A stretch of DNA of 64,000 nucleotides from contig NC_057754.1 of NCBI RefSeq assembly GCF_004010195.1, positions 8,925,728 to 8,989,727 of the forward strand, in the 5' to 3' direction. The notes under the pieces are model-generated. The model had not been told where the DNA came from and searched no databases. It worked only from the letters and a program-made list of their open reading frames with translations. Positions 1 through 64,000 of the stretch are shown here, one piece after another (position 1 is the stretch's first letter; the number at the start of each line of letters is the position of its first letter). A program made the position numbers and the translations under genes. The DNA is from Chiloscyllium plagiosum. Lineage: Eukaryota.

Positions 1-634
1 CTCTCTATCTTCAATCCTCTCATGCTAGTCTCCACGTCAAGGAATTTCAGAAGCCACTCTTCAACAAATTCCGCAGGCCGCTCACCTTCCTTACCCTCGG
101 GCAGACCGATGATCTGAATGTTTTTTCTCCTGCCCCTGTTTTCAAGATCATCCACTTGGTCACGCAAATTACGAACCTGCGTCTTCAGGGCTTGGATCTC
201 TTCCTTGAATGAACTGGCATCAGCTTCCACCACTGTGACCATGTGCTCCGCCTCATCCGTCCTCTTCTCCAGGTCTCCCAGCTGCTGCTCATGCTTCTGC
301 AGCTTGAGAGAGACTGGAGCCATGGTTTCCCCAACATCTCCCAAGATTTCGAGAGCTGGTTCACCAGGACCTGGAGAGTAATCGGCTCCGGGGCTGCTGC
401 AGGCTGAGCTGCAGGCCCGGCCTCGGATGCTCCTCCTCCCTTTTTAGGCATTTCTGGACAGCTGAAAATACAGGTAAGTCAATTTTTAAATGTTTCTTGG
501 GGCTCCACAATCTTTCCAACGCCCCAAGAAATCCTGATGACCTGGGTTGGGTGGGTTAAAGGACCGTCCTGCTCCTGCTGTGATGCGAAGCTCTGCAGTG
601 TGATCTTCTCAGATCGCCGCCATCTTAGATCCCC
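1..634 (-). mobile_element. L1 (LINE-1 clade) 5' end: 5'UTR plus frameshifted ORF1, running off the window start
   Basis: Minus strand reads MPKKGG... from 451. After a frameshift near 330 it reads a coiled coil ending ...DQVDDLENRGRRKNIQIIGLPEGKEGERPAEFVEEWL, the typical L1 ORF1 RRM entry motif. The 5' terminus GGGATCTAAGATGGCGGCG (about 616-634) carries a YY1-type AAGATGGCG motif. Confidence 0.85.
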
Positions 635-635
635 A

Positions 636-1160
636 CCAAATGCCTTTTAAATGTTGCAATTGTACCAGCCTCCACCACCTCCTCTGGCAGCTCATTCCAT
701 ACACGTACTCATCTTCTTAAAATCTTTCTCCTCTCAACTTAAAAATATGCCCCCTGCCATTCACCTTATCTATACCCCTCATTATTTTATAAACCTCAAT
801 TAGGTCACCTCTTAATCTCCTACACTCCAGTGAAAAAAGTCTCAGGCGATCCAGCCTCACTCAAACCGTCCTTTCCTGGCAACATCCTGGTAAATCTCTT
901 CTAAACCCCCTCCATATTAATATCCTTCCCATAACAGGGCAACCAGAATTGGAAACAGTACTCCAGAAGAGTCCTCACCAACATCCTGTACAACCTCAAC
1001 TCCTATATTCAGAGGTCTGAGCAATGCAGGAAAGTATGCTAAATGCCTTCTTGACCACCTTATCTATCTGTCATACAAACAATCAAAGAATTATGTACCT
1101 GAACCACTAGGTGTCTCTGTTCTGCAGCATTTCCCAAGCCGTACTTTTAATTGTATAAGT
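636..1160 (-). mobile_element. CR1-clade LINE 3' fragment (decayed)
   Basis: Homologous to the CR1 ORF2 C-terminal/3' sequence repeated elsewhere in the window (e.g. 12100-12750); interrupted on its left by the L1. Confidence 0.8.
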
Positions 1161-1166
1161 CTTTTT

Positions 1167-1783
1167 TTTAGATTCCCTACAGTGTGAAACAGGCCCTTCG
1201 ACCCAACCAGTCCACACCAACCCTCCGAAGAGTAACCCATTCAGACCCATTTCCAGACGTGATTAGATTACTTACAGTGTGGAAACTGGCCCTTCGGCCC
1301 AACAAGCCCACACCGACCCCTGAAGCGCAACCCGCCCAGACCCATTCCCCTACATTTACCCCTTCACCTAACACTACGGGCAATCTAGCATAGCTAATTC
1401 ATCTAACCTGCACATTTTTGGATTGTGGGAGGAAACCGGAGCACCCGGAGGGAACCCACACAGACACGGGGAGAATGTGCAAACTCTACACAGAGAGTCA
1501 CCTGAGGTGGGAATTGAACCCAGGTCTCTGGCGCCGTGAGGCAGCAGTGCTAACCACTGTGCCACCGTGTTCCCTCTGACTAATGCACCTAACACTATGG
1601 GCAATTTAGTATGGCCAATTCACCTGACCTGCACTTTCTTTGGACTGTGGGAGAAAACCGGAGCACCCGGAAGAAACCTGTGCAGACATGGGGAGAATGT
1701 GCAAACTCCACACAGACAGTCGCCCGAGACTGGAATTGAACCTGGTACCCTAGTGATGTGAGGCAGCAGTGCTAACCACTGAG
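1167..1783 (-). mobile_element. HE1-type V-SINE (older copy, split by a nested SINE)
   Basis: 3' part at 1167-1255 and 5' part at 1570-1783. It has a tRNA-derived head (GTGGTTAGCACTGCTGCC), the V-domain TGTGTGGAGTTTGCACATTCTCCCC and a CR1-like tail. Confidence 0.85.
1259..1569 (-). mobile_element. HE1-type V-SINE (younger, nested in the older copy)
   Basis: Full-length head-to-tail copy, CpG-rich, ending in GTAAGTAATCTAATC; closely similar to the copies at 8930-9242, 45509-45803 and 62091-62423. Confidence 0.9.
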
Positions 1784-1784
1784 G

Positions 1785-2840
1785 CATCTTGTCTTTATTC
1801 GTATTACCAAAACATAATACCTCACATACATCCAAATTAAACTCCATCTCCCACTCTTCAGCCCATAGACCCAACTGATCACAATTTCTTTGTAATCTTA
1901 AATAATCTTCTTCTGAAAACTCACTAATCTTCTTCACTGTCCACTATACCACCAATCCTGGTGTCGTCCGCAAGCTTACTAACCATGTCTTCTATATTCT
2001 CATCTAAATCATTTATATAAATGACAAACAAAAATGGACCCAGCACTGATCCCTGCAGTACATAGCTCGTTACTGGTTTCCCATCAGTAAAACAACCCTC
2101 CACCGTCACTCTCCATCTCCTGTCATTTAACCAATTTTGTATTCGATTAGCAAGTTCACCATTAATCCCACATGATCTAACTTTACTAATTAATCTATCA
2201 CGCAGAACCTTGTCAAAGGCTTTACTAAAATCCAAGTAAACAATGTCCACCACTCTGCCCTCGTCAATCTTTGTATTTTGTTCCTCAAAAACCTCAATCA
2301 AATTTGTGAGACATGATTTCCCTTACATGGACCCATGCATACTGTCCCTAATCATTCCTTACATCTCCATATGCATATAAATCTTATGTTTCAGAATCAT
2401 TTCTAGCAACATCTGGGGCAGCACAGTGGTTCAGTGGTTAGCATTGCTGTCTCACAGCGCGAGAGACCTGGGTTTGATTCCAGCCTAGCGTGACTGTCTG
2501 TGTGGAGTTTTCACATTGTCCCTGTGGGTTCCCTTACACAATCCAAAAATGTGTAGGTTAGGTGTATTAATTAGGAGTAAATGTAGACTAATAGGATGGG
2601 GAATGTGTCTGAGTGGGTACTCTTTGGAGGGTAGGTGTGGACTTGTTGGACTGAAGGGCCTGTTTCCACATTGTAGAGATTCTATGATATTCAAGAACCA
2701 TCACCAAAGTCAGACTCACAGGTCTATAGTTCATAGGTTTTCCTTGAATCTCTTCTTAAACACAGGCACAACATTAATCACACTCCAGTCATTCAGTGCC
2801 TCACCCATGTTTACAGACAACACAAATATTTTTGCAGTCA
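1785..2840 (-). mobile_element. CR1 LINE reverse-transcriptase fragment (interrupted by SINE 2415-2690)
   Basis: ORF 1924-2301 contains VDIVYLDFSKAFDKV, QGSVLGPFLFVIYINDLD and SKLADDT. Confidence 0.85.
2415..2690 (+). mobile_element. HE1-type V-SINE (decayed)
   Basis: Head GGCAGCACAGTGGTTCAGTGGTTAGCA, V-domain remnant and tail GAAGGGCCTGTTTCCACA. Confidence 0.85.
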
Positions 2841-3130
2841 CCAGCAAACATCCCCACTTCTGGACTTATGATGGAGGGAAGGTCATTGATGAAGCAGCTA
2901 AAGATGGTTGGGCCTAGGAAAATACCCTAAATAACTCCTGCAGAGATGCCCTGGAACTGAGATGATTGACCCTCAACAACCACGACCATCTTCCTATGTG
3001 TGACTGTAACCATCAAAGAGTTTGCTCTCTGAAACCCATTGATTATAGTTTTGCCAGGGCTCCTTGATGCCACACTCTGTTGAATGCAGCCTTGATGTCA
3101 AGGGCCGTCACTCTCACTTCACCTGTGGCA
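2841..3130 (-). mobile_element. non-LTR retrotransposon RT fragment (second LINE family)
   Basis: GEVRVTALDIKAAFNRVWHQGALAKL followed by a QG--LGP region; a related fragment lies at 15290-15570. Confidence 0.7.
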
Positions 3131-3410
3131 TGTGACGCTGTGATTTTCAGCATGATGATGATGGAACAGAAGTATACATCAAACTCAACAGAACTAATTT
3201 GTATTTCTATCACAATTTTAATGGAATATAATGGCCTGAAGGCTTTCACAGGAATTTTACAAAGCAATGTTGGACAATGAGCCATGTAAGAATATACGTA
3301 AGCAGACTAAATGGTTGGTCATGCAGGGAAGTTTTAATGAGAACCTTAAAGGAAAGTGAGGTGGGAAGGTTAAGGAGAAAATTCCACAACTTGGGCTGAA
3401 AGAACAGCCA

Positions 3411-3630
3411 GGAGAAAGTGAGGACTGCAGATACTGGAGATCAGAGTTAAGAGCATATTGCTGGAAAAGCACAGCAGGTCAGGCAGCATCCGAGGAGCAG
3501 GAGAATCAATGTTTCGGGCATAAGCCCTTCATCAGGAACAAAATAGATTCCTGATGTCCGAAATATTGATTCTCCTGCTCCTTGGATGCTGCCTGACCTG
3601 CTGTGCTTTTCCAGCACCACACTGTCGAGT
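3411..3630. mobile_element. Penelope-like element terminal fragment in fold-back form, with hammerhead motif and 15-bp TSD
   Basis: TSD CTGAAAGAACAGCCA at 3396-3410 and 3631-3645. Inverted arms surround about 3540-3548. Minus-strand CTGATGAAGGGCTTATGCCCGAAACATT at 3508-3535. Confidence 0.85.
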
Positions 3631-6600
3631 CTGAAAGAACAGCCACCTTTGGTGTAGTGATTAAAATCAGGAAAGTTCCAGAGGCTTGAATTCTATGAGC
3701 ACAGAGATCTCAGAGTACTGTGGGACCGGAGGGGTGACCACATCCTTGGAGAAAAACACAGATGAGAACTTAAAACACGGTGACTCTGGACCCCCTTGTT
3801 CCCTGTTGACTGGGCCATCGCCATGCAGTCCTGGCCACCTCCCATATTTGACCCACCAGTTTCTTGAGCTCATCGAAAGATCCGTTGCCCAAATCCTAAC
3901 ACAGTTAATATTAGAGTTAGGTTTATTGTGTACCGAAGTTACAAAACAACATGGGTACAGTGAAACAACATGGCACACAGCGTCATCTTGGGTGTAAAGT
4001 ACCTCGGCACAAAAAAGATAGAGAAAATAAAGAAAAAACGTTATACTACATTAGACATATGCATAGTATAAGATAAATTAGGAAAATAAGAAATAAGGCT
4101 AGAGAGATAGACATTACACTCTTTCTAGAAACACTTTCATGTGGTCCGACCGGGCCCCACTATTGCCCAACCAAAAGCTACCTCCGCTTCAGGATGCAGG
4201 CTGCCATTCCCTCAGTGCTCTGCTCTGGGCCACTGGCTGCCCCCGATTTGCTGCTGCCCCTCAGGCTGCCATCCCCGCTCTGTGTCACTGCTGTCCCCGC
4301 ACTGCTGCAGGCCCATTGGCCACTGTCCCCACTATGCCATGGACCGCTGGCCAAAGAGGAAAAAAGACAGAGGAGAGAAAAAGAGGAGACAAGAAAAGGA
4401 ATTGACGGGACAGACCTTCAATATTCTACCCTATTCGCATATCACCCTAGTGCTCTTCAAGTCTCCTAACAACATCTCAGATTTAATGTTATCATCACTG
4501 TTTTCAATTTCTGTATGGTCCTTCTCACTCCCAGTGTTTGTGAAATCCTCCAGCTCCCAGCCCTCTAAGATACCTGTCCTAACATTGACCTCTTGCACAA
4601 CCAATATTTTAGCTACACCATTGGTAGCTGTACTTTTAGCTGCTGAAATCTTGTTGCAGTTTAATTCCCTTCTTAAAGAACTTAACCTGTCAACCTCTCT
4701 ATGCCCTTCTTAAGACGTCCCTTAAAATTTATCTTTTAATCATGGTTATGCCCTATTTTTCCTTTTTGTGACTCTGCAATACTGTTTGATAACTCTGCTC
4801 AGGATATTTTACTGAGGTAGAAGTGCATCATGAAGTTGCACATGTTGAAACCATAATTATTTTTCTTTATTTCTCATTTTTGGTTTGGAACTATAGTTAA
4901 GAATTGATTTTGAACAGCAAATTGTTTTATTTTAAAGGAGAGAGCGCAAGACCGGTGTTTGCTGTTGGGAACTGGCCTGGAAAGATAATGAACATACTGC
5001 TTTCAGAATACTGCAGATAGACCAGTACCAAGATATTGATATGCCCCAGGGATGTTGAATTATTCAGTCAAGGGAGGACCAGTGCTGGCCAGCCAACCAC
5101 AGAGAAAAGCCAAAGGGGGTCTTGATTTTGACTTGTTTTTCAGCAGGAGGCAGTCTTGCTTTGGAAGCTGCAATTTTGTTTTGCTCTCTTCAGTTATTGA
5201 CTTTTTCAAAGTCCTGAGAAAAGAATCCCAGTCTGTAAAAAAATCAGGAAAAGCTTCTGGAAGTTTGCACAAGCTGTTTGTATTAACTGGTGACTTCAGA
5301 ATTCAAACAAGACATCTTATATAACCTAATAGATTTTGTGAAAGCTTGGCATTGTTGAAATGGTTACAAACTGGCGAATTATGATTATTTTTAAAAATAT
5401 ATTCCTAAATATTAAAAATGTCGGTCTTTGTGAAAGTAATGTTTGGTGATGAAAGAAGCTTAGATTATGGATATTAATTAGATTGCCTTGACGTTCATTT
5501 GGGTTCTTTAGAGAAACATTCTTGATAATAAATTGTTAGTTTTTGTTTTAAGTCACAAACCTGATGTCCATGGTTAGTCATTTGTAAAGTCTGACTAGAA
5601 ACAGTTGGCCAATTTTTAGGGTTGTCAAGTGATTCCATTTCACAGGGTTGTGAATCAAGTGTTAGCAAGTCTGATTTGGACTGGCTTGTATCCCTCTGGG
5701 GCTTGGGGTCTGGAATCTTGGAACTTGATTGCATTTTAAATAAATTAGTGGAGTCAAAGACCCATATTTGGGAAGCTTTCCCTGTTCAAAAGAATAGGGA
5801 AGAAAGTAATAGAGGAAGGAATTAATGTGGGAAATGTTAAATAGATAATGACAAGAATGGACAGGTCTAAGAGCAAATCAGCAGATAAGGCTAGAGGTTA
5901 TAAAATGAATAAAGGACAACACTTAAGGTATTGTATTTGAATGCATATAGCATTTGAAACAAACAGATGAATTAGTAGTACAAATTAAGATTAAAATCAG
6001 CTGTTACTGCGTTGTGGCTGCATGATGACATGGATTGGGATCTCAAAAGCTTCTGAAGAATATATGATATTTCAGAAGGATAGGGAGCTGAGAATGCTTG
6101 GAGGAGTGGCTCTTTTAATTAAAAGATAAACGAGCACAATAGAGAGGGATGACCTAAATTCAGGAAACCAGGTTATAGAAGCAGTCTGGATAGATGTGAG
6201 GAATGATAAAGGCAAGAGGTAACTTATGGGAGTTGTGTACTGTCCCCTCACAATAACTACATGGTAGGACAAGGTGTCAAAGAAGAAATAATGGGAGCAA
6301 CAATTATTATGGGGTACATTAATGTAAATATAGACTGGAACATTCAGATGGAAACATATAATCCAGATGAGGAATTCATTAAATATTGTCAGATCAATTT
6401 CTTAGACCAGCATTGTATATCACTAACCAGACATCAGGCTAAACTATACCTGGTTTCGACCAAGGAGATAGGATTTGCAACTGACCTCATAGTGAAAACA
6501 CCTCTGGATAGCAGTAACAATAATATGGTTGAATATTACCTACTGTTTAAGGGTAAAACGTGTGGGTAACAAGACTATTATTTTGAATTTAAGCAAGGGC

Positions 6601-7054
6601 AATTATGAGGCTTTGAAAGCAGAGCTAGTGAAAGTGAATTGGAAATTTAAGTTTTGGCTTAGATCAATAAAGATGCAATGGTACGTATTTAAAGGTATGT
6701 TCCAGAAAGCACAGAAAATCTAAGGGACAGACCCATCACCTGTGGTTAAATAAAAAAGTTAAAGATAGAATCAAAGTAAAAGAAAATATGCAATTGTGTA
6801 AAGATAGATGAAAGGTCAGAAGATTGGACAGAATATAAAAAATCTTAAAAAAAAAGCAAAACATTATTAAAAGATTAATACCTAGGGAAGAAATCAGATT
6901 ACAAAAGTTAGCAAAAAATTATAAAAACAATGAGGAAACGTTTCTTCAGAAAGGAGAATTAACAAAGTAAGTATTGGTCCTGTAGAAAATGAGTCTTGAA
7001 CTTAGTAATGGAGGACAAAGAAATGGCAGTCAAATTGAACAGATAGTTTGCACT

Positions 7055-7287
7055 CAAAAGAGAAAACGCTGGAAAATCTCAGCAGGTCTGGCAGCATCTG
7101 TAAGGAGAGAAAAGAGCTGACGTTTCGAGTCTAACTGACCCTTTGTCAAAGCTTTGACAGAGGGTCAGTTAGCCTCGAAATGTCAGCTTTTTTCTCTCCT
7201 TACCGATGCTGCCAGACCTGCTGAGATTTTCCAGCATTTTCTCTTTTGGTTTCAGATTCCAGCATCCGCAGTAATTTGCTTTTATTT
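7055..7287. mobile_element. Penelope-like fold-back insertion (near-perfect ~190-nt palindrome) with 14-bp TSD
   Basis: TSD AGATAGTTTGCACT at 7041-7054 and 7288-7301. The palindrome centre is GTCAAAGCTTTGAC at about 7145-7158. The tail GATGCTGCCAGACCTGCTGAGATTTTCCAGCA...TCCAGCATCCGCAG resembles the other Penelope ends. Confidence 0.85.
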
Positions 7288-7796
7288 AGATAGTTTGCAC
7301 TGGTCTTCACAAGACAGGATATAAGTAACGTCCCTGTTTCAGGAGTTGAAAGGGGGTGGGGGGGGAAAGAGTTCAGGAAACTTACAATTACCATAGAAGC
7401 AATACTCTGTAAATCATTGGAACAGTAGTCGATAAATCAGCAGATCCTGACGGATTTCATCCTAGGGTCTTAAAAGAAGTAGCTGGTGAGATAGTTGGTA
7501 CATGAGTTATACTTTTCTAAAACTCATGATATTTGAGGAAGATACAGTTAAAATGGAATATAACTAATGTACCTTCTTCATTCAAAAAGCAAGGCAGAAA
7601 GTAGGAAACTACAGGCCAGCTAATTTTACATCTGTCACAGGAAATATGTTAGAAGCTATCCCTAAGGCATAATGATAAGGCACTTGGATAAGATCAAGCT
7701 AATCAGACACATGAAACATGTTTTTGTGAGAGGGAAATCACATTTATTTAATTTGTTGGAGAGAAACTTCAAAATGCTTCAGTGCAAAAGTAGAAT

Positions 7797-8105
7797 TATA
7801 GAATCCCTACAGTGTGGTAACATGCCCTTCAGCCCACCAAGTTCACACTGACCCTCCGGAGTTCACACTAGTTCACACTAACTCACCCAGACCCATTTGC
7901 CTATTCCTCTACATTTACCCCTGACTAACGCCCCTATCCTACACATCCCTGAACACTATAGGCAATTTAGCATGGCCAATTCACCTAAGCTGCACATCTT
8001 TGGATTGTGGGAGGAAACTAGAGCACTCGGCAAAAACCCACACAGGCATGGGGAGAATGTGCAAACTCCTGTAAGGCAGCAATGCTAACCACTGAGCCAC
8101 CGCAC
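7797..8105 (-). mobile_element. HE1-type V-SINE
   Basis: Head, V-domain and tail are recognisable; there is an internal deletion in the head. Confidence 0.85.
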
Positions 8106-8349
8106 CGCCCCTCCCCTGTTGCTGCAGCTGTATAGGGCATTTCTGATACTGCAGCTGGAGTACTGTGTATAGTTTTGATCCCCAAGAATATAATTGCATT
8201 GGATGCAGATCAGAGAAAGTTCACTAGATTCATTCCAGAGATGAAAGGTTTATAAAACATTGACCAGTTTAGGATTACGCTCGCTGTACATCCCTCTGTG
8301 ACTGAGCATATGAGGTCAATGGTGGTTTTTTCATCCATTCCCTTCCTTA

Positions 8350-8790
8350 CTATTGTTCTGGTACCCAGAGCGCAGGCGCAGGAGCAGGAACGGCATGTGC
8401 TCGGAGCATGCTCAGTCTCCGCCACGGGGCCAGCTCCAGGAAGAGTGGACATTTCGGGCGGCGGGAGGAGACATGGTAGGAATGGAAACCGCGGCGCTGC
8501 GGCCTGGCAGATTTATCAATTACTGGATGGCAGGGGCGGGGGATCTGACTGCCCAAATAAGCGCAAATAGGCCCTGCGTTTAATCCTGCGAGCGGGCACA
8601 GGGCCCAGGGGAGCCGTCTCACTGACCGCCATCTTATGAGAGGGAATCGGGGCGCGCAGGAAGGCGGGGCTTCCTCCCGGGGTGAGACCGGGTTACCCAG
8701 GCAACCGGCCGTCATCTTGGTAAAGGAATGACCCTGGTCACCGGCCGCCTGCCATCTTGGTGAGGGATTTTTTTTCACAGGCTGCTGCCT
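8350..8790 (+). promoter_or_regulatory. CpG-rich promoter/first-exon region, probably of ZNF gene 1
   Basis: High GC and CpG against a CpG-poor background. NRF1-like GCGCAGGCGCA at 8370-8380, YY1-like GCCATCTT at 8628 and 8751, GC boxes and candidate GTGAG donors. It lies 1.4 kb upstream of the ZNF exon acceptor (TTTTACAG, 10149-10156). Confidence 0.7.
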
Positions 8791-8929
8791 TTGGTTTTTC
8801 CAGTCAGCGCAAGCATGTTTAAAAAAGTATTAAAATATGCAAAAAAAATCAATATTTTTTCTAATAAGCAATGTTTCCTTTAGTTATTTTCATCTTTTGG
8901 TTAGGTGTTTAACACTTGCGTTAACATAT

Positions 8930-9242
8930 TTAGATTAGATTACTTACAGTGTGGAAACAGGCCCTTCGGCCCAACAAGTCCACACCGACCCGCCGAAGCG
9001 CAACCCATCCATACCCCTACATTTACCCCTTTAACCTAACACTACGGGCAATTAGCATGGCCAATTCACCTGACCCGCACATCTTTTGACTGTGGGAGGA
9101 AACCGGAGCACCCAGAGGAAACCCATGCAGACACGGGGAGAACGTGCAAACTCCATACAGGCAGTCGCCTGAGTCGGGAATTGAACCCGGGTCTCTGGCG
9201 CTGTGAGGCAGCAGTGCTAACCACTGTGCCACCGTGCTGCCC
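8930..9242 (-). mobile_element. HE1-type V-SINE (young, full length)
   Basis: Complete head GGGCAGCACGGTGGCACAGTGGTTAGC, V-domain and (ATCTA)n tail. Confidence 0.9.
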
Positions 9243-9592
9243 GTTGAAATTCAATGCTGTGGATCTGCAAGGTTCGAGGTGTCAGTTCTTTTTGACTCCA
9301 GATGAAGCAATACAATGTGCATTCTAGCGCTCTGTTATACGCAAGCGAAGAATAAACCTACTTGATTGATTATTTTCCCTTCATGGATAATTTAAAAAAA
9401 AATTGTAGACGGTCGTTAGATTTTGTTTTAGCAATCTTTCTTTCAATTTAATTGAAAAATTTCCCCCAAAAAACAGGTTGTCCCTGGGCCCATAGATTCT
9501 TCCAGTTTGAGAAGCTGAAGCCCCTGTCCTGTGGCTCAAAGGTGCTGTTGCTCAACGCTTGGTGACACCTCGTCCCCGGCTGATGTGGAGGG

Positions 9593-9688
9593 GGTAAAAA
9601 CAATGACAGCAGATGCTGGAAACCAGATTCTGGATTAGTGGTGCTGGAAGAGCCCAGCAGTTCAGGCAGCATCCGAGGAGCAGTAAAA
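9593..9688 (-). mobile_element. Penelope-like 3' end fragment
   Basis: Reverse complement of the tail also seen at 22995-23084. Confidence 0.8.
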
Positions 9689-10484
9689 TGTGAAGGGGAC
9701 TGGGTTACATTAGAGTTTCTTCTCCCGGACCACGCTCTTGGTCATGGTTCACCCAGCCATTTGTAAATCCAGGATCAGTGTTTGCCAAAGTAGGTGAGTG
9801 CTGGGAGAGTGGGGTATAGTTTGGGATTGCTCTGGCTGGTGGTCTGTTTTCCATGATTCATCTCATGGCCAGGTGCCCCTGGAGTCAGAAGTGTATAGAG
9901 TTCACTGGTATGCTCCTTCCACAGGTGGAGGGAGTCGGAGTGTCTCGTGGATACTGGGAACAAATTCTAGTTCAGCTGGTCATGTTTAATTTTCTTATTT
10001 CAGGATTAGTTGCTGATATTGGCTTATTTTAGTTTGATTGAACCATACGTTTATTGGAACAAGAAGGGAAAGGCAGTTCATGATAATTAGAGTGGTCAGT
10101 TGTGAATTTCTGTCTAGGCCTGATAGTGATACTGACACTGTCAATTCCTTTTACAGGCAGAAACTCCAATCAGACATCAGATCAACATGTGACTGTGCCA
10201 TTCAAATCACTGAATATAATTCGCTTTTGAATATGGAGGGAGATATGCTTGTCTGCTCTGTTTGTAGGTAAATACTAAAAACATCAGTGTGACTGGAAAA
10301 GGCACCAAAACACACACACCTGAAAGCAGATATTCCAGTGCGCTGTGTGAAAAGAATTTTAACCAGTTACTCGGCCTGAAAAAGCAATGTAACCATTCAC
10401 AGCAGGGAGAAACCTTACATGTGTTCTGTGTTCAAGGTTTTAACTGATCATCTGACCTACAGAGTCCCAACAATACTCAGCACC

Positions 10485-11555
10485 ATGGAGAAACCGTGGA
10501 AATGTGGGGATTGTGGGAAGGGATTCAGATCTCCATCTGTGCTGGAAATTCATCGACGCTGTCACACCGGAGAGAGGCCGTTCACCTGCTCTGATTGTGG
10601 GAAGGGATTCACTCAGTCATCCAGCTTACACAAGCACCAGAAAACACACACTGGGGAGCGGCCGTTCACCTGCTCTGAGTGTGGAAAGGAATTCACTCAA
10701 CTCACCCACCTCACCTCACACAAAGTTGTGCACTCTGACATGAGACCTTTTCAATGTCCTGCCTGTGACAAGAGCTTTAAAAGCAAGAAGAATCTATTGA
10801 CACACCAGCGGGTTCACACTGGAGAGAGGCCATTCACCTGCCCTGCATGTGGGAAAGGATTCACTCAGTTGTCCAGTCTGCTGACACACCAGCGAGTTCA
10901 CACTGGGGAGAAACCATTCATCTGTTCCGAATGTGGGATTGGGTTCACTCAGTTATGCAATCTGTTCGATCACCAGCGGGTTCACACTGGGGAGAGACCA
11001 TTCATCTGTTCAGAGTGTGGCAAGGAATTCACTCAGTCTTCCAGCTTATGCAAACATCGGAGAATTCACTCTGGTGAGCGGCCATTCATCTGTTCCATAT
11101 GTGGGAAGCAATTCACTCAACTCACCCACCTCACATCACACCAACGTGTTCACTCTGAGACAAGATCTTTTCAATGTTCTGAGTGTGAGAAAAGCTTTAA
11201 AACTAAAATGGATCTGCTAACTCACCAGCGAGTTCACAGCGGGGCGAGGCCATTCACCTGCTCACAATGTGGGAAGAGATTCACTCAGTCATCCAGCCTG
11301 CTGGCACACCAGCGAGTTCACACTGGGGCCAAACCGTTTATTTGTTCGAACTGTGGGAAGAGATTCACTCAGCTCACCCACCTCACTTCACACCAACGCG
11401 TTCACTCTGACATGAGACCTTTTCAGTGTTTGGACTGTGAGAAGAGTTTTAAAAGCAAACAGAACCTGCTGACTCACCAGCGGGTTCACACTGGAGGGAA
11501 GCATTCCCTTACTATGAGTGTGGGAAGGGATTCATCCACCCATCCCTCTGGCTGA
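10485..11555 (+). CDS. tandem C2H2 zinc-finger protein (12 intact fingers, no KRAB/SCAN/BTB), ZNF gene 1
   Basis: Uninterrupted ORF with 12 CxxC...HxxxH fingers and TGERP linkers. Likely start is CACCATGG (MEKPWKC) at 10485; an in-frame ATG also exists at 10419. Splice acceptor at 10155-10156, AATAAA at 11935-11940. A 13th finger is frameshifted. Confidence 0.9.
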   Translation: MEKPWKCGDCGKGFRSPSVLEIHRRCHTGERPFTCSDCGKGFTQSSSLHKHQKTHTGERPFTCSECGKEFTQLTHLTSHKVVHSDMRPFQCPACDKSFKSKKNLLTHQRVHTGERPFTCPACGKGFTQLSSLLTHQRVHTGEKPFICSECGIGFTQLCNLFDHQRVHTGERPFICSECGKEFTQSSSLCKHRRIHSGERPFICSICGKQFTQLTHLTSHQRVHSETRSFQCSECEKSFKTKMDLLTHQRVHSGARPFTCSQCGKRFTQSSSLLAHQRVHTGAKPFICSNCGKRFTQLTHLTSHQRVHSDMRPFQCLDCEKSFKSKQNLLTHQRVHTGGKHSLTMSVGRDSSTHPSG

Positions 11556-11786
11556 GAGAACAGCAAGTTCACATTGTGGAGTGATCCGTTTGTGTGTGTG
11601 TGGGAGGGATTCACTCATTCATTCATTCTATAGAAATTGCAGCAAGTCCATAAGTGATTCCAGGGGTTGGATTCTGCTATTTTTGCTGCTATTAGTCACA
11701 TCCAGACTGAACTATATTCATTTTGACACTTGGCAGCTGTTTCAGTTTATGTTAATCATCTCTGTAACTGGGCTGGAGTTTAATAT

Positions 11787-11911
11787 AAGACCATAAGAGC
11801 ATAAGACATAGGAGCGGAAGTAAGGCCATTCGGCCCATCGAGTCCACTCCGCCATTCAATCAAGGCTGATGGGCATTTCAACTCCACTTACCCGCATTCT
11901 CCCCGTAACCC
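11787..11911 (-). mobile_element. CR1 3' tail inserted in the 3'UTR of ZNF gene 1
   Basis: CATAAGA-repeat tail and GGCCATTCGGCCCATCGAG motif, flanked by TTAATAT at 11780-11786 and 11912-11918. Confidence 0.75.
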
Positions 11912-12019
11912 TTAATATGCTGGATTATAGATTAAATAAATGAGCTTTTTGTCAAGCACACTGCTAAATTTCTTGCCTTCTCCAAATTAAGAGGACACAA
12001 AGTTTTTTAAAATCCACTT

Positions 12020-15000
12020 AGAGTCATAGAGATGTACAGCATGGAAACAGACTCTTCGGTCCAACTCGTCCATGCCGACCAGATATCCCAACCCAATCTA
12101 GTCTCACCTGCCAGCACCTCGCCCACATCCCTCCAAACCCTTCCTATTCATATACCCACCCAGATGCCTTTTAAATGCTGCACTTGTACTAGTCTCCACC
12201 ACTTCCTCTGGTAGCTCATTCCATACATGCACCACCCTCTGTATGAAAAAGTTGCCACTTAGGTCTCTTTTATATCTTTCCCCTCTCACCCTAAACCTAT
12301 GCCCTCTAGTTCTGGACTCCCCAACCCAAGGAAAATACCTTGTCTATTTACCCTATCCATGCTCTTCATGATTATATAAACCTCTATAAGGTCACCATCA
12401 ACCCTCCGACACTCCAAGGAAAACAGCCACAGGCTTAGTAACCTCTCCCTATCGCTCAAATCCACCGACCCTGGCAAAATCCTTGTAAATAATTTCTGAA
12501 CCCTTTCAAGTTACACAATATCCTTCCGATAGGAAGGAGACCAGAATTGCACACAATATTCCAAAAGTGGTCTAACCAACGTCCTGTACAAACGCAACAT
12601 GACTTCCCAACTCCTATAATCAATACTCTGACCGATAAAGGAAAGCATACCAAACGCCTTCTTCATTATCCTATCGACCTGCAACTCGACTTTCAAGGAG
12701 CTATGAACCTGCACTCTAAGGTCTCTTTGTTCAGCAACACTCCCTAGGATCTTACCATTACGTGAATAAGATTTGCTTTCCCAAAATGCAACACCTCGCA
12801 TTTATCAAAATTAAACTCCATCTGTCACTCCTCAGCCCACTGGCCCATCTGATCAAGATCCCATTATAATCTGAGATAACCTTTTCGTTGTCCACCACAC
12901 CTCCAATTTTGGTGTCATCTGCAAACTTACCTCCTTTGTTCACATCCAAATCATTTATATAAATGACAAAAAGTAGTGGATCCAGCTCCAATCCTTGTGG
13001 CACTCCACTGATCACAGGCCTCCAGTCTGATAAACAACCCTCCACCACCATCCTCTGGCTTCTACCTTTGAGCCAATTCTGTATCCAAATGGCTCGTTCT
13101 CCCTGTATTCCATGAGATCTAACCTTGCTAATCAGTCTCCCATGGGGAACCTTGCAAATGCCTTACTGAAGTCCATATAGACCATGTCCACCATTCTGCC
13201 CTCATCAATCCTCTTTGTTACTTCTTCAAAAAACTCAATCAAGTTCATGAGTCATGATTTCCCACACACAAAACCATGTTGACCATCCCTAATCAGTCCT
13301 TGCCTTTTCAAATACATGTAAATCCTGTCCCTCAGGATTCCCTCTAACAACTTGCCCACCACCGACATCAGACTCACTGGTCTATAATTCCCTTGCTTGT
13401 CCTTACCACCTTTCTTAAACAGTGGCACCATGTTAGCCAACCCTGAGACTTCACCTGTGACTATTAATAGTACAAATATCTCAGCAAGGGGCCCAGCAAT
13501 CACTTCCCTAGCTTCCCACAGAGTTTGAGGTTACAATTGATCAGGTCTTGGGGATTTATCCATGTTTATGTGTTTTAAGACATCCAGCACTTCCTCATCT
13601 GTAATATGAGGAATTCTTAACTAAATCCTCAATTTCTCTAGACATCCAGCATTCCCTTCACTTACCAGCCTTTCCTTTCACCCGAACAGGAATATACTGA
13701 CTCTGGACTCTCGTTATCTCATTTCTGAAGGCTTCCCATTTTCCAGCCATCTCTTTACCTTCGAACATCTGCCCCCAATCAGCTTTTGAAAGTTCTTGCC
13801 TAATACTGTCAAAATTAGACTTCTTCCAATTTAGAACTTTTAAAGTTTTAGATCTGATCTTTTCCATCACTATTTTAAAACTAATAGAATTATGGTCACT
13901 GGCCCCAAACTGCTCCCCCACTGACACTTCAGTCACCTGCCCTGCCTTATTTCCTAAGAGGTCAGGTTTGGCGCCTCCTCTCGTAGGTACATCCACATAT
14001 CGAATCAGAAAATTTTCTTGTACACACTTAACAAATTCCTCTCCATCTAAACCTTTAACACCATGGCAGTCCCAGTCTATGTTTGGAAAGTTAAAATCCC
14101 CTACTATAATCACCCTATTATTCTTACAGATAACTGAAATCTTTTTACAAATTTGTTTCTCAATTTCCTGCTGACTATTAGGGCATCTATAATACAATCC
14201 CAATAAGGTTATCATCCCTTTCTTATTTCTCAGTTCCACCCAAATAACTTCCCTGGATGTATTTCCGGGAATATCCTCCCTCAACACAGCTGTAATGCTA
14301 TCCCTTACCAAAGATGCCACTCCATCTCCTCCCTTGCCTCCTTTCTATCCTTCCTGTAGCATTTGTATCCTGGAACATTAAGCTGCCAGTCCTGCCCATC
14401 CCTGAGCCATGTTTCTGTAATTGCTATGATATCCCAGTCCCATGTTCCTAACCATGCCCTGAGTTCATCTGCCTTCCCTGTTGGGCCCCTTGCATTGAAA
14501 TAAATGCAGTTTAATTTATTAGTCCTACCTTGTCCCTGTCTGCCCTGACTGCTTGACTCACATCTTTTCTCAACCGTACCAGTCTCAGATTGATCTCTTT
14601 CCTCACTATCTCCATGGGTCCCACTCCCCCACCTTACTTGTTTAAATCCTCCCAAGCAGTTTAAGCAAATCTCCCTGCCAGTATATTAATCCCTTCCAAT
14701 TTAGGTGCAATCCCTTCTTGTACAGGTCACTTCTAACCCAGAAAAGTTTCCAATAATCCAAAAATGTGAATCCTTCTCCCATACACCAGCTCCTCAGCCA
14801 TGCATTCATCTGCTCTATCCTCGTATTCCTACCCTCACTAGCTCGTAGCACTGGGAGTAATCCAGATATTATTACCCTCCTTTTTAAATTCCTGCTTAAC
14901 TTTCTATATTGTCCCTTCAGAATCTTATCCTTTTCCCTTCCTATGTCATTGGTTCAATGTGTACAATGACCTCCTGCTGGTCCCTGTCCCCTTTGAGGAC

Positions 15001-15110
15001 ATTCTGCACCCTCTCTGAGCAACACATCATTCTGATTTTTCGCTGCTGGCCACAGAAATATCTGTCTGTGCCTCTGACTAGAGAGTCCCCTAAATACAAT
15101 AGACCGCTTG
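12020..15110 (-). mobile_element. long CR1 (HER1-like) LINE: ORF1 esterase end, ORF2 APE and RT, 3' tail; frameshifted
   Basis: NAWLRSWC...GLHLNWKG (SGNH esterase), YFNARG, AITETWL, VGDFNFP, SDHNSI, NYRPVSL, VPQG--L-PLLF-IYINDL, KFADDT and [19 protein letters not shown] occur in order. Confidence 0.92.
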
Positions 15111-15570
15111 GGTTTTTCCAAAAACCAACAACAGATTCATGGTCATCATTAGCCTCTTAATCCCAAATTTTTATTGAAGTCAAATTCCACCATCTGCCAT
15201 TACATGATTCAAACCCAGGTCCCCAGAACATTACCTGGGTCACTAGATTAACAGTCCAACAATAATACACGAGGCCATCACCTATCCTGCAAACAATACT
15301 TGCCAACTGGCCATTGTTCAGATTTTGTCACATATGAATATGTACTGCTGCAGTATCTGTGGAGTCATGAACAGCGCTGCATATTGTGCAATCATTGGCA
15401 AACATCTCCACGTTTGACTGAATGCTGGAGGTATGGTCATTGATGAAGCAGCTCAAGATGACTGGGCCTAGGACACTATTCTGAGGTACTCCATGCAGTG
15501 ATAACTTGGAGCTGAGATGACTGAGCTCCCACAACTACAACCATCTTCCTTTATACTCAATATGACTGGT
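15110..15570 (-). mobile_element. second SINE family fragment (15110-15285) plus non-LTR RT fragment (15290-15570)
   Basis: The SINE head matches the copy at 61340-61637. ORF 15328-15534 has GVPQNSVLGP...MFANDCT. Confidence 0.6.
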
Positions 15571-15769
15571 GTCCTATTACTGGTTGTTGTATTGTTGGGT
15601 CTTTTCTCAGTTCATCTTGTCCTCATTCAGAACTGGAAAGGAACAACTCAACTGAAAGACTCTCTCTTGTAGTCGGGATGGAGCAGGAGTGCTGAGTTCA
15701 AAGTGGTTAAATTTTTTTCTTCTATTGGGACGATCAAGTTAAACTCTAGAAGGGATGGAGGGTTTGAGC

Positions 15770-16197
15770 TATTGGAAGAGGCTGAATAGCTGGTGTATTT
15801 TCCCTGGAGTGTCAGAGACTGAGGGGTCATTTATAAAGTTTATAAAATCATGAGGGCCATGGGTAGGGTAAATAGACAAGGTCTTTTTTCCCAGGGTGAG
15901 GGAATCTAAAACTAGAGGGCATAGGTTTAAGGTAAAAGGGGAAAGATTTAAAAAGGCCTAAGGGGCAACGTCTTCATGCAGAGGGTGGTGCCCATATGGA
16001 ATGAGCTGCTAGAGATGGTGGTGGCGGCTGTTAGAATTATGATATTTAAAAGGCACCTGGATGGGTACAAGAATAGGAAGAGTTTAGAGGGATACAGGCC
16101 ACATGTTGGCAAATGGAACTAGATGAATTTAGGAAATCTAGTTGGCATGTTTGAGTTGGACCAAAGGGTTTTTTTCTGTGCTGTACATCACTATGAC
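15770..16197 (+). mobile_element. CR1 3' fragment
   Basis: Same ORF2 C-terminus and tail (...GCTGTACATC-CTATGAC) as the other CR1 copies. Confidence 0.85.
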
Positions 16198-16732
16198 TTG
16201 TATTTATATAGTGCTTGTTACATCTTCAGGATGCCCCATAGTGTTTTACATCAAATGACATTCTTTATAACAGTGAAAACATTTGCAATGTTGGAAAAGT
16301 AGCTCCTACAAATTGAAATGTGATTCTCACCAGACAATCTGCTCAATGATGTTTGTTGAGGGATAAATATTGAGCAGTTCATAGAATCATACAGTACAGA
16401 AGAGGCCCTTTGACACATCAAGGCTGGAGTAGTCCAACTTTCCTGCACTAGGCCCATAGCCTTGAATGTTATGACACCCAAGTAATTTATAAAGAGTGTG
16501 AGGCTACCCTCCCAGGTTGTGCATTCCAAACCTCCACCATCATCTGTGTGAAAAGTCCCCTCTAAACCTTCTGCCTTCCACTTTAAAATTAAGCCACCTT
16601 GTTATTGACCCTTCAGTTAAGGGGAACAACTGCTTTCAATTCACCCTGTCTATGCCCTCATAACGTTAATCATCTCTATCCCAGGTCCTCTTCATCCTTC
16701 TCTGCTCCAAAGAAAACTACTAGCTCATCCAG

Positions 16733-16879
16733 AGTGAAAAAGTGTGGCACTGGAAAAAAACAGCAGGTCAGACAGCATCTGAGGAGCAGGAGAATCGATG
16801 TTTTGGGCATAAACCCTTCATCAGTAATGCGTGCAGAAGAATCGACGTTTCAGGCATAAACCCTTCACAAGCTTCATAA
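16733..16879 (-). mobile_element. Penelope-like fragment with two tandem degenerate hammerhead segments and a 14-bp TSD
   Basis: TSD ACTAGCTCATCCAG at 16719-16732 and 16880-16893; GAATCGA(T/C)GTTT--GGCATAAACCCTTCA occurs twice. Confidence 0.8.
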
Positions 16880-18752
16880 ACTAGCTCATCCAGTCTCTTT
16901 CCATAGCTAAAGTGCAACATCCTGGTGAAAGTAAAACAGAAATTGCTGGCAAGACTCAGCATCTCTGGGGAGAAAACAGTTATTTGAGTTCGGTGACTCT
17001 TCATCAGCTTCCTAGCTCATCAGTGGCAACTCCCTTGCCCTTCAGATTAATAACCTCACGAGAACTTTAACAGCCAACATAGCTGATGGGGCCATAGTTG
17101 AACATCTCCTTTGAAAGACAGGACCTCCGATAGTGCAGTACTCACTAACTACTGCATCACAATATCACCTTAGATGTTATGTTCATGGTCGTGGTTGTGG
17201 ATTTGAATGCTCAACCTTCAGATTCAGAGATGAAATAATTACTCTTGATTATTTCAGTTCCCACATGTTTTCTTACTCTCTTGGAAAATTGTAAAGTCTG
17301 GGATTCATAAATGTCCAAAAAGGGTGTTATAGTCATCGGTGATTCTAAAATTAAGAAGGTTTGCTTCAACAGGGAAACAAAAGCTGCACAGACCTCCTTA
17401 GACTGGAAAGAGTTAAAGAGGATGGAGTTTCTCATCTTTTCATGGTAACCTCAAGCTAAATCTTATCTGTGGGAATCAAATACAGTATTTTAGTACATTT
17501 TGAACATTTTTTTGGAAACCAGCAGAATTTGACATTGAATACTAACTGTAAACTTTCCATGTAGATGGTGTACAGGGAAAATCCTGGACATTGTCAATCT
17601 GCCAGCACAGAAACCATGCTGTGCTTCTTAATACACTGAGGCTGCAAATGGATTGAGTCTTTTAAACATGACCCTAGTGAATATCTTCCCTGTGACGGCA
17701 AGGAGAGAGATGCCCTAGCAGTTGTTACAATTCCCTCTAAAACCCTTGCTTTTCTACATAATTTTCGCAGAAACATACTCTGTGGAATGCATCCCACCCT
17801 ACATATGAACACTGAAAATGGTAACTGAAATAAACCATTTGGTCACTTAAGCCATTCAGTAAGGTCATTGTTGAGCTGTTGCTTTTTGCATTCCACATTG
17901 CCATCCACCCTCAATAACCCTGGACTTGCTTGCACAACAAGAATCTAGGACCACTGTCAAGAACCACCATTTCAAGGGCGGCCAGGGATGGACAATCTCA
18001 GCCAATTCATATCCTGTGAATTAAAAAACTCCCTTACGTCACAACATAGTTTCCTACCTGTGGTGCTGTCATTGGCAAATTTAGCTACCATGCTATTGCT
18101 TCCCTGATTTAAATAATTGATATAATTTTTAAAAAGTTGAGATTCCAGCACAGATCCTTGTGAGACTCCACTCCTGCCAAAGACCAATTTATGCATGTGC
18201 TGATTTTTTTGCCAGCCAGCCAATGAATCATCTATCTGAGGATGATATGATGACAAGTGGGTTTTCTTCAGGATGTGAGATGACAGTGGATTTAAAGACA
18301 AGAATGCTAGAACCAGAGGAGGGAGCACCGTTAGCAACATCAGCTAACGTGGGGAGGTCGGATGCCCAGTAGTTTAACAAGAATATGGTTGATGGATAGG
18401 GAGGTGGGTCTCATGAACAAGATGAGGTCTGAAGTGCAGGACGACAATTAGGGAAAGAGAAAGATACAAACTCAAAGCAGACACAAAAGAATTTGGAGGT
18501 AATTTGGCTCAGTGGACTGGTGGAAGAAAGGAATGTGGCAGTGGCAACTGATTGGATAGTCCCAATCATACTGACAGAATTTTATCAGCTCCGTGTACTT
18601 GCTCTTGGAGGTTTAGACTGGAGACAGGTGAATGGGAGGTCGTGGCAAAAGGATCTAATCTGTATCAGAAATTTAATATGATCAATGTGTTTAACACAAA
18701 TTTGACTTTTACCCAGGATACCTTTGAGCTTAAAATAGCACTGTTAGTGGCA

Positions 18753-18871
18753 GGCTTTTGCCCGAAACGTCGATTTTCCTGCTCCTCGGATGCTGCCTAA
18801 CCTGCCGTGCTTTTCCAGCACCACTATAATCTAGACTCTGATTTTCAGCATCTACAGTCCTCACTTTTGCC
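18753..18871 (+). mobile_element. Penelope-like 3' end, truncated inside the hammerhead, with 12-bp TSD
   Basis: CTGTT(A/G)GTGGCA at 18741-18752 and 18872-18883; the insert starts GGCTTTTGCCCGAAACGTCG. Confidence 0.8.
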
Positions 18872-19279
18872 CTGTTGGTGGCAAGATGAACTTTTCTGTG
18901 TACTCACCTGAGTTCATTTGACAGGAAAGCTAATTCAATTCAGTTATATGCATCCTATTATCTCTGTGTTAGACATGCTTCATTATTTCTCCCATGCTTA
19001 CATTACTGGGATATTATGAGAGAGGGTTCGTACAAACTCAGAATTACACAAGTGCTCAAGAGGCTATTGGCCTATCACAGAGGAACTGGCTCTTCAAATA
19101 AGCATCATTACCTAATGTCAACCTCCTGCGTTTACCCCAGTAAAACATCTCTCAAAGTAAATTATTTATTTTTCCGAATGAGAACCCTACTTTAATGAAG
19201 CTCGCAAAACATTCCTGTATGTCCAGGTCGAACTTAGAAATTGACAGTTTCTCTTCCTAGTTCCAGATCCCAATTGCCC

Positions 19280-19750
19280 ATCCACTCTTGACAACATGGC
19301 GGCGTCCGTGATTGACAGTGAATCCAGACCAATAGAAATAAGGGGCGGGTTTGGAGGACCAAGTCCGCACGGTTGATCCTCCAACCAATCGGAACCCGTA
19401 CAAAATCACATGATCCAGGAGGGCCGTGCAGGCGCAGTGCTCCCGTGATCGAGAAGGGTTGACAGCGCGAAGCTTTGGAAGGGCGAAGCGGAGAGGTGAG
19501 AGATTAACGAGTATAGTAATGAAGCTGTTGTGAATCCGGAGGTTTCACGAGCGCCTGGTAGTCCTCTAAACCCGAATTAGAGACTGCAGGTTTCATATTC
19601 GAAAGAAATCGGGAGTTGGCTGCGGGTCTCTTGGGGGGCGAAAACAAGCCTCTGTCGCCATCTTTGTTGGGGGACAGTATTCAGTGAGACGTGTGTGCAA
19701 CGGCCATCTTTATATGGGGCTAGGTGCAGCACCGCGCATGTGCAATCTTC
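19280..19750 (+). promoter_or_regulatory. CpG-rich promoter with candidate non-coding first exon
   Basis: AACATGGCGGC (YY1-like) at 19293, CCAAT at 19329 and 19385, GC box at 19342, NRF1-like GCAGGCGCA at about 19429 and GCGCATGTGC at about 19735, donor GAG|GTGAG at 19496. Confidence 0.75.
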
Positions 19751-19924
19751 CTTTTGCCACAAAGTGAGGAAGAATGATTTTACATGCAGCCAAATCAAAC
19801 CAAGAGAAATGTTTGTCACTTTTAAATTTCTGTTCTGGACGGGCTTTTACCAACTCTTTTCATAGTAGGTTGGGTGAGGAAGAGTTATACACTGGAGATA
19901 GGGTGACATAAGATGATGTTTGAT

Positions 19925-20044
19925 AAAGTTAAAAATCACACAACGCCAGGTTACATTCCAACAGTTGGACTGTTGCCGACTATAACCTGGTGTTGTGTGA
20001 TTTTTAAATTTATCCACCCCAGCCCAACACCAGCTCGTCCACCT
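19925..20044. mobile_element. Penelope-like fold-back fragment (second family)
   Basis: Inverted arms AAAAATCACACAAC-CCAGGTTA / TAACCTGGTGTTGTGTGATTTTT, the same family as 56464-56644. Flanked by ATGTTTGA(T/C)AAAG. Confidence 0.75.
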
Positions 20045-21224
20045 TATGTTTGACAAAGCAAGTTTGATTGTTGTTAATTTAACTTAACCATATGCTAACG
20101 TAGTCAGTGGGCACAGGGATGACAGATGAACACAACTTAACATGAGAAATTATGATGGCAGCATAGTTTTGGGTGATCTAACATTTCTGTGTGGGGATGA
20201 GGTGAATGTAAGGGACTGCAAACAGTCGGGGCAGACAGGGACAAAGCAGAGAACAAGATAGGACTGATCAACTAAACTGCATTTACTTCAATGCAAGAGC
20301 CGTAACAGGGAAGGCAGAAGAACTCAGGGCATGGTTAGGAACATGGGACTGGGATTTCATAGAAATTACAGAAATGTGGCTCAGGGATGGACAGGACTGG
20401 CAGCTTAATGTTCCAGGATACAAATGCTACAGGAAGGATAGAAAGGGGGGCAAGAAAGGAAGGGGTGTGTGGCATTTTTGATAAGGGATAGCATTACTGC
20501 TGTACTTAGGGAGGATATTCCTGGAAATTATTTGGGTTGAACTGAGAAATAAGAAAGGGATGATTGCCTTATTGGGATTGTTATTATAGACCCCCTAATA
20601 ATCAATGGGAAATTGAGAAACAAATTTGTAAGGAGATTTCAGTTATCTGTAAGAATAATAGGGTGGTTATGGTAAGAGATTTTAACTTTCCAAACATAGA
20701 CTGGTATTGCCATAATGTTAAAGGCTTAGATGGAGAAGAATTTGTTAAGTGTGTACAAGAACATTTTCTGGTTTAATATGTTGATGTACCTACTAGAGAA
20801 GGTGCAAAACTTGACCCACTCTTGGGAAATAAGGCAGGGCAGGTGACTGAGGTATCAGTGGGGTAGCACTTTGGGGCCAGTGCCCATAATTCTATTAGTT
20901 TTAAAATAGTGATGGAAAAGGATAGACCAGATCTAAAAGTTGAAATTCTAAATTGGAGGAAGGCTAATTTTGACAGTATTAAGCAACAACTTTCAAAAGC
21001 TGATTGGGGGCAGATATTCGCTGGTAAAGGGATGGCTGAAAAATGGGAAGCCTTCAGAAATGAGAAATCAAACGTCCAGAGACAGTATATACCTGTAAGG
21101 GTGAAAGGAAGGACTGGCAGATGTAGGGAATGCTGGATGACTAGAGAAATTGAGATTTTGGTTAAGAAAAAGTTGTAAGCATATGTAAGGTATAGACAGG
21201 ATCGATCGAGTGAATCCTTAGAAG

Positions 21225-21782
21225 TGTGCTGGAAATGTGTTGCTGGAAAAGCGCAGCAGGTCAGACAGCATCCAGGGAACAGGAGAATCGACGTTTCGGG
21301 CATAAGCCCTTCTTCAGGAATGGGGAAAGTTTGTCCAGCAGGCTAAGATAAAAGGTAGGGAGGAGGGACTTGGGGGAGGGGCGTCAGAAATGTGATAGGT
21401 GGAAAGAGGTGAAATGTTGTGCTACAGGGTGGTTGGGTTGGTTGGTCCGGGTGTCCCAGAGGTGTTCTCTGAAACGCTCCGCAAGTAGCCGGCCTGTCTC
21501 CCCAATATAGAGGAGGCCACATCGTCCTGTCCCCCTTAGTCCAAGAACTCCCCACCTACGTTCGGGACACCACCCATGCCCTCCACCTGCTCCATGATTT
21601 TCGCTTCCCTGGTCCCCAACGCCTTATTTTCACCATGGACATCCAGTCCCTGTACACCTCCATCCCCCATCACAAAGGACTCAAAGCCCTCCGCTTCTTT
21701 CTTTCCCGCCGTACCGACCAGTACCCTTCCACTGACACCCTCCTTCGACTGACTGAACTGGTCCTCACCCTGAACAACTTCT
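21225..21782. mobile_element. Penelope-like element piece: minus-strand 3' end with intact hammerhead core plus an inverted RT fragment
   Basis: Minus-strand CTGAAGAAGGGCTTATGCCCGAAACGTC at 21290-21317. Plus-strand TMDIQSLYTSIPH...LTELVLTLNNFS is a PLE-type RT motif. Confidence 0.85.
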
Positions 21783-22738
21783 CGGGAGAGAATCGGGCCT
21801 CTCAAAGATCAGCAAGGCAGCCTTTGTGTGGAACCATAGGAGATGGGGGAGATACTAAACAAGTATTTTGCATCAGTGTTTACTGTGGAGAAGGACATGG
21901 GAGATATGGAATGTGGGGAAATAGATGGTGACATCCTGAGAAATGTCCATATTACAGAGGAGGAGGTGCTGAATGTCTTAAAATGCATAAAACTGGATAA
22001 GATAAGATAACTGGATGAGATGTTTGTATCGTCGGTAGTCACAGTGGTGGCTGCAGCGCCACTATTAAAGATGGTAAGGAAAAGCCAGCGAACGAGAAAC
22101 TGGTGAGCTTGATATCGGTAGTGGGCAAGTTGTTGGAGGGAATCCTGAGGGACAGGATGCACATGTATTTGAAAAGACAAGGACTGCTTCGTGCATGGGA
22201 AATCATGTCTCAAGAACTTGATTGAGGTTTTTGAAGAAGTAACTAAGAGGATTGAGGGCAAAATCGTGGACATGATCTATAGGGACTTCAGCAAGGTGTT
22301 CAACAAGTTTCCCTTGGGAGACTGGTTAGCAAGGTTAGATCTCACGGAATACAGGGAGAACTAGCTATTTGGATACAGAACTGGTCCGAAGGTAGAAGAC
22401 ACAGGGTGGTGGTGGAGGATTTTTTTCAGACTGGAGGCCTGTGACCAGTGGAATGCCACAAGGATGCTAGGTCCACTACTTTTTGTCACTTATATAAATG
22501 ATTTGGATGTGAACATAGGAGGTATAGTTAGTAAGTTTGCAGGTGACGCCAAAATTGGAGGTGTATTGGACAGCAAAGATGGTTACCTCAGGTTACAATG
22601 GAATCTTGATCAGATGGGCCAGTGGGCTGAGGAGTGGCAGATGGAGTTTAATTTAGATAAATGTGAGGCGTGCATTTTGGAAAAGCAAATCTTAGCAGGA
22701 CTTATACACTTAATGGTAAGGTCCAAGGGAGTTTTTGC

Positions 22739-23084
22739 AAAATCGACGTTTCGGACAAAAGCCCTTCATCAGGAATAAAGGCAGAGAGCCTGAAGCGTGG
22801 AGAGATAAGCTAGAGGAGGACGTTTCGGGCAAAAGCCCTTCTCCTCTAGCTTATCTCTCCACGCTTCAGGCTCTCTGCCTTTATTCCTGATGAAGGGCTT
22901 TTGCCCGAAACGTCCTCCTCTAGCTTATCTCTCCACGCTTCAGGCTCTCTGCCTTTATTCCTGATGAAGGGCTTTTGCCCGAAACGTTGAATTTGCCTGT
23001 CCTCGGATGCTGCCTGAATTGCTGTGCTCTTCCAGCACCACTGATCCAGAATCTGGTTTCCAGCATCTGCAGTCATTGTTTTTA
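22739..23084. mobile_element. Penelope-like insertion built of 74-nt hammerhead-containing units in inverted and tandem arrangement
   Basis: Units at 22745-22818 (-), 22819-22841 (-, partial), 22841-22914 (+) and 22915-22988 (+), then the normal tail. TSD CCAAGGGAGTTTT(T)GC at 22723-22738 and 23085-23099. Confidence 0.9.
22887..22914 (+). ncRNA. minimal type I hammerhead ribozyme motif
   Basis: CUGAUGA core, A, stem II GGGC-UUUU-GCCC, GAAA, palindromic ACGU stem III, GUC triplet. Further copies at 22961-22988 (+; ATTC/GAAT can form stem I) and 22745-22772 (-). Confidence 0.8.
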
Positions 23085-24239
23085 CCAAGGGAGTTTTGCT
23101 GAACAGAAACCTTGGAGTGCAGGTTCATAGCTCCTTGAAAGTAGAGTCGCAAGTAGATAGGATAGTGAAGAAAGTGTTTGGTATGCTTTCCTTTATTGGT
23201 CAGCGTATTGAGTATAGGGCTTGGGAGGTCATGTTGCGGCTGTACAGGACATTGGTTAAGCCACTGTTGGAATATTGCGTGCAATTCTGGTCTCCTTCCT
23301 ATTGGAAAAATGTTGTGAAACCTGAAAGGGTTCAGAAAAGATTTACAAGGATGTTGCCAGGGTTGGAGGATTTGAGCTATAGGGAGAGACTGAATTGGCT
23401 GGGGCTGTTTTCCCTGGAGTGTCAGAGGCTGAGGGGTGACCTTTTTGAGGTTTATAAAATCATGAGGGGCAGGGATAGGATAAACAGACAAAGTATTTTC
23501 CCTGGGGTGGGGGAGTCCAGAACTAGAGGCCCTAGGTTTAGGGTGAGAGGGAAAAATATGGAAGTGACCGAAGGGGCAAAGTTTTCAGAGGGTGGTGCGT
23601 GTATGGAATGAGCTACCAGAGGAAGTGGTGGAGGCTGGTACAATTGCAGCATTTAAAAAGGAATTTGGATGGGCATATGAATAGGAAGGATTTAGAGGGA
23701 TATGAGCCAAGTGCTAGCAAATGGGACTAGATTAGGTTAGGATAGCTGGTCGGCATGGACTAGTTGGACCGAAGGATTTGTTTCCGTACTGTACATCTCT
23801 ATAACTTTATGCTCAGCAATGTATTGGAATCATCAAGTCTGAAGGTAGTAGCAACATGGTGAGGGTTTTAGCAGCAGACGAGGTGGGGTAAAGGCAGGTA
23901 ATGTTACAGAAATCTAAATGTGTGGTATTAGTGATGGTGTGGGTATGAGACCAAGGTTGTGAACAGTGTGTTCAGTTTCAGTTCAGGAGAGGGATGGACT
24001 CTGGGCAACAGAATTTATTGTAGCAACAGAAAACGATGGTCTTCTAAATTTGTGATTCAAGGATGTTTCCACGCATTCAGTACTGAATAGTCACTGAAAC
24101 TTTAGCAATAGTGGAAGAATGAAGAGAGATGGTAGTGTGGTAGAACAGGGTCTTGTCAGTGTACGTGCAGTAACTGCATGTAGTTGAGAATAGGAGGGCC
24201 GAGGATAGATCAGATTAGGGTATGCAAAAGTAAACAAGA

Positions 24240-24510
24240 GCAGCACAGTGCCAGGGATGCGAGTTCAATTCCAGCCTTGGACATTTTGGCTGTGTGGAGT
24301 GTGCACATTCTCCCCATGTCTGCGTGGATTTCCTCTGGGTGCTCTGGTTTCCTCCCACGGTCCAAAGGTGTGCAGGTTAGGTGGATTTGCCATGGGAGGT
24401 GCAGTGTTACAGGAACAAGGTTGGGGGAGTGAGTCTGGGTGAGGTGCTCTTCGGAGAGTTGGTGTGGACCTGTTGGGCCTAATGGCCTGTTTCCACACTG
24501 TAGGGATTCT
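24240..24510 (+). mobile_element. HE1-type V-SINE (older)
   Basis: V-domain and tail GGCCTGTTTCCACACTGTAGGGATTC. Confidence 0.85.
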
Positions 24511-24659
24511 ATTAACTTTGCAGAGGAAAGGAAGGTTGAAGATGGGTCTGCAGTTTGAAAGTATGGTGGGGTCAAGGGTTTTTTTTCCAGTACATGATGA
24601 CAATTGATCTAAAGGTGAGACTAAAAGCTGAAAGTGGGGTAACAGTTAATACTGAATCA

Positions 24660-26250
24660 CAGAAATTTACAGTGTGGAAAACGAGAATACTGGTTTGTAT
24701 TGAGGATATTTCTACTCATTCACACCTGGAATACAGTTATTGTCCCCTATCTAAGAAATGATACAGTGCTGTAAAGGTAGTCCAGAGAATGTTCATTTGT
24801 TTTATGCATAGGTAAGAGAGGTTGAGTACATTTGAGCCTGTACTAATTGGAGTTTAGAAGAATGAGAGGTGACATTATTGAAACACACAAGGTTCTTAGG
24901 GGACTTGAGAGGACAAATATGGATAGGTGATGGTTACTCCTTGTGGAAGAGTTCAACACCAGTGAGCAAAATCTCAGTAAAGGGTCAGCATTTAAGACAG
25001 ATGTGAGGAAAATTGACTTCTCTCCAGGGAGTAGCAAATGTTTTAAAGTTCTTTACCACAGAGGTCTGTTGAGGCTGGATCATGGAGTACATTTAAAATA
25101 GACATTTTTAATAAGTAAAGAATTTGAGGGTTATGGGGAGAAAGTAGGAAAATGTAGTTGCAGGTTATCAAATCGGCCAATAAACAGCTGAACAGACTCT
25201 GTGGGCTGAATGGCCTATTTCTGCTCCTGTGTCTTATGGTCCAGAAGGAAAGCCGTTGGCCCTTCAGGCTGTGCTTTGTGAACAACTATTTCCCTTAATG
25301 CCATTCTCCTGCCTTCTGATTAAACCTGGCTTCACCATACCATCAGGTAGCACATTGCTGACCTCAACCATTCTCAACGTGAAACACCTTTTCCTCCTAT
25401 CACCTTTCTCTCTTTTTACCAATTTATGACACTAAGCTGGGTGAGCAGGTGAACTGTGACGTGGACAGTTATATGAGTGGGCAGATGGACAGTAATGAGG
25501 TGTAATATGGATGAATGAGGTTATCCACTTTGATAGCAAAACCGGGCAAGCAGATTATTATCTGAATGATAGACTGGGTAAGAGGGAGGTGCAACGAAAC
25601 CTGGGTGTCCTTGCGTACCAATTGCTTAAAGTAAGCAGGCAAGTGGTGAAGAAGGCAAATGGTATGTTGGCCTTTAGTGAGAGGTTTTGAGTACAGGAAC
25701 AGGGATGTCTTACTGGAACTTTACAGGGTGTTGATGAGATTAAAGCTGGAGTAGTATGTGCAGTTTTGGTTGTCTTATCTGAGGAAGGATGTTCTGGCTA
25801 GAGGCTGTGGCACAGACTTACCACCTATCCACTCCACCCTCCCCTCTGACCTATCACCATCACCTTCCCCCACCAGCCTCACCACCACACTCCTACCTAT
25901 CTCTCAGCTCCCTTCCTCCACCCCCACATTCCTGATGAAGGACTTATGCCCGAAACATAGATTCCCCACCTCCTTGGATGCTGTCTGAATGGCTATACTT
26001 TTCCAGCGCCACACTTTTCAACTCTGATCTTCAGTCCTCACTTTCTCCCACAGAGAGTTACTAGTCTGATTCCTGTGATTGTGGAACTGATGTACAAAGA
26101 GAGACTGGATCGGTTAGGACTACATTCACCTTGATCCCTAGATTAAAGAGATGAAAGGGTATGGGATAAAAGGAGGAACAGGGTAGTTGGATGATCAACT
26201 AGATCATATTGAATGCAAACACACTTGAAAGGCCAGACACTCCTATTTTT
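24660..26250 (+). mobile_element. two decayed CR1-clade 3' fragments (about 24660-25240 and 25430-26250) with a Penelope 3' end at about 25820-26049
   Basis: HLEYS/LEYYVQFW-type remnants. Hammerhead motif CTGATGAAGGACTTATGCCCGAAACATA at 25932-25959. Confidence 0.65.
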
Positions 26251-26344
26251 ATGTTACTAATTACTTTAAATCTGTGTCCTTACTTTGTAAATTTCATGAG
26301 TGGGACAGTTTTCTCCCTTTTAATGTGATCAGTCATTTCATTAT

Positions 26345-26785
26345 TTTGATTCGATTTATTAATGTCACTGTACTTAGGAACAGTGAAAAATTTTGTTTTG
26401 TGTGCATTACAGGCTGATCATACCATACAAAATGTATTAGGGTCAGAGAACAGAGCGAGGAATACAATGTTATGGCTGCAGAGAAGGTGCACAAACAGCA
26501 AGATCAACATTAGATTTAAAGTTTGAGGGATCCATTTCAGAAGCCTGATAACAGCGAGGAAGATGATGTTCCTAAGTCTGTTGGAACGTGTTTAGGCTGT
26601 TTGTATCTTCTTCCTGACTGAAGAGTTATAACCGGGGTGAGAGGGGTCTTTGATGATGGCTGCCTTCCCAAGGCAGTAAGAGTATAGACGGAGTCAATGG
26701 ATGGAAGGTTAGCTTGCATGATGGACTAGGCTGTGTTCACAACTCCTTGTAGTTTCTTATGGTCCTGGGCAGAGTAGTTGCCATA
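26345..26785 (-). mobile_element. Rex1/Babar-like LINE 3' fragment
   Basis: Remnant reading QDHKKLQGVVNTA...LPSIDSVY...SGRRY typical of the Rex1 C-terminus, followed by a 3'UTR with AATAAA. Confidence 0.6.
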
Positions 26786-27607
26786 GCTTTCTCTTCTCCA
26801 AGGAAAGCAGCTCCAACACCTCCAATCTATCTTCATTACTTAAATTTATCATCACTGGAACCATTTATTCTTCTAAACCTCTTCTGCAATCTCTCCAATG
26901 TCTTCATGTGTCCAGAACTGGATGCAACACTCCATCTGAGGTCAAGCTTGTGTCTTTTTCAACAGAACCTCCTTGCTCTTGTACTCTACGCCCCTATTAA
27001 AGTGTAGGATAACTATATTTTATTAACTGCTCTCACAATATGTTCTCCCACCTTTAATGACTTTTGTACATATATATCCATGCCTTTCTGCTCCTTCACA
27101 GCAGTACCCTTTGTTTTGTCCTCTATCCATATTCTTCCTACCAAAATATATCACCTCATACTTTGTTGCAATGAACGTCATCTGCCAATTCATCAATGCC
27201 TTGTTTGGTTCTACACTACCTTCCATCAGCATTGTCCTGATAATGATAACTGTGATCTCTCCAAAACAATCTGGTAAGATAGTGAAAGACATGGTCCTTT
27301 AATAAATTCATGTTGGCTGACCTCAATTAATCTACATGTGTCCTTGTGGATGTTTATTTTGTTCCTAATCAATCTTCTGGCACCACCTGAAAGTCTAAGA
27401 AAGGCTGAAAAAGTATGACCATTGCATCTGCAATTTCTGTTCTCACTTTCCTCAGTATTCTCATCTGGTCCTGGTGTCTTAGCCACTTTCAGCACACACA
27501 GCCCATCGAATAGCTCCCTCTTATCAACTTTAACTATTCTAACTATCATTTCTCAGCTGGGTAGCTTCTTCCTCCTTATTAAAGATAGATATAAAAGTAT
27601 GTGTTTA

Positions 27608-28257
27608 GGATAGTGAAGGAGGCGTTTGGTATGCTTTCCTTTATTGGTCAGAGTATAGAGTATAGGAGTTGGGAAGTCATGTTATGACTGTACAGGATAT
27701 TGGTTCAGCCACTTTTGGAATATTGCATGCAGTTCTGATCTCCTTCCTATTGGAAAGATGTTGTGAAACTTGAAAGGGTTCAGAAAAGATTTACAAGCAT
27801 GTTACCAGGGTTGGAGGATTTGAGCTATAGGGAGAGGCTGAACAGGCTGGGGCTGTTTTCCCTGGAGTGTTGGAGGCTGAGGGGTGATCTTATAGAGGTT
27901 TACAAAATGGAGGGGCATGGATAGGATAAATAGACGAAGTCTTTTCCCTGGGGGGAGAGGGGGGGGGGAGTCCAGAACTAGAGGGTATAGGTTGAGGGTG
28001 AGAGGGGAAAGAAATAAAAGAGACCTAAGGGGCAGCTTTTTCACGCAGAGGGTGGTGCCTGTGTGGAATGAGGAAGTGGTGGAGGCTGGTAATTGCAACA
28101 TTTAAAGGGCATTTGGATGGGTATATGAATAGAAAGGTTTTGGAGGGAATTGGGTTGGGTGCTGGCAGGTGGGACTAGATTGGGTTGGGATATCTGATTG
28201 GTATGGATGGGTTGGACCAAAGGGTCTGTTTCCGTGCTGTACATCTCTATGACTCTA
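27608..28257 (+). mobile_element. CR1 3' fragment
   Basis: Near-identical to 23160-23810, including the tail. Confidence 0.9.
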
Positions 28258-28382
28258 ATTCAGCCATGCCAAGTACCTCCATATATAAATCCTCCAAACC
28301 AGCCCATTCCTCGTTTCACCATTAAATCTGGAATTAAGAGTCTATTGATGAGCAGGAAACTGTTGTCAATTGTTGGAAAACC

Positions 28383-28861
28383 TGTGGTGTAAAATTCCAA
28401 GCAGTGGAATGTGGTGAAACGGTTAAAAATTATGTCCCAATACATGTGTGAATCTAACCGGAATGGAGGTGTTGCTTAGTCCCGTGTGAATCTTATTACA
28501 CACCTCCCCGTGTGAATCTTCTTATCTGTATGTAACCAGAATGGAATGTGTTTTTTAGCCTTGCTCTGCTGTTCACATGAATGTTTATATCTGGAAAAGA
28601 GTATATCAGCTGGAAAAGTCTCCAGTTCGGTGAGTCTGCTCCGGGGTTACGTTTAACCGCCGAGCGTGGGTTGTTGGCAACCGCTCTACGAGAACTGACG
28701 GCTCCCAGTTCCGGTAACATGTAGAGTGAGTATAAGCCAGACCCGTTGTGGCGACGCTGCGGGGAATAAAATGCCCATATTCTAGCAGACTCGCCTCTTG
28801 GTCGTTTGTTCTGTGTCAGACTACTCTCCTACGAACCTGACCTTGAGAATTTTTTAAAACA
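28383..28861 (+). mobile_element. solo LTR (479 bp, TG...CA) with 5-bp TSD, inserted in a SINE
   Basis: AAACC at 28378-28382 and 28862-28866, TGT start and ACA end, TATA-like GAGTATAT at about 28600 and AATAAA at about 28765. The flanks (28325-28382, 28862-29010) rejoin as the SINE family seen at 61340-61637. Confidence 0.8.
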
Positions 28862-29261
28862 AAACCCCAGGGAAGGAAACTGCCATCCTTACTTGATCTG
28901 GCCGACATGTGATTTCAAACCCACAACAATGTAGTTGACTGGGCAATTAGGGATGGGCACGAAATGCTGGCCTAGCCACCAATGACCTCATCCTGGAATG
29001 AATTTCCTTAAAATGTCCTGTGTCTGTAGAAATTCTTTTATGTTATTCACTCTCTTCATACTCCTTCTTGGTGCCTCTTATGTCAGGCCACATCTCTGAA
29101 CATTGAAAACCAGGCTGAAAATACAATCATATTTTTGACCTGATATCCATCGTAAGCATGGTTTCCTTTTGTTGTCATAATTTCTTCCTTTTATATTTCA
29201 TCCAGGGAACGCTAGAGTTGTTTGCCATACTTTTCCCTCTGAAGGAAATATACCTTGACTA

Positions 29262-29386
29262 TGAGAAAGTGAGGTCTGCAGATGCTGGAGATCAGAGCTG
29301 AAAAATGTGTTGCTGGAAAAGCGTAGCAGGTCAGGCAGCATCAAAGGAGCAGGAGAATCGACGTTTTGGGCATAAGCTCTCGTCAG
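29262..29386 (-). mobile_element. Penelope-like 3' end with mutated hammerhead
   Basis: Standard tail; the core reads CTGACGAGAGCTTATGCCCAAAACGTC. Confidence 0.8.
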
Positions 29387-29768
29387 TGTGAGCACATTTA
29401 TGCCACATCAGTTCACAGGAGTTTTTATAACACTTTCCAGAGTCAGCAGTTGAGATGAACAAGTAAATCCTTTTCCACACTGACAGCAGGTGAATGGTCT
29501 CTCACCCATGATGGGTCAACAGATGGGATAACTGAGTGAATCCCTTCCCACACTGAGCAGATGGATGGCCTGTCTCCAATGTGAGTGTATCGATGGGTTT
29601 CCAGCTCAGATGGGTAACTGAATTCATCCTCACAGTGCCCACTTTCCAGTTTCTTCCCTGTGTGACTCCACCTGTAAACTGTGATGTTTCCTTCCATGCT
29701 TAAAATCCAGTTTTATTCAGGCCCTGATAACTGATTCCCAACTGCAAATTCTCCTTTTCTAATATTCT
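29387..29768 (-). pseudogene. C2H2 ZNF pseudogene (same family)
   Basis: Acceptor TTTTACAG and a leader like those of the intact genes, then MEG...HTGKKLESGHCEDEFSYPSELETHRYTHIGDRPSICS followed by frameshifts. Confidence 0.8.
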
Positions 29769-30344
29769 GTAAAATTGATTTAAAACAGACAAAATGAATG
29801 AGCGAACTCACAGAAACACAAAGGCAGGTTGTGAAATGGAGCTGAATAAATCTGGTAATTTGTGGAGCTGTCACAAAGGAAACATTGATCGTGAAAGTGC
29901 TAAATCGATTTTTTAAAAAATCTAACTGGTGAAGCGAAGTGAACTTACCACCCAATTTGGATCTACCTAAGAGTATGGTGGCATAAACAGAGAGAGAGAA
30001 GTGGGAAAGACATGAAGGAGAGGGATTTTTTAGATGTACGACTCTGACAAAAATTTTTCATCCTCTCCCAAATCCTCAACCCCCACGACATTAGAAGGAT
30101 TAGATAACCGCATCTATGAAGACCATTCCTTTAAGTCTCCCAACAAGTCATAGACTGTTCTGACTTGTCTCCCATCCAGTATTGGACATTTCCTTCATCT
30201 CCAATACTAGAAATTTACTTCATTTAAATATTGGGTAAACTGAAGCAATCTACTTCACACCCCACTACAGACTCCGATTCCCCACGACCAACTCCATCCA
30301 CCCTTGTCTGAAATTGAACCAGAGTGCACAGCATTTCAACTTGA

Positions 30345-31018
30345 GTTCAGGTACCTAATTTTTTGAAGTTTATGTCACAGGTAGACAGGGTAGTTAAGAA
30401 GGCATTTAGCATGCTTACCTTCATTGCTCAGACCTTTGAATATAGGTATTGGGATGTTATATTGAGGTTGTACAGGACATTGGTGAGACCTCTTTTGGAA
30501 TACTGTATCTAGTTCTGGTCTCCCTGTTATAGGAAGGATATTATTAACCAGGAGAGAGTTCAGAAGAGATTTGCCAGTGTATTGCTGGAAATAGAGGGTT
30601 TTAATTATAAGGAAGGCTGGATTGGCTGGGACTTTTTCACTGGAGCGTGGGAGGTTGAGGGATGACCCTATAGAGGTTTATAAAATCATGAGGGGTATTA
30701 AAAATGTGAATGACAGGTGTCTTTTCCCTAGGATGGGGGATTTCAATAGGGGGCATATTTTTAAGGTGAGAGGAGAAAGAAGTTTTCAAAAATAATTGCC
30801 TCCATGTCTTTTTTGCAGAGTGGATAGTGTGTGGAATGAACTGCCAGAGGAAGTGGTGGATGCAGGTACAGTTATAACATTTAAAACATCTGCAATAGGT
30901 ATATGAATAGGAAATATTTGGAGGGACATGAGCCAAACACGGGCAGGTGAAACTAGTTCAGTTTGGGATTATGGTCTGCACGGACTGGTTGGACGGAACC
31001 AGTGCTGTATGACTCTAT
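30345..31018 (+). mobile_element. CR1 3' fragment
   Basis: LYRTLVRPLLEYC region through to the tail. Confidence 0.85.
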
Positions 31019-31308
31019 AAGCTTTAACCACATATTCCAGTCATCGCCAAGACCACCTTTTCCACCTCCAATACTATTGCAAAGTGTTCCCTAGTCTCAG
31101 TTCATCTTCTGCTGAAACTCTTGTCATCTCTCAACATAAACAATCCTGACACACTCATGGTTGGTTTTGCACAATCAACCACCCTGTCATTTTGAAGATC
31201 ATGTAAAACTCTGCTGCGGAATGGGCCTGGGTTGGTTGCTCTTCGGAGGGTCGGTGTGGACTTGTTGGGCTGAAGGGCCTGTTTCTACACTGTAAGTAAT
31301 CTAATCTA

Positions 31309-32600
31309 CTATAGTGGTGTCATCAACAAATTTGAAAATGTGTTGCTGGAAAAGCGCAGCAGGTCAGGCAGCATCCAGGGAACAGGAGAATCGATGTTTC
31401 GGGCATAAGCCCTCATCAACAAATTTGTCAGTGGAGTTTGAGCTGAATTTGACCAAACAGTCATAAGTGTATAAATATGTACAGTAAGGTGCTGAGTATG
31501 CAGCCTTGAGGGGCACTGGTGTTGAGGATTATCGTGGAGGAGGTCTTGTTCCTTATCCTAACTGATTGTGGTCTGCGGGTCAGCAAGTCAAGGATCCAGC
31601 TACAGCATGGGGAACAGAGTTCCAGGTCTCGGAGTTTGGAGATGAGTTTGTTTGGAATTATGGTGTTTAAAGGTGGAGCTAAAGTCAATAAATAGGAATC
31701 TGATGTAGGTGTCCTTGTTATCCAGATGTTCCAGAGATGAGTGTAGGGTCAGGGTGATGGCGTCTGCCATGGATCTATTGTGGTGGTAGACGATTTGTAA
31801 TGGACCAAGGCAATCTGGGAGACTGCAATTGATGCCATTACTAACCTCTCGAAGCACTTCATAAAGATGGCTGTCAGAGCCACCGGGCAGTACTCATTAA
31901 GGCACATTGCCTGATTTCTCTTTGGCATGGGGACGATCATGGTCTTCTTGAATCGGGTGGAACCTCATATCGGAGTAGGGAGAGATTAAAGATGTCTGTG
32001 AATACTCCCACCAGTTGGTCCGCGCAGGATCTGAGTGCATGACTGGGGACATCGAGGCCAATTGCTTCCCAAGGGTTCACTCTCAAAAAGGCCAATCTGA
32101 AATCTGCGGTGGTGACTGTGGGTACAAGTGCACTCGAGGCTGTCGGGGCAGGTGACATCATTTCAATCACCACCTGTTCAAAATGAGCATTGAATGCATT
32201 GAACTCATTGGGGAGGGAAGCACTATTGTCAGCGATTCCACTCAACCCCCCTTTGTAGCCCATTATATCATTAAATCTTGCCACAGTCTGCGACTCCAGT
32301 TTAATCTGGTATTGTTTCTTGGCATTCCTGGTGGCTTTGCAAAGATCGTACCTAGATTTTCTGTAAAGGTCAGGGTCACCCGACTTGAATGCCTGAGCCC
32401 TAGACTTCAGTGGTTTCCAGTTGGGAACACCGGGATGAATTTGTTTGCAACACGCAGACCTTACTGATGAAGTATCTGACGGTAGTGGCGTACTCATTTA
32501 GATTGGCGGCTGAGTTCTTGATTGTAGACCAGTCCATGGACTCCAAGCAGTCACTGAGGAGCTCATCTGTTACCTCAGACCAGTACTGTGTGAACGTCCC
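31309..32600 (-). mobile_element. Rex1/Babar LINE RT fragment
   Basis: [53 protein letters not shown] and SAPQGCILS. Contains a Penelope fragment at 31335-31412 with TSD TCATCAACAAATTTG (31320-31334, 31413-31427). Confidence 0.85.
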
Positions 32601-32630
32601 TGGGACAGCAGCGCAGATTTACCCTAATTA

Positions 32631-35226
32631 CACCTCATTCTCCTATACCGCGCATTTCATCAATGCGATTTGGCTGTAAGGTAGATTGGGGAACGACTTT
32701 TTAAAATATTAATTCCCATTGGCTATTATGCAATTCCACCCCTGATTACCTTAAGTCCACTCTGTGTTTACTTCACATCAAGCAAAAGAGGTTGGATGAT
32801 GAGGCAATTTTTTTTTTTTTACCTTTTATTGTTGATATTTTTAAGGATGTTTTTAGGAACGTTTAAAAATGCTATTGGCAGAAGGACTTTGATAAGGTGC
32901 TGCACAGGCGGCACATAGTGCCCATAGTGTTAGAGACAAGGTACTAGCATGGTTAGAAGATTGGCTGTCTGGCAGAAGGCAGAGAGTGGGGATAAAAGGG
33001 TTCTTCTTAGAATGGAAGCCAGTGACTTGTGATGTCCCACAAGGGTCAGTATTGGAACCATAACTTTGCACTTTATACATTTAATGATCTGGCTGAAGGA
33101 ACTGAGGGCATTCTGGTTAGGTTTGCGGATGATACAAAGATAGGTGGAGGGGCAGGCAGTATTGAGGAGGTAGGAAGGCTGCTGAAAGATTTCGACAGGT
33201 TAGGAGAGTGGGCAAAGGAGTGGCAGATGAAATACAACATGGGAAAGTGTGAGGGCATTCACTTTGGTAGGGAGAATAGAGGCATGAACTATTTTTGAAA
33301 TGGGGAGAAAATTCAGAAATCTGAAGTGCAAAGAGACTTTGGAGTCCCAGTCCAGGTTTCTGTTCCGGTAAACTTGCAGGTTGAGTTGGTGGTTTGGAAG
33401 GCAAATACAATGTTGTCATTCATCTTAAGAGGACTAGAACATAAAAGCAACGATGTACTTCTAAGGCTTTATAAAGCTCTGGTCAGACCATAATTACAGT
33501 ACTGTGAGCAAGTTTGGGCCCAATAGCTGAGGAAATATGTTTTGGCCGTGGATCGGGTCCAGAGGAGGTTCACTGGAATGATCCCTGGAATGAAAGGCTT
33601 AACATATGAGGACTCTGGGATTATACTCAATGGAGTTTAGAAGGTTGAAGCGAGGGATCTGATTGAAACTTACAGAATACTGAATGACCTGGACAGAGTG
33701 GACATTGGGAAGATGTTTCCATTGGTAGGAGAGATGGGGGCTTGAGGGCACAGCCTTAAGAGTAAAGGGAAGACCTTTCAGAATGGAGATAAGGAGAAAC
33801 GTTTTTTGCCAGAGTGGTGAATCTGTGGAATTCACAGACAGAGGTTTTTCATCTTCCTGCTTTCTCCCTGTAACCTTTGATCCCTTAGCAATCAAGAACC
33901 TATCAGCCATGATTGAACACCGGAGCAGATTTGATTGGCTGAATGGCCTAATTTCTGCTCCTATGTCTTATGGACATCATTGGGATGTCAGTAAGGACTG
34001 CTTGCATGCATTCTGGCACAGGCCTCTCCCAGATTTTCTTCATGATTTTAAAGGTGTTAATTGCTGGAAGCTGCTCTGACAGTTCAAAGAACATTGTGTC
34101 GCTCTTGCAAAGCAAGTTGGATTTGAAGAAACTGAGACTGATCTCCAACAACTTTGTTGCTGCAAGAGAAATGGAAACAGTGAAGTCCAGGATGCAGCGC
34201 CACGAGAACTTTCCACTTCCCTTTTGTTTCTGAGGGAAGTTGAGAAGCTGTTACAGCTCTTCTTAGAAGGCAATGACTACAATGCAGAATGCAGTAGGAT
34301 AGCAGTTCATGGCATAAAATCTTGTCTGGCACCCTATGAACAGCTCCTTCACAATAGAAGACACATGACAAAACAGCAAAAACTAGATGCCTTTTTTAAG
34401 CCAACCTCCAAGAAACAGTCTGAGGACAGTGAACCACAGCCATCCACTTCTGGACTAAATATTTTCTTTTGTCGTAACCCTGTACCTGAAAGTAATGATG
34501 ATGCTGCTGATTACTCTGTGCCCCTCTCTTAATACAGTACTGTAACTCAGCAATCTCTGAAATCCCTTTGTGCTAGATTTATTGTATTATTTCATTAAAA
34601 TATGATTTTAATATTTACTTAGACTGTGCTATCATTTGTGTTAGGCTAACTACTACTTTTTGATTCAATTTTTACTTACACTTTCGGTGGTTCACTCTAA
34701 CTCTGATTTTCCCAATGTTAGGTTCCCTGCTTGATGCAACTGCAATACGCCAACTATTGTGAACAGCCACCATTTATTTCAGCACGTACAAGTTTTTGGA
34801 AGATCACTTAACACTCTCCGTGATGTTTGTGGAGTGTGTCAAGCGAGGCTCTCTGAACAAGGGAACTGTCCTCCCATTATACAGGGTTTTACATCACAGT
34901 CAGTGATGCACACAAGACACAACCCCCTGCCCCTCCCCCATAGTCAAATGTCACCCAAAAACAATGTGTGGTTGTTATTCTTTAAAACAGTGAGAGATTA
35001 GGTTATTCCTTAAACTACAACATTTACAGAGTATGATTAGATTGTCACATCCTGCCTGCAAGACAGAACCCCCCCCCCACCCCCAGGACATCCACTTTTT
35101 TACATGTTAGCCAAACATATTAACCCTTTAACATCTCACCATATATCCCGTTATTTCTATTGCGTGATTCTCTGTAACACAATGTCGCACGAGATTGCAT
35201 CTGCCGCGTTATAGTAGAACAGACCA
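32631..35226 (+). mobile_element. decayed pogo/Tigger-like DNA transposon (interrupted by CR1 at about 32880-33972)
   Basis: ORF 34224-34532 ends ...LAPYEQLLHNRRHMTKQQKLDAFFKP...PQPSTSG, a pogo-type C-terminus. Degenerate inverted ends TTCTCCTATACCGCG (32638-32652) and CGCGTTATAGTAGAA (35205-35219) have TA outside each putative terminus. Confidence 0.6.
32880..33972 (+). mobile_element. CR1-clade LINE RT/3' fragment
   Basis: VPQGSVL, RFADDTKIGG, LYKALVRP and tail TGCTCCTATGTCTTATGG. Confidence 0.85.
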
Positions 35227-35826
35227 TATACCTAGATCTTGGGGTTACGTTATGAGCAGAGGCTGCACAATTCAGTCTTAGGTTTACTATGCCAGGTCAT
35301 TCAGCCTATTGCTTTCATTCCAGCTCACTAGAGAGCCACGCTATCTGTCTCCTTTCCCTGCTCTCTCCACAAAGCTCTGCAATTTTATTTCCCTCAAGTG
35401 CCTGCCAAATTTCCTTTCTAAATCATTGAACTCTCCACTTCTGGTACCCACAATATTCTGAGTGTTACCACGCATGTGCTAAAACAAAAGAGTTCTTGCT
35501 CAAACCTTAAATGTTTCTCCCCCAGTCCTTGAATCATCACCTAATGGTAACTACTTTTCTCATCCTATTTGATCTAAACCTCTCAAAATCACCTTTATCT
35601 TTACTAAATCTCCCCATAATCACTTTGCTTCAGAGAGAACAAACTAAACATGTTCCTGCATTTCCATTTCCTGGTTCCATTCTGATAATTCTCGGCTTCC
35701 GCACAAGGACCTTCATTCAAAACGTAAAAATTAGGAGCAGCAGTAATGAATAAATAAACACAAGGTATTGCATTTTGGTAAAACAAACAAGGGCAGAAAT
35801 TATACAATTCAAAGTAGGCTCTTGGG

Positions 35827-36672
35827 TAGTCATAGACTGTCCAGCATGGAAACAGACTCTTTCGTTCAACTTATCCAGGCCACCCAGATATCTTGAATTA
35901 ATCTAATACCATCTGCCAGAATTTGGCCCATATCCCTCTTAACCCTTCCTATTCATATACCCACCAAGATGCCTTTTAAATGTTGTAAATGTACCAATCT
36001 CCTCCACTTCCTCTGGCAGCTCATTCCATACACGCATCACCCTCTGCGTGAAAAGGTTGCCCCTTAGGTTGCTATTTATATCTTTCACCCTTTCACCTCT
36101 CACCCTTAACATATGCCCTATAGGTTTGGACTCCCCTACCCTCGAGAAAAGACTTTGGCTATTCACCCTATCCATGCCCCTGACTTCATAAACTTCTATA
36201 AGGTCATCCCTCAGCTTCCTACACTCCAGGGAAAATAGCCCCAGCCTATTCAGCCTCCTCCTATAGTTTAAATCCTCCAACCCTGGCAACATCCTCGTAA
36301 GTCTTTTCTGAATCCTTTCAAGTTTCACAATATCCTTCCTGTGACAGGGAGACCAGAATTGAATACAGTGTTCCAAAAGTGGCCTAAGCAATGTCCTGTA
36401 CAACGAAAACATGACCTCTGAACTCCTAAACCCAATGCACTGATCAATAAAGGCAAGCAAACTAAACGCCTTCTTCGCTATCCTGTTTACCTGCGACTCC
36501 ACTTTTAGGGAACTGTGAACCTGCAATCCAAGGTCTCAATGATCAGCAACACACCCCAGGACCTCCCCATTAAGTGCCTTGATTTGCCTTCCCAAAATGT
36601 AGTACCTCACATTTATTTAAACTCCATCTGCTACTCTTCGGCCCATCTGATCAAGGTCCTGCTGCACTCTGG
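35827..36672 (-). mobile_element. CR1 3' fragment (abutted by an opposite-strand CR1 fragment at about 36673-36985)
   Basis: ORF 35939-36526 is the CR1 ORF2 C-terminus. Confidence 0.88.
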
Positions 36673-38559
36673 GTCCAAGTACAGAATTCTTTGAAGTTTG
36701 CGTCACATATAGACAGGGTGGTTATGAAGGTATTTAAACATCTGAGCAACAAATGCAAGGATGCTAAGTATAGGAGTTGAGACGATACCTTGAGGTTGTA
36801 TGGGACATTGGTGAAGCCTCATTTGGAGTACTGTGTCCAGTTCTGGTTGCCTTGCTATTGGAAGGATATTGTGAAGCTGGAGAGGTTCAGAAGAAATTAA
36901 CCAGAATGTTGCTGGGAATGGAGAGTTTGCGTTATAAGGAGAGGCAGGACCTTTTTCACTGGGAGCATAGGAGACTCAAGGCTGCCTGAGAGCAAAGGAA
37001 ACTGCGTCCTAAAAGGAGACCACTTATTTTAAAATTATGAAGGTTTCTAAAGACTCTTTCCCCCCCCCCCAAAATATATATACACACACACACACGCAAT
37101 TGGAAATGTTTCCTCCTCATCCACCCTGTCAAATCTACTCAGGATCTTACGATAAAGTCACCTCATTCTTGAAACTCTGCTGTATATTGGTATAACTTGT
37201 ACAAAACTTTCTCAGGAGGTACCCCCTCAACTTTGAAATCAACTGAGTGAATCTTCTGTGAACTGCTTCTAAAACTATAATATCCTTTTTGAATAAGAAG
37301 TCCGGTGCTGTATTATACTCCAGCTGTGGTCTTACCAGGACTCTCCACAACTGCAGCAAAACATCCCTACTGTTAAACACAACAACATTCTGAATCAGTT
37401 TGTGTGGCTGCAGGGGTCAGACTTCCTTCCCTAAAGGAAATGGGGGAGCAAGATTAGTTGATGACAGTTAATTAGTCTTCTATGTGACTAGCTCTCTGTT
37501 CCAAATATTTTTAGATAACTTGCTGTGGTGGGAGTTGACCAAGACCAGCCCAATGGCAATACCATGACATCAGTGCCTTTCTTTCATACTCTGATTTATC
37601 CTTTTTTCCCTTGAGTAGCTTTGCTGTTTCCAACAATCTATGCAATCTTCTGACCTACCATATGTTTCCTACTTTTGTTTCAGTATCTCTGGAGGCTTCA
37701 AATGCAATATATTTTGCAAATTGCGTTCCCAATCTGCTGGATAAGCACTTGAATAACAGATATTGGGGGGGGGATAGGGGCCAAGCGCTGGAAGGTGAGA
37801 TAGTTCAGTTTGGGATTATGGTCAGCATAGGCTGGTTGGACCGAAGGGTCTGGTTCCATTCTGTATGATTCTACATGGGGTAAAGGCAGTATCATAGAGT
37901 TTGGTCACAGATCCCTGATGTCATTTCATGTTGAAACTAGCTTGAGGAGCTAAATTTGCAGAAATGTGCAGCACAGAGGGAGATCATTTGATCCTTTTGG
38001 CTTTTGCTGTCTCTTTGAAAGATCAACTTTGTATAGTCACGCACACCCAGCTGCTGGTTGTAATACAGCAAGTGCCGCAGGCTCAGAAATCTGTCAACTC
38101 CATTCCAAAATTCCTTTGAGTCAACTTTCATCATCTTTTTTAAGTTGCATATTCCAGATCCTATCAATTTTCAATTGGTGCAGAAACTGCGAAACTCCAC
38201 GCTGGAAGGTTGTAAAACACTGAACTGGAAGATGGGTTGCTGTCCTCCAAGCTCCCATTGAGCTTCACTGGAACAGTGCAAGAGACCGAGGTCAGAGTGA
38301 GAGTGAGGTGGAGGACAAATATCGCAAGTGACTGGAAGCTTAGGAGGCAGCTTGCAGTCTGACTGGAGGTTGTACCATAAAAGTTTTTTGCTGTTCTTAA
38401 TATAGAGGAGACCACAGGATCTAAACAGCAAAACATACCTGAGTTAATCTCTGAAAATCTTAGAAACAGGATCCCAGAAAGTCTTTTGTAAGGGGTACAA
38501 AATCAAGCAAACTGAGTGCCCGAATATTAAACTCTATTCCAGTTACAGGGTGTGTTTTT

Positions 38560-38827
38560 TATATCAGCAGAAATAAACCCCAACTGTCAAGATTGGAAGT
38601 GGCTCAGTCCTGGATGTCTTTAACAGCAGAGTCCAAGCCGAGCAGACATTGGTGAGCTCTCTGCTTTTTCAGCAGATCAGACGATGGATCAAATCCCTTC
38701 TCAGATGCATGGTGCATGTGAACACTCTCTCTTCAGTGTGAACCCACTTATGTTTCTCGTGTAAGTGATGTTTTTATCTGTGCACCAGTAGCTCTTGACC
38801 TTCTGACCGGTGCGAGTTTGGGAGATT
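38560..38827 (-). pseudogene. degenerate ZNF remnant (last finger plus 3'UTR-like sequence); partly duplicated at 39551-39687
   Basis: Minus strand reads KHKWVHTEERVFTC then, shifted, EKGFDPSSDLLKKQRAH; downstream sequence resembles the 3'UTRs of genes 1 and 2. Confidence 0.6.
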
Positions 38828-39550
38828 AGAACCATACAGCATGGAAACTGACCCTTAGGTCCAACCAATTCATGTCAAACATAATTCCAAACTAAACTAT
38901 ACCCAACTCCTCAGTTTGGCCCATATGCCTCCAAACCTTTCCAATTCATGAACTTACCTAAGTGTCTTTTAACATTGTAACTGTGTCCACATCCACCACT
39001 CCCACACACGAGCTATCCTCTGTGGAAAAAAAAAACAAAAATTGCTCATGCCTTTTTTTAAATCTTTCTCTTTTCACCTTAAAAATGGGCCCTCTACACT
39101 TCACATCCCCCATCCTAGGGAAAGGACACCCACCACTAACCTTATCTGTACCCCTCATGATTTTATAAACCTCTATAAAGGTCACCTTTCAACCTCCAAC
39201 GCTCCAGTGAAAAATGTCTCTGCCTATCCAGCCTTTCTTTACAACTCAAACCTTCCACACACGACAACATCTGATGAATCTTTTCTGAACCCTCTCCAGC
39301 TTATTAATATCCTTCCTTTAATTGGGCACTAGAACTGAACACAGTATTCCAGAAGAGGCTTCACCAATGTCCTGTACAACCTCACCATGACTTCCCAACT
39401 CCTATATTTGAGAAACTGAACAATGGAGGCAAGTGTGTGAAATGTCATTTTAACCACTTTATCTATTCGTGAGGCAAACTTCAAAGAATTACGTACCTGA
39501 ACCCGTAGGTCCCTCTGTTCTACAATGCTACCCAAGGCCCTACCATTAGG
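38828..39550 (-). mobile_element. CR1 3' fragment
   Basis: LYRTLVKPLLEYCVQF plus tail. Confidence 0.88.
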
Positions 39551-39891
39551 TGCATGGCGCATGTGAACAGTCTCTCTCCGGTGTGAACCCACTTATATTT
39601 CTTGTATAAAGTGATGTTTTTTTCTGTGCACCAGCTGCTTTTGCCCAAATGGCCAATGTGGGTTGTGGGTTGTGGGTTTGGGAGATTCTGTCAAAGATCT
39701 AGTTGAGCTGGTGAAGTCCATTTCCTTTTTCTGTTCATCCATCGTATTCGTCTCCATGGATACCAGCATGTTCCCTCGCTGAAGGATGTTACCAATCCAG
39801 TCGATTTTTGTTGATAATCCAGCAGCCTTTATGCTCACTGTTTCCTGTTCTAAATTCATTTTCCAGAGAATTTGAAAGGGAGGGTTTACAA

Positions 39892-41019
39892 ATGGAAAGC
39901 TCAAACCAAACATCAGCTCAAGACCTGACAGGTGAGCTCAGTTCATCAGATGAATATCGTCAGCCTTTGAACATGGAAGGAGAAAGTAGCATTGACAGTG
40001 AAAAGAAACTGTACGCATGCTCTGTGTGTGGACGAGGCTTCAACCAGTCATCTGACCTGTCCAAACACCAGTGTGGTCACAACAGGGAAAAACCATGGAA
40101 ATGTGGGGACTGTGGGAAGGGATTCAATTGCCCATCTGACCTGGAAACTCACTGGCGCAGTCACACTGGGGAGAGACCATTCACCTGCCCCGACTGCGGG
40201 AAGGGGTTCACTCAATCATCTGACCTGCTGAGACACCAGCGAGTTCACACTGGGAAGAGGCCGTTCACCTGCACAGACTGTGGGAAGGGATTCTCTCAAT
40301 CGTCTCACCTTCTGACACATCAGCGAATTCACACCGGAGAGAGACCATTCACTTGCCCCGAGTGTGGGCAGGGATTTACTCAGCTATCGACCCTGCTGAG
40401 ACACCAGCGAATTCACACTGGGGAGAGGCCGTTCACCTGCCCCAAGTGTGGGAAGGGATTCACTGAGTCGTCCCATCTGTTGACACACCAGCGAGTTCAC
40501 ACTGGGGAGAGACCGTTCACCTGCACAGAGTGTGGTAAGGGTTTCATTCGGTCGTCGACCCTGCTGATACACCAGCGAGTTCACAATGGGGAGAGACCAT
40601 TCACCTGCTCCAAGTGTGGGAAGGGATTCACAACCTCCTCCACCCTCCTGAATCACCAGCGCATTCACACCGGGGAGAGGCCGTTCACCTGCTCCCAGTG
40701 CGGGAAGGGCTTCAGTCAGTTATCCAATCTACTGGCCCACCAGCGGGTTCACACCGGGGAGAGGCCATTCTCATGCTCTGAGTGCGGCAAGGGATTCACC
40801 ACCTCTTCCACGTTGCTAAATCACCAGCGCGTTCACACAGGGGAGAGGCCATTCACCTGCCCTGATTGTGGGAAGGGATTCAGTCAGTCATCCAACCTGC
40901 TGACACACCAGCGAGTTCACACTGGGGAACGGCCATTCATCTGCATCAAGTGTGGGAAGAGATTTGCTCGTTCATCCAACTTGCTGACACACCAGCGAAT
41001 TCACGAGGAACCACAGTGA
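39892..41019 (+). CDS. tandem C2H2 zinc-finger protein (12 fingers, short acidic N-terminal leader, no KRAB/SCAN), ZNF gene 2
   Basis: Acceptor TTTTCCAG ending at 39866 and first ATG at 39892 (MESSNQTS...). Twelve fingers with TGERP linkers, stop TGA, AATAAA at 41087 and 41129. Confidence 0.92.
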
Positions 41020-41192
41020 TTGAAGTTTGCTCTTAATCACATCCAGGCCTGAACTATGTTCAGTGGGCTCTAATTCTCCTGAGGCAAATAAACTCAACCC
41101 AATCTGGGTGGTAATACTGTGTAAATTAAATAAATAACCTTTATCTTACGCACAAAAAGTATATAGTTTTCTTAATTTCTCTAATGCAATTT

Positions 41193-41890
41193 TGTTACGA
41201 CACCGGTAAACCCTTCTGCTTAATTTAAAACCAGCAGCACAGAAAAGATTTATCCCATGCAGTAATCTGTAAAAATCGAGTGGCCAAAAACTATTAAAAG
41301 TAAAAATTAATAATTTTATTTCTTAAAGTATAACAGAGAATAATTAACATTATTTACAATTTCTTTCTCTAACCTGTTACCCTCCCTTCTATTCTAGTCT
41401 GATAAAACTCCCAATTAAGATTTACAAAACAACACTTCTTATCTCAAAACCAGGCAGCTGTAAGCTCTTGTCTTCAGAACTTACTGTGTCTTTTCTTCTT
41501 GTTTGGAATTTCTGCATCACAGGTTACTGATCGAAAAGGTACTTTTAAGAGAGACCTGTTTTCAAGCAATCTGTTTACATGCTGGGCCATGGCAGTTCTC
41601 CTCCAAAATCTTCAATTTTCCCCAGTGTTATACTCCAGAACATCAAATTGTATCATTGACAATCTTATAAGCCAATATACTCAATTCAAACTTGATTGGA
41701 GTTTGTTATGTTTTGGGTTTAATTTAAATTGATTGGCCAAATTCAAATTTGTTTTTGTCTCCAAGCAACAAACTCATCAAGTTGTTAGACCCAGTGTTAC
41801 ATTGTTACCACTTTTGAGTACACTTGATGCTGGGTCTGGCAGTTTTGTTACTTTTAACTCTCTTAAATGTATACCCACATCTTCATAAAA
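41193..41890 (-). mobile_element. 3' LTR of the Gypsy element
   Basis: Begins TGTTACGAC on + (reads ...AACA on -). The other end abuts the polypurine tract AAGTGGGGAGG (minus strand, about 41891-41901). Confidence 0.75.
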
Positions 41891-44330
41891 CCTCCCCACT
41901 TAAGAAAAAAAATGAACCATCATAATGAAATGATGGCTTTTTTTTAAACTTTTTAAACACATTACCCTAACATACCGAAAACTTTCATATAATTTCACCT
42001 TAACTTCTTCCCATATTCCTATATAAACATAAAACATTAAATAAAAAAACTTATCTAAATTCTATCAGTTAAATCCACGATAATGCATCTGCGTTTACAT
42101 TCTTCTGACCCACAATATGTATGATTTTAAAATTAAAAGTCTGTAAAATAAGACTCCAACGAAAGTCTCATATTCTTATCTTTAAAACATTATAAGAATG
42201 TAAGGCGGATTGTGGTCAGTGTACACGTTGTGTCCGACACGTCGTTCTTGACAGACACATTCAAATGCTATAAGGCCAGTACCAAACTCAATCGTTCCTT
42301 TTTGATTGTGGAGTATTTCCTCTGGGGGATGCTGATCTTCTTCGAAAAGTAAACAACGGGCAGTTCAATCCCATCCTCATCGTCCTGTAGGAGTACAGCT
42401 CAAATTCCTGTGCCACTAACATCGATGACAACTTGAAACGTTTGGTGTAGCTAAAACTGGTTTGGTGGTTAATATCGATTTCAAATGGTCGAATGCCTCC
42501 TGGCATTGTTCTGTCCACCGAAACTTTGTGTTCTTCTTCAGCAAACCGGTTAACGGTGCCACTACACTGCTGAAGTTTGGAACAAACTTCCGATAGAATC
42601 TGTTGAGTCCTAAGAATCAAAGCACCTCTTTATTCTACATTCGTCATGGAATTTCTCGATGGCCTTAGTCTTTGCATTCCTTGGGGTCAACCTTCCATGA
42701 CCGATGTTATGTCCCAAGAACGTCACTTCTGTTTTCACAAATTCCGTTTTATTTAAGTTTATCACCAGTTTTGCTTCTCATAGTTGTTCAAAGAGCTTTG
42801 CCAACTGTACTAAGTGATCCTTCCAGCACTTACTAAAGATCACTACATCGTCCAAATAGACTGCGCAGTTTGTTAACCCAGCCACAACTCTGTTCATGAG
42901 TCTTTGGAATGTCCATTCCAAAGGACATCGCTTTAAACTGATATAGCTCATTTTGATTAAACGCAGAAATTTCATTCACCTGTCATTTACCTGAAAGTAA
43001 CCACGCATTAAGTCCAACTTGGTGATGTAACTGGCTTGTCCAACTTTCCCAATGCAGTCCTCCAATCCAGGAATTGGATATGAGTCCGATTTTGTAACGG
43101 TGTTGATCTTCCGATAATCCACGCAGAATCGTTGAGTCCCATCAGGTTTGGGAACTAAGCTGATCAGCGAACTCCACATGCTCTGGCTTGTTCAATGATG
43201 TCCTCCACCCGTATGGCCTCCACCTCCATATGGATCTGTGTGGCTTTGACAGGATTAAGCTGATGGGGTAATGTTTTATCGGAACAGTATTCCCTACGTC
43301 TACTTCATGTACAATAGCATTAGTCCTCCCCACCTGATTCTTACATATGTCCTTGTACTGTAGAAACAAATCTTTCAACTCTGTTCTATGCCCCTGAGAC
43401 AGGTAGCTTACTAATCTATCCCATTCCTCAAGGACTTCTTCATTTTTTTAATCTATGTTGAGGCACCTCAAAATCCATATCCTCTGGATGTGATTCCTCA
43501 CTCTGTGGGGCAGTAACTAACACCTGTTTCTCCAGTTCTTTCTCTCTAGTATAATGCAGTTTCAACATGTCCACATGACATAACCAATATCTTTCTTTTC
43601 TATCTGGCATCTTTACTCAGTAGTTCACCTGACTCAACTTTTTCTCAGATTGATAGGGACCACTAAACCTGGCTTTGAACGGATCTCCTATCATTGGTAA
43701 CAGTACTAACACGTTATCCCCTTGGGAAAACATCCAGATCTCAGAATTTCTATCTGCCACTTTCTTCATTCTACACTGTGCCCTCTTTCAGTGCTGTTTA
43801 GATCACTCACCTACTCAACTTAATCTCTCCCTCACCTCTGATACATAATCTAATTGTGAGATCTCTGACTTTGGTCCTGTCAATTTTTCTTTAAATAATT
43901 TCAAAGGGCCCCTCACTTCATGGCTGAATATTAACTCAAAGGGAGTAAACTGAGTAGATTCATTTGTGGCATCTCTAATGGCAAACCATACGAATGGGAT
44001 ACCTTTAGCCCAATCATTCAGGTAATCCTGACAGTATGCTCTCAACATGGTCTTCAAGGTCTGATGCCACCTTTCTAAAGCTCCCTGGGATTCAGGATGA
44101 TACGCACTGGATTTAAAGTACTGTATACCTAAGCTATCCATAACCTCCTTAACAGCCCAGCAGTAAAATTTGACCCTTGGTCCAACTGAATCTCTCTGGG
44201 TAACCCATACCGTGTGAAGAAAGCTACTAACACCTCTACTACCCTTTTGCCTTGATACTCTGTAATGGAATTGCCTCCGCAAATCTGGTAGACACATCCA
44301 TTAAGGTTAGCAAGCACTGGTTCCCACTTT

Positions 44331-44649
44331 TAGATTAGATTAGATTCCCTACAGTGTGGAAACAGGCCCTTCGGCCCAACTAGTCCACACCGACCCGCCG
44401 AAGAGTAACCCATCCAGGCCCATTCCCCATATTTACCCTTGACTAATGCACCTAACTCTACGGGCAATTTAGCATGACCAATTCACCTGGCCTGCACATC
44501 TTTGGACTGTGGGAGGAAACCAGAGCACCCGGAGGAAACCCATACAGACGCAGGGAAAATGTGCAAACTCCACACAGTCGCCCAAGGCTGGAATCAAACC
44601 TGGGTCCCTGGTGCTGTGAGGCAGCAGTACTGACCACTGAGCCACTGTG
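44331..44649 (-). mobile_element. HE1-type V-SINE inserted in the Gypsy integrase
   Basis: Full head, V-domain and tail. Confidence 0.9.
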
Positions 44650-45508
44650 CTTTTAGTTCTCGGGGACAGGACCTACACAATCAATTTTAACTCACATGAA
44701 AGGTTCTTCAAATGTGGGAATTGGCAACAAAGGGGCTGGTTTTATTCCCGCCTGTGGCTTACCTACCATTTGCCATGTATGACACATAGGACAAAAGTTA
44801 AACACATCCTTGTGCATTCCAGACCAATAAAAATGTTTTTGTACCTTAGCCAGAGTCTTTCGTACCCTTCGGTGACCTCCTACAGGTAGCTCATGTGCTA
44901 CCCATAACACCTCCTGTCTGTATGCAATACAGTCTGGTGCACTTCGACCCAGTTCTCCTCTGCACTAACCTGCCATGGTCTTCATTTCCATTTTAGGATT
45001 CTATCTTTCAGATAATAACCCTCCGGAATATTCTCTGCCTCCTTTTCAGAGTACGCATCCACATATATATATTTTATCATCTTGTCTTGCTGTTGCAAGT
45101 TTGTTAGCCTTCTAGGACTAAACACTTCTGTCTGACCCTCTACCTGTTCAGGTTTTCCCTGCACCATTACACCAAACAGGGTATCTGCTAACTGAACCTC
45201 AATTCCTTTGCTTTCTCTTTACTTTTCACTTCGTGCTGTGACTTATGATATTGGGATCTGGTTACCACACGGTCTGGGAAAATACCAGGATATTTCTGTT
45301 TTAACTCCTCCCCCTGGTCTTCCTTGGGCTTCTCCACAACAAGGGGTGTCACTCCCACCTTGGATCCTGCCAAATTATTCCCAAGAACAAACTGAATTCC
45401 TGGAACTGACACTTTGTCAATCAATCCCAATGTAACTTTCCCAGTCTTAAGTTGGCACTCCAACCTGACTTTACAGAAGGAAACGCCAAATTTCTGTCCA
45501 AGTATCCC

Positions 45509-45803
45509 ACGGTGGCACAGTGGTTAGCACTGCTGCCTCACAACGCCAGAGACCAGGGTTCAATTCCTGCCTCGGGCAACTGACTGTGTGGAGTTTGCAC
45601 ATTCTCCCTGTGTCTGCGTGGGTTTCCTCCGGGTGCTCCGGTTTCCTCCCACTGTCCAAAAATGTGCAGGTCAGGTGAATTGGCCATGCTAAATTGCCCG
45701 TAGTGTTAGGTGCAGGGGTAAATGTAGGGGAATGGGTCTGGGTGGGTTGCACTTCGGCAGGCAAAAGGGCCTGTTTCCACACTGTAAGTAATCTAATCTA
45801 ATC
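45509..45803 (+). mobile_element. HE1-type V-SINE inserted in the Gypsy protease region
   Basis: Full head, V-domain and (ATCTA)n tail. Confidence 0.9.
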
Positions 45804-47924
45804 AAATTACCACACTGTCAGGTAACAGATCAGAAAGCGTGCATATTCACTCATCCCATACTATCAGCAACTGATTAGATCCTATATCTCTCAAAATAAT
45901 AACTTCTTGTTCTCCCCCTGTTCTTTCTGAATAAACTTTACCCACAGAGGTGAATTCTTTGTAGAGATCAGGTACTAACTCCATACCCAGCCCCTGCCTA
46001 GACTGTGTACTGTCCTGCAGCTCCTCAGCTCTTCTTAGGGTCTCCTTTATTACCTTCACCAATGCCACTAGCTTAGCTTCTTTTACCACACCTTTTCCCA
46101 CAGTGCTTTTCTTTAACGACCAGCACTGTGTCTTTACATGTCCCACTTTACCACAACGGAAACACCCGAGGCTTTTACTTCCTTTCCACCCACTTGTGCA
46201 TCTTTTTTAACCTGTGGAAAACAATTGCCAGTGAGCTCTACTCTTTGTTTTGTAGTGTAGGATCTCCCCTTCTCCCAACTTTCATCCCTCACAGGATGAA
46301 ATCTGGCCGGAAGCTTGTTTATGCACAGCATGTACTCATCTGTGAATTCTGCTAAACTTCTCACTTCCTGAACTTTCTGTTCCTTACATGAATTCTTACC
46401 ATCTCTGGAAGTGAGTTTTTAAACTCCTCCAGCAGAATAATCTCTCTTAAAGCCTCAAATGTCCTAACTATTTTCAAATCACGCAAACATCGATCAAATT
46501 GACTACGTTCAATTCTTTCAAACTCAACATAAGTCTGGCCTGGTTCCTTCTTTGTGTTTCTGAACCGCTGCCTATATGCTTCTGGTACCAATTTATAAGC
46601 ACTTAAAATAGCCTGTTTAACCTCTTCATAATCTCTTGACATCTCATCTGACAATATGGCAAATACCTCACTAACTCTGTCTACCAATTTAGTCTGAACT
46701 AGCATTACCCATAAATTCTTGGACCACTCCATCTGCCTAGCCAATTTTTCATATGAAATAAAGAAGGCTTCAACATCTTTCTCATTAAAATGTGACAGAG
46801 TTTTGACTTATTTATATATATCACTACCGTTTTTAATCTCCATCCTGGTAACTTGACTTTGCTGACTAAGTCACAACTTCTCAAGTTCAAATTCTCTCTC
46901 TCTTTCTTATCTCACTCTCTCCCTTTCTCTCCCTACGTTTATCTTCTAACTCCAATTTCCTCAATTGTAATTTAAGTTTTTCTACCTCTACTGCACTTGT
47001 CTGTTTCTCTGACACACCTAAATGTTTGTGTAATTCCCTTACAATTTCAGCTTTACTTTTGTTCTTGTTTAAACCCAAATCTAACTTATTTGCTAATTCT
47101 AAAAGTATGACCTTTTTCTTTCCTTCTAAACTTTCTTGGCAAATTTGAGAATCATCTTCAAATCCCAGAACCTCTTTAGCAATTTTAAGAGCCATTTCTC
47201 TCACTTTTAATTTAAATCAACCACAAGTTACCGAAATTAAACAAATTGTCTGACCTACATTTTGGTTAAAGATCTCTGACACTAACCTGCAAGTGTTTAA
47301 ATCTGCTGGGATTTTTCATAACCCCAAATCTATTCAAATCTGTCTAAACTAGTTCAGATCACAGACCCGAGACCCCAATTTCAAGGGTTATCCCTGACTC
47401 CCCTTCAACAACAAGTGCAAATAGCTCATGGAGTTTCTTTCTGGCTAAGATTGAGACAATCTGAACAGCTGCCTCTGCTCCTTGCTGTCCCTTACCAATC
47501 TGTTCCTGAAGTTGCTGGGATTTCCTCTAAACATCCTTTAGACAGGCTGCCTGTCATCTCTGGTGATTGTATGGCTAGTTGAAGCCTGTTCCCCCAAGTG
47601 GGAGTCAGGGCCTGGGGTGTTGGAGAGAAAGAGAGAAGGGTGGGGCCAGCTAGAATTGTGGGGAAAGCTGTCTGAATTGGTGAACCATCGCTGCACTCCT
47701 TCAATGGCAAGTATAACGTTCCTAAGGCAAGGAGACCAGATCTGCAAATAATTATCCAGGTACAGTCGCACCAGTGTTTCAGATATTTTTTAAGCAACCT
47801 GTTTAGAGATTTTATTACACTGGAACAGGTGGGACCGAGCTCAGGTCTTCTAGCTCAAAGGTAGGGATAGTGTCAGTGTCACAAGAGTCCCTCATGAGTA
47901 TTCTACTCAATTTGAAGCTTCTGC

Positions 47925-48633
47925 AGCATGGTGGCTCAGTGGTTAGCACTGCTGCCTCACAGTGCCAGTGTCCCCGATTTGATTCCATCCTCAGGTGACT
48001 GTCTATGTGGAGTTTGCACATTCTCCCCATGTCTGCATGGGTTCTCTCTGGGTGATCTGGTTTCCTCCCCACAGTCCAAAGATGTGTAGGTTAGGGTGAA
48101 TTGCTCAGTGTGCAGGGAGGTGTAGGTTAGGTTCATTATTCAGGAGTAAATTTCAGATAAGGGAATGGGTCTGGGTGGGTTACTCTTCGGAGGGTCGGTG
48201 TGGACTTGTTGGACCAAAGGACCTGTTTGAATCTTAATTCTTAGCTGCTGTACTCACATCCTCTTGCCTTAAAGACCAATATTCCATTTCCTTGCTTGCT
48301 GCATCTGCACCTTCCAGTGGTCGCTTTGGACTTCAACACTTACCAATCTCCAATCTCCCTACAGCGTGGAAGCAGGCTATCCGAGTCACACCAATCCTCC
48401 GAAGAGCATCCCACCCAGACTAACTAATCCCCAGCTCCCCCCCCCCCCCTCTTCCAGCCCTGTAACCCTGCATTTCCAATGGCTAATCCACCTAACCTAC
48501 ACATCTTTGGACTGTGGGAGGACTCCCACACAGACAGGGGGAGAATGTGCTTACTCCACATAGACTGTCACGAGTGTAGAATCAAACTCAGGTCGCTGGT
48601 GCTGTGAGGCAACAGTGCTAACCACTGTGCCAT
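47925..48633. mobile_element. two HE1-type SINEs tail-to-tail (47925-48230 +, 48355-48633 -)
   Basis: Both show a tRNA-derived head and V-domain. Confidence 0.85.
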
Positions 48634-49219
48634 CATTCCAGCCACTGTGCTCTTTTGTTCTTCCTACCAAAGTGGACAATCTCACACACCTCCACATTGC
48701 CGTGCTGCGCTGTTGTCCAATTAGCCTATCTTAAGTTGCCGTGAAGTCTTTCATGCTCACATTCCCACTAAGTTTGCATTATAATTCACATCCAGGTGTT
48801 TTCCACATACCCCTGTTAAGGGATATTATGACATTCCTTTGGAGCTGCTAGGACTTGGTCTTTTGGCTCGGAAGTAGGGACACTACCACTCCACCACACC
48901 AGCCCTCCGTTCCCTTCATTCATCTTTCTTTCTTATATATCTAGAAATGCTAATCACTTACAACCAAACAACTATTTCCACCACCAAATCATCTGTGGTA
49001 ATTTTCACCTCTTAAGCAATACCATTAAATCACCCATGTTTTCCAGTTGATTCGTTTACAGCAAAATATTGCTGACTACCAAGATGAGGGAGAGGCACAT
49101 CCAAATAATTAACATAGATAGTGAAGAGCTGGGGCTCACGTACCAATCCTTGTTGTACTTCATTAGCATGCCATCCTGAGAAGAACCTATTTATTGCTTC
49201 TGTCTGCATTATGCCTGTT

Positions 49220-50880
49220 ATACAGCATGGAAACAGACCCTTCGGTCTAATGAGTCAATTCGACTGATTCCAACCCAAACCAGTCCCACTTTTTTGCCTC
49301 TGTTGGTCCATATCTCACTAAATGTTTCCTATTCATGTGCTTATCCAAATGCTTTTTAACTGTTATAACTGTACCGGCATTCACTACTTCATCTGGCAGT
49401 TCATTCCACACAGGAACCACTCTCTAGTTTTGGACTCCCCTCCCCTGGGAAAAAAAAACTTTGACTATTCACCTATCATGCCCCATATGATTTTATAAAC
49501 CTCTATAAGGTCACCCCCTCAGCCTCCAATGCTCCAGGGAAAACAGGTCCAATTCAGCCTCTCCCTATAACTCAAACCCTCCAATCCTGGCAACATCCTT
49601 GTAAATCTTTTCTGCACCCTTTCAAGTTTCACATCCTTCCTATAGCAGGAGACCAGAATTGAATGCAGTATTCCAAAAGCGGCCTAACTAATATCCTTAC
49701 AGCCACAATATGACATCCCAACTCTTATACTCAATGCACTGACCAATAAAAGGCAAGCTTACTAAACACCTTCTTCACTACCCTGTCTACCTGTGACTCC
49801 ACCTTCAAGAAACTATGAACATGCACCCCAAAGTCTCTTTGTTCAGCAACACTCCCCAAGACTGTATCATTATGTGTATAAGTCCTGCCCTGATTTGCCT
49901 TACCAAAATGCAGCACCTCACAAATCTTAAACTCCATCTGCCACTCATCGGCCCATCTGATCAAGGTCCCATTGTACTCTGAGAAGACCTTCTTCACTGT
50001 CCACTACATCACCAATTTTAGTATCAGCTGCAAACTTACTAACCATTCCTCCTATATTCACATTTAAATTATTTATATAGATAACAAAAAGCAGTGGACC
50101 AAGCGCAGATCCTTGTAGCACACCATTGATCACATGCCTCCTGTTCAAAAGACAACCGTCAACCACCACCCTCTGTATCCTACACTGAAGCCAATTTTAT
50201 ATCCAAATGGCTAGCTCTCCCTGGATTCCATATGATCCAGCCTTGCTCACCCCAGTACACCATGTTGAACACCTTGCTGAAGTCCATGTAGATAATGTCG
50301 AAACTTTATTGCTGGAACAGCACAGCAGGTCAGGCAGCATCCAGCTAGCTCTCCCTGGATTCCATATGATCCAGCCTTGCTCACCCCAGTACACCATGTT
50401 GAACACCTTGCTGAAGTCCATATAGATAATGTCCACCACTCTGCCTTCATAAATCTTCTTTGCCACTTCTTGAAAATACTCAAATTGATGAGACATGATT
50501 TACCATGCACAAAGTCATGTTGACTATCCCTAATCAGTTCTTGCCCTTCCAAATACATGTAAATCCTGTCCCTCAGATTCCCTTCCAACAACTTACCCAT
50601 CACTGATGTCAGGCTCATCAGTCTTTAGTTACTTGGCTTTTTCTTACCACCTTTCTTAAATAATGGCACCCAGTAGCCACCCTGCAGTCTTCCAGTACCT
50701 CACCTGTGGCTATCAATGATACAAATATCTCAGCAAGGGATCCAGAAATCTCTTCCACAGCTTCCCACAAAGGTCTAGGATACACCTGATCAGGTCCAGG
50801 AATTTATCCACCTTTATGCATTTTAAGAGGTCCAGCACCACCTCCTCTGTAATATGGATACCTCCCAACATATCACTATT
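49220..50880 (-). mobile_element. CR1 LINE RT and 3' end, with a 44-bp Penelope fragment at 50300-50343
   Basis: VDIIYMDFSKVF, QGSALGPLLFVIYIN and KFAADT motifs. Confidence 0.88.
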
Positions 50881-53800
50881 TCTCCAAGTTTTCCTAGGTC
50901 TCTGTGGGGAAGTAACTCTACAACTACTGCCTGATCTGCTGAGTATTTCAATGTTCTCCATTTTTTTAAATTTAAGATTTGCAACATTTGGAGTATTTTC
51001 TGCTCCCTGTGTTAACTTGACCTATAATCATTTCCAAAAAAATAAAATCTCTCATGTCATCAAAAGACATTCATTCAATCAGCTAGGATTTACTGCAGTT
51101 AAAAACAAACTGCTAGCAAACAGCTGAAACATGAAAAAAGGAAAACTTATTTGGAGATATAATTTGCACTGAACAATGTTGGACAAAATCAGTTCTAAAA
51201 ATTAACTTGGTCAAAATCATTGATTTCTCATTTGCTAATGTACCTTAGTAGTAAATATTGGTTTTGGGATTCCCATCAGATCACATTGGTGATTTTTGTT
51301 GAACTTTCTTTTAAAAATATTCATTGTTTATCTGCTGTGAAACCGTGTAATGATTTTTTTCCAATCCACATTAGCCATACTTTCATAAATATCTGTTTAG
51401 ATTTAATACTCTAGTTTCAGATTGAACTTTTTTTTTCAAACTTGTGCAAAAATTCCATTGTACCTTGGTCACTATTTCCTTAAGTTTCTTCTTCAACAAG
51501 ATGATTAATAAGCCTTTTCTTGTGGAATAACAGGAGAACTAAATTAGCCTGTGGCTTCTCAGCATATTGCTCCAGAAAAACTATCTTGAACATACTGGAA
51601 GAATTTTCTCCACAGCGTTGGTGCTGTTTACCTTTAATCAGTTGGTTGCAGATTGACATCATCCTGGTTATTGTAATCTCCTTCCTACAACTAATTTCTT
51701 AATTGTAGTGTCCTAAATTATTGCCATGGTTGGTGTCCTATAAACCACTATTACCAATGTTGCTGTCCTTTGCTGTTTCTTAGCTTTACCTGGATGCTAT
51801 ATACTTCACTCCTGATCAGAGATTTTCTCTCACTAATACACTGAGCATCGCCCTCCCCAACCCCCCGTTCCCCTTAACTTACCAGTGCTACCCTACCTCC
51901 TTTGCTTTTTTTGCCAGTTTTCTAAACGTAGATACCCATTAATACTAATTTCTCAGATTTGGTCATGCCACAGCCACATGACAATTAAAACCATACCCAT
52001 TTACTTCTAATAGCAACAATCACTATATGATTCAAATTGTATGTAGTACATTCGCCAAGTACATTTAAGTTGTCATTGGACAAGCATATGGACGTACATG
52101 GAATAGTGTAGGTTAGATGGGCTTCAGATTGGTATGACAGGTCGGCACAACATCGAAAGCTGAAGGGCCTGTACTACACTGTAATGTTCTATGTATGTGT
52201 ATTTAGACAGAATGCTTTTAATTCTGTCTTTTTAACAATATTCTTTTATTTGATTCTAGAATTTCAATTACAGATTTTCTACTTCCAGCTTTGTTTTTAT
52301 GCCATGCGAATTCCCTCTCTGATTTCCATCCCCCTGACTAGCTCATTTATAATTTCCCATAAGCACTGGCAAATCTTTCCAACAGGATATTAGTCCCAGT
52401 CCTGCTAAAGTACTTGTCCTCCTTGTACAGTCTCTATCTGCCCCAGAATTCCAAAGCCATCCCTCATCCACTCACATATTCATTCACTATTCAACGACTG
52501 ACTGCTGCTTTTGTGTTTATTTCTGTCTGCTGAAAACAACTTCCAAGCAAAGACTATCCAGTGTTGTAAGAATACTGAACAGTCCAGGTGTGTTTTTGTT
52601 TTAGGATTTGGTTTGGTAGACCCCATTTCTCCAAAGAAAATAATGTGTAAAAAAATTCAAGGAGCAAGAAAATAGGCAACAGGACTCTAGGATTAATTGG
52701 AAACAAAAGAATTTTTACTATGCATACTGAAAACTAAGACAAGCAAAACAGGTACAATGAATCTGTGAGATAATTATTCTAAGCCATACACATTCTATAT
52801 ACATTTTATATCAACATGAGGAAAACGTAAGTTAACAGATCAACTGTGCTTGAGCACCCTTTGTTAATTAGCCAATACAGTCAAGATCGATTCCACCCTG
52901 ATCTAAGTGATACTGTAGGTCACCTAATTTAAATAAAAAAGTCTTAGCTCCTTCACAAGGAATTCTAAAATCTTCACTTTTGAAAATCTGGCATTGAAAG
53001 ACACTCAGAGCCTCTCTGATTAGGACAAGCTGAAGGACTGCTCATGCCTGGGTCACTCAGTTTCGTACCCAGACAATGAGTTCCCCATTGAGACTGTTCC
53101 TAAGTATTTATCAGCACAATTTCAGCTTTAAGAAATGTCTAGCTTCAGTGAGCTGCTGATGTATTTCTGTAAGATCCAATCTTTTTCAGCTGCAGACCTT
53201 GCTTGTGGGCTTCTTTCAACTGCGCAGAGCAATCAATGGTTCCCAGGGCTTCTTTTTGACGTACATAACTGTTTTCCTTGGCATTGAGTTATCACTCCAT
53301 AGGTCCTCTCCTAATAGCCTGAAGGCACATTTTCCACCTCAGCACACACTCAGCTCCAAACTGCAACTAAATTCTCTCAGCATACACACATCAAGATAAA
53401 TCAAAAACCAGAGAATTTTAAGTTACACCCAGCTTCATGATGAGAATGCCTGCTCTGGGCTGTCTTTAACCTGGCATTCAAAGGTTTGCTGAATGTATTT
53501 TATTTAATTTAGTGCCAGCTAAATTGTATGCAGGCTTTACAGACACCACATCACCAGCTAAGAATATGAAAGAAAGTTAGTTAGAATTTTTGCTTAAATA
53601 TGGTTTTACAGATACTTTAGAAGGCAGAATTAACAAGGTGAGCACTGGTCCTTTTCAATGTGAGTTTGGGGAATTAATACTGGAACATAGAAAAAGGCAG
53701 GTGAACAGGCATTTTGCTTTGGTCTTCACTACAGAGGATACAAGATCCCAGAAATAGTTGTAGATTAGGAAATGAAAAAGAGGAACTCAAGAAGAATGCG

Positions 53801-54767
53801 TTCGCCAGGGAACTGAGCAAATCATTGAAACCACAGGTTAACAAGGTGTTGATCGATTTCATCCCAGGGACTTCAAAGATGTGGCGGGTGAGATAATTGA
53901 CGAGTTGGTTCTAATTTTCCAGATTTCTGTAGATTTGAGGAGGTTTCCATGAAGAACATGACTTTCCTTATTCAAAATAAACTAACAGGTCTGGAGATTC
54001 TATCATAAGTAAGGTGTGATAAGTGATTATTAAATAATTATGGCAAGGCACATAGAAAAGTCCAAGATAGTGAGGCAGAGTCAACATTGTTCTGTGAAAG
54101 AAGTTGTGTTGAACCAGTTTCCAGGGTAGTCTTTTGGAAAAGTAACGTGCTGCACTTAAAAGGGAAATTCATAATCTAATAAAGGACTTTGATGAAGGGA
54201 CAAAAGGTACAGTTGCTAAATTTGCTGACAACCCAAGGATTGTTGGGAAAATAAGTTGTGAAGGGGATAAGAAGAGGCTGTGAAGGGATAGATGGGTTAA
54301 GTGAATGGGAAAATGGAGAATAAATTTAGGAAAATGAGAAATTGTCCATTTTAGCAAAGAGAATTGTATTAAAAACATTGAAATAATGAGATATTGGAGT
54401 TCTGTGAATCTGCATGTCCTAGTGCATGAATTGCAGATGGACAGTATGCAGTCCACAGCAAGTAAGTGGGAATGTCAATAGAATAAGAGAACATTGAGAA
54501 GATTTGAATTTCTTTCCAAATTCAAATCATTGAATGACAGAGTTGTTGGCTAGGAATAGTCAACCATATAGCTGTTGGTCTGGAGTCACCTGGAGGCCAC
54601 ACCAGACAAGACCATCAGATTTCCTTCCCTAAAGGGTTTAGTGAACCAAACAGGTTTTTATGGCAATCAACAGTGGTTACCATTAGGCTGGCTTGTTTAT
54701 GCCCGATGATAAATTTAAAGAGGTTGTGCATCAGATATACAGGTATTAGTGAAATCACATCTGGACT

Positions 54768-55326
54768 AGAGAATCATACAGCACGGAAACAGATCCTTCA
54801 GTCATTTGTACCAAACAGACATCCCAATCTGATCTAGTCCATTTTCCAGCATTTGGCCCATGTTCCTCTAAACCTTTTCTAAACATATACCCATCCAGAT
54901 GCCATTTAAATGTTGTAATTGTACCCACCTCCACCACTTCCTCTGACAGCTCATTCTATGCACACACACCATCCTCTGCATGAAAAGGTTACCCCCTCAG
55001 GTCCTTTGTAAGGTTTTCCCCTCTCACCTAAACCTACGCCCCTTAGTTTTGGACCCCCCTATCCTGGGGGAAAAAAACCTTGGTTATTCATACTATTCAT
55101 GATCCTCATGATTTTATAAACCTCCATAAGTTCACCTCTCAGCTTCCGATGCTCCAGGGGAAAAAGTCCTGGCCTATTCAGCCTCTTCCTGTAGCTCAAA
55201 CTCTCCAATCCTGGCAACGTCCTTGTAAATCACTTCTGCACCCTCTCAGGTTTGACAACATCCTTTCCAAAGAAAGGCCACCAGAATTGTACACGGTACT
55301 CTAAAAGTGGCCTCACCAATGTCCTA
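54768..55326 (-). mobile_element. CR1 3' fragment nested in older + strand CR1 remnants (about 53780-55700)
   Basis: Tail and ORF2 C-terminus; the flanks carry AKFADNP and related decayed motifs. Confidence 0.75.
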
Positions 55327-56463
55327 TTGTGTACGGTATTAGTCACTTTATTTAATGGAGAATATAAATGCATTGGATGCAGCTCAGAGAAGATTTACCT
55401 GACTAATCCCGGGAGGTTCTCTTCAAGCCGGAGGGTCACGGTTTCAAAATAATGGGCTTCCCATTTGAAGAGAGAGGAGAAGTTTGTTCTGTCAGAAGAT
55501 TGACAATGTTTGGAATTGTCTTCCTCAAAAGGCAGTGAGCATATTTAAGGCAGAAGCAGAGAGTGTTTTAATCAGCAGGGAGATGAAACCGCATCAGAGG
55601 TAGATGGAAATATACAATGATCACTTCAGTTATAAGCTTATTGAATGGTGGAACAGGCTGAAAAGGACCAAGTGGTCCATCCTGCTTTTAATTCATGTCT
55701 GCACATTCATATGTATGCAATGCAAACTCCTAACTAAGTCCCGATTTCTTCTGGGAAACCCCTCAGCTCTCTCTTGACCATTGGGAAAGGTGTTACTAGC
55801 TGTCCACAACAATTTGATAACTGGACCACTTACCTGGAGTTAGGCAGCCTTGCTTCACTCTGAATTGCTAACAACTGTTTGTATTGAAGCAGGATGCTCT
55901 AGAACTGATGGTGCTCTTGCCTCTTCTTGATCAGAAACTCACTCTTAAAATACAATATCTGGCATTGAAAAAGACATGATTTAAAATGTTTCACATTATG
56001 TCTAAATTTACTGCATGTTTTTCCAGTTTTAAGCCCTATTATCTATGCAGATGTGCCACAGAGATTAACATTTAACTCATTTGCTCTGATTCCACAAACA
56101 ATCAGCTCCTGAAAATTTCTGCTCGTCAACCATTTCTCTCCAAATCAGCTTGGATTTCTGTCTGAGATTTTGCTTTCTTTTAATTTCCAAGTTTCAACAT
56201 TCAGCTAGCACTTTCCGTTGGAATCATGAAAGACTTTAGTGGGAGGAAGAAACTGGAGCCAATCTTTACTTGGAATCAATTTATTTACGGAGTGGAATTT
56301 TGCAGGTATCTCTCTCCTGACTGCATTCTATTGTGTCATTAAGTGTCCTTTTATATGCACTCATGTAACCATCCAATCAATGAACTCCACTAGTGTATAC
56401 TTCACCTCAGCTGATACAACTAACACCCATGGTCACTGCCTTGAAAAGGTTTCTACTCAGTGT

Positions 56464-56644
56464 ACAAAGTTAAAAATCACACAACACCAGGTTATAGTCC
56501 AACAGGTTTAATTGGAAGCACACTAGCTTTCAGGTTGCTCCGAAAGCTAGTGTGCTTCCAATTAAACCTGTTGGACTATAACCTGGTGTTGTGTGATTTT
56601 TAAATTTGTACAGCCCAGTCCAACACCAGCATCTCCAAATCATG
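56464..56644. mobile_element. Penelope-like fold-back insertion with a 12-bp TSD that includes the ZNF gene 3 stop codon
   Basis: TSD TCTACTCAGTGT at 56452-56463 and 56645-56656. Arms 56461-56531 and 56542-56612 are reverse complements with one mismatch. Confidence 0.9.
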
Positions 56645-56645
56645 T

Positions 56646-57863
56646 CTACTCAGTGTGGCTGCCACGGTGTCGGAGCAATGTGGATGACTCACTGAAGCCC
56701 TTCCCACACACAAAACAAATGAATGGCCTCTCTCCAGTATGAGCATGCCTGTGTTTCCGCAGGCTGGATGAATCAATGAATCCCCTCCCGCACTCTGAGC
56801 AGGTGAACGGCCTCTCTCCAGTGTGAACACGTTGGTGTATCAACAAACTTGATGACTCAGTGAATCCTTTCCCACACGTGGTGCAGGTGAACGGCCTCTC
56901 TCCAGTGTGAACTCGCTGGTGCCTCAGCAGACTGGTCGATCGAGTAAATTCCTTGCCACACATGGAACAGGGGAATGGCTTCTCTCCAGTGTGAGCCATC
57001 TGGTGTCGCAACAGGCTTGACAACTGAGTGAATCCCTTCCCACACATGGAGCAGATGAAAGGCCTCTCCCCAGTGTGAACACGCTGGTGTGTCAGCAGGT
57101 GGGATGACTGAGTGAATCCCTTCCCACATATGGAGCAGATGAATGGCCTCTCCCCAGTGTGAACGCGCTGGTGAGTCAGCAGATGGGATAAGTGAGCAAA
57201 TCCCTTCCCACACTCAGAACAGGTCAATGGCCTCTCCTCCGAGTGAATTTGTTGGTGTTTGCACAAGCTTGACGAATCAGTGAATCTCTTCCCACACTCA
57301 GAGCAGTTGAATGGCCTCTCCCCAGTATGAACTCGCTGGTGCTTCCGCAAGCTAGATGAATAATTGAATCCCCTCCCACACTCAGAGCAGGTGAACAGCT
57401 TTTCCCTGTCATGTAATCGCTGGTGTCTCCGCAGGTTGGATGAAACAGTAAATTCCTTTCCACACATGGAGCAGATGAATGGCCTCTCCCCAGTGTGAAC
57501 TCGCTGGTGTCTCTGGAGACTGGATGAAGCACCAAAACCCTTTCCACACTCAGAGCAGGTAAAAGGTCTCTCCCCGCTGTGCACCCATCCATGTGTCAGC
57601 AGGTCAGGTGCCTTCGTTAATACTTTCCCACACGCAGAGCCTGAGAATTGCTGCTCTCGGATGTGAACTCGCTGGTGTAAATGCAAGTTGGATAACTGAG
57701 TGAATCCCTTCCCACAGTCAGAACAGCTGAATGGTCTTTCCCCGGTGTGACCACGTCGATGTGTTTCTAGCTGTGATGGAGCTTTGAATCCCTTCCCACA
57801 GTCCCCACATTTCCATGGTTTCTCTGTGGCGCTGGTATCTTTATGTCTCTCCAGGTTGGACGG
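56646..57863 (-). CDS. tandem C2H2 zinc-finger open frame (14 fingers, finger 3 broken), start codon uncertain, ZNF gene 3
   Basis: The frame is open from after the TGA at 57864-57866 to the TAG at 56646-56648. It includes [27 protein letters not shown] upstream of the ORF-track start. First in-frame ATG is at 57465-57467. Acceptor TTTTACAG at about 58203-58210. Confidence 0.75.
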   Translation of the reverse strand, partial: PSNLERHKDTSATEKPWKCGDCGKGFKAPSQLETHRRGHTGERPFSCSDCGKGFTQLSNLHLHQRVHIREQQFSGSACGKVLTKAPDLLTHGWVHSGERPFTCSECGKGFGASSSLQRHQRVHTGERPFICSMCGKEFTVSSNLRRHQRLHDREKLFTCSECGRGFNYSSSLRKHQRVHTGERPFNCSECGKRFTDSSSLCKHQQIHSEERPLTCSECGKGFAHLSHLLTHQRVHTGERPFICSICGKGFTQSSHLLTHQRVHTGERPFICSMCGKGFTQLSSLLRHQMAHTGEKPFPCSMCGKEFTRSTSLLRHQRVHTGERPFTCTTCGKGFTESSSLLIHQRVHTGERPFTCSECGRGFIDSSSLRKHRHAHTGERPFICFVCGKGFSESSTLLRHRGSHTE

Positions 57864-58485
57864 TCAGTTGAAGCCTTGATGACACACAGAATGTGTATGG
57901 ATTCACACTGCTGTAACAGTGTGATGTTTTTTAAGCCTGCGTAACTGGTTAAAGCTCTTTCCACAGTCGCTTCATTGGAACACTTTCACTTAAGAGTGCA
58001 TGAAGGTGTTTTTCTGTGTGCCTCACTGATTTTACAGCCACTCTGATGTAGATAATTTTTTGAAGAGTGAATATACAAAACAATTCTCCTTCCAAACTTA
58101 AAGACCGATGATAATCAAGTCCCAATGAATAATGCGACTCTATCAGATCTCCAGGTGATGTTTGGTGTGAGATTTGTTTGCAAATCCTTCCCTTTTAATG
58201 TTCTGTAAAATTAATTAATAAAAGTCATTGCTGTCAGTACAGGACAGAAATTTACAGCATACAGTTCTTTATCCTTTTAAATATTCTTTCCTCTCTCATT
58301 CTCCTAGCTATAAGTCTCCATACCACATACTTTCCCTGAATTCCTCCTCCCTGCACCTAGTCTCAAGTTTATTGAATATTGCAACCCAAGTTGATTGACA
58401 GATCCATGATTACCATCTCCATGCAATACATGGAGATATGAAGCTCATAGTACTAGACTAAAACTGTGTGCCACACACAATACTG

Positions 58486-58608
58486 ATGAAGGGCTTATGC
58501 CCAAAACATCGATTCTCTTGCTTCTCGGATGCTGCCTAACCTGCTGTGCTTTTCCAGCACCACACTTTTCGACTCTGATCTCCAACATGTGCAGTCCTCA
58601 CTTTCTCC
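58486..58608 (+). mobile_element. Penelope-like 3' end starting at the hammerhead core, 10-bp TSD
   Basis: CACAATACTG at 58476-58485 and 58609-58618; CTGATGAAGGGCTTATGCCCAAAAC. Confidence 0.8.
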
Positions 58609-59329
58609 CACAATACTGTATTACTCAATTTAGAGGTACATGAGGATTATAAAGAAGAACTTTATTTCCTGAAACTCTCTGCCTACAAAGCTGGTGGAAG
58701 CAGAGATGATCAATGATTTCAAAACAAAATTACTCAGGTACTTAAATAAACTTGCAAGACTATGGGGATTTAGAGAGCGAATAGGACTGATTGGATTGCT
58801 CTACATGAGCTTAGCATGAACTTATGTCACCATTTAGGTTTCTCCTGTGTCTTAATTACAAGTGGAAACAGTACTGTAACCTGGAAATAACACTATAACT
58901 GGTTCGGTGAACTGGCCATGCTAAATCACACTTTTATGTTCACAGATGTGTGAATTTGCCATGGTAAATGCGGGGTGTGGGTCTGGGTAGGATGCTTTTC
59001 TGAGGGTTGCCGCACACTCGATGAGCCAAATGGCCTCTGCCTGCACTCTCGGGGTTCTATGAAGTAAATGCAGGGCCATATCACAAGGACCTGAAATAAA
59101 AGCAAATCTACTTTATGTAGGAACCGTAAATAATTTGTCCTATAATACCACTGTGCTGTACATCTCTATGAGTCTACACTATGTCCCCTTAAATGTGGGG
59201 AACCGTTCCTTTATTCGTGAATTGCAGGAAGAAGGCCCCATCATTTTCACCAGCTAAATAAATGCGTCAAGCTGAGAGAGTAAAAAGGAATGACAAGAGA
59301 GAGACCTGGACCAACCTTTTCAGATTCTG

Positions 59330-59720
59330 CAGCTTCCCTGGATTCACTTCCTCTTCCTTCAAGTGAAGAACTCAACCACATACTGAGGTCAGGGAATAAA
59401 CATTGCCTTCCTTCCGGAAGCTGCTCAGAGGAGGAAGTGTCAATCTGATGCTCCAGGCATGGTTTCTATTGTGACGTCACAATAGGACACTGTCTGAAGC
59501 AGCTAATCGGAATGAGGCTCCAGGGTTTCCAGGCAACTGGGCTGTGGCTCCGCCTAATGCAACGCGCGTGGTCTGGGCTGCGCTGACTCGCTGCAGTTCG
59601 GCGAGAAGTTCAGGGAGTGACCCTTCAGTTTGCTGCACGAAAACTCCTCCCTTCTGTGTCCAGCATAGATTCTCTGCAGCGCAAATAGAGGCTATTCGGC
59701 TCATCACGTTTGTACCGAAC
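59330..59720 (-). promoter_or_regulatory. CpG-rich promoter candidate of ZNF gene 3
   Basis: Full CRE TGACGTCA inside a 20-bp palindrome at 59466-59485, ETS-type CCGGAAG/AGGAAGT sites at about 59345-59440 and elevated CpG. It lies about 1.1-1.5 kb upstream of the ZNF3 exon. Confidence 0.65.
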
Positions 59721-59880
59721 TTGTGAAGTGCACCCCACCCCGCCAAGTTTCATTTCACATGCGGCGAAGCTGCATATTTCTGGACTGTGCGAGGAAATGG
59801 AGCACCCAGAGGAATCGAAACTGCGTACTTAGTGTTTGAGGCAGCAGTGCTAACCACTCAGCCACAGTGCCACTCTTAAG

Positions 59881-59950
59881 TAAGAATGTGGGCATCGATC
59901 ACACTATCTCGTGTGCTAAGTGAGCGCTCTACCATTTGTGTCATTTCCTC
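59881..59950 (-). pseudogene. tRNA-Ala(AGC) pseudogene
   Basis: Minus strand GAGGAAATGACACAAATGGTAGAGCGCTCACTTAGCACACGAGATAGTGTGATCGATGCCCACATTCT aligns with vertebrate tRNA-Ala-AGC (GGGGAATTAGCTCAAATGGTAGAGCGCTCGCTTAGCATGCGAGAGGTAGCGGGATCGATGCCCGCATTCTCCA); the stems are disrupted. Confidence 0.8.
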
Positions 59951-60185
59951 CTCCCCCAGGACGGAGAGAGAGAGGGATGCAGGATCTGGAGGTGGAGTGA
60001 GGTCCATTCTCAGGGTGGGGGTTTGGTGAAGTGCTGCTGATTATGTGACCAAGGACTGACACTGAAACCCATACTGACTGATCTATTCCAAATACATGCT
60101 TCATTGATAAAGGCAAAAGTGCAGTAGTTCTACCAGTTGCTGTCTCATCAGAAATTCTGTGTCCTGTGATCTTGCCCCACTAGCT

Positions 60186-60305
60186 GCTTGATGAAACAGT
60201 GCTCCAAAAGCTTGTACTTCCAAATAAACCTGTAGGATGAAAACCTGGTGTTGTGTGATTTTTAACTTTGTCCACCGCAGTCCAACACTGGCTCCTCCGC
60301 ATCAT
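60186..60305 (+). mobile_element. Penelope-like 3' end (second family, decayed hammerhead)
   Basis: Same tail as 56542-56644. Confidence 0.7.
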
Positions 60306-60614
60306 CAGAATATTGAACCCATGCTGTTGGTGTTTCTCTGCCTCCCAAATCAGATATTGAGCTAACCTACCTCCACACTTAATTGATAATGTGATGTAAG
60401 CTATGGGATTTCTGTGCAAGTTTGGATCCTGCTTTTGAGTTAGTCACCAGTGAGTTTATTTTTCAGTGTCAGAAGTTCATAGCTAATCTGTAAGTATTTC
60501 TGTCGCCATGGCAATTACTTTGAAAATAATTTTTGAAGCCTGGCTGTGGAGTGAATAGTTTGTGCACTGATAATTTTTCGTTTATTTTAGAATGCTTGTG
60601 ACTGAGCATGGTTA

Positions 60615-61216
60615 TCCGACAGAGATTTACCTGCACTTCCACATGTCATCTACTGTGTCCGTTGCTCTCGATGTGCTCTCCTCTACATTGGGGATACAGG
60701 ATGCCAACTTGCGGAATGTTTCAGAGAACATCTCTGGGACACACACTAAACAATCCCACCGCCTTGTGGCCAAACACTTTTAACTCCCCCTCCCACTCCG
60801 CCTGGGCCTCCTCCACTGCCAAACTCTAGCCACCTGATGTCTGGAAGAAGAACACCTCATCTTCCTCCTTGGGACCCGACAATCACACAGGATCAATGTA
60901 GATTTCACCAGTTTCCTCATTTCCCTTCCCCTGACCTTATCCCAGATCCAACCATCCAACTTGGCACCGCCCGGTTGACCTGTCCTACCTGTCCATCTTC
61001 CTTTCCACCTATCCGCTCCACCCTCCATTCTGACCTATCACCTTCACCCCTATTTTCTTCTACCTATCACATTACCAGCTACCTTGCCCCCCAGCCCAGC
61101 CCCTCCTCCCATTTATCACTCATTCCTGATGAAGAGCTTACACTCAAAACATTGATTCTCCTGCTCCTCGGATGCTTCCTGACTGGCTGTGCTTTTCCAG
61201 CACCGCACTCTTCGAC
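60615..61216 (+). mobile_element. Penelope-like 3' part (GIY-YIG remnant, 3' repeat, mutated hammerhead)
   Basis: QRFTCTS..C-RC-LLYIG..EH..VAKHFNSPSH..EEEHLIFLLGT remnant; CTGATGAAGAGCTTACACTCAAAAC at about 61126. Confidence 0.8.
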
Positions 61217-61339
61217 ACTAAGCATAGTAAATAAAGGGGCCTCAAAGTTTTGTTACACAGCTCCAGAATTTTTTTCTTTTGTAGTAAACTTTTTTTTGTT
61301 CAAGCAAAATCTGAAGCATTGCATATTTATGTACTATTA

Positions 61340-61637
61340 TCACTAGACTATTAATCCAGAGATCCAGAATGTTCTGGGAACCCAGGTTCAATTCCCACCA
61401 GTGGAATTTGAATACAATTTTAAAAGACTGGAAGTAAGCGTTTAATGGTGATCATGAATCCATTGTCAATTATCGTAAAAACTCCTCTGGTTCACTTTAG
61501 GGAAGGGAACTGCCATCCTTACATCATCTGGCCTACTTGTGATTCCAGACCCGCAGCAATGTGATTGACTTTTACATCAGGAATGGGCATTAAATGTTAG
61601 TCTTAGCAGCGACGCCCTCATCCCATGAATGAAAAAT
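61340..61637 (+). mobile_element. tRNA-derived SINE, second family
   Basis: B-box-like GGTTCAATTCC, body GGTTCACT..TTTAGGGAAGG-AACTGCCATCCTTAC and tail ATCCCATGAATGAA; other copies at 15110-15285 and 28325-29010. Confidence 0.7.
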
Positions 61638-61683
61638 TGATACAGTTGAGCAGGACAAACAAGGCAAGGGAATGCATAATAAA

Positions 61684-63097
61684 TCAGGTTGTAAATTTGC
61701 TCGCTGAGCTGGTAGATTTGTTCTCAGGTGTTTTGACACCATGTTAGGTTTCATCAGTTAGCCTCCGGTGAAGCGCTGGTGTTCTTCCCCACTTGCTATT
61801 TATCTGTCTCAGTTTGTTGTGGTGGGTGATAGCATTTCTGGTTCTGTTTCTGAGAGGTTGGTAAATGGGGTCCAAATTTACATGTTTGTTAATGGAGTTC
61901 CTGTTTGAATGCCAGGCCTCTAGGAATTCCCGTGCGTGCCGTTGTTTAGCCTGTCCCAGGGTGGATGTATTGTCCCAGTCGAACTGGTGTCCATTTTTGT
62001 CTGTGTGTACGGATACCAGTGATAGTTGGTCATGTCTTTTGGTGGCTAATTGGCCACAAACGGAGCTGCATCAGGACATTATTTAAATGTGGGCGGCACA
62101 GTGGTTAGCACTGCTGCCTCTCAAGCGCCAGAGACCCGGGTTCAATTCCCGACTCCGGCGACTGACTGTGTGGAGTTTGCACATTCTCCCCGTGTCTGCG
62201 TGGGTTTCCTCCGGGTGCTCCGGTTTCCTCCCACAGTCCAAAAATGTGCAGATTAGGTGAATTGGCCATGCTAAATTGCCCGTAGTATTAGGTGCAGGCG
62301 TAAATGTAGGGGAATGGGTCTTGGTGGGTGCGCTTCAGCGGGTCGGTGTGGACTTGTTGGGCCGAAGGGCCTGTTTCCACACTGTAAGTATTCTAATCTT
62401 CTAATCTAAAAAATTCTAATCTAAATGAGCCACAACACATTGCAGCACCCAAGAACTACGAGAAGCTGAATACAACATATTAGTAAGCACAGTCCGTTGA
62501 TTCCTACACAACAGACCTAAATGAGAAGACATAACATGCCCAGAGACCCTAGCCACCCTGTCATACATCAAAGAAATCTCGGAGATGACCAGGGTAGGAC
62601 CAGACTACTCCAGCCCCTAGGCATCATGGTTGCCCACAAATCTACCACTACACTGAAACAACTCCTGATGAATTTAAAGGACCCCATACCAACAACCAGC
62701 AGAATGAACGTCATATACAAAATACCCTACAAGGACTGCAACAATCATGGCATTGGACAAACGGGCAGAAGGCTAGGCATCAGGATACATGTGCACCAAT
62801 TAGCCACCAAAAGACATGACCAACTATCACTGGTATCCATACACACAGACGAAGCGGGACACCAGTTAGACTGGGACAATACATCCATCCTGGGACAGGC
62901 TAAACAAAGACACGCATGCGAACTCCTAGAGGCCTGGCATTCAAACTAGAACTCGATTAACAAACATATCGATTTGGACCCCATTTACCAACCTCTCAGA
63001 AACAGAACCAGAAATGATATCACCCACCACAATAAACCGAGACAGATAAATAGCAAGTGGGGCAGAAGACCAATCCTTCACCGGAGGCTCACTGCTG
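61684..63097. mobile_element. third Penelope-like family with GIY-YIG endonuclease, arranged as inverted partial copies around an HE1 SINE (62091-62423, +)
   Basis: ORF 62521-62949 contains NVIYKIPYKDCNNHGIGQTGRRLGIRI..H..LLEAWHS. Segment 61755-62055 is the reverse complement of about 62795-63095. Confidence 0.85.
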
Positions 63098-63099
63098 AG

Positions 63100-63725
63100 C
63101 CCATCCTTCCTATAATAGTGACCAGAACTGCACACATTACTCCAGAAGAGGTCTCATCAACGTCCTATACAACGTCAGCATGACGTCCCAACTCCTATAC
63201 TCAAAGATCTGAGCGATGAAGGCAAACGAGCTAAACATCTTCTTAACCACCCTGTCTACATATGACACAAATTTCAAAGAATTATGTACCTGAACCCATA
63301 GGTTTCTCTGTTCTACAACACTAACTAAAACCCATTCATTGTATAAGTCCTGTCTGTGTTTGTTTTACCAAAATCTAATACCTTACATTAATCTAAATTA
63401 AACTCCATTGACACTCCTCAGCTCATTGACCCAACTGATCAAAATTTCTTTGTAATCTTAAATAACCTTCTTCAATAGCCACTATACCGTCAATTTTGGT
63501 GTCATCTGCAAACTTACTACCCATGCCTCCTGTATTCTCATCTAAATCATTTAAATAAATGACAAAGAAATGTGTACCCAGTACCAATCCCTGTGGAACA
63601 CTGCTGGTCACAGGCCTCTAGTCTGAAAAACAACCCTCCGCCACCACTCTGTCTGCTGCCATAAAGCCAATTTTGTACCCTATTGGCAAGCTCACCCTGA
63701 ATCCCATGTGATTTAACCTTAATAA
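63100..63725 (-). mobile_element. CR1 RT fragment
   Basis: SVPQGLVLG...YLNDLD...KFADDTK. Confidence 0.85.
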
Positions 63726-64000
63726 TTCATTTTCCTTGGAGCAGAGGAGACATGATTGAGATGTATAAGGTTATAATGGGTGTAAGTAAGGCAGAAAGGA
63801 AGAAACGTTTCCCTTTGATGGAGGAATTAGTGACCAGGGCACAGACTTAGAGGAAATTTAGAGTATTGTGATTCAATTTGTCATTGTCACGTGCTGAGGA
63901 ACAGGGAAAAGTGTTGTCTTACGTGCTTTACAGACAGATCATACTATACAAGTGCAGAAAGAGATGGAGAAAGATATGGAGAAAGACATGAAGACCTGGG

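Follow-up and report, generated by a model that had tools for sequence, protein, structure and literature searches.

Marks specific to the predicted cut bond of the minimal hammerhead in genomic copies of a Penelope-like element

Genomic copies of a Penelope-like element of Chiloscyllium plagiosum bear two countable marks, A-rich inserts and 5' starts at +1, at the bond that the element's putative minimal type I hammerhead is predicted to cut. On the basis of these marks we consider it likely, with a probability of roughly 0.85, that the Penelope hammerhead cleaves its RNA in vivo as a minority route. The family-wide marks, not the ordinary locus with one suggestive join that is described below, are the result worth following. 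The window is the whole 64-kb stretch of DNA that was analyzed, and coordinates refer to it. Element positions are counted from C17 of the hammerhead, which is numbered 0 and immediately precedes the predicted cut at the 0/+1 bond.

The locus at 22739-23084 is a single 5'-truncated, 5'-inverted insertion of a Penelope-like pLTR with one 74-nt duplication that appears in both arms. In plus-strand order it consists of a target-site duplication (TSD), an inverted arm (-22..0 then -73..+8 on the minus strand), -73..0, -73..+97, and the second TSD. The duplicated unit (-73..0, plus strand, 22841..22914) is followed by the main arm of the pLTR (-73..+97, plus strand, 22915..23085), and 22841-22913 and 22915-22987 are identical across 73 nt at 74-nt spacing, which confirms the two tandem units of a preliminary description of this stretch. 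The full and partial inverted units that it placed at 22745-22841 are likewise found, and are ordered on the minus strand as a 23-nt partial unit (22841-22819, -22..0) and then a full unit (22818-22745). The latter runs 8 nt past the cut site, to 22737, such that the inverted -73..+8 copy occupies 22737..22818 and has its last 2 nt in common with the target; the first base of the duplicated unit is common to the inverted arm. Against the natural family copy L024 the insert shows 4 differences over 350 compared positions: 0 of 74 in the duplicated unit, 0 of 23 in the partial inverted unit, 1 of 82 in the full inverted unit (a C>T in helix II), and 3 in the main arm, two of them at 0, where T replaces C, and at +3. 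This second plus-strand unit runs on to +97 and includes the optional 35-nt PLE tail (plus strand, 23051..23086), the last 2 nt of which are common to the TSD. The TSD, previously put at about 15 bp, is indeed a duplication, with 13 nt matching exactly (plus strand, 22723..22735 and 23085..23097), or 15-16 nt when one extra T is allowed (22723-22738 matches 23085-23099), and it overlaps the element by 2 nt at either end. The host sequence (plus strand, 22365..22722, resuming past 23097) is a decayed remnant of a LINE-type reverse transcriptase, presumably CR1-like, with an RVT_1 match of E 0.0025, under the curated cut-off.

The locus holds only two joins of GAAACGTC to CTCCTC, at 22914/22915 on the plus strand and at 22819/22818 on the minus strand, and both lie within an inverted repeat of 105 nt with 97% complementarity. 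These are one and the same join, and a count of four independent joins was rejected for this reason. Since both arms carry the duplication, it predates or coincides with integration. The arms share the join yet differ at 3 of 105 positions, which, as judged from the assembled letters, argues against a simple assembly loop. Among the read and contig pieces listed for four sequencing runs, which contain at most 0.65 of the words of the stretch, none spans the join, a sampling too thin to weigh for or against the assembly. An exact-match search of the 3.56-Gb genome returned two matches to the join, both at this locus, so that the plus-strand join at 22914..22915 is unique in the genome. In L024 a C directly precedes CTCCTC, and because of this 1-nt C microhomology the join lies at either -1 or 0. 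The earlier proposal that the units end exactly at the GUC triplet instead of entering the usual tail therefore stands in part: the join is compatible with the GUC and occurs in both arms, but its position is ambiguous by one base, and the remaining two units run on into the usual downstream sequence. Of the four 5' ends at the locus, three are at -73.

The family to which the insert belongs is large. A 36-nt family piece has 8,129 exact copies in the genome, and 11,223 copies run with normal spacing straight across the cut site; none of the first 30 of the 8,129 copies leaves the family at the cut. In these 30 copies the 3' ends lie near +63 or near +98, corresponding to the optional PLE tail as that concept appears in passages of PMC11167929 and PMC8557442. 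Upstream, of three frames taken from longer copies with contiguous sequence, two score above the Pfam cut-off for GIY-YIG. Shared upstream sequence was followed to about -900, with one RVT_1 match that may or may not be contiguous with the element, and a Pfam search of the long frames of L073, L048, and L185 returned no families. Copy L073 also shows many T>C-type changes along the pLTR and the upstream frame, unlike other copies. An inverted 5'-truncated copy and a TSD are present at the locus, and inverted copies are common in its relatives. The upstream GIY-YIG, the tail ends, and the usual inverted 5' copy therefore identify the insert as a pLTR fragment of an EN+ Penelope-like element. 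By the features tested, the locus is a member of the EN+ Penelope-like insertions, an ordinary insertion with one extra template switch. Within the window, whose repeats appear shark-like, an older copy of the same family lies on the minus strand at 21229-21623; its core reads CUGAAGA, and a decayed GIY-YIG remnant lies upstream (E 0.049, under the cut-off). About ten more family pieces, 78-93% alike and some arranged as head-to-head pairs, are present as well, including those at 3423-3620, 9595-9689, 16744-16867, 18753-18859, 25928-26012, 29276-29380, 31340-31418, 58483-58596, and 61122-61204.

The main arm contains a complete motif (plus strand, 22957..22992) with a 4-bp helix I, the core, helix II, a palindromic helix III, and an NUH triplet, and the predicted cut falls after 22988. 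This motif fits the minimal type I hammerhead architecture described in PMC4209133, and self-cleavage is a prediction from it. Together with the upstream GIY-YIG, it bears out the earlier assignment to a Penelope-like element with a minimal type I hammerhead. Helix I pairs at 4/4 positions in the main arm and at 3/4 in the full minus-strand unit. In the duplicated unit (22841..22914) it pairs at 0/6; here the core has no helix I partner, and hence the complete motif is not found. An Rfam scan of the 64-kb window gave no matches at the gathering score. The helix III duplex of a dimer would comprise 4 bp, with a computed energy of -3.1 kcal/mol, and the predicted cofold minimum differs from the active dimer.

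The loss of helix I bears on the suggestion that the locus is a nascent retrozyme, in which a 74-nt circle would be copied by rolling-circle reverse transcription. The two head-to-tail units, the large TSD, and the type I hammerhead do resemble non-LTR retrozymes as described in passages of PMC7229834. However, synthesis of the main arm requires a linear, tailed RNA to start on, the 5' end of the unit does not correspond to a cut product, and a 74-nt circle could not cut again because the join removes helix I. Two consecutive complete hammerheads, a criterion given in passages of 10.64898/2026.07.22.740005, are not found either, as the first unit has none of the six helix I pairs. With a join that is unique in the genome (two of two matches at this locus), breaks helix I, and has not been amplified as a family, the retrozyme-like, rolling-circle unit of the preliminary description was rejected, and we regard it as very improbable.

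We also compared the join with other concatemers of the family. When pairs of cores with a spacing of about 44-104 nt were sought, 17 matches at 15 loci came up, or 14 loci after one inversion was dropped, and this count is a lower bound because the search needs exact anchors. Joins compatible with 0 occur at two of the 14 loci, namely the one at 22739-23084 and L290 (at 0 or +1); the join of L282 is at -1, and the remainder span -14 to about +62. Without the pre-selected locus, 1 of 13 is compatible with the cut, which is no enrichment (P 0.36-0.49, assuming about 60 possible positions). A tally of plain 3' ends gave 52 matches, of which 51 distinct ones were re-found, with three labels corrected by eye and the total unchanged. 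The search behind it had a capture bias and missed the locus at 22739-23084. Among the 21 true 3' ends between -16 and +2, three are at 0, which is not significant (P 0.10). With one join of 1-nt ambiguity and these two tallies, the claim that the locus by itself is in vivo evidence of cleavage is not supported; the low share of cut-compatible joins at the other concatemer loci makes the locus, taken alone, weak evidence.

These numbers leave some room for a chance template switch or slippage at the locus, in which the reverse transcriptase (RT) left at -73 and re-entered at random at -1 or 0 via the one-base microhomology; the ribozyme may then cut elsewhere in the family and yet not have shaped this locus. 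At 12 of the 14 concatemer loci the join falls elsewhere than at the cut, and several of these joins use 2-4 nt of microhomology; chance alone, at 2 of about 60 positions, would place a join compatible with 0 at approximately 0.5 of 14 loci. The observed number of such loci is two, however, the A-rich inserts described below indicate that ends at 0 serve as acceptors, and the identical -73 ends are easier to obtain with one short fragment. We therefore consider a chance switch rather unlikely, and somewhat favor a join at 22739-23084 that derives from the cut via an RT jump.

Two of the other concatemers are themselves unusual. L292 (G000:C39596) contains about five 44-45-nt units (-36..+8) and L283 (G000:C15:5840569) three units (-37..+7), both with variable join bases and some joins with an extra G. 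Since each unit of L292 retains the whole minimal hammerhead, it comes closer to a retrozyme than does the locus at 22739-23084. L292 and L283 show that repeated jumping is a habit of the family, also without the cut. The joins of L281, L283, L284, L289, L292, and L279, together with the inverted arm (22737), are concentrated between +7 and +14, which suggests that re-priming recurs in a zone just past the cut.

The first of the two family-wide marks is seen in a whole-genome census of 2-15 nt inserts over a 17-gap window from -16 to +1. Of 14 inserts found, eight are A-rich, 3-9 nt long, and non-duplicative, and all eight lie at the 0/+1 bond, where both neighboring bases are retained. Pure A makes up four of them, G is present in two others, and T in the remaining two. 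Seven different insert sequences are represented, in copies that belong to several subfamily backgrounds and are flanked differently; the two loci that carry the same insert could share one source. Of the other six, two are tandem duplications and two are complex changes; a T-run slip and a deletion in a copy that bears a duplication complete the set. Under a uniform distribution over the 17 gaps, the A-rich pile-up has P 3e-7, or 5e-6 after multiplication by 17. In an equal-sized upstream control window none of 13 inserts is an A-run, and among 40 one-base inserts there is no A at the cut. In an older subfamily an A-run at the cut accounts for 1 of 27 inserts, with a copy number that two counts place between 1,100 and 33,600. 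In listings of the literature we found no published account of A-rich inserts at the cut bond, and the supplements of PMC11167929 and of the bioRxiv preprint could bear on this point. A separate subfamily (L084-L112) carries a 17-nt tandem duplication of +1..+17, with a start that is ambiguous to +4 through 3 nt of microhomology; it is present in 25 of 25 copies viewed, one of them on a second background, and about 206 of 220 matches have the longer gap. This duplication fits a jump from the cut 5' end onto uncut RNA and also plain slippage, and has been amplified since.

The second mark is a peak of 5' starts at +1, which was counted in two sets from one subfamily that overlap and are not independent. 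The first set scored 10 positions (100 of 156 matches listed, 99 re-found), and the wider set 18 positions (100 of 267 matches listed, 98 re-found, 13 same-strand rearrangements excluded). Among the matches listed, 17 of the 48 starts of the first set that adjoin non-family DNA are at +1, and the other nine positions have 0-8 each; in the wider set 22 of 85 starts are at +1, made up of 12 of 32 at flanks and 10 of 53 at inversions (P 1e-9 for a uniform distribution). The next-highest positions among the listed matches of the wider set are -11 (11 starts, mostly a helix II fold-back) and +4 (8 starts, a palindrome); both peaks are due to local sequence and are counted against the cut reading. 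As a rough estimate, a few percent of subfamily copies start at +1. A coarse BLAST test of 75 less-selected copies gave no starts at +1 and starts that are widely spread, with no visible 5'-end hotspot at -73. TSDs were mostly not found for the +1 starts among the matches examined. Two causes in CpG chemistry were considered and rejected: decay at the site affects 8 of 51 copies, too few for the observed 12 T to 3 C, and a general CpG barrier is not seen at the control positions -7 (3 starts) and -2 (0 starts; wider set, matches listed). That starts at +1 are many and ends at 0 few argues against later insertions having split existing copies at the cut site. In L298 and L309 the +1 start is preceded by family sequence that ends at about +62/+63, the short 3' end. 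Among the less-selected copies, 5' starts are concentrated between -31 and -37, immediately upstream of the core (L130, L323, L026, L030, L285, L288, and L283), and RNA reads lose the reference at -31 as well. The proposed genome-wide tally of junctions against the GUC thus has a divided outcome, as inserts and 5' starts are enriched there and concatemer joins and plain 3' ends are not.

Both marks could instead arise at the DNA level, with no RNA cleavage, if the element's endonuclease nicked its own pLTR at the ATT just past the cut site; repair would then add A-runs templated by nearby T-runs, and microhomology with AT-rich targets would pile starts at +1. Passages of PMC11167929 describe a preference for 5'-ATT-3' in the Poseidon element of Anolis carolinensis (PAc), which is also able to make nicks in its own pLTR. 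By eye, some of our inserts look similar to the reverse complement of T-rich sequence close by, and some +1 starts, such as that of L194, share GATTT with the target. A T precedes 12 of 17 flank-type +1 starts in the first set and 4 of 12 in the wider set (matches listed), and together with the shared GATTT this means that microhomology explains part of the +1 peak. Against such an origin, all eight A-rich inserts lie at one bond, one base upstream of ATT, with no loss of flanking bases, the CpG-barrier controls show no pile-up, and the older subfamily has the same local sequence and only 1 of 27 A-run inserts, a figure with an uncertain denominator. On balance, a DNA-level origin of the family signals appears improbable.

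A further alternative for the join is RNA ligation, in which an RtcB-type ligase would link the 2',3'-cyclic-phosphate end of the 5' product to the 5'-OH of an RNA that begins at -73/-74, the chimera then being copied into both arms. A single chimeric template would account for the same join in both arms, and passages of PMC6789731 describe RtcB joining such ends in U6/L1 chimeras. Two RNAs with the same -73 end would be needed, however, and -73 is not a visible hotspot; an Rfam search for known RNA (U6 or other) before the +1 starts gave no matches at 20 loci. To our knowledge, a plain oligo(A) 3'-OH end is no substrate for RtcB, which also counts against ligation. We consider this route slightly less probable still than a DNA-level origin of the family signals.

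Direct evidence was sought in RNA reads. The 1,650 poly(A) single-cell reads on L024, from a library type unsuited to cleavage, show no pile-up of molecule ends, and none of the best 24 of 473 loose-end rows from that library has an A-run loose end at the cut.

For cleavage as a minority route, the following sequence of events may be envisaged. The hammerhead would cut a small share of germ-line transcripts after the GUC, and 3' cut products copied to their end would yield copies starting at +1. The 5' cut product would be oligo-adenylated, or the RT would add untemplated bases, before the pieces are bridged, leaving A-rich inserts. Mixed tailing is carried out by host TENT-type enzymes. At the locus, the RT would prime in the tail, run to -73, resume on a -73..0 fragment at its cut 3' end, perhaps that of the same molecule, and once more run to -73; if one such short fragment was copied repeatedly, the -73 position of three of the four 5' ends would follow. 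The second target strand would then prime at +8 through 2 nt of microhomology and copy the joined sequence to -22. In its specific form, with a few percent of transcripts cut, a mixed A/G tail made by the host, and a telomerase-related PLE RT that bridges the cut and recopies the fragment, this scheme is tentative; the copies would then amount to a dated record of ribozyme activity and RNA-end repair. More generally, the A-rich inserts direct attention to two follow-ups, namely whether the cut end is tailed or the RT adds bases without a template, and the marks suggest that cleavage is a side route rather than the normal way of producing template. With two countable marks at the predicted bond, in vivo cleavage becomes testable in genomes with many young copies.

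Compared with known systems, the locus shares with EN+ PLEs (Penelope/Poseidon; passages of PMC8557442 and PMC3846280) the 5' truncation, partial tandem, and adjacent inverted 5'-truncated copy, as well as an optional tail (30-40 bp in those elements), the TSD, and a GIY-YIG upstream in longer copies. It differs from those accounts in that the upstream tandem piece halts at the predicted ribozyme cut rather than at the normal 3' end, and that an identical join is present in both arms at 22739-23084. Animal non-LTR retrozymes, as portrayed in parts of PMC7229834 and 10.64898/2026.07.22.740005, are similarly PLE-derived, with head-to-tail units, a type I hammerhead, and a large TSD; in these multi-copy elements every join restores a complete ribozyme, whereas here helix I is destroyed and the join is unique.

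Whether minimal hammerheads of PLEs cleave in vivo is described as an open matter in passages of PMC4209133, PMC8557442, and PMC11167929. The last of these reports that the PAc hammerhead cleaves in vitro with the help of protein; in the portions considered here, Frangieh et al. (2024) saw no RNA-seq reads whose ends lay at the PAc cut, and insertion in vitro proceeded without need of cleavage. Our family resembles PAc, as described there, in having, downstream of the hammerhead, two 3' ends with a spacing of about 35 nt, in priming on both target strands, and in using mostly uncut RNA. For PAc no reads are described in those portions with either terminus at the cut, whereas here a minority of genomic copies start or carry inserts there. 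In R2, passages of PMC3774820 relate that 5' junctions track the cut of the HDV-like ribozyme, and there too genomic 5' ends and extra bases reflect that cut; in R2, however, the cut makes the normal 5' end, while here it marks few copies, near the 3' end of the inserted piece. Finally, the motif agrees with minimal PLE hammerheads in its short helix I, the extra base before helix II, the palindromic loop-less helix III, and the dispersed single and opposite-strand copies. The published account of those hammerheads states that evidence of cleavage in vivo was lacking, whereas here genomic copies bear position-specific marks at the cut bond.
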